From: Octopus vulgaris
Taxonomy: Eukaryota
DNA: 64,000 bases
Assembly: GCA_951406725.2 (NCBI GenBank)
Contig: OX597820.1
Coordinates: 62,000,001 to 62,064,000 of the forward strand
Direction of reading: 5' to 3'
Under the pieces are notes generated by a model. It worked only from the letters and a program-made list of their open reading frames with translations, had not been told where the DNA came from and did no database searches. Position 1 is the first letter of the stretch. The number at the start of each line of letters is the position of its first letter. The translations under genes were made by a program, and so were the position numbers. This document shows positions 1-64,000 of this stretch, piece after piece.

Positions 1-34
<34 letters not shown>

Positions 35-704
35 CTTATGCATTTATATATATATGCATATACATGCGGGAAGCTACTTTTTCTATTATTTGTTGTAGTA
101 GTACGAGTAGTAAAAAGAGGTTGAATAATAATGACATGTTAAAGTAAAAGAAGAGGATGAGGAACAGGAGGAGAAAAAGTTAAAATGAGAAGCAGATAAG
201 AAAATTAAGAAAACGAGAAGGAAATATCAAACAATATGGCGGGAGAGAAGATAATAATGTTTTGGAGAGTAGGGGGAGATAATACATAACAGTAGACTAA
301 AGAAAGATGTTAATGATGAAGAAGTAGGGGTAGGAGGAAAAGCAGAGGAGGGGGTAGACGTGTGTAAAGAAGGAAGGGAATAAAGATTTATGATAAGGAG
401 ACGTAACAATATAAAGAAAAGAAACTAGACGAGGAAAAAATTGAGAAAATAGTAAAAAAATTTGAAACGTAAAGGTTAGGTAGATATGAAAAAAAATGGA
501 GACGTGAATTATGTGATAAATAAGACTGGAAATCCTGTTAAAGACAGATGAAGGAAAAGGAAGGAGTAATCCCAACACATCACCACTGCACTCCACCCGA
601 GAACATCCATTTGTTCACGTTCATTCATGTTCATTCATAGTATTCCTACAATGTGTTCCTATATATTTTGAATATATATATATGGCTGAAACAATAAATA
701 CCCA

Positions 705-723
705 TCCATCCATCCATCCATCC

Positions 724-812
<89 letters not shown>

Positions 813-825
813 CCTGCCTACGTAC

Positions 826-899
<74 letters not shown>

Positions 900-900
900 G
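705..900. repeat. (TCCA)n/(TCTA)n microsatellite
   Basis: Direct reading. Confidence 0.95.
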
Positions 901-952
901 TCTAGGTATTTGCGTGTGTATGTTGATGTATTAATTTATACATGTATTTATG

Positions 953-989
<37 letters not shown>

Positions 990-993
<4 letters not shown>

Positions 994-1338
994 TTAATAA
1001 GGGTGAGAGAATTAGATACTAATTTAATAGTATATTTATTCCACACCAAGTGGCCTAGTTATGGTAAAATCTGGCGTGTGATTGAGTGGATTTCATCCAG
1101 ATAGTCTTGGCTGACGAGCTACAAATGGATTTTTGTAAGTAATATTACATTTAATTCATTAATAGCGAAACAATTGTCCCAAAATAATCTGTATTTTTGT
1201 TATTTTTTATTTGCCCTGTCCGTGTGAGCTAACAGTCGTACTGGCTTTCATGGGAAACATGTATTTTCGTGGTTGAAACCTTTTGGATTAACTGGTGCTA
1301 GAGTGAGCAATATAGTGACCACTCTCTTATATTTATTT

Positions 1339-1340
<2 letters not shown>
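990..1340. mobile_element. Small (TA)n-flanked hammerhead-bearing element (Penelope-like repeat or retrozyme-like)
   Basis: About 350 bp between TA tracts. Starts AGGGTGAGAGAATT...CACCAAGT, like the elements at 16.66 kb and 24.70 kb, and contains a hammerhead. Confidence 0.55.
1107..1182 (+). ncRNA. Type I hammerhead ribozyme with an intact core
   Basis: TTGG-CTGACGA(1111-1117)-GCTA...TAGC-GAAA(1167-1170)-CAATTG-TC^CCAA. Stem I TTGG/CCAA, stem II GCTA/TAGC with a long loop, palindromic stem III, GUC cleavage triplet. Confidence 0.8.
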
Positions 1341-1396
<56 letters not shown>

Positions 1397-3064
1397 AGAT
1401 ATGTGTGCGTATGTGTGAGTGTATGTATGTGTGTGAATGCGTATGTTGCTGTGTATGCATTATAGTTATCATGCATAAATGTAGGGGTAATTTAGCACCA
1501 GGAAAAGAAGAATTAGGAAAAGGAAAAGGAACTGCCAGTAGAAAGAGGAACAAAAAGGAGAATTAGAAAATAGTAATAATAATAATAATAATAATAATGA
1601 TAATAATAATAATAATAATAATAACAACAGCAACAATAATGATGATGATGGCTATGGGGAAGAGGATGATGATGATGACGACGGTTGATGTGGATGATAA
1701 TGATGATGTTGATGATGGTGGTGATGATAAAGATGGTGATGATGCTGATGACGACGACGATGATTACGAGAGAATGAAGAGAAATTACAAATGACTAAAA
1801 AAGAATAGAAAATATTCAATATTGAAGAAAACTCTAGAAGTACGATAATGATAAGTAGAAAGAAAAATGAAAATACCGAAAAGAAGTTATACTCGAACAA
1901 GAAGATGGAGAAGGGCAACGATAAGGAGACGTTGGTGGAGGAGTAGGAAGAGAAGAAGAAAGAGAAAAAGAAGTGGAAGAAAAGAGAAACAAAGATGGAA
2001 ACTAAAAAGCGACCCCTATTTCTACCGATCTAAACCAACATACAAACACACACCGTAGAAATAAATAAATATGGAGAAACTTAGTAGGTGTGTCTGGAGG
2101 AGGAAGAATATGAAGAATGAAAACTAATGAGAAAGAATAACAATGGGAAGAAAAAGAAGAGGAGAATAATAACGGATGATGATAAAAAAAAGAAAGCTGG
2201 AAGTTGATAAAGAAGTAGAGAAAAGGAAGAAAATAAAGAAGAGGGGAAAAGACGAAGAATATTTTTTTTTAAATAGAGCAAAAGAAAGTACGGGAGAATT
2301 AAGAGAAGCTGAATGAAAGAAATTGAGAAATTATGGGAGCAAGAACGAGTGGAACGTCATGAAGAGAGGAGGTGAAGGAGAAATGAAAAATAAATAAATA
2401 AATTAAAGAAAAAAAGCAAGTTAAACAAAAGAAAACATGGTTGTTATGAGACAATGGCAGTTGGTCATTTTGTCTGGAATTTCGCATGTGGAATGCACAT
2501 AAGAATAGTAGAATTTGTCGTTAATAATCACGAACGAATAACGCCATCAACTTCTCTTCACACCCCTAAATTAAAATGGTGTATGAGGGGGTATATTGTC
2601 GACACTAAAAATTCATCTATCATTGAATAATATAAAATGCGGTTTTGTTCAATTTTTCTGATTATTTCTGCGGTTTTTCTCTTTTGTATTTGTGTTGTTT
2701 GTGCTTGAAGCTAGCTTGTGGCTGTTCGTTTGATAGTGTGCATGAATTTATCTTTACGGGTTTGTGCGTATGGGTATATAATTATATTTGTGTGAATATA
2801 ATTGTGTGCGTGTGTGTGAGTATAGATGCTTCTATATCGTTCTCGTCTGTAGAGACGCCTAAGTAATACAATATGTTGAAACCTCGCCTAAATTAAATTG
2901 CGGAATTGGAAATAAAGTAAATTGGTGTTTGTAACGAACACACAGAATGAGCGCATGCATATATATATCGTGGACGTATGCAAATCCATATATTTGCATT
3001 CTTATGTATATATGCATACACGTACAGAGTTGCATACTAACATATATGCAAGTATATATATGTA

Positions 3065-3125
<61 letters not shown>

Positions 3126-3251
3126 ATATGTGTATACACATGTGTATGTGTATATATGTGCATATATATATGTATATATGTGTGTATTTATATATGTATA
3201 TACATATGTAGATATATTTGCGTATGCATATGTGTATATGTTATATATATT

Positions 3252-3285
<34 letters not shown>

Positions 3286-3320
3286 TATATGTAGATATAT
3301 TTGCGTATGCATATGTATAT

Positions 3321-3368
<48 letters not shown>

Positions 3369-3582
3369 TATACGGACTTATATATTCATATATATATACA
3401 TACTCGTATACAAACATTCATACAGGAATACGGATACATATGTATGTATACGTATAAACAGCACGCAAACACGCACACAAACAAACAAGCGTTACATACG
3501 AAACACACCAGCAGATAAGACACATGTACAGATATATACACGTATCTACGAATATATAAGTGCCTCTGTGTATGTGTGTTTG

Positions 3583-4074
<492 letters not shown>

Positions 4075-4237
4075 TGCGTATATATTCGCGTCCATGTGTG
4101 TATGTGTGTGTATGTGTGTGTGTGTGTGTGTGTGTGCGCTTGTGTGTTATGTGAAAGGGAGAGGGAAAGAAAGAGCGGGAGACTGACTGAGTACATTTGG
4201 TTGACAAAAATCACTTCAAATAATCACTATATTCAAG

Positions 4238-4307
<70 letters not shown>

Positions 4308-4971
4308 TTACTGGACCGCTGAGCGTATTTCTGCCATCGAGCAAGCTCTGTAATAAGTTTACCAATTCGCGTTAGCAGTGAGAATCGAACAAGAGACAAC
4401 TCAGAATCTTCTACATTAAATATGCCAGTGACAGTCAAGCCACGTGATATTAAAATTCGTGAAATTTCATTGACGTTCGTCATATCCCATATTCTCCATT
4501 TTATATTCATTCACAAAGAGAGCGAAGGCAATATTTGGAACTGTAAATATAGTTATTCGTCAAAATACATTAAGAAAATGAATTCTGAAGTTGTTTGCTT
4601 CGAGAGTGCTGGAACTGTTTTTTTGACCCGACTACACTCACCCAACACAAGCACATACATATGCACACGCACTCATACACACATATACACTCACACATAT
4701 ATACATGCATACATACACAGTTTTAAAACATTAGTTTTATCAAGCGCTGTCCTAGCTACTTCGGGGTTCATTTTCTTAATGTATTTTGAACGAATAACTA
4801 TATTTACAGTTCCAAATATTGCTTTTACACTGTTTTTCAATGTACTCTTATAAGTTAACTGCCATTGAATATGGTCGAGACGAACATCTATAAAGTTTTA
4901 ACAAATCTTAATATCTCGTGACTTGAATATTACTTGTATATTTATTCTGGATAAATTCACGTCCAGCGTAA
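4308..4971. repeat. Inverted repeat pair or MITE-like element
   Basis: Core arms 4528-4591 and 4758-4822 are near-perfect reverse complements; weaker similarity extends outwards about 150-200 bp. Confidence 0.7.
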
Positions 4972-5399
4972 TTCACTTCCGGCTGTTGTGCAATTAGTTG
5001 AACTGTTTACAGGGCCAGTCTAATCGTAGAAATAAACTTTTCTGTTCTGTGATATTCACATTCATTTATATATATTTATGCATCGAACTGTATTTTGATC
5101 AGTTAGAAAACGCACACACACACTCACACATACACACACAAACACATCCTTGGCTTCACAAGTACAAAGGCGGACAGGAATATATAGCAGAAATCAACTC
5201 AATAATGAATATGACCATTGTTTTTTAAGGAGTTACAAAGGGAAGATTAGTTTTGTCTTTATCTGATTTAATATTCTGCAGCTTTTGACATCATCTATCA
5301 CATAAACATCATCTCTCAGTTAAATACAATGGCGTTTTTGTATTGTGTACAGATATTTCTCTTGAAGTGTCTTTTCACATGACTAGATAGACAATCCCG

Positions 5400-5990
5400 C
5401 CCACTATTCCCGGGAAGATCTCGGGGGTTGAGTCGTCTGGCACCTCCTCCATAGGGTCCTATGAGAATCAGTCGTCATGACAATTTCTGGCTGAATTCCT
5501 CAATCATGACAAACTGAGACTATGATTATTACTCAATTATCTCGTTCTTGGTCTACCCCAAGGTACCCTGGCGTTTGGCTCGGATCGAAGAATCCGTCTT
5601 GTGATTCTTTCCTGCGACAATTCAGTCACATGTTCGTATGTAGAAGCTGCAAACACACGATGTCAAGAAGCAGCGGCTCCACCAGCAGAGACTCCCTGAT
5701 CTCCGAGCTACGTACCGTGTCGAATGAGGTTACATTGGAGATCTTTCGGAAGGACTCCATTTCGACAGCCTTGTTCGCGATCGTAATCCTTTCCTCGTTA
5801 TCCAACATTTATGACCGTAGGTGAGGAAAGGTACGAAAACCAAATTGAAAATAGAAAACTTGGCTTTGTTGTCCGCCTCTCCTCTTCTGAGGATCGAATG
5901 CCGAAGCTGTTGCATTACAGTGCAAGCATTTGCAACTCTAGCACCCTATTCAGCATCGTAAGTACAGCTTCGAGATACTTAAACTTCCCT
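5400..5990 (-). mobile_element. RTE-clade LINE 3' fragment, degraded
   Basis: KFSIFNLVFVPFLTYGHKCW and EMESFRKISNVTSFDTVRSSEIRESLLVEPLLL resemble the RTE post-RT region. Confidence 0.75.
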
Positions 5991-6169
5991 TCAGTGATGT
6001 TCTTGTAACACGATTCTCTGATATATGTTCTTTCAGCTGGCGAAGATTTATTGTTTGCTTTCTCTGGTTTGTGTACCCTCAAGTGGTCAATATGTCTTAA
6101 ATGAAATCAAAATGAATTATTAAAATATCTATGATTTCCTTTCGATGCGTCTCGTTTGAATTTTTTGTG

Positions 6170-6760
6170 TTTGTTGCGGTTCTTTTCAAAGTACATGAAG
6201 ACATTAAAAATATTATTTCTCTATAATGCGCCATCAATTGCGTACATTTCTCCACTTTCAGATAATACAGTTCTTGTATTATAATATAATTTTCTAAGAG
6301 GTATTTTCCCCGAATATAGTTTTTTATAAAATAGACGTTTCGGTATTCTTTCATTTTTCATACGAACTACATGGCTTGCCCACCTTAGTCTGTTACATAA
6401 CAAGTGAATCTCTATACCTTCAGAATCTACTTACAAAAGGCCTCAGAATAACTCACATAGTCTCTCCAAGATAGATGCAGTATTTGTTGACAACACTATT
6501 TGCTGAGAACTGTTTACGGGATTATGAATATAACATCCATATTTTGCAATCATAGAGAAAAGCAGATATTATGTATGCTTTGAAAATAGATATTTTAATG
6601 TAAACTTACTTTTATCTACCGCTGGAACCATAGAGGAGACTGCAATTTTGTAAAAGATATCTGCCTTCTATTTGCAATTTCGTCTGTAAGGTTTACAACC
6701 CTGTTAAACGCGCTGTCGAGATATTTGAAGGCAGATATGAATTTCAATATTTTACATTAT
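6170..6760 (-). mobile_element. RTE-clade LINE fragment, degraded
   Basis: RLRWASHVVRMKNERIPKRLFY is a typical RTE C-terminal motif. Confidence 0.7.
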
Positions 6761-7014
6761 ACCGTTAGTTTAGGATCCATCTGAAACTTTCCAAGTCGAG
6801 GCTCATAAAGAATAACAGTTTTAAGGTTTATTGTGAGGTTTAACAAGTTGCGTGCGAATGAAGTTTTATTCGTAAGACTTTAAAGATATTATTCATTGTA
6901 TGCGACAATAGTCATCAGCGTACAAGAGATATCAGATCGAATATTCATCCCTTCCTCCCTCTCTCCTTCCCTCCTTCCCTCTTTCCCCCCTCTATATGTA
7001 TGTATGTATGTTTT

Positions 7015-7045
<31 letters not shown>

Positions 7046-7457
7046 TGACCTTGTCCCAAATTTTGGTATTGAAAGTTACCCCAACAGCAGAACGCGGCGC
7101 CACTGCATGGTGCCAAAGATCCCAACATCACCATCATAATACAGGACCAGTTACTGCAACAGCTTCGGTTTCAGGGGACCACAGCTCTTTAATAACCTTC
7201 CTAAATGCCTGAGAGACCTGCATGGTGTGGATGTGGGTTTCTTTAAAACTAAACTGGATCTCTTCTTGTCAGGGGTTCCACATGAACCTACCTCTCGGCA
7301 GGAAACACAGATGCGGGCAGCTGCGTCGAACTCAGTTGTTGACCAAGTGCCACGTATCAGAAGTGGTTTCACATACTAGTGTAGCTCATTCAACGGTGGT
7401 GTCCCAGCATGGCCGCAGCTTTTGGGCTGAAACGTTTTTAAGGATTTAGGGATTTAT
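7046..7457 (+). mobile_element. CR1/L2-like LINE 3' end
   Basis: Manual translation gives NSFGFRGPQLFNNLPKCLRDLHGVDVGFFKTKLDLFLSGVPHEP. A short 3'UTR contains CCAGCATGGCCGCAG...CTGAAAC. Confidence 0.75.
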
Positions 7458-8877
7458 ACATACATACACACGATTAGAGTTCTTATTCTGGTCAACCTGT
7501 TAGTCAGAAGAGCGTGTGTAAAGTCTCACTTCATTAACATTTTTCAAATCGTGACATAATGCACCTAATGTAACAAGGATTCCATTATTTGATGTTCACT
7601 CAGTTTTGAGGCGGTTATACTCCGTTTTTGTGTTTAGATTTTAAACACAGCATAATAATGTTTTCGTCTACTAATTGCGTGCATCATCTCAAGTCTTAAG
7701 TTTTTTTGTACTATTTCTCAACGTTACATATGTCAGATTTCACTGTACAATATACCTCGGATTACATTATCCAATGTCTTCTTATTTTTGAGACGTTAGG
7801 ATTGTGGCTCTTATTTCCAGTAAGCCGAGCGATATCGGAGAAGCACTATTTTTTATTGCCTCTTTTCATTCTTTTGTATTATATTCACTCTTCCTATCCG
7901 CAATATGGCGTAGTCGTTTCTGCTGTGCTATTTTCTTTATATTGTAAATGTGCAGGTGTTTGCGTGTGAAGAATTCTGTAATGCTATTTTCATTGGTTTG
8001 TGGGAGTTATGCTTTCTTTTTTCTATGTGGTCGGTTATTTTGCTTTCTTTTCAGTGTGTTATCTTTTCCTGTGTTTTGTATATTTCTGTTCCTGGGATCT
8101 TATTGTTTCTTGTTTATTATGAATCTGCATTTCATTCGACAATGTGTTTCAGTTTAGTTCTTTTATATTTCCGTTTATTTCTTCGCCAGATCTCGTATTT
8201 CTCTTTTATGGTGCTAGCGCGTGTTGCTTATAGTATGGCTGTCTAATATAAGTGTAACACTTCTAGGCATTATTCTTTGGGTCATTTTTTTTCCTTCTTG
8301 CTTTCGTTTTAGTTTGATGGACGCTAGCAATAGGAAGCGAGTATGTTTGTTATGAATTGACCTTTTGAGAGGACAATACAGCTGATGTTCAAGTTAAACA
8401 TGCTTTGTAGCGTTATTACATTAAACTTACACTCATAAATCCTGGCTCAGCAACCACTGTTTTGTTGATGATAAAATTGTTGGTCATGATTGCTGTATTG
8501 ATTAGCGTTGATTTTGTTATACGGCGATGCCTTTTCATTGGTTTCTGCTTCCTGTTATTACTTGTCTCTTGTGATCATACCTTATTATTTTGTATAGCGA
8601 ATAGAATAATTTATGCGCATAATCAACTCAATGAATACGTAAATTAATTGTTATATGTAAATACTGAAATTCCGCTTGATTTGAATTCCTCTTTTCAGTT
8701 ACGTTGCTGGATTGCTATCTCTTGCCTTACGGAGATTTATGCTTCATCATCAATTGTTAACATTCAACTAGGAGCTCTTGTTTCCTATGTATACAAACAC
8801 ACACGCGCACAAATTTATATATAAAGATATGTATATGTCTAAGCATATGTACATATATGTATGGATGCATGGACTAA

Positions 8878-8919
<42 letters not shown>

Positions 8920-9134
8920 GTGTGTGTGTACGTGTAGATGTGTGTAGTTTGAATTCCTTTTATTTCCATTCAACTCTGGTTCTTGCATTCATTCAACATC
9001 TTCAGAGAATCAGGAAAAAGTCCTCGTGATATTTGTTCCACATCCTTAAGCAATGCGTTCAAATTCCGTCTATGTTAACTTTGCTTCTCATTTTTCCAGA
9101 GTCAATAAAGTTTTCCCTACCAAAAATGCTCTAC

Positions 9135-10100
9135 AGTATGCTCTTCATAATGCCAACGTAGAACTTCCGTTTGCATTTCCCGATTGGTAGAGGGTCGTGA
9201 GCGTTTGGCGACATTTCAAATACCAAGCATCGCCCTTCGCATGAGTCGTGAAAAACCACATCTGACAGAAGTAGACTAAACCTTACCTCTGGTAAAGAAT
9301 TGTGGGGATACCGCGGCCTCAGCGTATATTTGTGCGTCATCAGCTACGAAATTCTCTGTCATTTACTCAAATGAGTGAGTGACTGGCAACAAATGGAGCG
9401 CCTAAACAGTGTTATAGTCCCGTCTCCAAAAGGGGAAGAGCAGATATCTCAGTCTGTTACTCTATGAACTAGGACAAAGTACGAAAGGCAATCGGTGATA
9501 GATGACGAATGCGACGTAGATGTTTTCCTTCTCTGTCTAACCGTTCATCAAGAATCGCTTTCTATCGTATCATTTCTGGATCACACTGAAGACCTTGTTC
9601 GTTGATTTGTCTCAGTTCTTCACCTGATTATCAGGTGCACAATAGGCTCCGAGAACTATAACCCTGGTATGACCGTCTCGTGCCTCACTGATGGACGGCA
9701 CGGACCCATCTCCTCACCAGGTGCGGAGCTGTAAGCCTACTGACTTTACTTTGGTTGATTTGGGCTCCTGTCACTGTCTCATCATACTCTCCTAAAGCCC
9801 TGATGTTGAGCTCAGTGTGCATCGTGTTTGACACTATTTGACGGTGACCTCGTCAGAATATACCGACACGGATCTCTACATCTTTACTCGCGTGGGAACC
9901 AACTCAATGCCACTAATTTCCGCAATAGTAGCTCAAGGGCACGTACACACAGAAGAGATGAGAGGAGGAAGCAAGAGAGAATGACCGCCCGATGCTGAAT
10001 GGTTCCTATAGGTGAATGTTCACCTTAACTACCGTGTAGATATCACTGTACATTGCGACTATCCAACCGAAAGCAGAAGCCAGTATTAATCGATCTTGAA
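9135..10100 (-). mobile_element. Old, degraded Tx1-like LINE RT region
   Basis: Manual minus-strand translation gives LELLLRKL...VSVYSDEVT...TVTGAQIN...RRSICCQ...LMTHKYTLRPRY...KFYVGIM. This is colinear with LEPLLRKL...VSAYADDVT...AVTGAKIN...RRSICCQ...AFYRGLV of the young copy, with many stops and frameshifts. Confidence 0.75.
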
Positions 10101-11170
10101 CGTGACTATTATTGTCACACACACATACATGTACTATGTAACTTTGTGCATATATATATATATATATATATACAGGCGTTATGGCAGTAGTGCATTGACA
10201 GGTCTGTGATGAGCCAGCTTGGTTTGACTCCTTGTTCGATCTTCAGTTTAAACTCTACCTTGACCGATAGAAGAGATATATCTCCACTCATGAACAAAGA
10301 TAAATATTTGTTATTTTGATGACAGAAGGAAACGTTTTAAATTCTTAGCAAAGCAAGCCTACATAAATTTTCTCCCTCTTCCCCCACTTCTCTTCTGTCT
10401 CTGACCCTCTACTGGATGGATGTAGTTTACTTTCTTTCGCTTGTGAAGAAGTGTATTTACATCTGTAGGCTTTTGTCGTTGTTCTGTTGTTGTCTTTCGC
10501 ACGTAAAAAGTGTCAAGTTAGTTTCTTTTTTTGCTTTTACGTTTTGAATATTTACATCATGTTGTGAAATTACATTTGTTTCTTATTTATTTTTTATTTT
10601 CTCTTACTGTTTTATCCAGTTAACTTTCTGGCTAGGCATTGTCTTCCTGTTAGCAGCAATCCATCATAGCTAAACGTAGTCACAACTAAATTATGTTCCA
10701 AATGTCCAAAAGTGTTTCTCAGCGGTATAGAAGAGACGTTCATATTGTTTCAAAATGGTTCGCCGAAGAAAATATTAAAATAATAAGAAAAAAAATTGTT
10801 ACGCTTAGCAAAATCCTTGTTTTGAGGGGTTAGAGGATGCATGATATTCCTGGCAAACGTAAGTGTGATAGTAGTAGTTGTTGTTGTAATAGCATCAGGA
10901 GCAGCAGTAGTAGTAATAATAACCATAGTAGTAGTAGTAGTAGTAGTAGTAGTGGCTCGTTCATTCCGAATGGGCATCAATGAGGGAAGGCATTTGAAGG
11001 AAAGTCTACAATTTGCATGTGTGTCTGTTGGGGTGGGCGTTGAATAAAGGGAAGAAATGGAGCATAGGGGGAATGAGATAAGAAGTATACAGCGTACAAA
11101 ATATGGGGACGCATGGAAGATGCACTCCGACTGATACATTAGAGCTTCCAGCTAGGGCTGATCAAGGAAC

Positions 11171-11842
11171 TTCAGCTTGGAGTGGTCATTCTTCTTTGCT
11201 TCTATTTGTTTTTCATCTCACCTTGACAAAACCTTCTTTTAACGGGTGTTTTGCATAGGTTTCGTCTTCGATAAGATCTCGGATTCGGAGAAAATTTAGT
11301 TAAAAAGGTCCGCATTTGTATATGTATTTGTATACTCTGTGGAACGGAACTGCTGTAAAGTTTTTTTTATTGTTGGTGGCTGGAGGTTCTGTTATTGTTG
11401 TTGTTTTGAAGGTTCAATTGTTATTGTTGGTGCTACTTCAACTGTTGTTGATGCTATTGTTGTTGGTAGTGTTTTTACTACTGTTGATTTTGCTGGAGTC
11501 ACAGCTACGTAATTTTTGTGGCTATTGTTGTCATAGTTGTGTTTCTTAAGTCTGCAGCATTGCAAGCTTTCCTGCTTGTCTCTCTACTGCAATCAGGAAA
11601 CCTAAGGGTTTTAAGGGTTTCCTGATTGCAGTAGAGCCACCAACAATAAAAGCTTCACAGCAATTCCGTTCCAAGGAATATAGAAATATATATACAAATG
11701 CGGACTTCTTTACCTCAATTTTCTCCGAATCCGAGATCTTATCGAAGACGAAACCGATGCAAAACAGCCGTTAAAAGAGGGTTTTCTCAAGGTGAAATGA
11801 AAAACAAATAGAAGCAAGGAAGAATGACCACTACAAGTTGAA
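11171..11842. repeat. Long imperfect inverted repeat (about 210-bp arms) with an internal perfect 21-bp hairpin
   Basis: Arms 11171-11381 and 11635-11842. Hairpin CTCTACTGCAATCAGGAAACC (11582-11602) / GGTTTCCTGATTGCAGTAGAG (11616-11636). Confidence 0.85.
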
Positions 11843-12485
11843 ATCCAATTGTCCAACGGAACGGTGGAGATACCATCAAATAGTCGCACACCACAACCAA
11901 CAACATTATAACCACCATCTCAGCAACAATAATTACAAAACTCGAAACCTTACCACTTATAAGGCACTTGTAACGTCTTTCTTTAACAATTGAAAACATT
12001 CAGGTCTGAAACATTTTTCAGGATTAGAAGTCCTACCCCTCTCCCCAGTTGGTCTTAGAGAAGTAGTTTTTTAACTGTAAGATTTTCGTGTGTTCTTCGT
12101 GGTTACACAAAATTCTTTGGCCACAGACACCATATCTATGATTCGGACGCATACACCTTGTTCAACCATGTCAATTTCCAGTTCATGTATTTTGCATTAA
12201 TAATGAAACTATCACGCCTTGCTGGGTAGTGAAGTGGCTCTTCACGTTGCGCGCAGAGATTGTTCTCTATCGGCGAAAGCGAGTGAACAAATCACTTAGT
12301 TTCCAAATGGATATGAAAAACATTTGTACCCGAAAATGTGTGGATTTCGATATCTGTATATACTAGGAAATCGCGGTGGGCATTTATAGAACAAGAGGAA
12401 GAAAAGAAGGGATTAAAAGGATGTGGAGGAGAATGAGGACGAAAAAGTAATGAAGACAAAGAAGAGAAATAGTAATAATAATAGC

Positions 12486-12517
<32 letters not shown>

Positions 12518-12538
12518 TAACAACAACAACAACAACAA

Positions 12539-12924
12539 ATCCCTCCTAGTATAGGCACGAGGCGCGATATTTTGGGGGAGGGGTATAGTTGATTACATCG
12601 ACCCAGTACTTAACTGAAACTTATTTCATCAACCCCGAAAAGTCGACCTCGGTAGTATTTGAACTCAAAATGTAAACCAAGAAGAAATACCTATTTCTTT
12701 ACTACCCATAAGGAGCTAAACACAGAGGAGACAAAAAAGGATAGACAAACGGATTAAGTCGATTACATCGACCCCAGTGCGTAACTTGTACTTAATTTAT
12801 CGACCCCGAAAGGATGAAAGGCAAAGTCGACCTCGGCGGAATTTGAACTCAGAGCATAACGGCAGACGAAATACGGCTACGCATTTCGCCCGGCGTGCTA
12901 ACGTTTCTGTCAGCTCGCCGCCTT
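12539..12924 (-). mobile_element. SINE family B dimer (Tx1-tailed unit joined to a TAA-tailed unit)
   Basis: Head reverse complement AAGGCGGCGAGCTGACAGAAACGTTAGCACGCCGGGCG with a B-box-like GAGTTCAAATT. Junction at 12691/12692; flanked by (TAA)n. Confidence 0.85.
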
Positions 12925-12925
12925 A

Positions 12926-12973
<48 letters not shown>

Positions 12974-13043
12974 GAGGTAAGTTGAAGAAGAAGACGAGGG
13001 GAAGAGAAGAAGCAGAAGGGTACAAAAGAAAATACAAATATGT

Positions 13044-13076
<33 letters not shown>

Positions 13077-13651
13077 GAAGAAAGTTTAAAAGAAGAAAAG
13101 GAATTTGCAGAGTGCAAGAAATAAGACTAAAAAGAAAAGAAACGAAAAGCGAATCAATCGTCGAAAGTAGACACAAGAAAATGTGAGAGAAAAATGAGGA
13201 AAAAGTTACTGTCAGCAACTTTTTAACTATACTTTTAGAGATTTTCAGGGAGCAAAATATTCCATCTATTTAGTTTACATCAGCAGTATAATCTGACTGC
13301 CATTATTAGCCTCGTTGCATAAACCGTCGGCGCTATCATCGCCGTACGCTGCCACCGACACCACCAGAAACCACCACCATCACCACCACCATCACCGGAC
13401 ACCGTTTCTATTTTCAGTGTTCTACATCAACATGATCATCAGTCATCACCACTACTACCACCACCACCACCACCACCACCACCCACCACCACCACCACCA
13501 CCACCACCACCACTACAACCACCACCATCACCACCACCGTCACCATCGTCATCATGAGCATTTAACATTAAAGCAAATTAGAGAAGAAAAGTGGCTTGGT
13601 AAATCTTTTTGACACGTACAATACTAAAGTATGTTAGCGTTTGTTAGAGGA

Positions 13652-13697
<46 letters not shown>

Positions 13698-13853
13698 TTA
13701 ATATATATGTGTGTGTGTTTATGTATGTGTATATGCCTGGATGTGTGCGTGTGTGTGTATATATATGTATGTATGAATATATATATGTATGTAGGCATAT
13801 ACATATATATATATATGCGCACATTCAGGCATACACACACATACATACATACA

Positions 13854-13917
<64 letters not shown>

Positions 13918-14421
13918 TATGTTATGTATGTATACATATATACATCCATGTATGTGTATGTACATATGAGAATATATTATATATATCACACAAACATAAA
14001 CACACTCTATTTCTCTCTCTCTCTCTCTCATTCTCTCATTCTCTAACACACAGACACATACACACATATACTTACACACACGCACAGAAAAGAAAAACAA
14101 CAACAACAAACCAGCAGAAAAAGAAAGAGTTAAAGGATGAGAAAACATAAAAATAAAGAAGAGCTGTTGGCAATGTTTTACCATTAATTGAATGGCATAC
14201 CTTCTATTAAAGAAATCACATCTAAAATATCTTGTTGACAGACAGTTTGTACCGAAATTCTTTCGCAATCACACCATTTTCACAAACCATTTCTTTGCAC
14301 TGAAACAACGACGTCTTACGTTCCAATGCACTACATTTTATCTTTTGTATTTTTGCCTTATTTTTTCCTTCTTATTTCTTCGGCGTTTTCTATTTCACTC
14401 TGTTTCTATTCCTCTTTGCAT

Positions 14422-14459
<38 letters not shown>

Positions 14460-14524
14460 TTGTGCGTGCGTGTATATGCGTCTATATACACATGTATCTA
14501 CATTTCTCTCTCTCTCTTAATTCC

Positions 14525-14608
<84 letters not shown>

Positions 14609-14850
14609 CCTGTCTGTCTGTTTGCCTGTCTGTTTGTCTGTCTGTCTGTCTGTCTATTTGTCCTTATCTATCTATCTATCTATCTATCTATCTGTTTGTA
14701 TGTCTGACTGTCTGTCTTTCATTTAGTTATCGATATGCATAAGTGCATACATGCACACATAAAAAAATGTGTGTGCGTGCATATAAATATATATGTCTGT
14801 GTGTGTGTGTATATATACATATATATGTATGTATGTATGTATTTGTGTGC

Positions 14851-14886
<36 letters not shown>

Positions 14887-14900
14887 GTATGTATGTATGC

Positions 14901-14945
<45 letters not shown>

Positions 14946-15191
14946 AAAAACATATTTGTGTGCATTTATACATGATAGATCCATTCCGTATCACATGACT
15001 TCGGGCTCATAAGCACTGGGTGAAACCTTGGGTAAGTGTTATCTACTTTAGTCTCGGGTCGACCATGACCTTTTCAGTGGATTTGGTAGACGGAAATTGA
15101 AAGAAGCCCATCGTGTATACAAGGCTTTGGTCGACCCGAGGCTATAACAGAAGACACTTACCCAAGGTGTCACACAGTGCGTCCTACATAC

Positions 15192-15227
<36 letters not shown>

Positions 15228-15233
<6 letters not shown>

Positions 15234-15645
15234 AAAAAATGAAGTTCGAAAATGCTGCTGTATTATACAATTTTTAATTTTTATATATATACATTATAAC
15301 ATGTTTCAGTTCCTGAAATGAACTTTATCAAAAAAAGTTATATATAAAAAAAGACAGCTCATGCCGTCAAACACAAGAAATTCATTTATAATACACAACG
15401 GAGTCAGACATCTTAGAGTTCATGTATAGTTGATATATAGTTCATGTATAGTTGATATATAGTTTGAAGTATATGTTCAAAGTGTTCGATGCAGTGGCCC
15501 ACGGTGGCGATACGTATTCAATACAAAAAACAGATCAAAGTGGTGGAAAGCGGTCAATACAGAAGATTGATGTTTCCGAAAGAGCGAGGAATTCATTTTT
15601 ACCTTAAGCAAATGTGATGACCCATGGTGGATGTTCGCTGGGTAT
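15228..15645. mobile_element. (TA)n-flanked small repeat element, U3-A8 hammerhead family
   Basis: Starts TTTGTAAAAAATGAAGTTCGAAAATGC, homologous to 57590. Contains an internal 22-bp tandem duplication (AGTTCATGTATAGTTGATATAT). Confidence 0.55.
15293..15337 (-). ncRNA. Hammerhead-like motif with a U3-A8 core, stem I disrupted
   Basis: Reverse complement reads TTGATAA-AGTTC-ATTTCAG-GAACT-GAAA-CATG-TT. Same element family as the 57.6 kb copy; the stem II closing pair covaries (A-T versus G-C). Confidence 0.5.
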
Positions 15646-16548
15646 ATATATATATATAATGTGTGTGTGTGTGTTTGTGTGTGTGTATGTGCGTGTGTGT
15701 GTGTGTGTATAATATAATATATATGTTTCTATAGGTTATACATATATATGTGTGTACGTGTGTGTCTGTGTGATAGAAACTACCAGGCTTTAAAAAACCA
15801 CTGGGCTATTGCGCCTCCACCTAACTCAACTTATATATATATATATATATAAGTACATGTGTGTGTTAATGTGTGTGTTTGTGTGTGCTTTTGTGTGTGT
15901 ATGTGTGTCTTTGTGTATGGGTTTGTCTTCTATCACTGCTTTACAACGTGTGTTGGTTAGTTTACGTCCCTGTAATTTAGAGGTTCGGGAAGAGAGAACA
16001 ATGGAATAAGTATCGGGTTTAAAAAGATTAGCGCTGGTGCCGATTTTTTCGACTAACACTTCAAGGCAGAATCTGAACATGGCCGCTCCTCAATGACTGA
16101 AACAAGGAAAAGATAAAAGATAAGAGATATGTATGCATGCCTGTTGATTTTATTGCAGTTTACCACATGCCTGGTCAGGCTACCAGCACATTCATTACAA
16201 ATGTGTCCCGGAGGATATGGTCACAAAACTATCTCATAAGCTGCTCAATTTGTTATTTGTTATTCATGTGAGCTGAGGTGGTTGACTAATCCAGCAATTA
16301 AAAGAAAAATTCGTCACCACACATTGAACTTCAATTTCAACTAGATTTCAGCAGGTACTACACTTCAGTCCTGCTTGCGGAGTGAATGCTTCAAGCGGCA
16401 TGCTTCACTCGATTTTGTCCTCTTCGACATCTTATCTATTCTAGACAATCATTCTCTATGCTGCATGGTTATCAGTCAATGCTTCCCAGTTATTCACCTC
16501 TACGAAACTTTCACAACATCCTTAAATAGCTTCCTTCTTATTATACTA

Positions 16549-17272
<724 letters not shown>

Positions 17273-17289
17273 ATATATATATATATATC

Positions 17290-17590
17290 ACGTGACCGAC
17301 CAGGCTATCAGATGTTGCTACACATGACTGGCCACAATGCGCTTCGCATTGTTTTAGCCTTCAAATGACGCCACCCCGCTGGCTAATCGAGCAGGCCAAC
17401 TGAAGAAAGAGTGAGAGAAAGTTTTGGCGTAAGAGTACAACAGGGATCGCGCCACCAGCCCCTGCCAGATCCTCGTGGAGCTTTCGGTGTTTTCGCTCAA
17501 TAAACACTCACAACGCTCAATAAACATTCACGAAACCGCGATCCTACGACAGCAAGTACGCTTCCCTAACCACTGGTCCGTTGCGCCTCC
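17290..17590 (-). mobile_element. SINE family C (tRNA-derived)
   Basis: Reverse-complement head GGAGGCGCAACGGACCAGTGGTTAGGG...GGATCGCGGTTTCG. Shares AACTTTCTCTCACTCTTTCTTC with the 59.1 kb copy; flanked by TA. Confidence 0.75.
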
Positions 17591-19331
17591 ATATATATAT
17601 ATATATATATATATATTGTTTAAATCAACAAAATAGTACTCAATCCAGTGAAAGATAGATATCAAATTAAATATACAACCGAAAGAGCTACTTATAGTTT
17701 CATGCTACTATGATACTTGAACAGGCATATTTGTAAAATACGCAATGTAACTTAAAGCAATCTTCCAGGCTCTGTTTATGCGCTATAGATATTTTTAGAA
17801 ACAAGGACATTTGACAGTAAGAATATAAGAAAAACAAAACGTGAAAAAAACTTGAAAATATGCGTGTATGTATATATACATATGTATATGCATATATAAA
17901 CACATATATTTTCCAATTAATCGTATAATATATGTATCTGAATATGTACATGTGTATATGCATGTATTTTGTAGGCGAGTGACAAACTGTAAACAACATC
18001 TAACTATTGCTATATATGTGGTGTTGGTTGATAAATCAATGAAGGGATGTCCTCCAACATATATCACCATAAATGCTACATAAAACACGTACCGTCCTTC
18101 GATCTCGACGCCGACAAATCATCGTAAGATATTGACTATATAGAAAAAAAAAATGAATATTACAAATAAACATAAAGGAGTAAATTGTAGCACTTAACAA
18201 TTTTGTTTATGAGTGCGTTACACAATCACATACTAACTCACACGTACACTCACACACAAGCATATCCATACACACATACACAAACACACACGCACAAGCA
18301 AGCACGCACAAATACACAACAGACGTAGATTCTATTTTTTCACGAAAACCAGTTAAAGGTATAAGTACGTCATCAGTGTCATATATATATATTACTACCT
18401 CAGTCAATCTAAATGTATATATTTGTCACTACCTGTCATAAATAGCCTTTTTCTATTTGCAATATGGATATTCGTTGCATATTTGCAATATGCATATTCG
18501 TTGATTTTTCATATTTTACCCTTACATTTCCACGTGTATTTTATATTTTCTTTTCGTAACATATTTCTACTATATATATATAGTTTACTGTGATGGTAAG
18601 ATCAACAAAAAAGGACTCTATATCTAATTATTTAATGCACACAATATATGTTTTGATGTGCTAGTATTAATTGCATGTACTGAGAGCATGCCAGACGTTG
18701 TTTAATAACACGTTTCAATTCTCGGCACAATGGGAGAAGAAACGAAAACAGGCGAAAAGGGAGCACATAGAAAATGTGGAAGGTTGAAAAACCGGATAAT
18801 GAAAAAGTAATCAGACAGAAGCAAATGGAGAAAAGAGTTATCTCCCTTAGACCGTAAATTTTAAGGCTGAAAAAATAGAGGCATAGAGTTTATGGTACCG
18901 TTATTAACCAGGTAAAGGAGAAACTTCTTAATTCTTCAACAGGAACTTAAGCATATTCTTACAACCACTGAAAATTTCGGATCTGGAGTCCAGCAGTGAA
19001 TTGGAGATCTTAGATCTAAAAAGGATGTGAAATCTCTCAGTTAAGCACAGCTTACATTTTTCGATCCGTTAACATGTGATGTGAATTTTCCGATTATTTT
19101 CCACTTCATCGTACCTGTGTTGCGTTCGATTTCAAACTCCATACGTGGCGAGGCACCTTCGTAGGTTTGCTTTTGTCGCTATGTCGGAAGGAAGCTATGT
19201 GATTAGTACACCGATTCTAAAACTCTCCTTCACGTAGTCCGGTATAACTCTTTTTATCGTTTGTGTTATTATCTAGCGTTGCAGTGACTTCTGCCTCATA
19301 TATGACGGATTATATATATATATATATATAA

Positions 19332-19370
<39 letters not shown>

Positions 19371-19798
19371 ACGCGGAGTAGAGGAAACAGGGACAACTGA
19401 AGAAGGGGAATATTCCTTGTGTTGTATGTCTTGTACTCTGTTTTTTCGTTGTTGAAAAAAAACTTCGTTTCCATGTTTTTGTTTTTGCGTTTTCGTTTCT
19501 CATTTTGTTCAACGTTTTTGTGATGTCCTGTACCCATATATGCATGTATATATACATATAGATATAGGTATGTACATATATGTAAGTATATATGCATATA
19601 TATATACATATATAACCCCATTTGGTTAGCATGCTATGTGAAACTGATTTTTACCACAATAACGTTGTTGAGAAGCAACAATATATTGTAATGGTTGAAG
19701 GTACATTAAAGAAGTGGTGTTATGACCACAGCAATACCTTTAATTATATTGACATACAGACATCCACCACGACATCTGCAAGTAGTAACTTAGGACGT

Positions 19799-19837
<39 letters not shown>

Positions 19838-19883
19838 GTGTATATGTGTGTGTATACACATGTACGTGTTTGTGTATGCGTGC

Positions 19884-19917
<34 letters not shown>

Positions 19918-19969
19918 GCACATACATATACATCAGTACATACACACTAACAATATTTTACATATTTGT

Positions 19970-20216
19970 TATTTCTTTACTGCCCACAAGGGGCTACACA
20001 CAGAGGGAACAAACAAGGGCAGACAAACGGATTAAGTCGATTATATCGATCCCAATGCGTAACTGGTACTTATTTAATCGACCCCGAAAGGATGAAAGGC
20101 AAAATCGACCTGGGCGGAATTTGAACTCAGAACGTAGCGGCAGACGAAATACCGCTAAGCATTTCACCCGGCGTGCTAACGTTTCTGCCAGCTCGCCGCC
20201 TTAAGCTGGCTGCCTT
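19970..20216 (-). mobile_element. SINE family B (Tx1-like tail) with an 18-bp TSD
   Basis: Full unit bounded by the direct repeat AATATTTTACAT(A/G)TTTGT at 19952-19969 and 20217-20234. Confidence 0.88.
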
Positions 20217-20295
20217 AATATTTTACATGTTTGTGTGAAGGTGTGTGTTTGTGTGTTTGCGTGAAGGTGAGTGTGAGTGTGTGTGTGTGCGCGCA

Positions 20296-20329
<34 letters not shown>

Positions 20330-21142
20330 CATATGTGCATGCGTGTGTGTCCTTGTGTGTGCATGTGTGTGCGAGCATGGTCCCGCTTGTTACTTCAATA
20401 TCGAGGTTTTCACGCTCTGAATTTTGTACATCTGAAATCTATCCTCTGAGCCAATACATCGAAGCATCACATTTTAACTGAACTTGAGAGAAATGTCACG
20501 CCATAAAGTCTTGAAGAAGGATATATTGGATGATGTATATATTGGTGATGAGATAGACGGTGCCCAATGACAAAAAAAGGATCGATTGGAATAATTTTTA
20601 TCAAAAATCTGCTCGATTGAAGATTGAAGTGGGACGAAACAGTAACAGCAGGAAATACTACTCCTCCTTCTCCTCCTCTCAAACTTCATCATTGACATCA
20701 TCGATCCGTCATCAGAATCACCTATTTCATCAGAGCCTCTATTTCATTCTGACCTTCAAACTATGGTGTATTCCTCACCTCCATAACTATAACAAATATC
20801 ATCATTCTGATGACGACGACGACGACATCAACGACAAAGATTATGATGAAGATGATGATGAGGAGGAGGAGGAAGAGAAGGAGGAGGATAACCCAGTTCA
20901 AATAAATCAACCGTGACCATCATCAGTAACATCACTATCGTCACCATAACCATCAGCACCATAACGATGGTGCAGATGATGGACGATGATGAGGATGATG
21001 CTGCTGTTGATGGTGAATATGATCCAGACGATGATAATGATGATTGTGATAGTGATGAGGATCCTCCTCCTCCTATTCCTCCTCCTCATTATCAAAGTTT
21101 TCAGGAACATCATGGCCAACATAGTCATCAAATGCGCAAACG

Positions 21143-21174
<32 letters not shown>

Positions 21175-21319
21175 CATACACACGCACGCGCGCATACACA
21201 CACACACACACAGACACACAAACGGAACACGAACCAAGAAGCAACAGCAACAAAAGCAACTGCAATGTCAGCAGCAGCAACTTCACCATGATTAAAAACA
21301 AACGGTAGCAGCAATCACC

Positions 21320-21680
21320 ACAACTACCACCACCACCACCACCAACACCACCACCACCAACTACCACCACCACCACCACCACCACCACCACCACCACCAG
21401 TACTACCACCACCACCACCACCACCACCACAACCACCACAACTACTACCACCACCACTACCACCACCACCGCTACCACCACCAACAATACCACAACACAA
21501 CAACCACCACCATTACCACCACCACCACGACCACCAACATTACCACAACACAACTATAACTACCACCACCAGCAGCACCACCACCACCACCACCTCCACC
21601 ACCACAATTACCACTACCAATACCACCACAACTACCACCACCAATACCTCAAAACAACCACCACCACTACCACCACTGCT
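21320..21680. repeat. (CAC/CAA)n compound trinucleotide repeat
   Basis: Direct reading. Confidence 0.9.
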
Positions 21681-21756
21681 GAGAGAAAAAGGGAGACAGA
21701 GAAAGTGAAAGAACGAGATAGATAGAGATAGATAAAGAGATAGATAGATAGAGATG

Positions 21757-21825
<69 letters not shown>

Positions 21826-22011
21826 CATTAGGTTTGTTTATTGGCAAGCCTAGCTGAGCTAAAAATCTTTTATGTTTGTATTCAGAACGACATAAATCAG
21901 TTCAGAAATTTAGTTTTTATGTTTTAGACATTTGCTTAACTTATATGTTTTATTAATACATTTTTGTTTTAATTCAGTCACTAGTATTATATTTGGTGTT
22001 GTTGTTGATGA

Positions 22012-22080
<69 letters not shown>

Positions 22081-22085
22081 CATCG

Positions 22086-22152
<67 letters not shown>

Positions 22153-22163
22153 TATTATTATTA

Positions 22164-22230
<67 letters not shown>

Positions 22231-22298
22231 CATTATTATTATTATCATTATTATTATCATTATCATTATTATTATTATTATCATTATTATTATTATTA

Positions 22299-22330
<32 letters not shown>
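22012..22330. repeat. (ATT)n-(ATC)n-(ATT)n compound microsatellite
   Basis: Direct reading. Confidence 0.95.
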
Positions 22331-22602
22331 TTCTTCTGTTAGCCTAACATACATTGTTTGGTTTGTATCAGAATGGTAGCTAATGAGAAGGTGTTAAATA
22401 CCACCGACATCACACACACACACACGCACACACACGCACGCACGCACACGCATGCACGCACACGCCCGCACGCACAGACGCACACATACACACACACTAC
22501 AAATATTTATATAGACTGAAATACTTATGTGTAAATGAATTCATACTTACGTATATATACATATACATACACACACATACATACATACATATGCGTCTGA
22601 GT

Positions 22603-22679
<77 letters not shown>

Positions 22680-22773
22680 ATGTATATATAAATATAGATA
22701 GATACATGTGTATCTATATACATATATATATGCGTATACATTACACATATGTATATATAATGTATGTATGTAT

Positions 22774-22818
<45 letters not shown>

Positions 22819-23206
22819 AAAATACATATATTCGTGTGTGTGTGTATGTGTTTATAATGTGTGTGTATGTACTTCTGCAGTTTTGTGTGTCACGGTGTGC
22901 CTGTGTGTCTACATACATATACATATTAGCAAAAGAAAATTTTCTCTCTCGTCTTTATTCGACACATTAACAGGTTATGTTCGAAACGGGAATGCATAGT
23001 TCAGTATTAATGATATGCTTGAGAATTGACTTTGTATATATGAGAAAATGAATGTTACTGAATAATTTTGAGCATCCACATATAAACACAACCAGACACA
23101 TAACCAGACTTGTCTATTTATACATACATATCTTACACTCTTCTCTCTTTCAATCCATGCACATGTGTATGTACATATGCATTTACATAAGTTCTGTAGA
23201 CCTTCC

Positions 23207-23238
<32 letters not shown>

Positions 23239-23856
23239 ACTTCATATATGTATATATTTTTTTACTAAGATATATATGAGTATATTTTTCCAAAATCTTA
23301 TTCATGTATGCATATATTTTTGGTGCAAAGGATGAATTTTTGTACATAGGATAAGAAGACAAAAGAGAACACTCAAAATGAGAAATAGAGTTCTATTATT
23401 GTTTATTGGAAGCTGAAAATTTCCTGTTTCCTGTTTCCGATATTCAGAGGATAAAGGAGTTTAGAACAAAGTATAGCCTTGTTCTAACGTTCACTACATT
23501 CAGAAAATAGGTAGTGCGGTGAACCTCCGAGCAACGGTTAGTGAAGATTTCAGCCTTGAATAAGGTAATGAGCAAGTACAAACACGCATACGAACGCGCA
23601 CGGGGTATACGTATGTCATTATTAAGTTTATTTCAAGATTTCTTGCCAATCGAGAAAAAATCGGTTTCTAACCTTTATCCAAGGTTCCTTCATTGGAATT
23701 TCAACATCAACATCAGGTTATTTTTGTTTGTATGGATGTGCAGACTTGTATGTTTTATTTATGTATTCTCATGCATGCAGTTGTATATCTAGAGATTTTC
23801 AAACTTAAATGATAAATTCCAGATTTTTTCCAGTTCTAGTGATGTATATATATATA

Positions 23857-24682
23857 TTGGGTTGTCCGGAAAGTTCATGCCGTTTTATAGCAGCTTACCT
23901 TTCGACTTATTTTAGAATATGGTTGAGTCCATAAAATAGAATTTAACTACACCTCCATTTAGAGCACAGTTTAAGCTATCTTTTCGTAGAAGAAGGCTTC
24001 CGTCCCTATAACCTGTGTTAATTCTGTAGCCCTTTAAAATGGAAGATACGAAAGTTCATTTTCGGCGCTTGATGCTTTTCTTTTTCCGTAAAAGGAAAAA
24101 TGCCTCACAAACAACCAAAGAAATATGCGCAGTTTACGGTGAAGTTTCTTTATCAGAAAGAAATGTACGGAAGTGGTTCGCATGGATCCAAGAGCTTCTC
24201 CCAAGTAACCAGACAATTCTGAGAAATACTACAGACAACTGGATGAGTTAAAAGCAGCAATTCAAGAGAAACGTCCAGATTTGGCCAACAGGAAAGGTGT
24301 TGTTTTCCGGCATGATAATGCAAGACCGCACGTTTCTTTGGGAATCAGACAAATATTGTTGCAGCTCGGCTGGAATGTGTTACCCCACACTCCAATTCAC
24401 CAGATATTGCTCCTTCGGATTTCCACTTATTCAGGTCTCGGCAGAATAACCTTAATGGTAAAAATTTCAATTCCTTGGATGACGTTAAAAGATACTTTGA
24501 TGAATTCTTTGCCATGAAACCACGCCAATTCTGGGAAGAGGGGTTTTTCAAGTTAAAGGAAAGATGGAGACGCATAGTGCAACAAATTGGTTCCTATTTG
24601 GTTGATTAAAAATGTAATAGCAAGTATTTATTGACCTTTTTCTTTCTTTTAAAAATCGGCACAAACTTTCCGGACAACCCAA
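23857..24682 (+). mobile_element. Mariner DNA transposon (mellifera-subfamily-like), internally deleted, 826 bp
   Basis: 26-bp TIRs TTGGGTTGTCCGGAAAGTTCATGCCG / CGGCACAAACTTTCCGGACAACCCAA (2 mismatches) with TA flanks. Transposase pieces MEDTKVHFRRLMLFFFRK..., NRKGVVFRHDNARPH and SPDIAPSDFHLFRS. The central part, including the WVPHEL region, is deleted near 24190. Confidence 0.93.
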
Positions 24683-24696
24683 TATATATATATAGA

Positions 24697-24934
24697 TATA
24701 GGGTGAAAGATAATTAATTCAATAAAATCAACAAATTTCACCTAGTAGTTTTTCAGTATGGAAAAGGACCATATTCGGTAAAAACTTATACAAAAAGTTT
24801 TTTTTTATATATAATTATTACAATAAGGGTTTTGCAGCAAGTTGCTTGACCACATACCTAAAATTTTAGAAAATTTCTGCTATTTCTAAAATTTTCGGTA
24901 TGTGGTCAAGCAACTTGTTGCAAAATCCTCATTG

Positions 24935-24941
<7 letters not shown>
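24697..24941. mobile_element. (TA)n-flanked foldback element with a 53-bp hairpin
   Basis: Arms 24820-24872 and 24883-24935 (4 differences) with a 10-nt loop. Shares AGGGT..TTCACC.AGTA..CAGTATG.AAA.GGACCA and CCACATAC..TTAGAAA motifs with the 16.7 kb element. Confidence 0.7.
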
Positions 24942-24990
<49 letters not shown>

Positions 24991-25150
24991 CATATATATA
25001 TATTAGTCATAAGATACAGTGTACATTTAAACACATGAGGAATCCACTCATAGGATTCAACACGCTAGAAAGAACAGCTAAGTTCTATAACCACAAAAAT
25101 TAGGGAATTTTAATTCGACAGGAACAAATTGAAAAATAAAAACATCTAAT

Positions 25151-25237
25151 TTCCTGGACCAATTGGTTGCTGATTTTAGTTTAGCGAGTAAATGAATAAC
25201 ATATACACTCGCCAGGTGCAATCGTCTTCAGCAGGAA
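25151..25237 (-). ncRNA. Degenerate type I hammerhead ribozyme (GAAA changed to GCAA)
   Basis: Reverse complement reads TTCCTG-CTGAAGA-CGATT...AATCA-GCAA-CCAATTGG-TC^CAGGAA. Perfect 6-bp stem I, palindromic stem III, and an extra GCGAGT/ACTCGC hairpin in loop 2. Confidence 0.65.
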
Positions 25238-25334
25238 CACCTAGGGTTAAACGTATACACACGAGGCGATAACACCACGTGACCCTTGTTTATACATCCT
25301 TACTTTTTTAAAATCTACTGCGCAGCCGCAGTCC

Positions 25335-26466
25335 TTTGACAGCAATAAAAAATATTTAAATGATAAACTTCTGGAAAGTTTTACAGATTTTTACAGTTCC
25401 AGTGATGGATTGGATCTGTAAACTTTGAATTACCTTTCTCCTGTCTGGTTTTTAGAAGCCTAATTTCTCAAACTTGGTATTTAGGCAGTGTGTTACATAT
25501 CCCAAGGTCCCAATAATTACAGGTATAAACCTGAACTTGTAATCTGGATAGAGTAACTGCAGATTTCTCAATAGTTCAGCATAAGTGTTCTCTTTTTCAC
25601 TGATCTTCAGCTTTTTGTTAACATCCGTTGGGCAGCTAATTTCCACAACTGTACACAGTTTCTATTCTCATCTCAAATCCTTATATCAGGTCTGTTGTGC
25701 TTACTTTTTATTGAGGTCTTCACTAGTACATTCCTCCACTATCCCTTTTTATTATTAGTGGCTATGTCTTCTACCATATTGTGGTTTTTATCTCCTTGTC
25801 CTTGAGATTATCCTTCTGACGGATTTCCTTGTAGAGTGTCCTAGCTACAACGTCATGCCTCATCGGTAAATAACACCGTGTTGACATTTTCGGACAACTG
25901 CTTATGATGTGAGTGATATCTTCAGTGTGAACTTCACAAAGTCTGCATCGCTTATCACATTTTACAGCTTTTCCCGCATCTCTATCCATTTTGTGCATTA
26001 GGTATTTGGTTGATACTTTCTGTTCCTGGATTACAAACGCAGTGTGGCAGTAGTAATCCGACTATTCATCCATGATAAACTGCTTTGATGATCGATGTTA
26101 CTATCATCATGGAGCTTTCTACTAACATATCCATGCATAGTCTTTTGCTGATATAGGCTCATCTTTTCATCTGATGTTACGTTGCGGTAGAGTTGTGCGA
26201 CTTCTTTGGGCATGTATTCTAGGTTATCAGACACAGAGTGTTGCTCAAGGAATGCACTTCGACGCTTGGTCGTTAAAAGATGTTGCCGAAGGGACATTCA
26301 AAAGCATTTTGGATCGATGTTAAGACTCTGCCGCCTTGTTTACGTTTTAATTAGAGGCGGTTTACGTCACTGTTGATGTGGAAATTATGCGTGCATGTTA
26401 GTATTTTTCAGGTCCTCACACCAATGGCCCGGATTTCATCAAGCGTCCAATCAAGCAGCCCAAATG
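25335..26466 (-). mobile_element. R4/Dong-like (RLE) non-LTR retrotransposon, 3' fragment
   Basis: CRLCEVHTEDITHIISSCPKM...RHDVVAR (CCHC and RHD motif), a PD..EISCP restriction-like endonuclease region and FIPVIIGTLG; frameshifted. Confidence 0.85.
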
Positions 26467-26621
26467 TTTTATGTATGTATGTATGTATGCATGCATGCAT
26501 GTATGTATGTAAGTATGTATTTATGTATGTATGTATGTATTTATGTATGTATGTATGTATGTATGTATGTATGTATATATGCATGTATGTGTGTGTGTAT
26601 GTATGTGTATATATATATGTG

Positions 26622-26673
<52 letters not shown>

Positions 26674-26813
26674 CTTATAAAACAAGGGCATAAGAAAAAT
26701 TTCTAATGCCAAATATGTTGAAAATAGACAAATTGCCAATAACAATTATAAATAAACACTATTAACATGCGTCTCGAAACAAGCCGATAGAAATTATAAA
26801 AAAAATTCCGTTA

Positions 26814-26874
26814 TTATCGTATTGGTCCCAATTTCAGAGTTAATTCATAAGAATTTTCTCCTCGTCAACGATAA
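26814..26874 (-). ncRNA. Type I hammerhead ribozyme motif (C3U variant)
   Basis: Reverse complement reads TTATCG-TTGACGA-GGAG...CTCT-GAAA-TTGGGACCAA-TA^CGATAA. Perfect 6-bp stem I, stem III TTGG/CCAA, AUA triplet. Confidence 0.65.
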
Positions 26875-27057
26875 ATACGTAAGACATAAATGAAATACTT
26901 ACTCATACCCATGGAAAAAGCAAGCACTAAGTCATGAGCAGATCTAAGCACCCCAAATATATCCTAGACAGAAAATCTTCAGCACATCTCGAGACACGTG
27001 TGATTCGAATCAGAAACTTTCACATAGTGAGAGAATCCGGAAGTGAACACTATTAAA

Positions 27058-27246
27058 TTTAGTCGATCAAGTCGATCCCAGGACTTATTCTGTGTAAGCC
27101 TAGTACTTCTTCTATCGGTCTCTTTTGCCGAACCGCTAGCTTACGGCGACGTAAATACACCAGCATCGGTTGTCAAGTGATGTTGGGGGGACAAGCACAG
27201 ACACGCATGCACACACGCACACACGCACGCACACACAAACACACAC

Positions 27247-27282
<36 letters not shown>

Positions 27283-27472
27283 ACATATATGTATATATAC
27301 ACATAATACCAGTGGCTTCTTTCAGTTTCCGCCTACCAAATCCACTCACAAGGCTTTAGTCGACCCGAGGCTATAGTAGAAGATACTTGCCCAATGTGCC
27401 ACACAGTAGGACTGAACTCGGAACCATGTAGTCGGTAAGCCAGCTACTTACCGCACAGCCACTCCTGCACCT
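27058..27472 (-). mobile_element. SINE family A
   Basis: Full head (reverse complement AGGTGCAGGAGTGGCTGTGCGGTAAGTAGC) and an internal (CA)n tract. Confidence 0.85.
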
Positions 27473-27609
27473 ATGTATGTATAAACATATATACATATCC
27501 TAATATAAGGATGCATATATGCATTTACATACATGTAAACGTACGTACGTATATGCATATGTATATATGTGCGTGTGTGTACACATATATGTATATATAT
27601 ATATGTATA

Positions 27610-27642
<33 letters not shown>

Positions 27643-27684
27643 GTATGGCCTATTGAAGCCGTTCCTCAATTGTTGTTGTATATA

Positions 27685-27734
<50 letters not shown>

Positions 27735-28260
27735 CGTCTGTTCGTATATGTGAGCACGTGAGCTTGTGTATGATAGAACTAAGACATAATTGAGATTCTG
27801 TACCAATTCAAACCCGGCATACACATAAACATATCTTTTATGGTTATATTCATACACACATATGCACCAGACACATAACCCCCCCACACACACACACACA
27901 CATATGCGTACGCACACCACCACAGTCACTCTCACACGCACACGGCACCAGTCCGCCTGTTTAGACGTCAGTTTAGATTAGTTAAACAAAATTACATTAA
28001 AATTGGGATTTTATTTTGATAACCTGATCACTTCCTACCATTCTCATCTTTACATTTTTACATTTCCAAACTTACATACTTCCCTTTTATTTAATGTCTT
28101 TCCTTTACACTTAACACAGCCACAAAATATTGTATTTATGTAGTTTTGTTCACTTCAGTAATATATTTCTCTTTGATTTTCTACTTTTTGAATTTCTATG
28201 CTGTTCCACCATATATTTCCCTCCTTTAACTCGTCTGTCTGTCCGTCCTTCCATCCACCC

Positions 28261-28335
<75 letters not shown>

Positions 28336-28338
<3 letters not shown>

Positions 28339-28597
28339 TTTTCCTCTCCCCCTTTTTTCCTCTTTTTTCCCTTTTTCTTTTTTTCTTTTCCTTTTTATCC
28401 TTTTCTTCCCTTTTTTCTTTTTTTCTTTTTTCTTTTCCTTTTTTCTTTCTTTTTTTCTTTTTTTTGTTCTTTTTTCCCTTTTACGATCCCTTTTGATCGA
28501 AAACCTACGCCACCTTTTTTTTTTCTCCCCCAAAAGAAAAGCTCTACCTTGTAACTTGTCCCATCTGTGTGCAGCCCTGTGTGGCCAATAAAGAAAC

Positions 28598-28598
<1 letters not shown>
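28336..28598 (+). mobile_element. Tx1-like LINE, 3'UTR-only copy (about 0.26 kb) in a (TATC)n array
   Basis: Contains TTTACGATCCCTTTTGATCGAAA...GAAAAGCTCTACCTTGTAA...GCAGCCCTGTGTGGCCAATAAAGAAAC, the same 3' end as the other copies, with TATC on both sides. Confidence 0.88.
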
Positions 28599-28675
<77 letters not shown>

Positions 28676-28678
<3 letters not shown>

Positions 28679-29196
28679 AACTTCTTCAAGTATTACTTGA
28701 AGAGGAAAGTGAGAGTAGAGAAGCAAGTTTTGTCTAGTGAATGTTTTAAAAAAAGATGGGTGAATGTAGCAAGGATGGCACGTATGAATGACGAAGCCAC
28801 CTTGACTATGATTCTATGAACCGTAAAAATTAATACAGAGAGTTGCTTATTTGCAAAAAAAAAAAAAGAAATATGACATGTGACTTCATTGACCGAGGTT
28901 ACCGTGGTCTTTTCCGTAGGATTTTCTTTCCACGGGTAAACCTCACCTGTCCTCCCCTTTACACTTCATATTGACATTTCTGTGATAACGATCCCTATTG
29001 ATCAATTTTTTTCCTTTCCCTTTTTTTCCTCTCCCCCACTTTTTTTTATTTTATTCCCCTCTTTTTTGTCCTCTTTCTTTCCCTTTACGATCCCTTTTGA
29101 TCGAAAACCAAACCCCCTTTTTTTACCCCCAAAAGAAAAGCTCTACCTTGTAATTTGTCCTGTCTGTGTGCAGCCATGTGTGGCTAATAAAGAAAC

Positions 29197-29198
<2 letters not shown>
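28676..29198 (+). mobile_element. Tx1-like LINE, 5'-truncated copy (about 0.52 kb) in a (TATC)n array
   Basis: Begins ATCAACTTCTTCAAG (3-nt ATC microhomology with the repeat), carries the ORF2 end and 3'UTR, and ends GGCTAATAAAGAAACAT before (TATC)n. Confidence 0.9.
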
Positions 29199-29247
<49 letters not shown>

Positions 29248-29435
29248 GTCTGTCTGTCTGTCTGTCTGTCTGCCTGTCTGTATGTGTGTCTGTCTGTCTG
29301 TCTATCTGTATGTGTGTCTGTCTATCTGTCTGTGTGTCTGTGTGTCTGTCTGTCTGTTTTACTGTCTATCTGACTGCCTGCCTGCCTGTCTGTCTATCTC
29401 ACTATCTCTTCACTTGTCTATCTGTCTGTCTGTCT

Positions 29436-29477
<42 letters not shown>

Positions 29478-29534
29478 GTCTATCTGTCTGTCTGTGTGTC
29501 TGTGTGTCTGTGTGTCTGTCTGTCTGTCTGTCAG

Positions 29535-29603
<69 letters not shown>

Positions 29604-30685
29604 ACCGCGAGTGTCGCGTTGCTCTCAAGCAACTCTGCCGTCCTGGGTCGACCTTAAGTGACTTCAACACAACCAAAGCATTCTATAGGGGTTTAGTGGA
29701 GGGGAGGTACGACGACGAGCTCGGGGCGAACCTGGACGTCGACGAGGAGTACCTGACCCGTCCTGTTCAGGACGACTTTCGGGCCAGGGCCCATGGACAA
29801 CTTCCAGAGATCCCTGGCCTGGCAGTGCTACCGAGAAGCGCTACCCGTTCGGGATAAGCTCTACAGACACGGCTCGAGAAACACGGGGCCGACCTGCCCG
29901 AGATGCGGTCAGAGCGACGAAACCGTTCTGCACGCACTCGTTCAGTGTCCAACAATTTCCGACCTGTGGGCTTATGTCGAACAACTGCTGTCACGTGTGG
30001 GACGAGTCGGTTTATCAGCTGAGTCTATCGTCAATATTGTCACGCCTCCTTCCTTCAAACGGGAAGGAAGAGCTATTTTCATCATCCTTGTGGCTATGGC
30101 GAAAGAATGTATCTGGTGGACGCGTCTGAAAGGATTGGAGACAAACACTTTCCTCTCTGGTCAATCTCTCATCAACTTCTTCAAGTACCACTTGAAAAGG
30201 AAAGTAAGAGTAGAGAGGCAAGTTTTGTCTAGCGAATGTTTTAAAAAAAGATGGGTGAATGTAGCAAGAATGGCACGTATGAATGACGAAGCCACCTTGA
30301 GCATGATCCTATGAACCCAGAAATTGAAAAGAGATAGTTGCTTATTTGCAAAAAAAAAAAAAAAAGAAATATAAAATGTGACTCCATTGACCGAGGTTAC
30401 CGTGGTCTTTTCCGTAGGCTTTTATTTCCACGGGTAAACCTCACCTGTCCCCCCCTTTACACTTCATATTGACATTTCTGTGATAACGATCCCTATTGAT
30501 CAATTTTTTTTCCTCTCCCCTTTTTTTTTAACCCCCCCTTTTTTTTGTCCTCTTTGTCTCCTTTTACGATCCCTTTTGATCGAAACTCCCCCTTCCTTTT
30601 TTTTTTCTTTAACCCTTCAAAAGAAAAGCTCTACCTTGTAATTTGTTCTATCTGTGTGCAGCCCTGTGTGGCTAATAAAGAAACA
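29604..30685 (+). mobile_element. Tx1-like LINE, 5'-truncated copy (about 1.08 kb) in a (TATC)n array
   Basis: Near-identical to 51475-52592. A 1-bp insertion near 29761 causes a frameshift. ORF 29793-30314 encodes the CCHC finger and the intact C-terminus. TATC repeats flank both sides. Confidence 0.92.
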
Positions 30686-31032
30686 TATCTATCTATCTAT
30701 TCTATGTGTGCCAATTTATCGGTAATTTTCCCTCCTTGTGCGTTTCTAAGCACAAATCTGTACGTGTAAATCTTCTAACACATAGATACATCTCCACATA
30801 TACACACACATTGTCAACAAACGCCGCCTGTTAATGCATTCGCAAACATACACACACACATATATACGCGCAACAATGTTATGCAAACTAAGAAACGGTT
30901 TAGAAATGAAAACCGTGAACCGCCCACAAAACCGCCATCTCAAGCACCCGTCACCTCCACCGTACAATGACTGCACCTCCCAGCCCCCGCATGCACCCCA
31001 CCACTACCACCACCACCACCACCACCACCACC

Positions 31033-31066
<34 letters not shown>

Positions 31067-31923
31067 GTGCGTCGGTGGTGGGTTGGGCCATCATAAATCA
31101 GGCGGTCATTTAAAGTATAAACATCATCGTCATCACTGCCGATGCAGCCGCCACCACCACCACCACCACCACCACCACCATCGTCACTATCACAACTACC
31201 ATCATCATCATCACCACCACCACCACCACCACCACCACCACCACCACCAACACCACCACCACCACCGTCACCGTCGCTATCACCACTAACAGCATCCTTA
31301 TCATCATTACCTTTGTGAACATCAGCACTGCATTGTCATCGTCATCATGATCATCATGATAACGATCATCATCATCATAATCATGATCATTATCATCATC
31401 ATACCAACTTCATCGTCATCCTCATCACCAGTGCCACAACCACCACCACCACCGCTACCGACTGCAGCAGCAGCAGCAGCAGCACCACCACCACCACCCT
31501 CCTCCTCTTCCTCCTCCTCCACCTTCTCCTCCTTCTCCTCCTTCTCCTCCTCCTCCTCATCATCATCATTATCATCAACATCATCTTCATTGTCGTCATT
31601 ATCGCCTACGTCAATAGTCAACATCAACAACGATGAAAAACAACAAGAGAAATAAGGGGAATGATAAGAAGAGTCCAAACAATAACAGGAAGAAAACGTG
31701 AAAGAAAAACGAGAAATCTGAGAATGCAGCGAGAATGAAACGTTTGAAACAAACGTTTCCTATTCAGATAAAGTTGACGAGCGATTTATTGAAGCCATGT
31801 TGATACGAGTCATAGAGCCATAAGCACACAAAATCACGTACACATATAAATACAGGAACACACGCGGATGCATACATACGCACATACATTTATATACGGA
31901 AACTCTACAATTGCTGTATATAG

Positions 31924-31968
<45 letters not shown>

Positions 31969-32239
31969 TACACACTCATATACATAGACACGCACAGAAA
32001 TATATATACATGCATACATCTCATGCATAAGGGCACACACATATGTATGTATATATTCATACATATATACACACATTTGTATGAAGATTCCCGCACAAGC
32101 AATTAGATGGTCGTAGACACAGCAATGTATCATTCGCCCACATAAAGATAGTTTGAATAATGAATAGACAATGCTATTTATATAGGATGGACGCACACGC
32201 ATACGCATATACAACATCGACACACACATATATACATAT

Positions 32240-32275
<36 letters not shown>

Positions 32276-32389
32276 TCTCTTATATACGCATGCATTCATA
32301 CAGTTACACATATGCAAGAAGACATAAAAATTTAGAAATATATCAATCTATATGCATACGGACAAATGCTTACACACACAATATATATA

Positions 32390-32441
<52 letters not shown>

Positions 32442-33149
32442 GTGTACATGTATATATACATATATATACATGTATGAATGTATGTGTGTGTATGTATACA
32501 AACACATGTATGTTCACACGCACACACACACATACACACAGGGATGCACACTCACACACACACTTCTATATTCGTATTAATGTTTACTCTTATGTCAAGT
32601 CGTAGTAAAAACAATTTAACATTAATATGCAGAATTATTCAAAACATTTTTCTATAGAGTGAGTACTTATTAAACTTTTAGAAAAGGAGAAATGATATTT
32701 GACTGTAAAGTCCCGACAAAGCCTGTCAGACTGAAATCACTATTACTCCTCTACTTGTAAAATTATATATATATATACATATATATATATATTCGCCATG
32801 ATAGATCACTAGCCATTACACATTCTTTATTTTCTCTCCTTGTTTCTTTCTGTGTTCCTTTCTGTGGAAGAGCGTGGGCTCGAAACGCTAAAGAATTTTT
32901 CACTTCCCGAGCGTTATACTAATACATCTGTTTGTTGTCTACATTACCTGTCTTTCTCTTTTTTTTGTGTGAATTCTATCTATATATAAATAGGACAACA
33001 ACGCAATAGAGAGGATTAAAACGTTCGGAAAGATAGGCGATACAAAGCGGGCAAGAGAAACAACATTTAGGAGGACAGGCAAAAAAGACGGATTATTCTT
33101 GGCTTTCTTTCTTCAGTCAAGTACCAGATGTCACGACCACACACACACA

Positions 33150-33201
<52 letters not shown>

Positions 33202-34364
33202 TAAATATATTGGGAAAAATGTCAGAATTTTGGAAAAAAAATCCTTTAATTTCTTCATTATTATCAGCGAAATTTGATCTGCATCGACAAAGCTTGTATT
33301 ATTGGGTTTACGATACGTTAGTCCTACAGGCATTGTAGTATGTTCAATGTCCGTTTGAACAGACCGAGCCGTTCCATTTTCGATTTGTCAGCGTGCGAAT
33401 CTTCGCATATGAAGTTTTCTTTTTTAAAATGGAAATATAAAGTGAGATTTGCAAAAATAGCCGCTATTTCCGCTGGGTTACACGACCCCATAGCGGTATC
33501 TTTGTTTGCTCTTCATGTTATGATGTTGTTGCCTTTGTTGGTGTTTTTTCTTCATACCACAACCGATATCTTATCAAACCAATGATCAAAAACATTACTG
33601 TTATGATAATCGTATATTAAATTTAAACAGGGTCCATCGAAAACTACATTATCTCATGTGATCTTCCTTCCTTAAAATGGTAGGACACTATCTGACAGAA
33701 ATGTAGCTACATTTTCTTGCAAGACCAGCAACCACATATAGGCTCACTCCCTTGTTGACTAATAGTATTATATGCTGTTGAGTTTGTTGTCGCCCATTGC
33801 CATAGATTGCAATATTTAGAAAAGCATCAAACCTTGTATTATATGAGAAATTAAGTCCTGTTATATTTCTCTCTCAATTTTGCCCTGTATTAGCTTATAC
33901 TCACAATCCATGTGGCCTTTATCCATGTTGCAATTATTGCCATATTTTACCAATTAGATTGGAAGAGGTCTATTTTCTGTTAATATGTACGAAATAACGG
34001 GAAAATGTATAACCATTTATTCTCCTTAAACTTTCTAACAATCACTTATAACATCATATTATATATGGGATTAGGTATAACAGTTTTAACAGGAGAGAGT
34101 GTAAACGCACATATGTATACAGATAAACTCTCCCTCTCTTTCTCTCTCTCTCACACAGAAACACACACTTATAAACATATATGTACGTGTGTATATATAA
34201 GTGTGTTAGCGTTTATGTGAGTGTGCATAAAAGTAGGCAAATTATATATGCGTGCATTCATACATCCATACATATATATATATACATACATACAAACACA
34301 CAAACAAACGTTCGCGCACACACACATATTCATGGGATATATGTAAAAATATATATACACACAT

Positions 34365-34419
<55 letters not shown>

Positions 34420-34601
34420 TACATGCATATATATTTATATACGTATACACACACACTGTCTGTTTATCTATATATGTATGCACATACATATATACATAGA
34501 TACATAGATACATGCATAATACTTACATACATACATGCATAATATACATATATACATTCATACATACATATATATATATATGTATGTATATATATATATA
34601 T

Positions 34602-34658
<57 letters not shown>

Positions 34659-34677
34659 TATATTTATATATATATAT

Positions 34678-34788
<111 letters not shown>

Positions 34789-35128
34789 TACATATATAAT
34801 TTGCCTGCCATCTTTTTTTATATATTTCTCGGGGTCAAAATAAAATGAGTTCAATTTCGGAACAGACATACGAGGTCAATATAAGAATGGGAGAGAGTGG
34901 AGTAGAAAATGATAAAGAATATTAAAGAGTGGACGTCTGCTGCGAATGGTTTGGCAGCGAACCAAAACCACAAAGTAATTCTCAGCAACTATTCTCGATG
35001 TCCAGACGACAACAGTCATTGGCTGTAATGCAAAGTCTCGTATTATGTTTTTATATTCAATTTATAAACGGTTCACTGAGGCGGAATATAATCTTGCTCC
35101 GATATTGAAATATATATATATAAAAAAA

Positions 35129-35477
<349 letters not shown>

Positions 35478-35661
35478 CGTGTTTCTTTCGCTTGATTGAT
35501 TGCACTGTTTATCACTTTTCAAATATGTATGAATATAAGTACAATATGTATGTGTGTGTGTGTGTATACAGACGCATACATATATATATACATATATAAA
35601 TATACATGCATATACATTAATAAATAATATGTATGCCCATACATATACAAATATTTAATTA

Positions 35662-35742
<81 letters not shown>

Positions 35743-35842
35743 ATATATTTATATATGTGAAAACGTCTGTGGTGTGCGAGGTATGTGCTTACAGACATTT
35801 ACAAATATAGTCATTTATAAATGGAAACGAACCTATAGACAT

Positions 35843-35893
<51 letters not shown>

Positions 35894-36635
35894 GAAATAT
35901 GCTCTTGCAGCGTCTTTTCACGATCACCCTCCGTTCTCTCTATCTCTCTTTTCCGCTACCTACCTCTGTTGTACACATACACATAAAACTTCACCAGACA
36001 TAACATTATACATAAAATCGCTGTTTGTATTTAATCAGTGTATATATATATATATATATATATATATCAATACTAACTGTATGGGTTTATAATTTTTGTT
36101 AAAAGCTATGTGATATAGGCAATGAGGCGCAGTTGTATCGTATCTGTTAAAATAATTATTTAGCCTATCTCGTTATAGCACTGTTTGAATTTCGCCATTT
36201 CTACTAACAACTCTATATGTATTTAATAAAAAAAAAGCGCAAAATGTGAGAATATAAGGGCTCAGTCGACTATGTCTGTTAAATGATATTTGCTAATCCG
36301 AAAAAATTGCTGTAGATAGTGTAGTTTAATACCCTGTTGGAGCCTGATTAAGCATACTTCGATCAAAAGCTCTCCATGAACGTCGTTTACTATTAAAGAT
36401 ACATTGAATCTGATTTACAATTTTATATATTTCATGGTTTGAGAGAAATATGGATCGCATTTCTTGTGGGACGCATGTCCTCGTATAGGCTTTCTCGCTG
36501 GTTTGTATGAATAAGTATTCCATAGAGGAGACACGGGTTCCAACATTTTAAGCGTTATCACTCAGGCATAACTAAATGGTTACAGATCGTTTATTATCAA
36601 TGTGGCGTCTCATGTTCAACATCCCAGCGCACCTC

Positions 36636-37229
36636 ATTCTTTTGTACTCTAGGCACACGGCCCGAAATCTTTGGGGAGGGGGGCAGTCGATTAGATCGAC
36701 CCCAGTGCGTAACTGGTACTTAATTTATCGACCCCGAAAGGATGAAAGGCAAATCGACCTCGTCGAAATTTGAACTCAGACGAAATACCTATTTCTTTAC
36801 TACCCACAAGGGGCTAAACACAGAGGTGACAAACAAGGACAGACAAAGGGATTAAGTCGATTACATCGACACCAGTGCGTAACTGGTACTTAATTTATCG
36901 AACCCGAATGCTTGAAAGGCAAAGTCGACCTCGGACGGAATTTGAACTCAGAACGTAACGGCAGACGAAATACCTATTTCTTTCTTTACTACCCACAATT
37001 CGATTTAGGGTTAAACACGAAAATGAGAAGACAAACAAGGACAGAAAATCGGATTAAGTCGATTATATCGACTCCAGTGCGTAACTGGTACTTATTTAAT
37101 CGACCCCGAAAGGATGAAAGGCAAAGTCGACCTCGGCGGAATTTGGACTCACTCCGAACGCAGCGGCAGACGAAATACTGCTAAGCATTTCGCCCGGCGT
37201 GCTAACGATTTTGCCAGCTTGCCGCCTTA
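36636..37229 (-). mobile_element. SINE family B trimer
   Basis: Three cores in tandem with identical junctions GAAATACC|TATTTC at 36789/36790 and 36974/36975. Confidence 0.85.
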
Positions 37230-37239
37230 ATCCGGAATA

Positions 37240-37436
37240 AATATTTGCTTCATATTTTGCCACAAGACCAGCAGTTTTGTGGAGTGGTTAAGTCGATTAC
37301 ATCAACCCCAGTACCTAACTGATACTTATTTTATCGATCGCGAGAGGATGAAATGCAAAGATCGACCTAAATACGGACGAAATACTGAAGAACATTTTGC
37401 CCGTCGTGCTAACGATTCTGTCATCTTGCCGCCTTA
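37240..37436 (-). mobile_element. SINE family B, degraded
   Basis: Homologous core and head with an alternative tail. Confidence 0.7.
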
Positions 37437-37811
37437 TTAAGGTTTCACAAAGCCAGCAATCCGGAATATATATATTAAAAGGACTTTGTCTGAATTTCTC
37501 TCAGTCTAGTCAATTTCCTGTACTTGATTAAACAAAAAAATACTTAGATACGTACAAAGTAGAAATTTGCAAGCAAGAGTTAATCGAATTAACGGACTCT
37601 AAGTTTTGGATGGTAATTTATTCAATCTAGCCGAAAAGGGGAAAAATGTAAAGTTGATCACCTAGGATTTGAACACGGTATTTAATGTGCCGGAGTGAAG
37701 AAAAATCCATAGCTGGTCTGACATAAACAATTCTAACAATACATCGAATTTAATAAAACTAACAGCAATAGTAATCATACTGAAAAAGATGATCTTAAAA
37801 AAAGAACGGTG

Positions 37812-37863
<52 letters not shown>

Positions 37864-37910
37864 AGCTGCTGTTACTGCTACTGCTGCTGCTGCTGCAACT
37901 ACTACTACTA

Positions 37911-37954
<44 letters not shown>

Positions 37955-38002
37955 AGCTGCTGTTACTGCTGCTGCTGCTGCTACTACTACTACTAACTAC
38001 TA

Positions 38003-38052
<50 letters not shown>
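37812..38052. repeat. (CTA)n/(CTG)n compound repeat
   Basis: Direct reading. Confidence 0.9.
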
Positions 38053-38152
38053 AAGCAAAATACATGTCATTTTAAAATTATCTCTTATTGTTTTAAAAAA
38101 TGGTTGTGAAACTATTTTTTATGTTTGTATTTTTATACATACATATATATGC

Positions 38153-38185
<33 letters not shown>

Positions 38186-40296
38186 CGCATGCATATATAT
38201 ATATAGGGTCTTTTCATTTTTTCACTTTTACATATATATATATATATATAAATTATTTACACACACACAAGCATACATATGTATACGTCTACATTCGATA
38301 AGACAGTGTCCCAGTATGCTTTCAACCCAGTGGCTGAAACTAGTAGTATAAAAAAAATAAAGCAATATACCAAAAGAATGTCTGTATTTACTGATTCATA
38401 AGTTAGTACACATACACACACACACACACATACACACACACGCATACACACACACGTATGGATATTTGTTACTGAAAAAGATGTTTTTATTGTCTTTAGA
38501 ATAAACTTTAAATCTCTTTCTGTCTGTCTGTCTGTCTGCCTGTCTCTCTCTTTCTATGCGTGTATGTGTGTGTATATATGTTTATATATATGTGTGTGTG
38601 TGTATGTATGTATGTATGTTTTGCATTCATTCATTGGATCTATTCATTGCTGTCCTCAATTATTGTTGTTTTTATCAAACCTACGTGTTTTCAATTCTCT
38701 CATCATCACTTATTTTTTCTTCTCTTTGTTTACTGTATTTCATATATTTAAAATAATTTTTTTTCAGGTCTTCTTTAGTATTTTCATATATATCAAATAT
38801 AATGGTTACGATGCTATGCAATGACAATGTAGACAATGTATCACAGTGCTTGCCACATTATTACATTGATGGTGGTAGTATTAACAGTTGTAGTTGTAGT
38901 AGTAGTTAGCAGACGGAGAAGACATCGAAGAAGAAGCTGTGTTTTTCTTCAAGATAACTTTTTTTAATGGTAAATCCAAAATAAACATTCCAGCTTACTC
39001 TTGAAACACAATATGTACACAATATGTATATGTGCACGTTCCGTAAGTTTTTTCGATGTGTTATATATATGTACACACACACACACACATATATATACAC
39101 ACACGTATGTATGTATGTAAGTATGTATGTATGTTGTGTGTGTGTGTTTAATATCATCTGGGTAATAACCTCATAGCATTTCAAAGCTCCGATATGGTTA
39201 TCGGCCACCATATGCTATCATACAGCAGGAATACTCCTTTTATTGATCATACATTTAGAAATCCGTTGGTGTATGCAGAATTCATAGAAAAATAAAGTCA
39301 TAATACAAGAGAATGCATTGAACATGCTTTAATCTAAACATAACAATCGTTTCTGAGCATTAGTACCAACTGTTAGTTGCTGAGTTTTCCATATTATACC
39401 TGCTTTTAAATAAATATATGAACATGATCTAGCAATGGCTGTGTAGTTACACGTCATCAGGTGAGTGGCTTTAAGAGCACTTTCATTGCCCTGATTATTT
39501 GATTGTTAGGCTTGCACATCAGTAACAAGAGGAGTAGTATTTGAACTCTGATGGACCAGATTTGTTTGAAACTGTCCCGAAGATTCTGTCCGAGGATCAT
39601 GTTAATGATAGGCGCCGCTTATTTAGTATCACTGATTCGACGCTGGCCTATTTGACATTCGGTGTTTTAATGTCTCTCTATTTATGTGTGAACATATTTC
39701 TCTTTATGCGTTTGAAGAGAAGGTAAGTTTTTTTTTTGATGCTACCCGTTTTCAGTTAATAAATTGCAATGTCTCACACTGTCTCTGACCGTATTTGTAT
39801 ATTTCTGTGCTCGTAACTTTGGGTGTGTTTTCTTCCCAGTGCCCAAAAACGTACTGTCACCAAACAGGTCGATTGTTCAGTCAGCTGTAGAATATCATTA
39901 GTGTCCAAACAGCCGCGCCCGATTGTCTCATTTCGCAGACCCATGTGTAAATGTTTTAATGTATGTTGCTTACGTATTTCTTTAATCATCGTGTTCCGAT
40001 ATGAATCTTACTTCCCTGATTAATATTTATGCACTATTCACTATAATCCCATCTCGACACCACATATTCTGAGGTGGTGGAACTACCGGTTTAATGTATT
40101 ATAGTGCACTATAAATAGCTGGGTAAACAACACACATTTGTAATATCAGAATGACCCGCGTAGAATCACCGGGATAGCATCTAACAAATCTAGTCTGGTC
40201 CTCCAGATTTCAAATACAACTCTTCTTCTACACACAATGTAATCTTGAGTTAGAAGCAGAGCGATTCTATGTGCAAAAGACTGCAACTTTGAATTA

Positions 40297-40505
40297 TCGA
40301 ACCCAGGACTTATTCTTTGTAAGCCTAGTACTTATTTTTTTGCCGAAGCGCTAGGTTACAGGGAAGTAAACACAGACACAGAAACATATATACAACACAC
40401 ACACACACACACACAAACATACACATACATACATACATACATACATACATACATACATACATACATACATACATACGTACATACATACATACACACACAC
40501 ATATG

Positions 40506-40537
<32 letters not shown>

Positions 40538-40693
40538 AACGACGGGCTTCTTTCAGTTTCCGTCCACCAAATCCACTAAAAATGGTTTGGTCGGATCGAG
40601 TCTGTAGTAGAAGACACTTGCCTAAAGTGCCCCGCTGTGGGACTGAACTCGGAACCATGTGGCTGGTAACCAAGCTACTTACTGCACAGCCAC
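40297..40693 (-). mobile_element. SINE family A
   Basis: Homologous to the other copies, with an internal (CATA)n tract. Confidence 0.8.
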
Positions 40694-40804
40694 AATCGAA
40701 TAAAAGAACATTTAAAAACAACAATAACAAACAACAAAAAGACGTACTCATAGAATGTATTCCTTTGACGCTCTGTTAGAAAAGAGAGTTTAATGTTTCG
40801 AGCA

Positions 40805-40836
<32 letters not shown>

Positions 40837-41344
40837 ATACACGTAAATGTATATGTAAATAGATACTTACATGCATGTATGTATATGCGTGTACGTGCTT
40901 ACATAGGTGTATCAATAAATTTCAGTCGACAGTGTACGTCATAGATTGATATATTCATCACAAGCGTATAACATTGAAACGACCCTTTTATCGCAAATAA
41001 TATCTAGTCGAATTCGCTGCCAAGAATGCGTTATATATGCAAATCGGTCTCTCCAATTTAATTAAGTTCTTAATAACAGTAGGTTGGTAATGCGTTTATT
41101 TGTATAATGTGTTTAAAACCAGTGTTCTGTGGAGAATTAGAGAAAATTCGATCGCTAGTGATATCATAACACAAGATTAAAACTAAACTGATTGGCTGAT
41201 GCCTCTTTTTTGTCCACGAATATATGCTTTGTATAGATTATTATTGTGCCGGTAGGATCGTTAGCATGCCGAACAAAGTGCTTAAAGGTAGTTCTTCCAA
41301 CTCTTTACGTTCTGAATTCAGATCCTGCGCCTTTGGTACTGAGA

Positions 41345-42126
41345 AAATTCTTCTTCGTATCTTATTTTTTTCTCAAGTTTTGTTGGAACTCCTGGAGCTT
41401 TGCATGCGTAGAAGGCTTGCTACCTGTAGCCTACGGCACCATACTATCTAGTCTTTTCAGTTAATACTTTTTTTGTGATTCTAGCTGTGCCAAGGAGGTA
41501 AACCTTTGTAACAGCTCTATTGTGTACTCTATTCCGATTTCCTATGTCTGGTCAGGTGATCGCAGTGGATCATTACATCCCAAAGGATTTTGGAGTTCTC
41601 GTTTTCGGCGACTTCTTCTGGAATTTGTTGATACCATGTCTTTGCTCTTTGTAGGCCGTGATTTCCACAGAGTTCCCAATGGATCATTCTTGCCACATTG
41701 TCATGGCGTCTTTTGTATTTGCGTTGTGCTAATTTTGGGCATTAGGTAACGATGTGCCATACCGTTTCACCCCTCTCACCCACACATTTTGTGTCTGTCT
41801 TGATGTTCATATCTCTTGCAAACTGACCGTGCATTCTTTTTCCTTAATGTCTTGTTTGTTTAAATTTTTCTTTCGTTACACAATTTTCAGTGTTGATGAC
41901 GCCGGCCTTCTTCGTGTGTTTCAACAGTGGCTCCTCAGCTCTTTTTTATATGCCACCCTAGGCTGTTTTCCTCTGCTGCGATACAGTCCTGCAACTGATC
42001 AAATGCATCTCACCCTTTGTTCTGGACACGTACAGCCTATCGGTGTCACTCTTAGGGTGGAAGGCTCGGTGTACTATCAGCATTTTTCTGGTTTTGGTAT
42101 CCACTTTCTTCATTCCTGTTTTTTGC

Positions 42127-42127
<1 letters not shown>
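41345..42127 (-). mobile_element. R4/Dong-like LINE 3' fragment abutting (TAA)n
   Basis: Minus-strand translation gives KVDTKTRKML..HRAFHPKSDTDRLYVSR, CPKLAQRKYKRRHDNVARMIHW and KILWD. The 5' junction lies directly at a TAA repeat. Confidence 0.8.
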
Positions 42128-42177
<50 letters not shown>

Positions 42178-42219
42178 CATATTATTATTATTATTATTGC
42201 TGTTGTTGTTGTTATTTAT

Positions 42220-42386
42220 TTCGCCCGACGCTACTTTCTGAGTTCAAATTCCGCCGAGGTTACCTTTGTCTTTCATCCTTTCGGGGTCGATAAAATAATA
42301 AGTACCTGTTGAACAGTGGGGCTCGATGTAATCGACTTATCCCTTCTCTCCAAAATGACTGCCGCTCTTGTGGAAAAAATTGAAAC

Positions 42387-42388
<2 letters not shown>
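42220..42388 (+). mobile_element. SINE family B, TAA-flanked
   Basis: CTGAGTTCAAATTCCGCCGAGGT...AAATTGAAACC followed by (ATT)n. Confidence 0.75.
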
Positions 42389-42459
<71 letters not shown>

Positions 42460-42521
42460 TGTTTTTGTTGTTGTTGTTGTTGTGGTTGTTGTTATTATTA
42501 TTAGCAGTAGTATTAGTATTA

Positions 42522-43010
42522 TTATCTTTGCGCAGCTTCTGACACACCACACCTTTTCAGTCGGAACTCCATTCTGGTATCAGTACTGAAAGTATACACC
42601 GAATCAATGAGGGAACTGACTTTACCATAAAGTTTGAGGTCATCCATGAATAACAAGTGGTTGACTTTTTGTTGGCAGCTTTTGAATACATACTCAGCCT
42701 TTGCTATCCTCAGAATCAGTCTTAGTGGTATCATGCACAGTACAAATATCAGTGGGGACTGGCAGTCCCCTTGGAAGATGCCGCTCCTGATTTCTATTGT
42801 CTCTAAACTTCTTCCATATGCTGTTAGTTTCGACCTCCACTTCGCCATAGCTTTTCCAAGCAGTCACTCAACATTCGATGGAATACCAAATAGATTTATA
42901 TATTCCATAATAAAAGAACTTGGGATCATATCGTACGCCTTACGATTGTCGATCCATGGCATGGCTAAGTTTGTTTTCTTCCTCTTGCAGTCTACCAGGA
43001 GTTGATCTTA
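42522..43010 (-). mobile_element. R4/Dong-like LINE RT fragment
   Basis: GIFQGDCQSPLIFVLCM and VNHLLFMDDLKLY motifs; adjacent to (TAA)n. Confidence 0.85.
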
Positions 43011-43295
43011 CGCTTGCAACCCTTCTGTAATAAAGACAACAAACGGAGCCTAAAATAGCTGACAAATTATTGGACTATATCCGAGTATGTAATACTCATT
43101 AAAATTTATTTCTTTTTTCCGAATGAAACTTCGTATTTTATCTGTTTGTCTCCTCCGTCACTCGCATAACACGTTTAAACACACTCGCTACACTGACAAA
43201 GCGCTGGACTGCATCCGAGTAAGTAATACTCATTAAAAGTGTTGGACAATATCCGAGCAAGTACACATTTGACTATATCCTATCATTATTATTAC

Positions 43296-43405
<110 letters not shown>

Positions 43406-43424
43406 CATCATCATCATTATTATT

Positions 43425-43738
43425 ATCGAAATTACGCCGGGCAATATGCTTAGTAGCATTTCGTCCGTCTTAAGGTTTTGAGTAAAAATTCCACAGAGGT
43501 CGACTTTGCCTTAAATCCTTTTGGGGTCGATGAAATAAGGTCCATTTGTGTACTGGGGTCGATGTAATCAACTTAGCTCTACCCTGAAATTGCTAGCCTT
43601 GTGCCAACATTTGAAACCACCATCATTATTAGTTAGTTAAATTCATCCGATGTCAACTTTGCCTATAATCCTTTCGAGGCCGATAACTGACTTAGCCCTT
43701 CCCCCAAAATTTCAGGCCTTGAGCCTATAGTAGAAAGA

Positions 43739-43740
<2 letters not shown>
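43425..43740 (+). mobile_element. SINE family B, two fragments, TAA-flanked
   Basis: Cores carrying two different tails (TTTGAAACC and GCCTATAGTAGAAAGA), each followed by ATT repeats. Confidence 0.7.
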
Positions 43741-43804
<64 letters not shown>

Positions 43805-43811
43805 GTTATAA

Positions 43812-44371
43812 TTACTTTAATCTGCATATTTTTTACAATCACTTGCTGAGACAGCACCCTAGGGTGAGTGAAGGTGAAGAGATGTTACAGTATGACTGGC
43901 AGCTGGTGGAGGGGAAGTGGGAGGGGCAGTAGTGAAATATCTTCATATAATACAACACAGACATTTAAATTAATAGGGTTTTTCTAAGGATGTGGACAGT
44001 ACTTGTCAGCACAATTTTTTGTATTTCTCTGAGACATGGTTCTCCTGGGATATTATCTAGATGTTTCTGACGTCCCACAATAACGAGAACAGGGCACCCA
44101 TAATAACAGGAACAGTTCTCGCTTTAAGATGCCACATCTTTTGTATTTCAATTTCTAGGTCCTTATATTTACATAATTTGCCAAATTCCTTTACACATAT
44201 TTTTATCAGTGAGAACACTTACGTCTATTTATTCTACAAGTATTTTCTTCCCTATAGTTTTAATGACTATTTCGACTAGCTTCGGTCGTTCTATCGGTGT
44301 TGACTGGACAATCCCAGAGGATAGTGACATTTTTACCTTCAAAGACTGGCTCAGGATGATGTTCATACCAG
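43812..44371 (-). mobile_element. R4/Dong-like LINE 3' end between (TAA)n tracts
   Basis: Minus-strand translation gives WYEHHPEPVFEGKNVTILWD and KDLEIEIQKMWHLKARTVPVIMGAL. TAA repeats lie at both junctions. Confidence 0.78.
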
Positions 44372-44386
44372 TATTATTATTATTAT

Positions 44387-44591
44387 TAAGGCAGCGAGCT
44401 GGTGGAATCATTAGCATGCTGGACGAAATGCTTAGCGGTATTTCAGCCGTCGCTACGTTCTGAGTTCGAATTTTATCCTTTCGGGGTCGATGAATTAAGT
44501 ACCAGTGAAGCACTGGGGTCAATGTAATCGACTTATCCCCCTCTCCGCAAAATAGCTGCCATTGTGGGAAAATTTGAAACCATTATTATTA

Positions 44592-44653
<62 letters not shown>

Positions 44654-44752
44654 GTTGTTATTATTATTATTAAGGCAGCGAGCTGGCAGAATCGTTAGCA
44701 TGCTGGACGAAATGCTTAGCGGTATTTCACCTGTCGTTACGTTCTGAGTTCA
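44387..44752 (+). mobile_element. SINE family B, two tandem copies separated by (TTA)n
   Basis: TTATTAAGGCAGCGAGCTGG heads at 44387 and 44671; the second copy is 3'-truncated. Confidence 0.8.
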
Positions 44753-44776
44753 ATATTCGAGCAGAATAGTTGCTGT

Positions 44777-44913
44777 CTTCTTCTTCTTCTTCTTCTTCTC
44801 CTCCTTCTTCTTCTTCTTCTTCTTCTTCTTCTTCTTCTTCTTCTTCTTCTTCTTCTTCTTCTTCTTCTTCTTCTTCTTCTTCTTCTTCTTCTTCTTCTTC
44901 TTCTTCTTCTTCT
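44777..44913. repeat. (TTC)n microsatellite
   Basis: Direct reading. Confidence 0.95.
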
Positions 44914-45308
44914 ACGTAGTTGGTATTTGCGCGAAATTTTGTATGCTATATCTTATTGCACAGTATATTGAAACGAAGCATAGTTAATGTAGCCAGTAAT
45001 CTGCCATATAGGTAGAGGACTTGCAACGGTAATGAGTACTAACCCCGCCAGAGCTGGTTAGCATCTAAAACTTATGTTAGTGGAAAATTGAATGAAATTT
45101 CTGGGATATTTAGTCATATGTCATGGTTATATTTTTCATACTATGTCATCCCGTGAGCGATAAAGCAAGGCCGATTGTAAGTCAGCAAATATTCCTGAAA
45201 CCACGCTCATTATTTTTGACAAAGCAGAGCACAGTGGATAATAGACTGATGTATATACATAAATAAATAAATAATAATAACCATACATACGTACACACGC
45301 ACACACAC

Positions 45309-45360
<52 letters not shown>

Positions 45361-45422
45361 ATATAGGTAGTGCGTCGATTTGATTAAGGTATATACACAC
45401 ACACGCATATATATATATACAC

Positions 45423-45474
<52 letters not shown>

Positions 45475-46004
45475 GTAAAAAAACACAAACTGGGACAAGA
45501 ACGTGAAACACTTTGAAGACGACAAAAAAACACAAAGACGGGACTTTCGAAGCTCTCAGTCATCAGTCAAGAACCAAGATCATTTTCGCAATTTCGGCTG
45601 AATATTTTTTTTCTCTAGTTTCAGCTCAGAGCTGCGGCCATGCTGATGCACCGCCGTTTTATATATATTATATATATATATATATATTATATATATAATA
45701 TATATATAATATTTATATATTATATATATGTTATATATATAATATTTATATATTATATATATATATATATATATATTCCAAAGACTGTTTCGGACTCAGA
45801 TTGGCCCCACTAGCCATCTGCGAACTCATGAAACAAGCCCACACTACCCCAGGACGACTAGATGGTCTTCGTCGCATCGACGGACAAACTACACACACAC
45901 ACACACACATATGTATGTATTGGAAAATGTGTGTGATCCTTGGTACAGTTAGGTATATTTGAAAAAAGAAAAAGAATGACTTCATATATATATATATATA
46001 TGTA

Positions 46005-46055
<51 letters not shown>

Positions 46056-46303
46056 GCATGCATATAGATCTATATATGTAGTATGTGGATGTGCCAACTT
46101 TGATGTGCTAGGTCTATCTAACACTATAGTCAATTAATTATGGATCGCTTTAGGTGGAGAATTTACGTCTCATCGTATTACATAACGTTAATTCGTGTGA
46201 ACGAGGTAAATTATGTAGTACAAAATATATATTTCTCCGTTCATCTTTGTGTTTTATCTAAACACACACATACACAGGTGCACGCACATACATATGTATG
46301 TTT

Positions 46304-46381
<78 letters not shown>

Positions 46382-46899
46382 CTTTTAAAATAAGATGGAT
46401 TAGTTACGACTGGAATGATTTTGGCCATGAGTGAGCTACGGTTCTTAACTATAGCAATAACTGTTAAACGTTAACCAGATAAAATAGAAAATCAAGATAA
46501 AATCCCACCTCGCCGCATAAAAAAAGCTTCTCTAAAAGGGGAAAGGATTCATGCAACATTAGTTTTCCTCAGTTTTATAACTCCACTGTATTTATGATGC
46601 AATATTACATTATTCATAGCGTGAAACAACAACGGGTACCTCTATGTAGTCGTTTCAATTGCTCGAAATAGTTACAGAATCCGACGTAAAAATGGAATGA
46701 TATATTAGAAAATGTAATTATAGATCGAATTACAAAGCTAGAATGGTGGCTCTTTCGAAGACCTATCAACCTTTTGAATATATAAGTTTGATCAGGCCTA
46801 ATTCCACACAATACGGTAACTCATATATGTTTACATACTATTTGTATTATATACAGTTCATACACAACTACAGCAGTATTTATATATCAAAAGGCAAAG

Positions 46900-47062
46900 C
46901 GTCATTTCGTCCGTCTGTACCTTCTTAGTTCAAATTCCGCTGTGGTTGACATTGGCTTTCATCCTTTTGGGGTCCAAAAAAGTAAGCAGCAGTTGAACAC
47001 TGGTGTCAATGTAATCGACTTACCCCTTCCCTTTACTAGCCATGTGTCGCAATTTGAAATTA
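46900..47062 (+). mobile_element. SINE family B, degraded
   Basis: GTTCAAATTCCGC...GTAATCGACTTACCC...AATTTGAAA. Confidence 0.65.
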
Positions 47063-47083
47063 ATATTTATGCACTAAGAAACA

Positions 47084-47554
47084 TTAGCACTATGACCGGC
47101 GTTATCGTGTCTAGTACTAGTGCTTGTTGTTCGTTGCCGGGTCACAGTAAAAATTTCTCACTAAATCACATTTCAGCCCGGCTCAATTTTGTTGTTTATG
47201 AGCTTGCTGGAGCTTTTTATGAGAGTAATTGATATTCATCGGACTTCGGTTTTTACACCTGGAATGGCATAATCACGGAAACTTAGCGGGACTGTGCACA
47301 TGCCATTAGTCGGAGGCAGAAGAAAGCGAAAATTTCGAATTTGGCCGCAAAATAACTTATGGGCATAAGGGGTCGGTTTATCGATTTCTTTAAATGGCTT
47401 TCTGGGGTGAATGGGAAAATGAAAAGATCTTCACGACCACCCTTAGACAGTTTGGAAAGCCCATAGAAAATGCGAGCCTTTTACGTGAAAAGCTGTGGAT
47501 TTGTATAAAGGACACACAGATACACAGACATTTTGCCGTTTATAGATATAGAGA
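47084..47554 (-). mobile_element. Probable non-autonomous Helitron
   Basis: On the minus strand it starts A|TCTCTATATCTATAAA and ends with a degenerate GC-rich hairpin remnant (CACGATAACGCCGG) followed by CTAA|T. This matches the 5'-TC...CTRR-3' termini in an A|T site, with no TSD. Confidence 0.55.
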
Positions 47555-48120
47555 TTATTTTAATACGTCGTTCGGTTGTACACCAACAAATGCATCATGA
47601 CCACCATTAACAGGGTCTGTTCTGTTGCAGATACCCAGACAGATATCCGGTTTCAGGGGACTTTCATTCTCATTCTCACAATTCATAAAATCCTGTAAAG
47701 AACCATGGGGATTTTCTGCCGACTAAGCTTTAAAATATTACCAATACAGATGCCAGAACGTGTCAGAACAAAAGGGTTCCAAATCATCTGCTTCACAAGG
47801 AAACCATGATTGACACCGTCTGTTGAAGCCAAAGGAGGCGATCTATCTTTGGTATTGAAATAACCCTTTTACTAGTTCTTTTACTCAGCTCTGTCAATAC
47901 ATGATGAGTAAACTGTGTATATGCATATACAGGTATTTTACACTGGTTACCATAATACAAAAACACTTTCAATTGGACAGTGTACATTTCACATATTGGC
48001 CGGGAACATCTACGAGCACTTCATAGGTGTAATCAAACAACTGACAAGCAAATCTGTGATATTGAGCAGAATATTTGTTGTATATTAACATCGTCGTTAT
48101 CATCTTCATCGCTATTATTA

Positions 48121-48199
<79 letters not shown>

Positions 48200-48289
48200 A
48201 ATTCCGCCAAGGTCGACTTTGAATTTCATCATTTCGGAGTCAATAAATTAGATACCAGTGAAACACTGGGGTCGTGGAAAGATGCTAGC

Positions 48290-48608
48290 GTACCAACCTC
48301 GTGGTTCTGGGTCTTCTACTATAGCCTCGGGCCGACTAAAGCCTTGTGAGTAGAATTTGGTAGACGGGAAGTGAAAGAAACCCTGTCTGTGTGTGTGTGT
48401 CTTTGTGTCTTTGTTTGAAACCCCATCATCATTTGACACCCGGTGTCGGTGTGTTAATGTCCTCGTAACGTAGCGGTTCGGGAACGGAGACCGATACAAT
48501 AAGTAGCCCTGGGGTTCGATTTGTTCTACTAAAAATTCTTTAAGGTCCTGCTCCAGCATGGCCACAGTCAAATGACCGAAACAAGTAAAAGAATGAAAGA
48601 ATGAAAGA
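48290..48608 (+). mobile_element. SINE family A
   Basis: TCTTCTACTATAGCCTCGGGCCGAC...CCAGCATGGCCACAGTCAAATGACCGAAAC followed by a short GAATGAAA tail. Confidence 0.8.
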
Positions 48609-49178
48609 AAATAATTTCATACACATAAAGGAAACCCTCCTTTAATTTTGAATGCAATGTAGGCCACAACACTTTTTACTTTAAGAATAAAATTTCGATA
48701 TAAGAACAGAAATGCCGATTTATCGATGACAAAGGAAAAAGAAATGAGATATAAAAATAAAAATAAAAATATAAATGTGTAGGATGATGGGGGTTATTAC
48801 TGCATTTGTAGTTGATGGAAATCTTGATGGTGATGATGACGATAATATTGGTAGAGGTGAACACTAGGTCAATTTAAAATCAAATGGAAAACAAGCTTAT
48901 TGTCATTTTTTCAAGTCCAATATATTAAATATTTTCTTTTAGTTTTCGTGATAAACTAAGCTAGTTTATGATTTATCTGTCATCAAACCAGTCTGAAATA
49001 TGGTAAATGTTAATAAGTCATTCCTTATCTTCTCTCTCTTCCTCTCTCCTCTCTGTACACTCACACAGACGCACATAGACACACGCTCATACATACGCAC
49101 GCATATATACATGTATATACTTATACATTTATATATTTATAAAAAATATAGATGTATGTAGATATATGTATAAAAATA

Positions 49179-49223
<45 letters not shown>

Positions 49224-49393
49224 AAACATATAGATGTATATATATACATGTATGTATAAAATATATAGATGCATATATATATATATGTATAAAAATATAG
49301 ATGTATATATATACATGTATGTATAAAAATATAGATGCATAAATATATATATATATATATATATATATTAGTATATATATGTACACATATATA

Positions 49394-49436
<43 letters not shown>

Positions 49437-49761
49437 CTATATATGTATAGATAAATGTGTGCCGTGTGTATATATACATACACACATGCACATAGGTGTG
49501 TGCGCGTGCGTGTGATTGTTAATGTATGTGTACGTATGTTTGTATGTGCGTCTGCGCGCTCGTGCGTGTGTATGTCTGTGCGTGTGCCTGTATGCTCTCG
49601 ATCACACGATTTTTTTTTTACTTATATACAGTAATAAAAGAGAAATACTAATGTGGGAAACTCAAGTCCTGGTTTATGTTGGTGACATTACTTTTGATTT
49701 AGGAGATTATTATAAGCCTACATTGTCTAGTTTATTTACTTACGTGTGTGTGTGCGTGTGA

Positions 49762-49872
<111 letters not shown>

Positions 49873-49876
49873 TATA

Positions 49877-49924
<48 letters not shown>

Positions 49925-50345
49925 TATATATATGTATATATATATATATTTATATATGTATATATATTGCATATATATCCTAAGAGCCGAACGGATGTAA
50001 GCTTCTGAGTAAGTAACTTGATAACAAGTGACATAGAAAATATGAACTAATAATTTATTTATATCCAAAATGAACGCTTTCAACAACGCACTACTGAAGA
50101 TATGCTCAAACGCTTGCTTTGAATAATGAATGTACGAGGAAAAGAATTGTTCAACGACCGTTTAGTTTCGTATGCGATAACCTTGCTCGAACGCAGGCTA
50201 TTACAATCAAAATATATATCCGCAAATACAGTTACCAAGCCAAATCCATAAATGAAAGACAATGACCCTGTCTATCTATCAGTCAATTTATCTGTCTATC
50301 TGCCTGTCTGTCTTTCTGCTTGTCTGCCTGTCTATCTGTCTCTCC

Positions 50346-52674
<2,329 letters not shown>

Positions 52675-52675
52675 A

Positions 52676-52765
<90 letters not shown>

Positions 52766-53255
52766 GTTTATATGTACATATATAAATCTATTCGCAGGTC
52801 AGCTACGGAGGTATATACGTGCTTGGTGTGTCGTTACGTTCGATTATATGGGTCAGATATTTGTGTACACAATTTTAGTGTCTCGTAAATGGATGACATC
52901 CTAAGATAATGTTTCGTATCAGGCGTCAAATGTTTATATTCCTGTATATTTACAGACGTATTGACAGATTCCAATCTGATGCAAGAGATTAAAAAAGCCA
53001 ACCACAGTAACACAGATTTCGTAAGCTGTCTGGCAATATCATAATGTTTCTTATTAGAAAAGAACTGAAGAGGCCAGTTGTTTATGGGTTATCCGTGATC
53101 AAGAGAAAGAAACATTTCCCGAAGTCAGACAACTTCATCAGCGGCAAACCCAGCAAAAACAGTGAAGACGATCACCCAGTAGCTCAAAGTGCTGGAGTCA
53201 AATGCCAGGCGTGAGTTACACGAGGATTCCCAGTATAAGTAGATGATGAAGAATG

Positions 53256-53304
<49 letters not shown>

Positions 53305-53448
53305 ACAGATGTTTGGCAAAATCCGGTATAACTGCGGGGTGCGGGATGCGGTTAAATGGCGTGATCATTTCCGATATGAAGAATTTTGAATAAAACTCGA
53401 ACGTGAACTGGAGAAATTATAATTGGCTATGCATGGACCTCCACCAAA

Positions 53449-53497
53449 GCACACATGGTGCTGCACACATGGTGCTGCACACATGGTGCTGCACACA
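53449..53497 (+). repeat. 14-bp minisatellite (GCACACATGGTGCT) x3.5
   Basis: Perfect tandem copies. Confidence 0.95.
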
Positions 53498-54314
53498 CAA
53501 TTCTGTCCATTTCGGGTGTCCTTGGTATTTTGATCAATATGAGCCGTGTGTCTTCTTGCCAGTATAAATAACAAGGTGCAATATGAGATGGAATTTGGTT
53601 GCTATTTCTAGCATCTCAGATGACTTTGTCCCGTCTTCATCGTTGCTTCGTTTTGGAAATGAGTTAATTATAGTGGCGGATTAAATGACATTTCTCAGCA
53701 AAGTATTTCTTTGAATCGTTTATACACGGATTAGCGTGATCAAAGAATTATGTTCTAAAAATTCATTTTATTTCCTTCATCTTGCATCTTCTAAATTTAT
53801 TTGGACATCACAGTAACCGGAAGACGGTTATTGTGGCGTCGGTGATTGAGGCTTAAATGGATTTACTGACTACTCTGCGTAGCTGGGAAAATATTGCTGT
53901 CGTTCTATCAGTAAAGTAGATAAAACTTATATATAGTTTTATTCCTGACGATGTCTGCCACCCTCCCCCAACGTCTCTGGTCTGTCTGTGTGGCTGTCAG
54001 TCCCTCATCCCCTTTCCCGCCGTCTCTGAGTATCTGAATATCGCCTATCAGTAACTGGCTCTCTCAATCTGCGTGTATGTGTGTGCGTTTGTTTGCTGTG
54101 TGTGTGTGTGTGTGTGTGTATTCTTTTTTATTCTCTTTTATTTGTTTCAGTAAGTTGATTGCGGGCATACTGCAGCACCGCCTTTAGTCGAACAAAGCGA
54201 ACTCAGGACTCATTATTTATAAGCCTAGTACTTATTCTACCGGTATCTCTTGCCGTACCGCTAGATTACGAGGACATAAACACACCAGCATCATTTATCA
54301 AGTGATGTTGGGGT

Positions 54315-54375
<61 letters not shown>

Positions 54376-54482
54376 ATATATGACGGGATTCTTTCAGGTT
54401 CCGTCTAACAAATCTCAAGACGTTTTTGTCAGCCCAGGATTCTAGTAGTAAACACTTGCCCAATGTTCCTTCTAGTGGGGCT

Positions 54483-55910
54483 GTAATTTGGAAGGATGAT
54501 AGATTTCACACACTTTTGCTCAACCTCTGCAACCACACACTTTCCACCTTTGTCGCTCCAAAGATTTGGCACCAATCTCAAATCATTCCAATACCCAAAA
54601 AAGGCGATTTATCCCTCGTCACCAACTACAGGGGTATATCTCTAATGTCAATTGCTGCAAAACTGTACAACAAACTGATCCTAAATCGTCTTGTCCTTTT
54701 TGTTGAACCTTTGCTCCGAAAGAACCAAAATGGATTCAGACATGGACGCTCAACGCTGAGCCAGATACTATGCCTGCGCAGACTTATTGAAGAATCAAAA
54801 GCATTTAATCGCGATCTTGCAATGGTATTTGTAGACTTTTCTAAAGCGTTCGATTCTGTAGATAGGTACATGATGTTTGAAATCCTTAATCTCTATGGGA
54901 TACCAGACAAAATTATTTCTGCCATCAAGGTCCTCTACACAGATACGTCTTCAACCATCTTAACCCCTGATGGAGAAACATCATCTTTCTCAATCAAAGC
55001 CGGAATACTGCAGGGAGACACACTCGCACCATTTCTTTTCATCATTGTTGTTGATTATGTGCTACGTATGTCAGTTGTTACCATCTCTGGCAAGAGCTTT
55101 GAAATAAAACCAAGAAGAAGTTCCAGACACCCAGCTGAGTACTTGACAGACACTGACTTTGCTGACGACATCGCTCTTATCAGTGATTCTCTCTTCAATG
55201 CCCAGTCTCTTTTACAGTCTCTTGAACAAGCCTCAAATTGTGTAGGTCTTTACCTCAATGAGGCCAAAACTGAATACATAAACAAGTGCCTGTCCAACAG
55301 TGATTGCATCATCCATACTCTCAACAGTGCGCCTTTAAATATGGTTTCTGATTATAAATATCTTGGGTCATACATATCATCATCTGGAAAAGACTTTCTA
55401 ACTCGAAAGGGTATGGCCTGGTCAGCCTGTAATGACATGCATAAGATCTGGTCATCAAATCTAAGTAGAGACTTCAAACTTGAAATATTCAAAGCCACAG
55501 TCGAACCAATTCTACTATATGGCTCAGAAACCTGGACGTTATCAAAGAAGCTTGAGAGGCGGTTGGATGGAACCTACACTCGCCTCCTTATGAGAGCTCA
55601 AAATCTCTCGTGGAAGCGCCATCCAACCAAAATGCAAATATATGAGAAATTACCACCTGTGTCATCCCTTGTGAAAGGTAGGAGAGTCCAGTTTGCTGGA
55701 CATTGTTGTAGAGCTGAAAAAGAAGTAATTTCTACTCTTCTCCTCTGGAAGCCATCTACTCGCAATACCAGAGGGCGCACACTCTCCTACCCTGATGTAA
55801 TCTCCAGGGATACAGGCATCCAGCAACAGGACCTCCGTAATGCTACGATGGACCGTGAAGTCTGGCGTAACATAGTAAATTCCATTGTCTCGACCACGGT
55901 CGAACAATGA
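54483..55910 (+). pseudogene. RTE reverse transcriptase ORF, N-terminally truncated (no endonuclease)
   Basis: About 475 codons without a stop. The listed 494-aa ORF start lies in the host SINE sequence and is not a true start. Confidence 0.85.
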
Positions 55911-55922
55911 TGATGATGATGA
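54483..55922 (+). mobile_element. RTE-clade LINE, 5'-truncated, inserted into a SINE with a target-site duplication
   Basis: Uninterrupted RT frame (NYRGISL, QNGFR, FVDFSKAFDSV, GILQGDTLAP, DFADDIAL, ending MDREVWRNIV) with a (TGA)n tail. Direct repeat TCTAGTGGGGCT at 54471-54482 and 55923-55934. Confidence 0.92.
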
Positions 55923-56299
55923 TCTAGTGGGGCTAAATCAGAAACCATGTGGTTGGGAAGCAAACTTCTTGCCGCACAGACACACCATGTAATACATACA
56001 TACATCCATACATACATACATACATACATACATACATACATACATACATACACACATACACACATACATACATATGGATATATATACATATATAAATTTA
56101 TATATATATGTACATATATATACTATATATACATATATGCATTTGTTATCATAAACATACATACACACACATATTTATGCATATATATATATATATATAT
56201 ACTTATTTCTATATAGGTATGTATATATATATTTCTAAACATGTCTGTATATATATTTCTATATATATATATGTGTGTGTATATATATGTGTGTGCGTT

Positions 56300-56380
<81 letters not shown>

Positions 56381-57229
56381 CTATATATGTATGTATGCAT
56401 ACGCACACACATACACATATATATATGTGTGTATATACCATGTACAATTAGCAATCATGCATTGTTTTATTGGTAATTCTTCGCAATGTTACAAAGGGGT
56501 GCGTTATATGTGAGCACGGAATTTGAAAGTAGAATGTGCTTTGCGACCCCTTGAAAGGAATGTGGCACCAGTATCTGAATAAATAAGCAACTGCAATATT
56601 TATTATGCCTTTATTTTAATGGAGTGTATCAGCCTGTCTGTCTCACTCTGTACACACACATACGCAGACACATAGACGCACACATAAACACAGAGACACT
56701 CACTCTCTCACGTCTATATATATATGTATTATAACATTCATACATACATACATACATGCATACATACATACATACATACATACATACTTACATACATACA
56801 ATATGTTCGTTCATTGACTACACATGGCGTTAAAGTCTCCTAGCATTCTTATATTTCTAGTTTTGTACTGACACTGAAAGGATTCAAGAAAATGCTTCAT
56901 CACTTACTAAATGATTCCTAAATCTATTTCATGCTAGGTCCCCAATCACATGTTATTCTGCAGAAACAGACGTCGGATTTTGAACTCAGAACGCAAAGAG
57001 ATCGGCGAGACGGAACAAGTGCCGCATGGCATTGTATCCAACTCGGCCAGTTCAGTCATGTGTGTATATCTTTATGTATGTATGTATGTATGTATGTATG
57101 TATGTATGTATGTATGTATGTATGTATGTATTTATGTATGTATGTATGTATGTATGTATGTATGTATGTATGTATGTATGTATGTATGTATATATATATG
57201 TATGTATGTATACACACATATATATATGG

Positions 57230-57462
57230 AAGGCGGCGAGCTGGCAGTAACGTTTGCATTCCGGGCGAAATGCTTCGCTGTATTTCGTCTGCCGTTACGT
57301 TCTGAGTTCAAATTCTGCCGAGGTCGACTTTGCCTTTCATCCTTTCGGGGTCGATAAATTAAGTACCAGTTATGCACTGGGATCGATGTAATCGACTTAA
57401 TCCGTTTGTCTGTCCTTGTTTGTTCCCTCTATGTTTAGCCCCTTGTGGGCAATAAAGAAATA
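57230..57462 (+). mobile_element. SINE family B (Tx1-like tail), full length
   Basis: AAGGCGGCGAGCTGGCAG...TAGCCCCTTGTGGGCAATAAAGAAATA, within TA-rich repeats. Confidence 0.88.
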
Positions 57463-57480
57463 AATACATATATATATATT

Positions 57481-57537
<57 letters not shown>

Positions 57538-57589
57538 CTATATATATAATACATATAATCTATCTCTCTATATCTATATATATATATAT

Positions 57590-57974
57590 ATTTGTAAAAA
57601 AGAAGTTTGAAAATGCCACTATATTAGATAAATTTTAATTTTTACATGTTTCGGTTCTTGAAGTAACGAACCTTATCAAAAAGAATTTTTTCATAATAAA
57701 GAGTATAATGGAATAGTTCATAATTGTTTCATACATTCAATAGAGTCCATGCTATATACATAGAAAGTATAATGGAACAGTTCATAATTGTTACATACAT
57801 TCAATAGAGTCCATGCTATATACATTCAATAGAATCCATGTTCTTGAAATATATTATAAGGTGTAAGTCGTTCTTTACTGTTTTGTCAAGTGTAGTGCAG
57901 GAGTTCATTATAGATTTTACCTTGTGTTCCGATGGGAGCAACAGTTGTGATTCTTGGTTGTCGTAATTTTGGTC

Positions 57975-57978
<4 letters not shown>
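57590..57978. mobile_element. (TA)n-flanked small repeat element, U3-A8 hammerhead family
   Basis: Starts TTTGTAAAAAAGAAGTTTGAAAATGC and has an internal tandem duplication of about 62 bp at 57700-57840. Confidence 0.55.
57637..57687 (-). ncRNA. Hammerhead-like motif with a U3-A8 core
   Basis: Reverse complement reads TTT-TTGATAA-GGTTC-GTTACTTCAA-GAACC-GAAA-CATG-TA^AAA. Perfect 5-bp stem II, palindromic CATG, GUA triplet, weak A-U stem I. Confidence 0.55.
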
Positions 57979-58031
<53 letters not shown>

Positions 58032-58035
<4 letters not shown>

Positions 58036-58600
58036 TAGATATGCTTCGACCAATGATTGGTCCAGACCATGTCTAACTTAATAGCACCACCTTATAGGAT
58101 TATTTGAATCCTGTTTAAGTCAAGTTTTGTTTATGGTCCATTTAAGTAGTGAGTTTTTGTTGGGTGAGTTGTATCCAATTATGGGTGGCTTATCTGGTAT
58201 TCCTTGAAGGAATCTATCCAGACTCCGTTTAAAGTTGATGGGATCCTGTTCCTCTTTGATCTCTTTCGGGACAATGTTGAATAGGGCAGGGCCTGTTGAG
58301 GAAAATAAATTATGTTGTAGTGTACATGTATGCTGTGATCTTGAATTGGGCAGTGGACGTATGGCCCGTGGTCCCAGTCTTGGATGAACCTTGAAGCTAA
58401 TGTTCAGGTCGTTTGGGCAAAGTTGGCGGTATATTCTCCACATCGTACAAATTATTACACACACATTCACACTGAGTTCAAATACAGCCGTAGTCAAGTG
58501 GAGTCGATGCATAATTATCTCTTCCTTCCCGGTGAGTTTTATTCCTCCTCCCAAAAAGAGTCTCAGCTCGATCAAAAGCACCACGCACCGATGATTATTA
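58032..58600 (-). mobile_element. CR1-like LINE 3' fragment
   Basis: ORF 58120-58584 includes HNLFSSTGPALFNIVPKEIK...FKRSLDRFLQGIPDKP. The 3' end abuts (TA)n. Confidence 0.75.
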
Positions 58601-58912
58601 CATCAAGATTTAAAGCCACCGCTGACACACACTCTTTCACGTACTCAAAAGACCATACGGAAAACAAGAATTTTGTTTTATATATACATATGCTCCATCT
58701 ATACTCAATAGTTATGTGGGCACTAATATAAATGTATTCACTTTACTCATGTAAAATCATATTATTGATGATGAGAGATTTCGTTATCTAAATGGCTAGA
58801 CCTGGCCAAGAATAAACTATGCAATTTCAGTTATAATTTTTACGCTACGGAGTGAGCCTAATTTATATTGACGGGTATTAGAAACGCACGCGTACACATA
58901 CACACTCAGATG

Positions 58913-58979
<67 letters not shown>

Positions 58980-59021
58980 GGAGTCTGGATAGATTCTCTC
59001 TCTGTATATATATATATATAC

Positions 59022-59052
<31 letters not shown>

Positions 59053-59071
59053 AAGAGAGTGAGAGAGAGAT

Positions 59072-59357
59072 GTGGAGGCACATGGCCTAGTGGTCAGAGC
59101 AGCGGACTCGCGGTTGAGGGATCGCGTGTTCGAATCTCAGACCGAGCGATATGTGTGTTTATGAGCTCCACGTGGCTCCGGCAGAAGGTAATGGCGAACT
59201 TCTGCTGACTCTTCCGCCACAACTTTCTCTCACTCTTTCTTCCTGCATCTTGCAGCTCACCTGTGACGGACCGGCGACCCGTTCAGGTGCGGAACTTGTA
59301 CGCCAAGGAAACCGGGAAACTGGCCCTTATGAGCCAGGTGTGGATCGAGAAAGAACA

Positions 59358-59362
<5 letters not shown>
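59072..59362 (+). mobile_element. SINE family C (tRNA-derived head, V-domain-like segment)
   Basis: A-box-like TGGCCTAGTGG and B-box-like GTTCGAATC, then CTGTGACGGACCGGCGACCCGTTCAGG. Confidence 0.75.
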
Positions 59363-59400
<38 letters not shown>

Positions 59401-59401
<1 letters not shown>

Positions 59402-59618
59402 TCTTTTACTCTTTTACTTGTTTCAGTCATTTGACTGCGGCCATGCTGGAGCACCGCCTTTAATCGAGCAACTCGACCCCGGGACTTATTCTTTTGTAAG
59501 CCCAGTACTTATTCTATCGGTCTCTTTTGCCGAACCGCTAAGTGACGGGGACATAAACACACCAGCATCGGTCTAGCGATGTTGGGGGGACAAACACAGA
59601 CACACAAACATACACGTG

Positions 59619-59652
<34 letters not shown>

Positions 59653-59825
59653 CACATATATACGACAGGCTTCTTTCAGTTTCCGTCTACCAAATCCACT
59701 CACAAGGCTTTGGTCGGCCCGAGGCTATAGTAGAAGACACTCGCCCAAGGTGCCACGCAGTGGGACCGAACCCAGAACCATATGGTTGGTAAACAAGCTA
59801 CTTACCACACAGCCACTCCTGCGCC
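59401..59825 (-). mobile_element. SINE family A, full length and young
   Basis: Complete from the head (GGCGCAGGAGTGGCTGTGTGGTAAG) to the tail (GAAACAAGTAAAAGAGTAAAAGAG). Confidence 0.88.
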
Positions 59826-59904
59826 ATATATTGTCATAAGTATGTATATGTATATGGATGAATATATGCATGTGTGTATCTCTCTCTATATATACATATT
59901 TATA

Positions 59905-60104
59905 GGCGCAGGTGTGGTTGTGTGGTAAATAGCTTACTTACTAATCATGTGGCTGTGTGGTAAATAGCTTACTTACTAATCATATGGTTCCGGGTTCAGT
60001 CCTACTGCGTGGTACCTAAGGCAAGTATTTTCTACTATAGCCTCGGGCCGACCAAAGCCTTGTGACTGGATTTGGTAGACGGAAAGTGTTAGAAGCCTTT
60101 CATA

Positions 60105-60193
<89 letters not shown>

Positions 60194-60376
60194 GTTTGTG
60201 AGTCTGTGTTTGACCCCCACCCATCACTTCACAAACGATGTTAGTGTGTTTACGTCCCCGCAATACTAGCGGTTCGGAAAAAGAAGCTGATAGAATAAGT
60301 CCCAGGGTCGATTTTTTTCGACTAAAGGCGGTGCTCCACATGGCCACAGTCAAATAAGTGAAACAAATAAAAGAAA
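59905..60376 (+). mobile_element. SINE family A, full length, with a duplicated head segment
   Basis: About 35-bp tandem duplication in the head and an internal (TATC)n tract. Head-to-head with the 59401-59825 copy. Confidence 0.85.
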
Positions 60377-60475
60377 TATATATATATATACACATATAAA
60401 TCGTAAAGCAAGTGGTTTAGCTGTTATGGTTTGGCAGTAATGTTCGCAAGATTGCGGTTTCGATTCCCAGATATG

Positions 60476-60545
60476 CACGTGGGTATATGGCGTAGTGGTT
60501 AAGAGCGCGGGCTATTAACCCCAATATTCCGAGTTCGATTCCAAG
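60476..60545 (+). mobile_element. tRNA-like SINE head fragment
   Basis: TGGCGTAGTGGTTAAGAGCGCGGGC...GAGTTCGATTCC contains A and B boxes but no complete acceptor stem. Confidence 0.55.
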
Positions 60546-60552
60546 GAAATAC

Positions 60553-61040
60553 AGACAATTTATTGAAAAGTGACATTTTGCTCCCCTTGGATTAAACAGC
60601 TGAATTTGCCATTACTAAAAGCCAAGAATTATTATTGACAAACTAACCAAGTGCAACGATAACAAGATTTCTCTCCTTCTCCTTCTTTTCCTTCTTTTTC
60701 TTTAACATTCATTTCAGATACAAACACACACACACACACACGCGCGCACATACATACACATACTCCCTCTCACTAGACAATGACAAAAAGGAAATCCAGA
60801 CAATTTTTTGAAAAGTGACATTTTGCCCCCGTTGGGGTAAACAGCTGGATTTGCCATTACTAAAAGCCAAGAATTGATTATTATTGACAACCTGACCAGC
60901 TGCAAAGAGATCAACACATTTTTTTTCTTCTTTCTCTCCCTTTTCTTCCTTTCCTTCTTTTTCTTTAACACTCTTTTCAGATACAAACATACACACACAC
61001 ATACACCCACACACACGCACACACACACACACACACGCGC
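60553..61040 (+). repeat. Diverged tandem duplication, unit about 245 bp
   Basis: AGACAATTT.TTGAAAAGTGACATTTTGC...TTTCAGATACAAACA(CA)n occurs at about 60553 and about 60798. Confidence 0.85.
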
Positions 61041-61305
61041 ACACACACATGCACACACACATGATCTCTCTCACTTTCTCCCTATTCATCACCCTCGTGT
61101 ACTATCTTATATCTCTCCTCACCACTACACACTCAATAATACTAAAAAAGAGTCAAAATTCCTGCAAAAACTGAGTTCAATTTGAAGACTCCACTAGAAT
61201 GGACGGAAGCGCTGATATATATGATATATGATGTATAAAAACATGTAACATACTAATAAATATCTATAAATATAAAACCATCCGGATATCGGAGTACCTC
61301 ATTTC

Positions 61306-61349
<44 letters not shown>

Positions 61350-61391
61350 TTTAGTATTGTTCCCATCATTATTAACAGGGTGAAAGTCAGT

Positions 61392-61602
61392 GTTGTGCCA
61401 AAATCGTTAGCACACAGGACAAAATGTATTTCGAGACTTTGTCTGTCTTAACGCTCTCAGTTCAAATTCCGCCGATGTCGATTTTGCCTTTTATCCATTC
61501 AGGGTCAATAAAATAAAAACCACTCAAACATTGGGATCGATGTAATGAACTTAGCACACCGCCATAATTTCAAACCTTTTACCTATTGTAGGAAGGGTTA
61601 TT
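61392..61602 (+). mobile_element. SINE family B, degraded
   Basis: Head and core homology, with tail CCTATTGTAGGAAGGGTTATT. Confidence 0.7.
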
Positions 61603-61624
61603 AACAGAGTAATGGAAAAGTAAA

Positions 61625-62477
61625 TTTATCTTCTTAAGCCTTCCTGAAGAAATGACAAGTACCGCTTGTCAGACGGTCCATTTGCTGTCAGCATCATTTG
61701 CGTGGAGGACTTGGCATGCTGTGGTTGAGGATGCGCAGATATGCACTGAGGCTGCGATATCTCCAAGCAATACCTTAACGGTAAGCAGGTGTGGCCCCCG
61801 TATCTTGAGCGCACTTTTCCGCAGCTCGTCTCCTCGACAGAGCTACAGTCCTGGATCAGGCATATACCGAGACAGGGCGCTTGGCACCTAGAGTGTCTCC
61901 ATGCGCTCACAGTCCTCGGCCAGTCGGGCAATGCGGTCGGTGGAAGTTCCACCTTGGAGTTCTATAGGGGATAAGTAGAGGGCAAGAGCGACGACATACT
62001 GTGAAAAGTCCTGGGTTTCGAGGGGGATCAACTGGTCGGTCTCTTCCGGAGGACTTTCGGGCTGGGAACTATGGATAACTTCTAGAAATCTGTGGCCTAG
62101 CAGTGCTGCGGCTTTTTCACCTGAAACGAAAGTGAGGCTGGAGAGGGAGGTACCGTTACCCAGTAAGTTCGTTGAAAGGTGGGTGAACGTGGCAAGAATG
62201 ACCCGCGCGAATAGGCCTATCTAAGTGTGTATCTGTAGGCTGGATGGAAAGGAGAAGAGAGGGTGCTTTCCAGAGGAGCCGTTGGTGTTAAGGGTCCAAA
62301 GTGCGTCAAGTCTCTTTGGTCAGCTTACGGTAGACACCTTGCACCTATTGGGGAAGCATATTCTTGATTTAATCTTTTTGTTAATCGTTGTGCTTGAAGG
62401 ATGTTTACACGTTTACTCGTCTGTGTATCATCCTCTTTGCTTTGTGTTCGACACTGTTGGCCAATTAAACAAAGAAT
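61625..62477 (+). mobile_element. Diverged Tx1-like LINE fragment (sister subfamily), internally deleted
   Basis: Translates to VPLVRRSICCQHHLRGGLGMLWLRMRRYALRLRYL and FPQLVSSTELQSWI...WHLECLHAL, homologous to the 50.5 kb element. Has stops and a deletion near 62108; a different 3'UTR is followed by (TTA)n. Confidence 0.85.
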
Positions 62478-62479
62478 TA

Positions 62480-62546
<67 letters not shown>

Positions 62547-62547
<1 letters not shown>

Positions 62548-62761
62548 AAGGCGACGAGCTGTCAGAATCGTTAGTAATGCGGGCGAAATGTTTAGCGGTC
62601 TTTCGTATGACATTGTGTTCGGAGTTCAAATGCCGGGGTCGACTTCGCTTTTCATTCTTTTGGGGGTCGATAAATTAAGTATCAGTGAAACACTAGGACC
62701 GATGCAATCGATTTGTCCCCACCCACCAAATTTCAGGCCTTTAGTAGACAGGATTATTATT
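62547..62761 (+). mobile_element. SINE family B, TAA-flanked
   Basis: (TTA)n-AAGGCGACGAGCTG...AAATTTCAGGCCTTTAGTAGACAGGATTATTATT. Confidence 0.75.
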
Positions 62762-63716
62762 AATCGGTAAAGTTAGAGGACGAATCAAAGGCGTGAGGTA
62801 ACTTTGTAACTCATGCGGATTGAAACCTTAAAATATATACACATATGCATTTAGTTCTATTTGTCCTACTTGTTCTACAAAGAAACATGTATGCGTGTGC
62901 GTGAGAGAGAGAGAGAGAGAGTGGGGGGAGAGAGAGAGTTCGTGTATGAATGAATATCATCGTGTTTATTTGTTTAGTTTTATATTCACGAAGCTGTACA
63001 AGAAGTAGAGATATTGACCGAACAGAAACAAATGATTTTATCATGTCTATTTTACATACAGAAAGGAAATTTAATAAGATGTATTTACATTTTCTGATTG
63101 GAAGATTGAAATGGAATTTGATAAGTCTGCTAAAATGCCAAAATTTAACTGCTGCATACGTACGCGAATAGGTAACTACACATTGTAAAGACACACACAC
63201 ACACTCACAGACACAAACTCATACGCATACACACATGTATATATGTTTGTATAAACGTACACACAATCATTCAAACAGAGACATACATATATGCCTGCAT
63301 ACTTACAGAAGCACAATTATTTGTATATGTGTGGTGTATGTTTATATGCATATATCTACATATGATATTGCCGTATTATATAATGCTTGAAAGTAGTATT
63401 ACAATACATTATATATAGTTAAAGTTTTCTTCTTTTCCATTACTTTGAGTTTCTTGCCAAACCGCAAACTTCAAATTGTGGCACGTCATTGTTGACTGTT
63501 GTGTGTTTATGTGAATTTATGCTTTATTCACGATAATATATCATTAAGTTTTGTGAACCAACGAATCTAACAACTTACCCCTCACTCTTCCTTACATATA
63601 TATATATGTGAGCATGTAAGTGCGTGCGCTTCTGTGTGTGTGTATGTGTTTCTGTGTGAGTGTGTCTTTATGTGTGCGTGGGTTGGTGTGTCCATATATG
63701 TATGTATTATGCATGG

Positions 63717-63793
<77 letters not shown>

Positions 63794-63854
63794 ATCTATC
63801 TAATCTATCTATCTATCTATATATCTATCTATTTGTGTGTGCGCGTGTGTCTGC

Positions 63855-63927
<73 letters not shown>

Positions 63928-64000
63928 ATGTTACATTACTCGGTAGTCAAGATAAAACTCTGAGTTTCAGATGCCGAAGTGGAAATCCACAACACCATCT

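Follow-up and report, generated by a model that had tools for sequence, protein, structure and literature searches.

The window, by which we mean the whole stretch of 64000 bases analysed here, consists of AT-rich, microsatellite-dense eukaryotic DNA without any N. At 28.2-30.7 kb it contains three 5'-truncated 3' ends of one non-LTR retrotransposon, all lying on the + strand within a compound TATC/TGTC tract. This tract starts with a host microsatellite (28233..28336, +) of degenerate TGTC/CATC units, which passes into pure (TATC)18 at 28264-28335 and forms the 5' flank of the first copy, A (28337-28597, +; 261 nt). Copy A comprises 3'UTR only, has its 5' end at the first poly-T tract of that 3'UTR and owes its length partly to an expanded pyrimidine tract of its own (private, 28351-28482). 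A spacer of 81 bp, consisting of one base and pure (TATC)20 (28598..28678, +), leads to copy B (28679-29196, +; 518 nt), which retains the last 46 codons of ORF2 and the 3'UTR. It is followed by a 407-bp compound TATC/TGTC/TGCC/TGTG tract (29197..29603, +), which includes pure TATC runs of 12, 10 and 16 units and is non-repeating overall. Its make-up matches that of the compound arrays at 14.5 and 63.7 kb, which are empty, and it is presumably a resident genomic microsatellite. Copy C (29604-30684, +; 1081 nt) contains the C-terminal part of ORF2 with a zf-RVT domain (Pfam E 1.5e-8) and the 3'UTR, and is disrupted by a 1-nt frameshifting insertion at 29761. The host microsatellite ends on the right with one base, (TATC)3 and a partial unit (30685..30700, +), and the host site measures about 608 bp when the three inserts are subtracted. 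The initial annotation had described three co-oriented copies of about 0.26, 0.52 and 1.08 kb with TATC/TGTC repeats between them, different truncation points and three diagnostic 3'UTR motifs, and all of this agrees with the sequence: the 5' ends within the stack are three different ones, and the motifs occur in A, B and C, respectively. Its view of the locus as a single TATC array needs refinement: the tract is not pure, the spacer between B and C being compound TATC/TGTC/TGCC.

A fourth copy, D, lies outside the stack (50518-52591, +; 2074 nt). Its 5' end falls inside the reverse transcriptase (RT) domain (RVT_1, E 1e-16; zf-RVT, E 6.7e-8), its reading frame is interrupted by a premature stop at 52077, and TATC adjoins it on both sides, as (TATC)42 before its 5' end and (TATC)20+22 after its 3' end. 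Copy C belongs to the same subfamily as D, and copy B to a different one. All four copies end with the same 11-nt terminus, which bears AATAAA; one or two junction bases and then (TATC)n come next, while poly(A) is absent from the 3' ends of all four; the junction bases are identical in C and D and distinct in each of A and B. An exact search for this terminus on both strands of the window returned no copies beyond A, B, C and D. Within its 3'UTR poly-T tract, copy D holds a private (TTTA)n microsatellite (52456-52499), and the private repeats of D and A are new repeats born inside young insertions. The copies of the stack are probably dead passengers without host function.

The element appears to be a Tx1-like LINE, its strict membership in Tx1 resting on the names and the domain order of its relatives. 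It is clearly of the non-LTR type: RVT_1 is present in D, and the four copies share a common terminus, have four different 5' ends and show neither LTR nor TIR. Among solved structures, the RT of the element matches LINE-1 ORF2p best (E 2e-17) and R2 next, whereas proteins named "transposon TX1 149 kDa" are matched at E 1e-44 to 1e-46, the LINE-1 value coming from a far smaller database. Among the longer relatives, which combine APE (PF03372) with RT and zf-RVT, two are named "transposon TX1 149 kDa protein". RT and zf-RVT of this Tx1 domain set are present in the window, while APE was recognized only in relatives that are 41-47% identical; neither the four copies nor the nearest relative (P0001) contain an endonuclease domain. 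The nearest named protein comes from Argonauta hians (64% identity at 99% query coverage), which makes an octopod host probable. In a maximum-likelihood tree with 41 rows of about 300 aa each (copy D, an RTE-like ORF of the window and 39 of the 240 fetched proteins), D groups with the Argonauta protein and three others (100/99), and this group nests in a clade of 17 rows which includes a protein of the cuttlefish Acanthosepion (100/99). In this tree, whose base is unresolved and whose rows include no curated Tx1 or L1 reference, the clade is separate from the proteins of fish, alligator and frog. The protein matches included no identified Kibi or Koshi sequence. As judged from the relatives, the full-length element would carry an ORF1 and an ORF2 with an APE endonuclease.

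The TATC repeats represent the insertion target and not merely a tail made by the element. All four 5' junctions abut 16-42 sense TATC units, and the 5' flanks of A and D, neither of which could be the tail of a neighbour, both consist of at least 16 such units. By chance, TATC would be found upstream of both A and D with a probability of about 1e-4 to 3e-4 at random sites and of 0.01-0.04 when the available sites are restricted to microsatellite DNA. A role of TATC as tail only is ruled out by the upstream repeats of A and D, which have no preceding element, and by copy C, which has only three units downstream; this three-unit run also indicates that the element lays no long tail. In this window both flanks are TATC in four of four copies, as compared with the >20% of flanks used as a criterion in PMC4494074. 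A fixed register of the 5' cut is not seen. The junctions lie at different phases with 0-3 nt of microhomology to the array (3 nt in B, 0 in C; unmeasurable in D, the longest copy), which is common among truncated LINEs. Two further Tx1-like fragments, both older and disrupted and located at 61640-62212 (+) and 9383-10069 (-), are 69% and 64% identical to D at the nucleotide level; neither has a TATC flank, and a (TTA)n tract lies about 260 bp downstream of the former.

The relationships among the copies were assessed from pairwise substitutions counted in alignable complex blocks. Copies C and D differ at 7 of 391 positions, as compared with 27 of 404 between B and C and 22 of 391 between B and D, so that C is about four times closer to the distant D than to its neighbour B, as the initial annotation had noted for the copies at 29.6 and 50.5 kb. 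In the 90-nt blocks which include A, the values are 5/90 for A-B, 4/90 for A-C, 4/90 for A-D and 3/90 for B-C. The many 3'UTR substitutions reported before amount to 3-5 differences per 67 nt among the stacked copies in the terminal block (0/67 between C and D); the remaining 3'UTR differences are mostly length changes in low-complexity pyrimidine tracts. Over the last 136 gap-free columns of the four copies, some of which are of low complexity and of unsure alignment, eight informative sites support AB|CD and none AC|BD or AD|BC, while private sites number 11 in A, 4 in B, 1 in C and 0 in D. The proposed pairwise comparison of the 3'UTRs thus bears out that A, B and C form no group of their own among the four copies, since C joins D. 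A and B group against C and D, yet A is as far from B (5/90) as from C (4/90).

Among the coding differences, nine bases in the final 46 codons of B depart from the state common to C and D, and six of them are synonymous where 18-26% would be expected (P 0.002-0.012, or 0.014-0.056 if counted as 5/9). This bias suggests that the differences arose largely in working lineages and not by decay after insertion, and that B and C/D descend from different working lineages. Between C and D, 710 coding bases contain four substitutions and one indel, and three of the four substitutions are synonymous, which is a weak bias (P 0.04-0.075). An octopus substitution rate of 0.0036 per My has been given (PMC13282606); at this rate, and as rough upper bounds that presuppose an octopus host, C and D would have split at most about 2-2.5 My ago, and B would have separated from C/D at most 8-10 My ago. 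The different truncation points, the closeness of C to D rather than B and the synonymous bias of B together make it well supported, as far as sequence comparison goes, that A, B and C are independent insertions from different source lineages and not products of tandem duplication. Neighbours in a tandem array are expected to share ends and to be mutually closest, whereas here the ends are not the same, and the nearest kin of C is D, which lies at a distance of 20 kb. The earlier claim of different source elements is therefore upheld with respect to independence (by the truncations, the 8:0:0 distribution of informative sites and the closeness of C and D), but three unrelated sources are not indicated, as A and B group together; the sources would number at least two and probably three (A; B; and C, as kin to D).

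It had also been proposed that the target is regenerated after each insertion and that empty arrays remain available. The empty array at 35129..35477 (+) is real and contains 83 pure TATC units, a target size equal to that of the occupied loci. The regeneration of the target is true in the trivial sense that the repeat survives the insertion, but a special hot-spot or regeneration effect is unnecessary. The window contains eight TATC loci with 358 pure units, of which 79 belong to the site of the stack, and the probability that at least three of four copies fall into one of the eight loci is 0.057 with equal weights, 0.127 with weighting by length and 0.140 with 20 units per insertion removed, i.e., 0.06-0.14 as computed for this one 64-kb window with n = 4 copies and uncorrected for the large number of windows that were scanned. 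Stacking is within chance for a TATC-targeting element and is unremarkable as such: the repeat remains a target on either side of an insertion, and stacking therefore follows from target size and high local occupancy. The TATC arrays of the whole window amount to 1364 bp on the + strand and 32 bp on the - strand, with seven of the eight loci on the + strand (P = 0.07, not significant); this skew may reflect transcription or the orientation of SINE tails.

The reading that we regard as likely is that a Tx1-like LINE family inserts by target-primed reverse transcription into (TATC)n and has done so three times at this site, at different times and from at least two lineages. The family would insert into (TATC)n/(GATA)n in one fixed orientation. 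By analogy with its relatives, the APE endonuclease would nick the (GATA)n strand, and the junctions suggest that a read-through RNA with a few UAUC units would anneal to the nicked strand and thereby prime the synthesis of cDNA from the end of the element, which would explain both the absent poly(A) and the identical junctions of C and D. Reverse transcription would usually stop early, and the 5' end would then join the array with 0-3 nt of microhomology. A compound array of about 600 bp, which is among the three largest TATC targets of the window, would have taken three hits at different times, two of them into the left pure run and one near the right end. Annealing of read-through sequence to the target has been reported to raise the insertion of R2Ol (PMC6530143); the mechanism by which such elements choose microsatellite targets is described as "not well understood" (PMC3812793).

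A variant of this mechanism, which we consider rather doubtful, is that target choice depends mainly on pairing between the read-through RNA tail and the DNA and not on a sequence-specific endonuclease. The target would then be inherited with the source locus, would switch easily and would feed the growth of TATC arrays. Both an endonuclease and RNA pairing as source of the specificity appear compatible with copies that lack the endonuclease. The pairing variant agrees with what is seen in a sister lineage, which has the same poly(A)-less AATAAA end but stacks into long head-to-tail arrays at a short spacer which is not a repeat; if the variant were true, targeting would be changeable through the RNA tail alone.

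The other explanations of the stack differ in how the copies came to lie next to each other. The same sequence picture would result whether the copies were inserted serially on one chromosome, were united by allelic recombination or were joined in the assembly. The copies might have inserted independently on different alleles or chromosomes and have been united later by unequal crossing-over or gene conversion within the TATC runs, which we regard as improbable. Long pure TATC runs beside every copy offer homology for such out-of-register exchange, and the resulting copies would be indistinguishable from those of serial insertion, but extra events are needed which are not required by the sequence, and serial stacking is within chance. 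An assembly artefact, in which separate loci were joined through their TATC repeats, seems slightly less probable still. The copies are indeed split by simple repeats of 81 and 407 bp, the pyrimidine tract of A is irregular, and homopolymer lengths differ between the copies; against this, the window contains no N, repeats of 350-420 bp are resolved as would be expected of a long-read assembly, and the compound spacer between B and C, being non-repeating, could anchor reads.

Even less credit is given to a local tandem duplication, followed by deletion and divergence, which would apply at least to the pair A-B. The adjacency of these copies and their eight common informative sites against C and D would fit, but their 5' ends lie more than 300 nt of element apart, their divergence of 5/90 is not below that of A-C (4/90) and is above that of B-C (3/90), and the private sites in the 136 columns (11 in A, 4 in B) also speak for separate histories. 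For copy C, tandem duplication is ruled out by its identity to D. The least probable of these explanations is a single event with template jumping, in which the RT copied the RNA of C and then those of B and A, the spacers being read-through tails (3' transductions). LINE RTs are capable of template jumping, and the head-to-tail order on the same strand as well as the junctions without poly(A) would agree with such an event. It would, however, require three differently diverged source RNAs at once, the 407-bp spacer between B and C looks like the resident compound arrays, and copy D, which stands alone and involved no jump, is flanked in the same way. The serial insertion of a TATC-targeting LINE, as set out above, is thus preferred.

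Several other elements are found in the window. A SINE-like dispersed repeat is present at 19960-20100 (-), 57332-57463 (+), 12692-12822 (-) and 36790-36920 (-) as well as in shorter pieces. Over its last 42-50 nt it has about 80% identity with the 3' terminus of the element, which suggests that its partner may be a Tx1-related LINE; none of the four copies listed is followed by TATC. A conserved 3' stem-loop common to the element and the SINE-like repeat was considered and rejected, since the single folds are weak (-5.2 to -8.2 kcal/mol) and the consensus fold of eight sequences gives only -0.99 kcal/mol, with two-sided changes in none of eight pairs. An uninterrupted RT ORF of 508 aa at 54384-55910 (+; RVT_1 E 4e-30, weak DUF6451) belongs to another LINE, which is 5'-truncated with (AC)n/(AG)n repeats upstream and which we take to be RTE-like by its motifs. 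A frame of 102 aa at 24209-24517 (+) presumably corresponds to the C-terminal part of a mariner/Tc1 transposase, which it resembles, and a frame of 113 aa with RT-like motifs at 42522-42863 (-) is assumed to be a fragment of a further LINE family. ARAGORN detected no tRNA genes in the window.

Tandem arrays of more distant relatives were found by an alignment-based scan of genome contigs, which yielded 62 loci encoding relatives at 32-48% identity (not those at 64-84%). These loci lie on contigs of two records labelled as bacterial MAG, 61 of them in CAXXMW01 (L001-L061), and are probably derived from eukaryotic contamination. CAXXMW01 contains head-to-tail arrays of a full-length, two-ORF Tx1-like LINE with a unit of about 6.4-6.9 kb and up to 11 copies found per contig. 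The proteins of this array relative are mostly 41-42% identical to that of the window, and its ORF2 of 1161 aa contains APE, RT and a weak zf-RVT. At locus L020, ORF2 occupies 1234-4719 and the next ORF1 5861-7555, the latter with a weak match to zf-CCHC (E 0.048) below the cut-off. Over 1.5 kb at 58 of the 62 loci (L056, L058, L061 and L062 being left out), identity amounts to 99.2-100% among copies of one contig and to 92.4-100% among those of different contigs. The termini of the relatives bear AATAAA without poly(A) in all 52 located cases, those of the other 10 of the 62 loci not having been located. The terminus of the array relative is followed by a short, TSD-like spacer, which recurs where three of the arrays end (L023, L027 and L045), and runs of TATC/GATA or TTAGGG are absent from the vicinity of the relatives at all 62 loci. 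As judged from these sequences, the wider lineage stacks readily, but with another target, and TATC targeting is not conserved across the wider clade, as the nearest relatives with DNA context (41% at the amino acid level) lack TATC/GATA. The arrays of the MAG-labelled contigs are homogeneous, in contrast to the divergent and truncated copies of the window, and are possibly more interesting than the TATC stack itself.

Neither the insertion into microsatellites nor the class of elements concerned is new, and both microsatellite-targeting Tx1 elements and sequential tandem insertion have already been published (PMC4494074); the stack shows no new mechanism. Kibi with (TC)n and Koshi with (TTC)n in teleosts and crocodilian Tx1 elements with (TTCC/TTTC)n represent microsatellite-targeting members of Tx1 (PMC4494074; PMC3812793). 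Kibi, Koshi and the crocodilian Tx1-1_Crp group are APE-type Tx1 LINEs that likewise prefer pyrimidine-rich microsatellites, whereas the element of the window is set apart from Kibi and Koshi, as they are described, by its (TATC)n target instead of (TC)n or (TTC)n and by its cephalopod host. Tandems of crocodilian SINEU-3 and Tx1-Mar arise by sequential insertion through Tx1 machinery (PMC4494074) and resemble the stack in their head-to-tail order, their sequential origin at one preferred target and the target sequence between the copies. Their target is, however, a Mariner-N4 transposon with visible TSD, as opposed to a microsatellite in which a TSD is invisible. Dimers of the Drosophila non-LTR elements jockey, DMRT1B and R1 with distinct 5' truncations have been read as double insertions (PMC5932611). 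They also form tandems of tail to truncated head at a preferred site, but belong to other clades and have short-TSD spacers as compared with the 80-400 bp of repeats in the window. The microsatellite targets given in the available text of a review are ACAY (Waldo), AC (MinoAg1), TC, TTC and TAA (Dong), a list that does not include TATC/GATA (PMC3812793). Waldo, MinoAg1 and Dong are microsatellite-targeting non-LTR elements as well, the target of Waldo being also a tetranucleotide, but they belong to other clades and use other repeat units.

An expansion of L1-Tx1 elements has been described in coleoids (PMC8967140), and Octopus vulgaris is reported to have 13 L1-Tx1 families of recent activity, with 421 near-full-length insertions (PMC13282606), so young Tx1 copies are to be expected in this octopod genome. 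The family of the window may already be contained in the O. vulgaris consensus library of the latter study. The available text of these two papers does not mention target sequences, and that of PMC4758252 yielded nothing on the family. In the literature search, which did not cover Repbase, no report was found of a Tx1 element targeting TATC/GATA or of the target specificity of a cephalopod Tx1. The sole fact that is possibly new is thus the (TATC)n target of a cephalopod Tx1 family, and Repbase may already record it.

If the family were (TATC)n-specific genome-wide, it would extend the microsatellite-targeting Tx1 elements to a new target repeat and to a host among the molluscs, and it would explain interrupted TATC/GATA loci of cephalopods, which make poor markers. 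The stack itself illustrates serial insertion cleanly and would readily serve as a polymorphic marker, and it could make testable whether endonuclease specificity or annealing of the RNA tail governs the choice of microsatellites by these elements.
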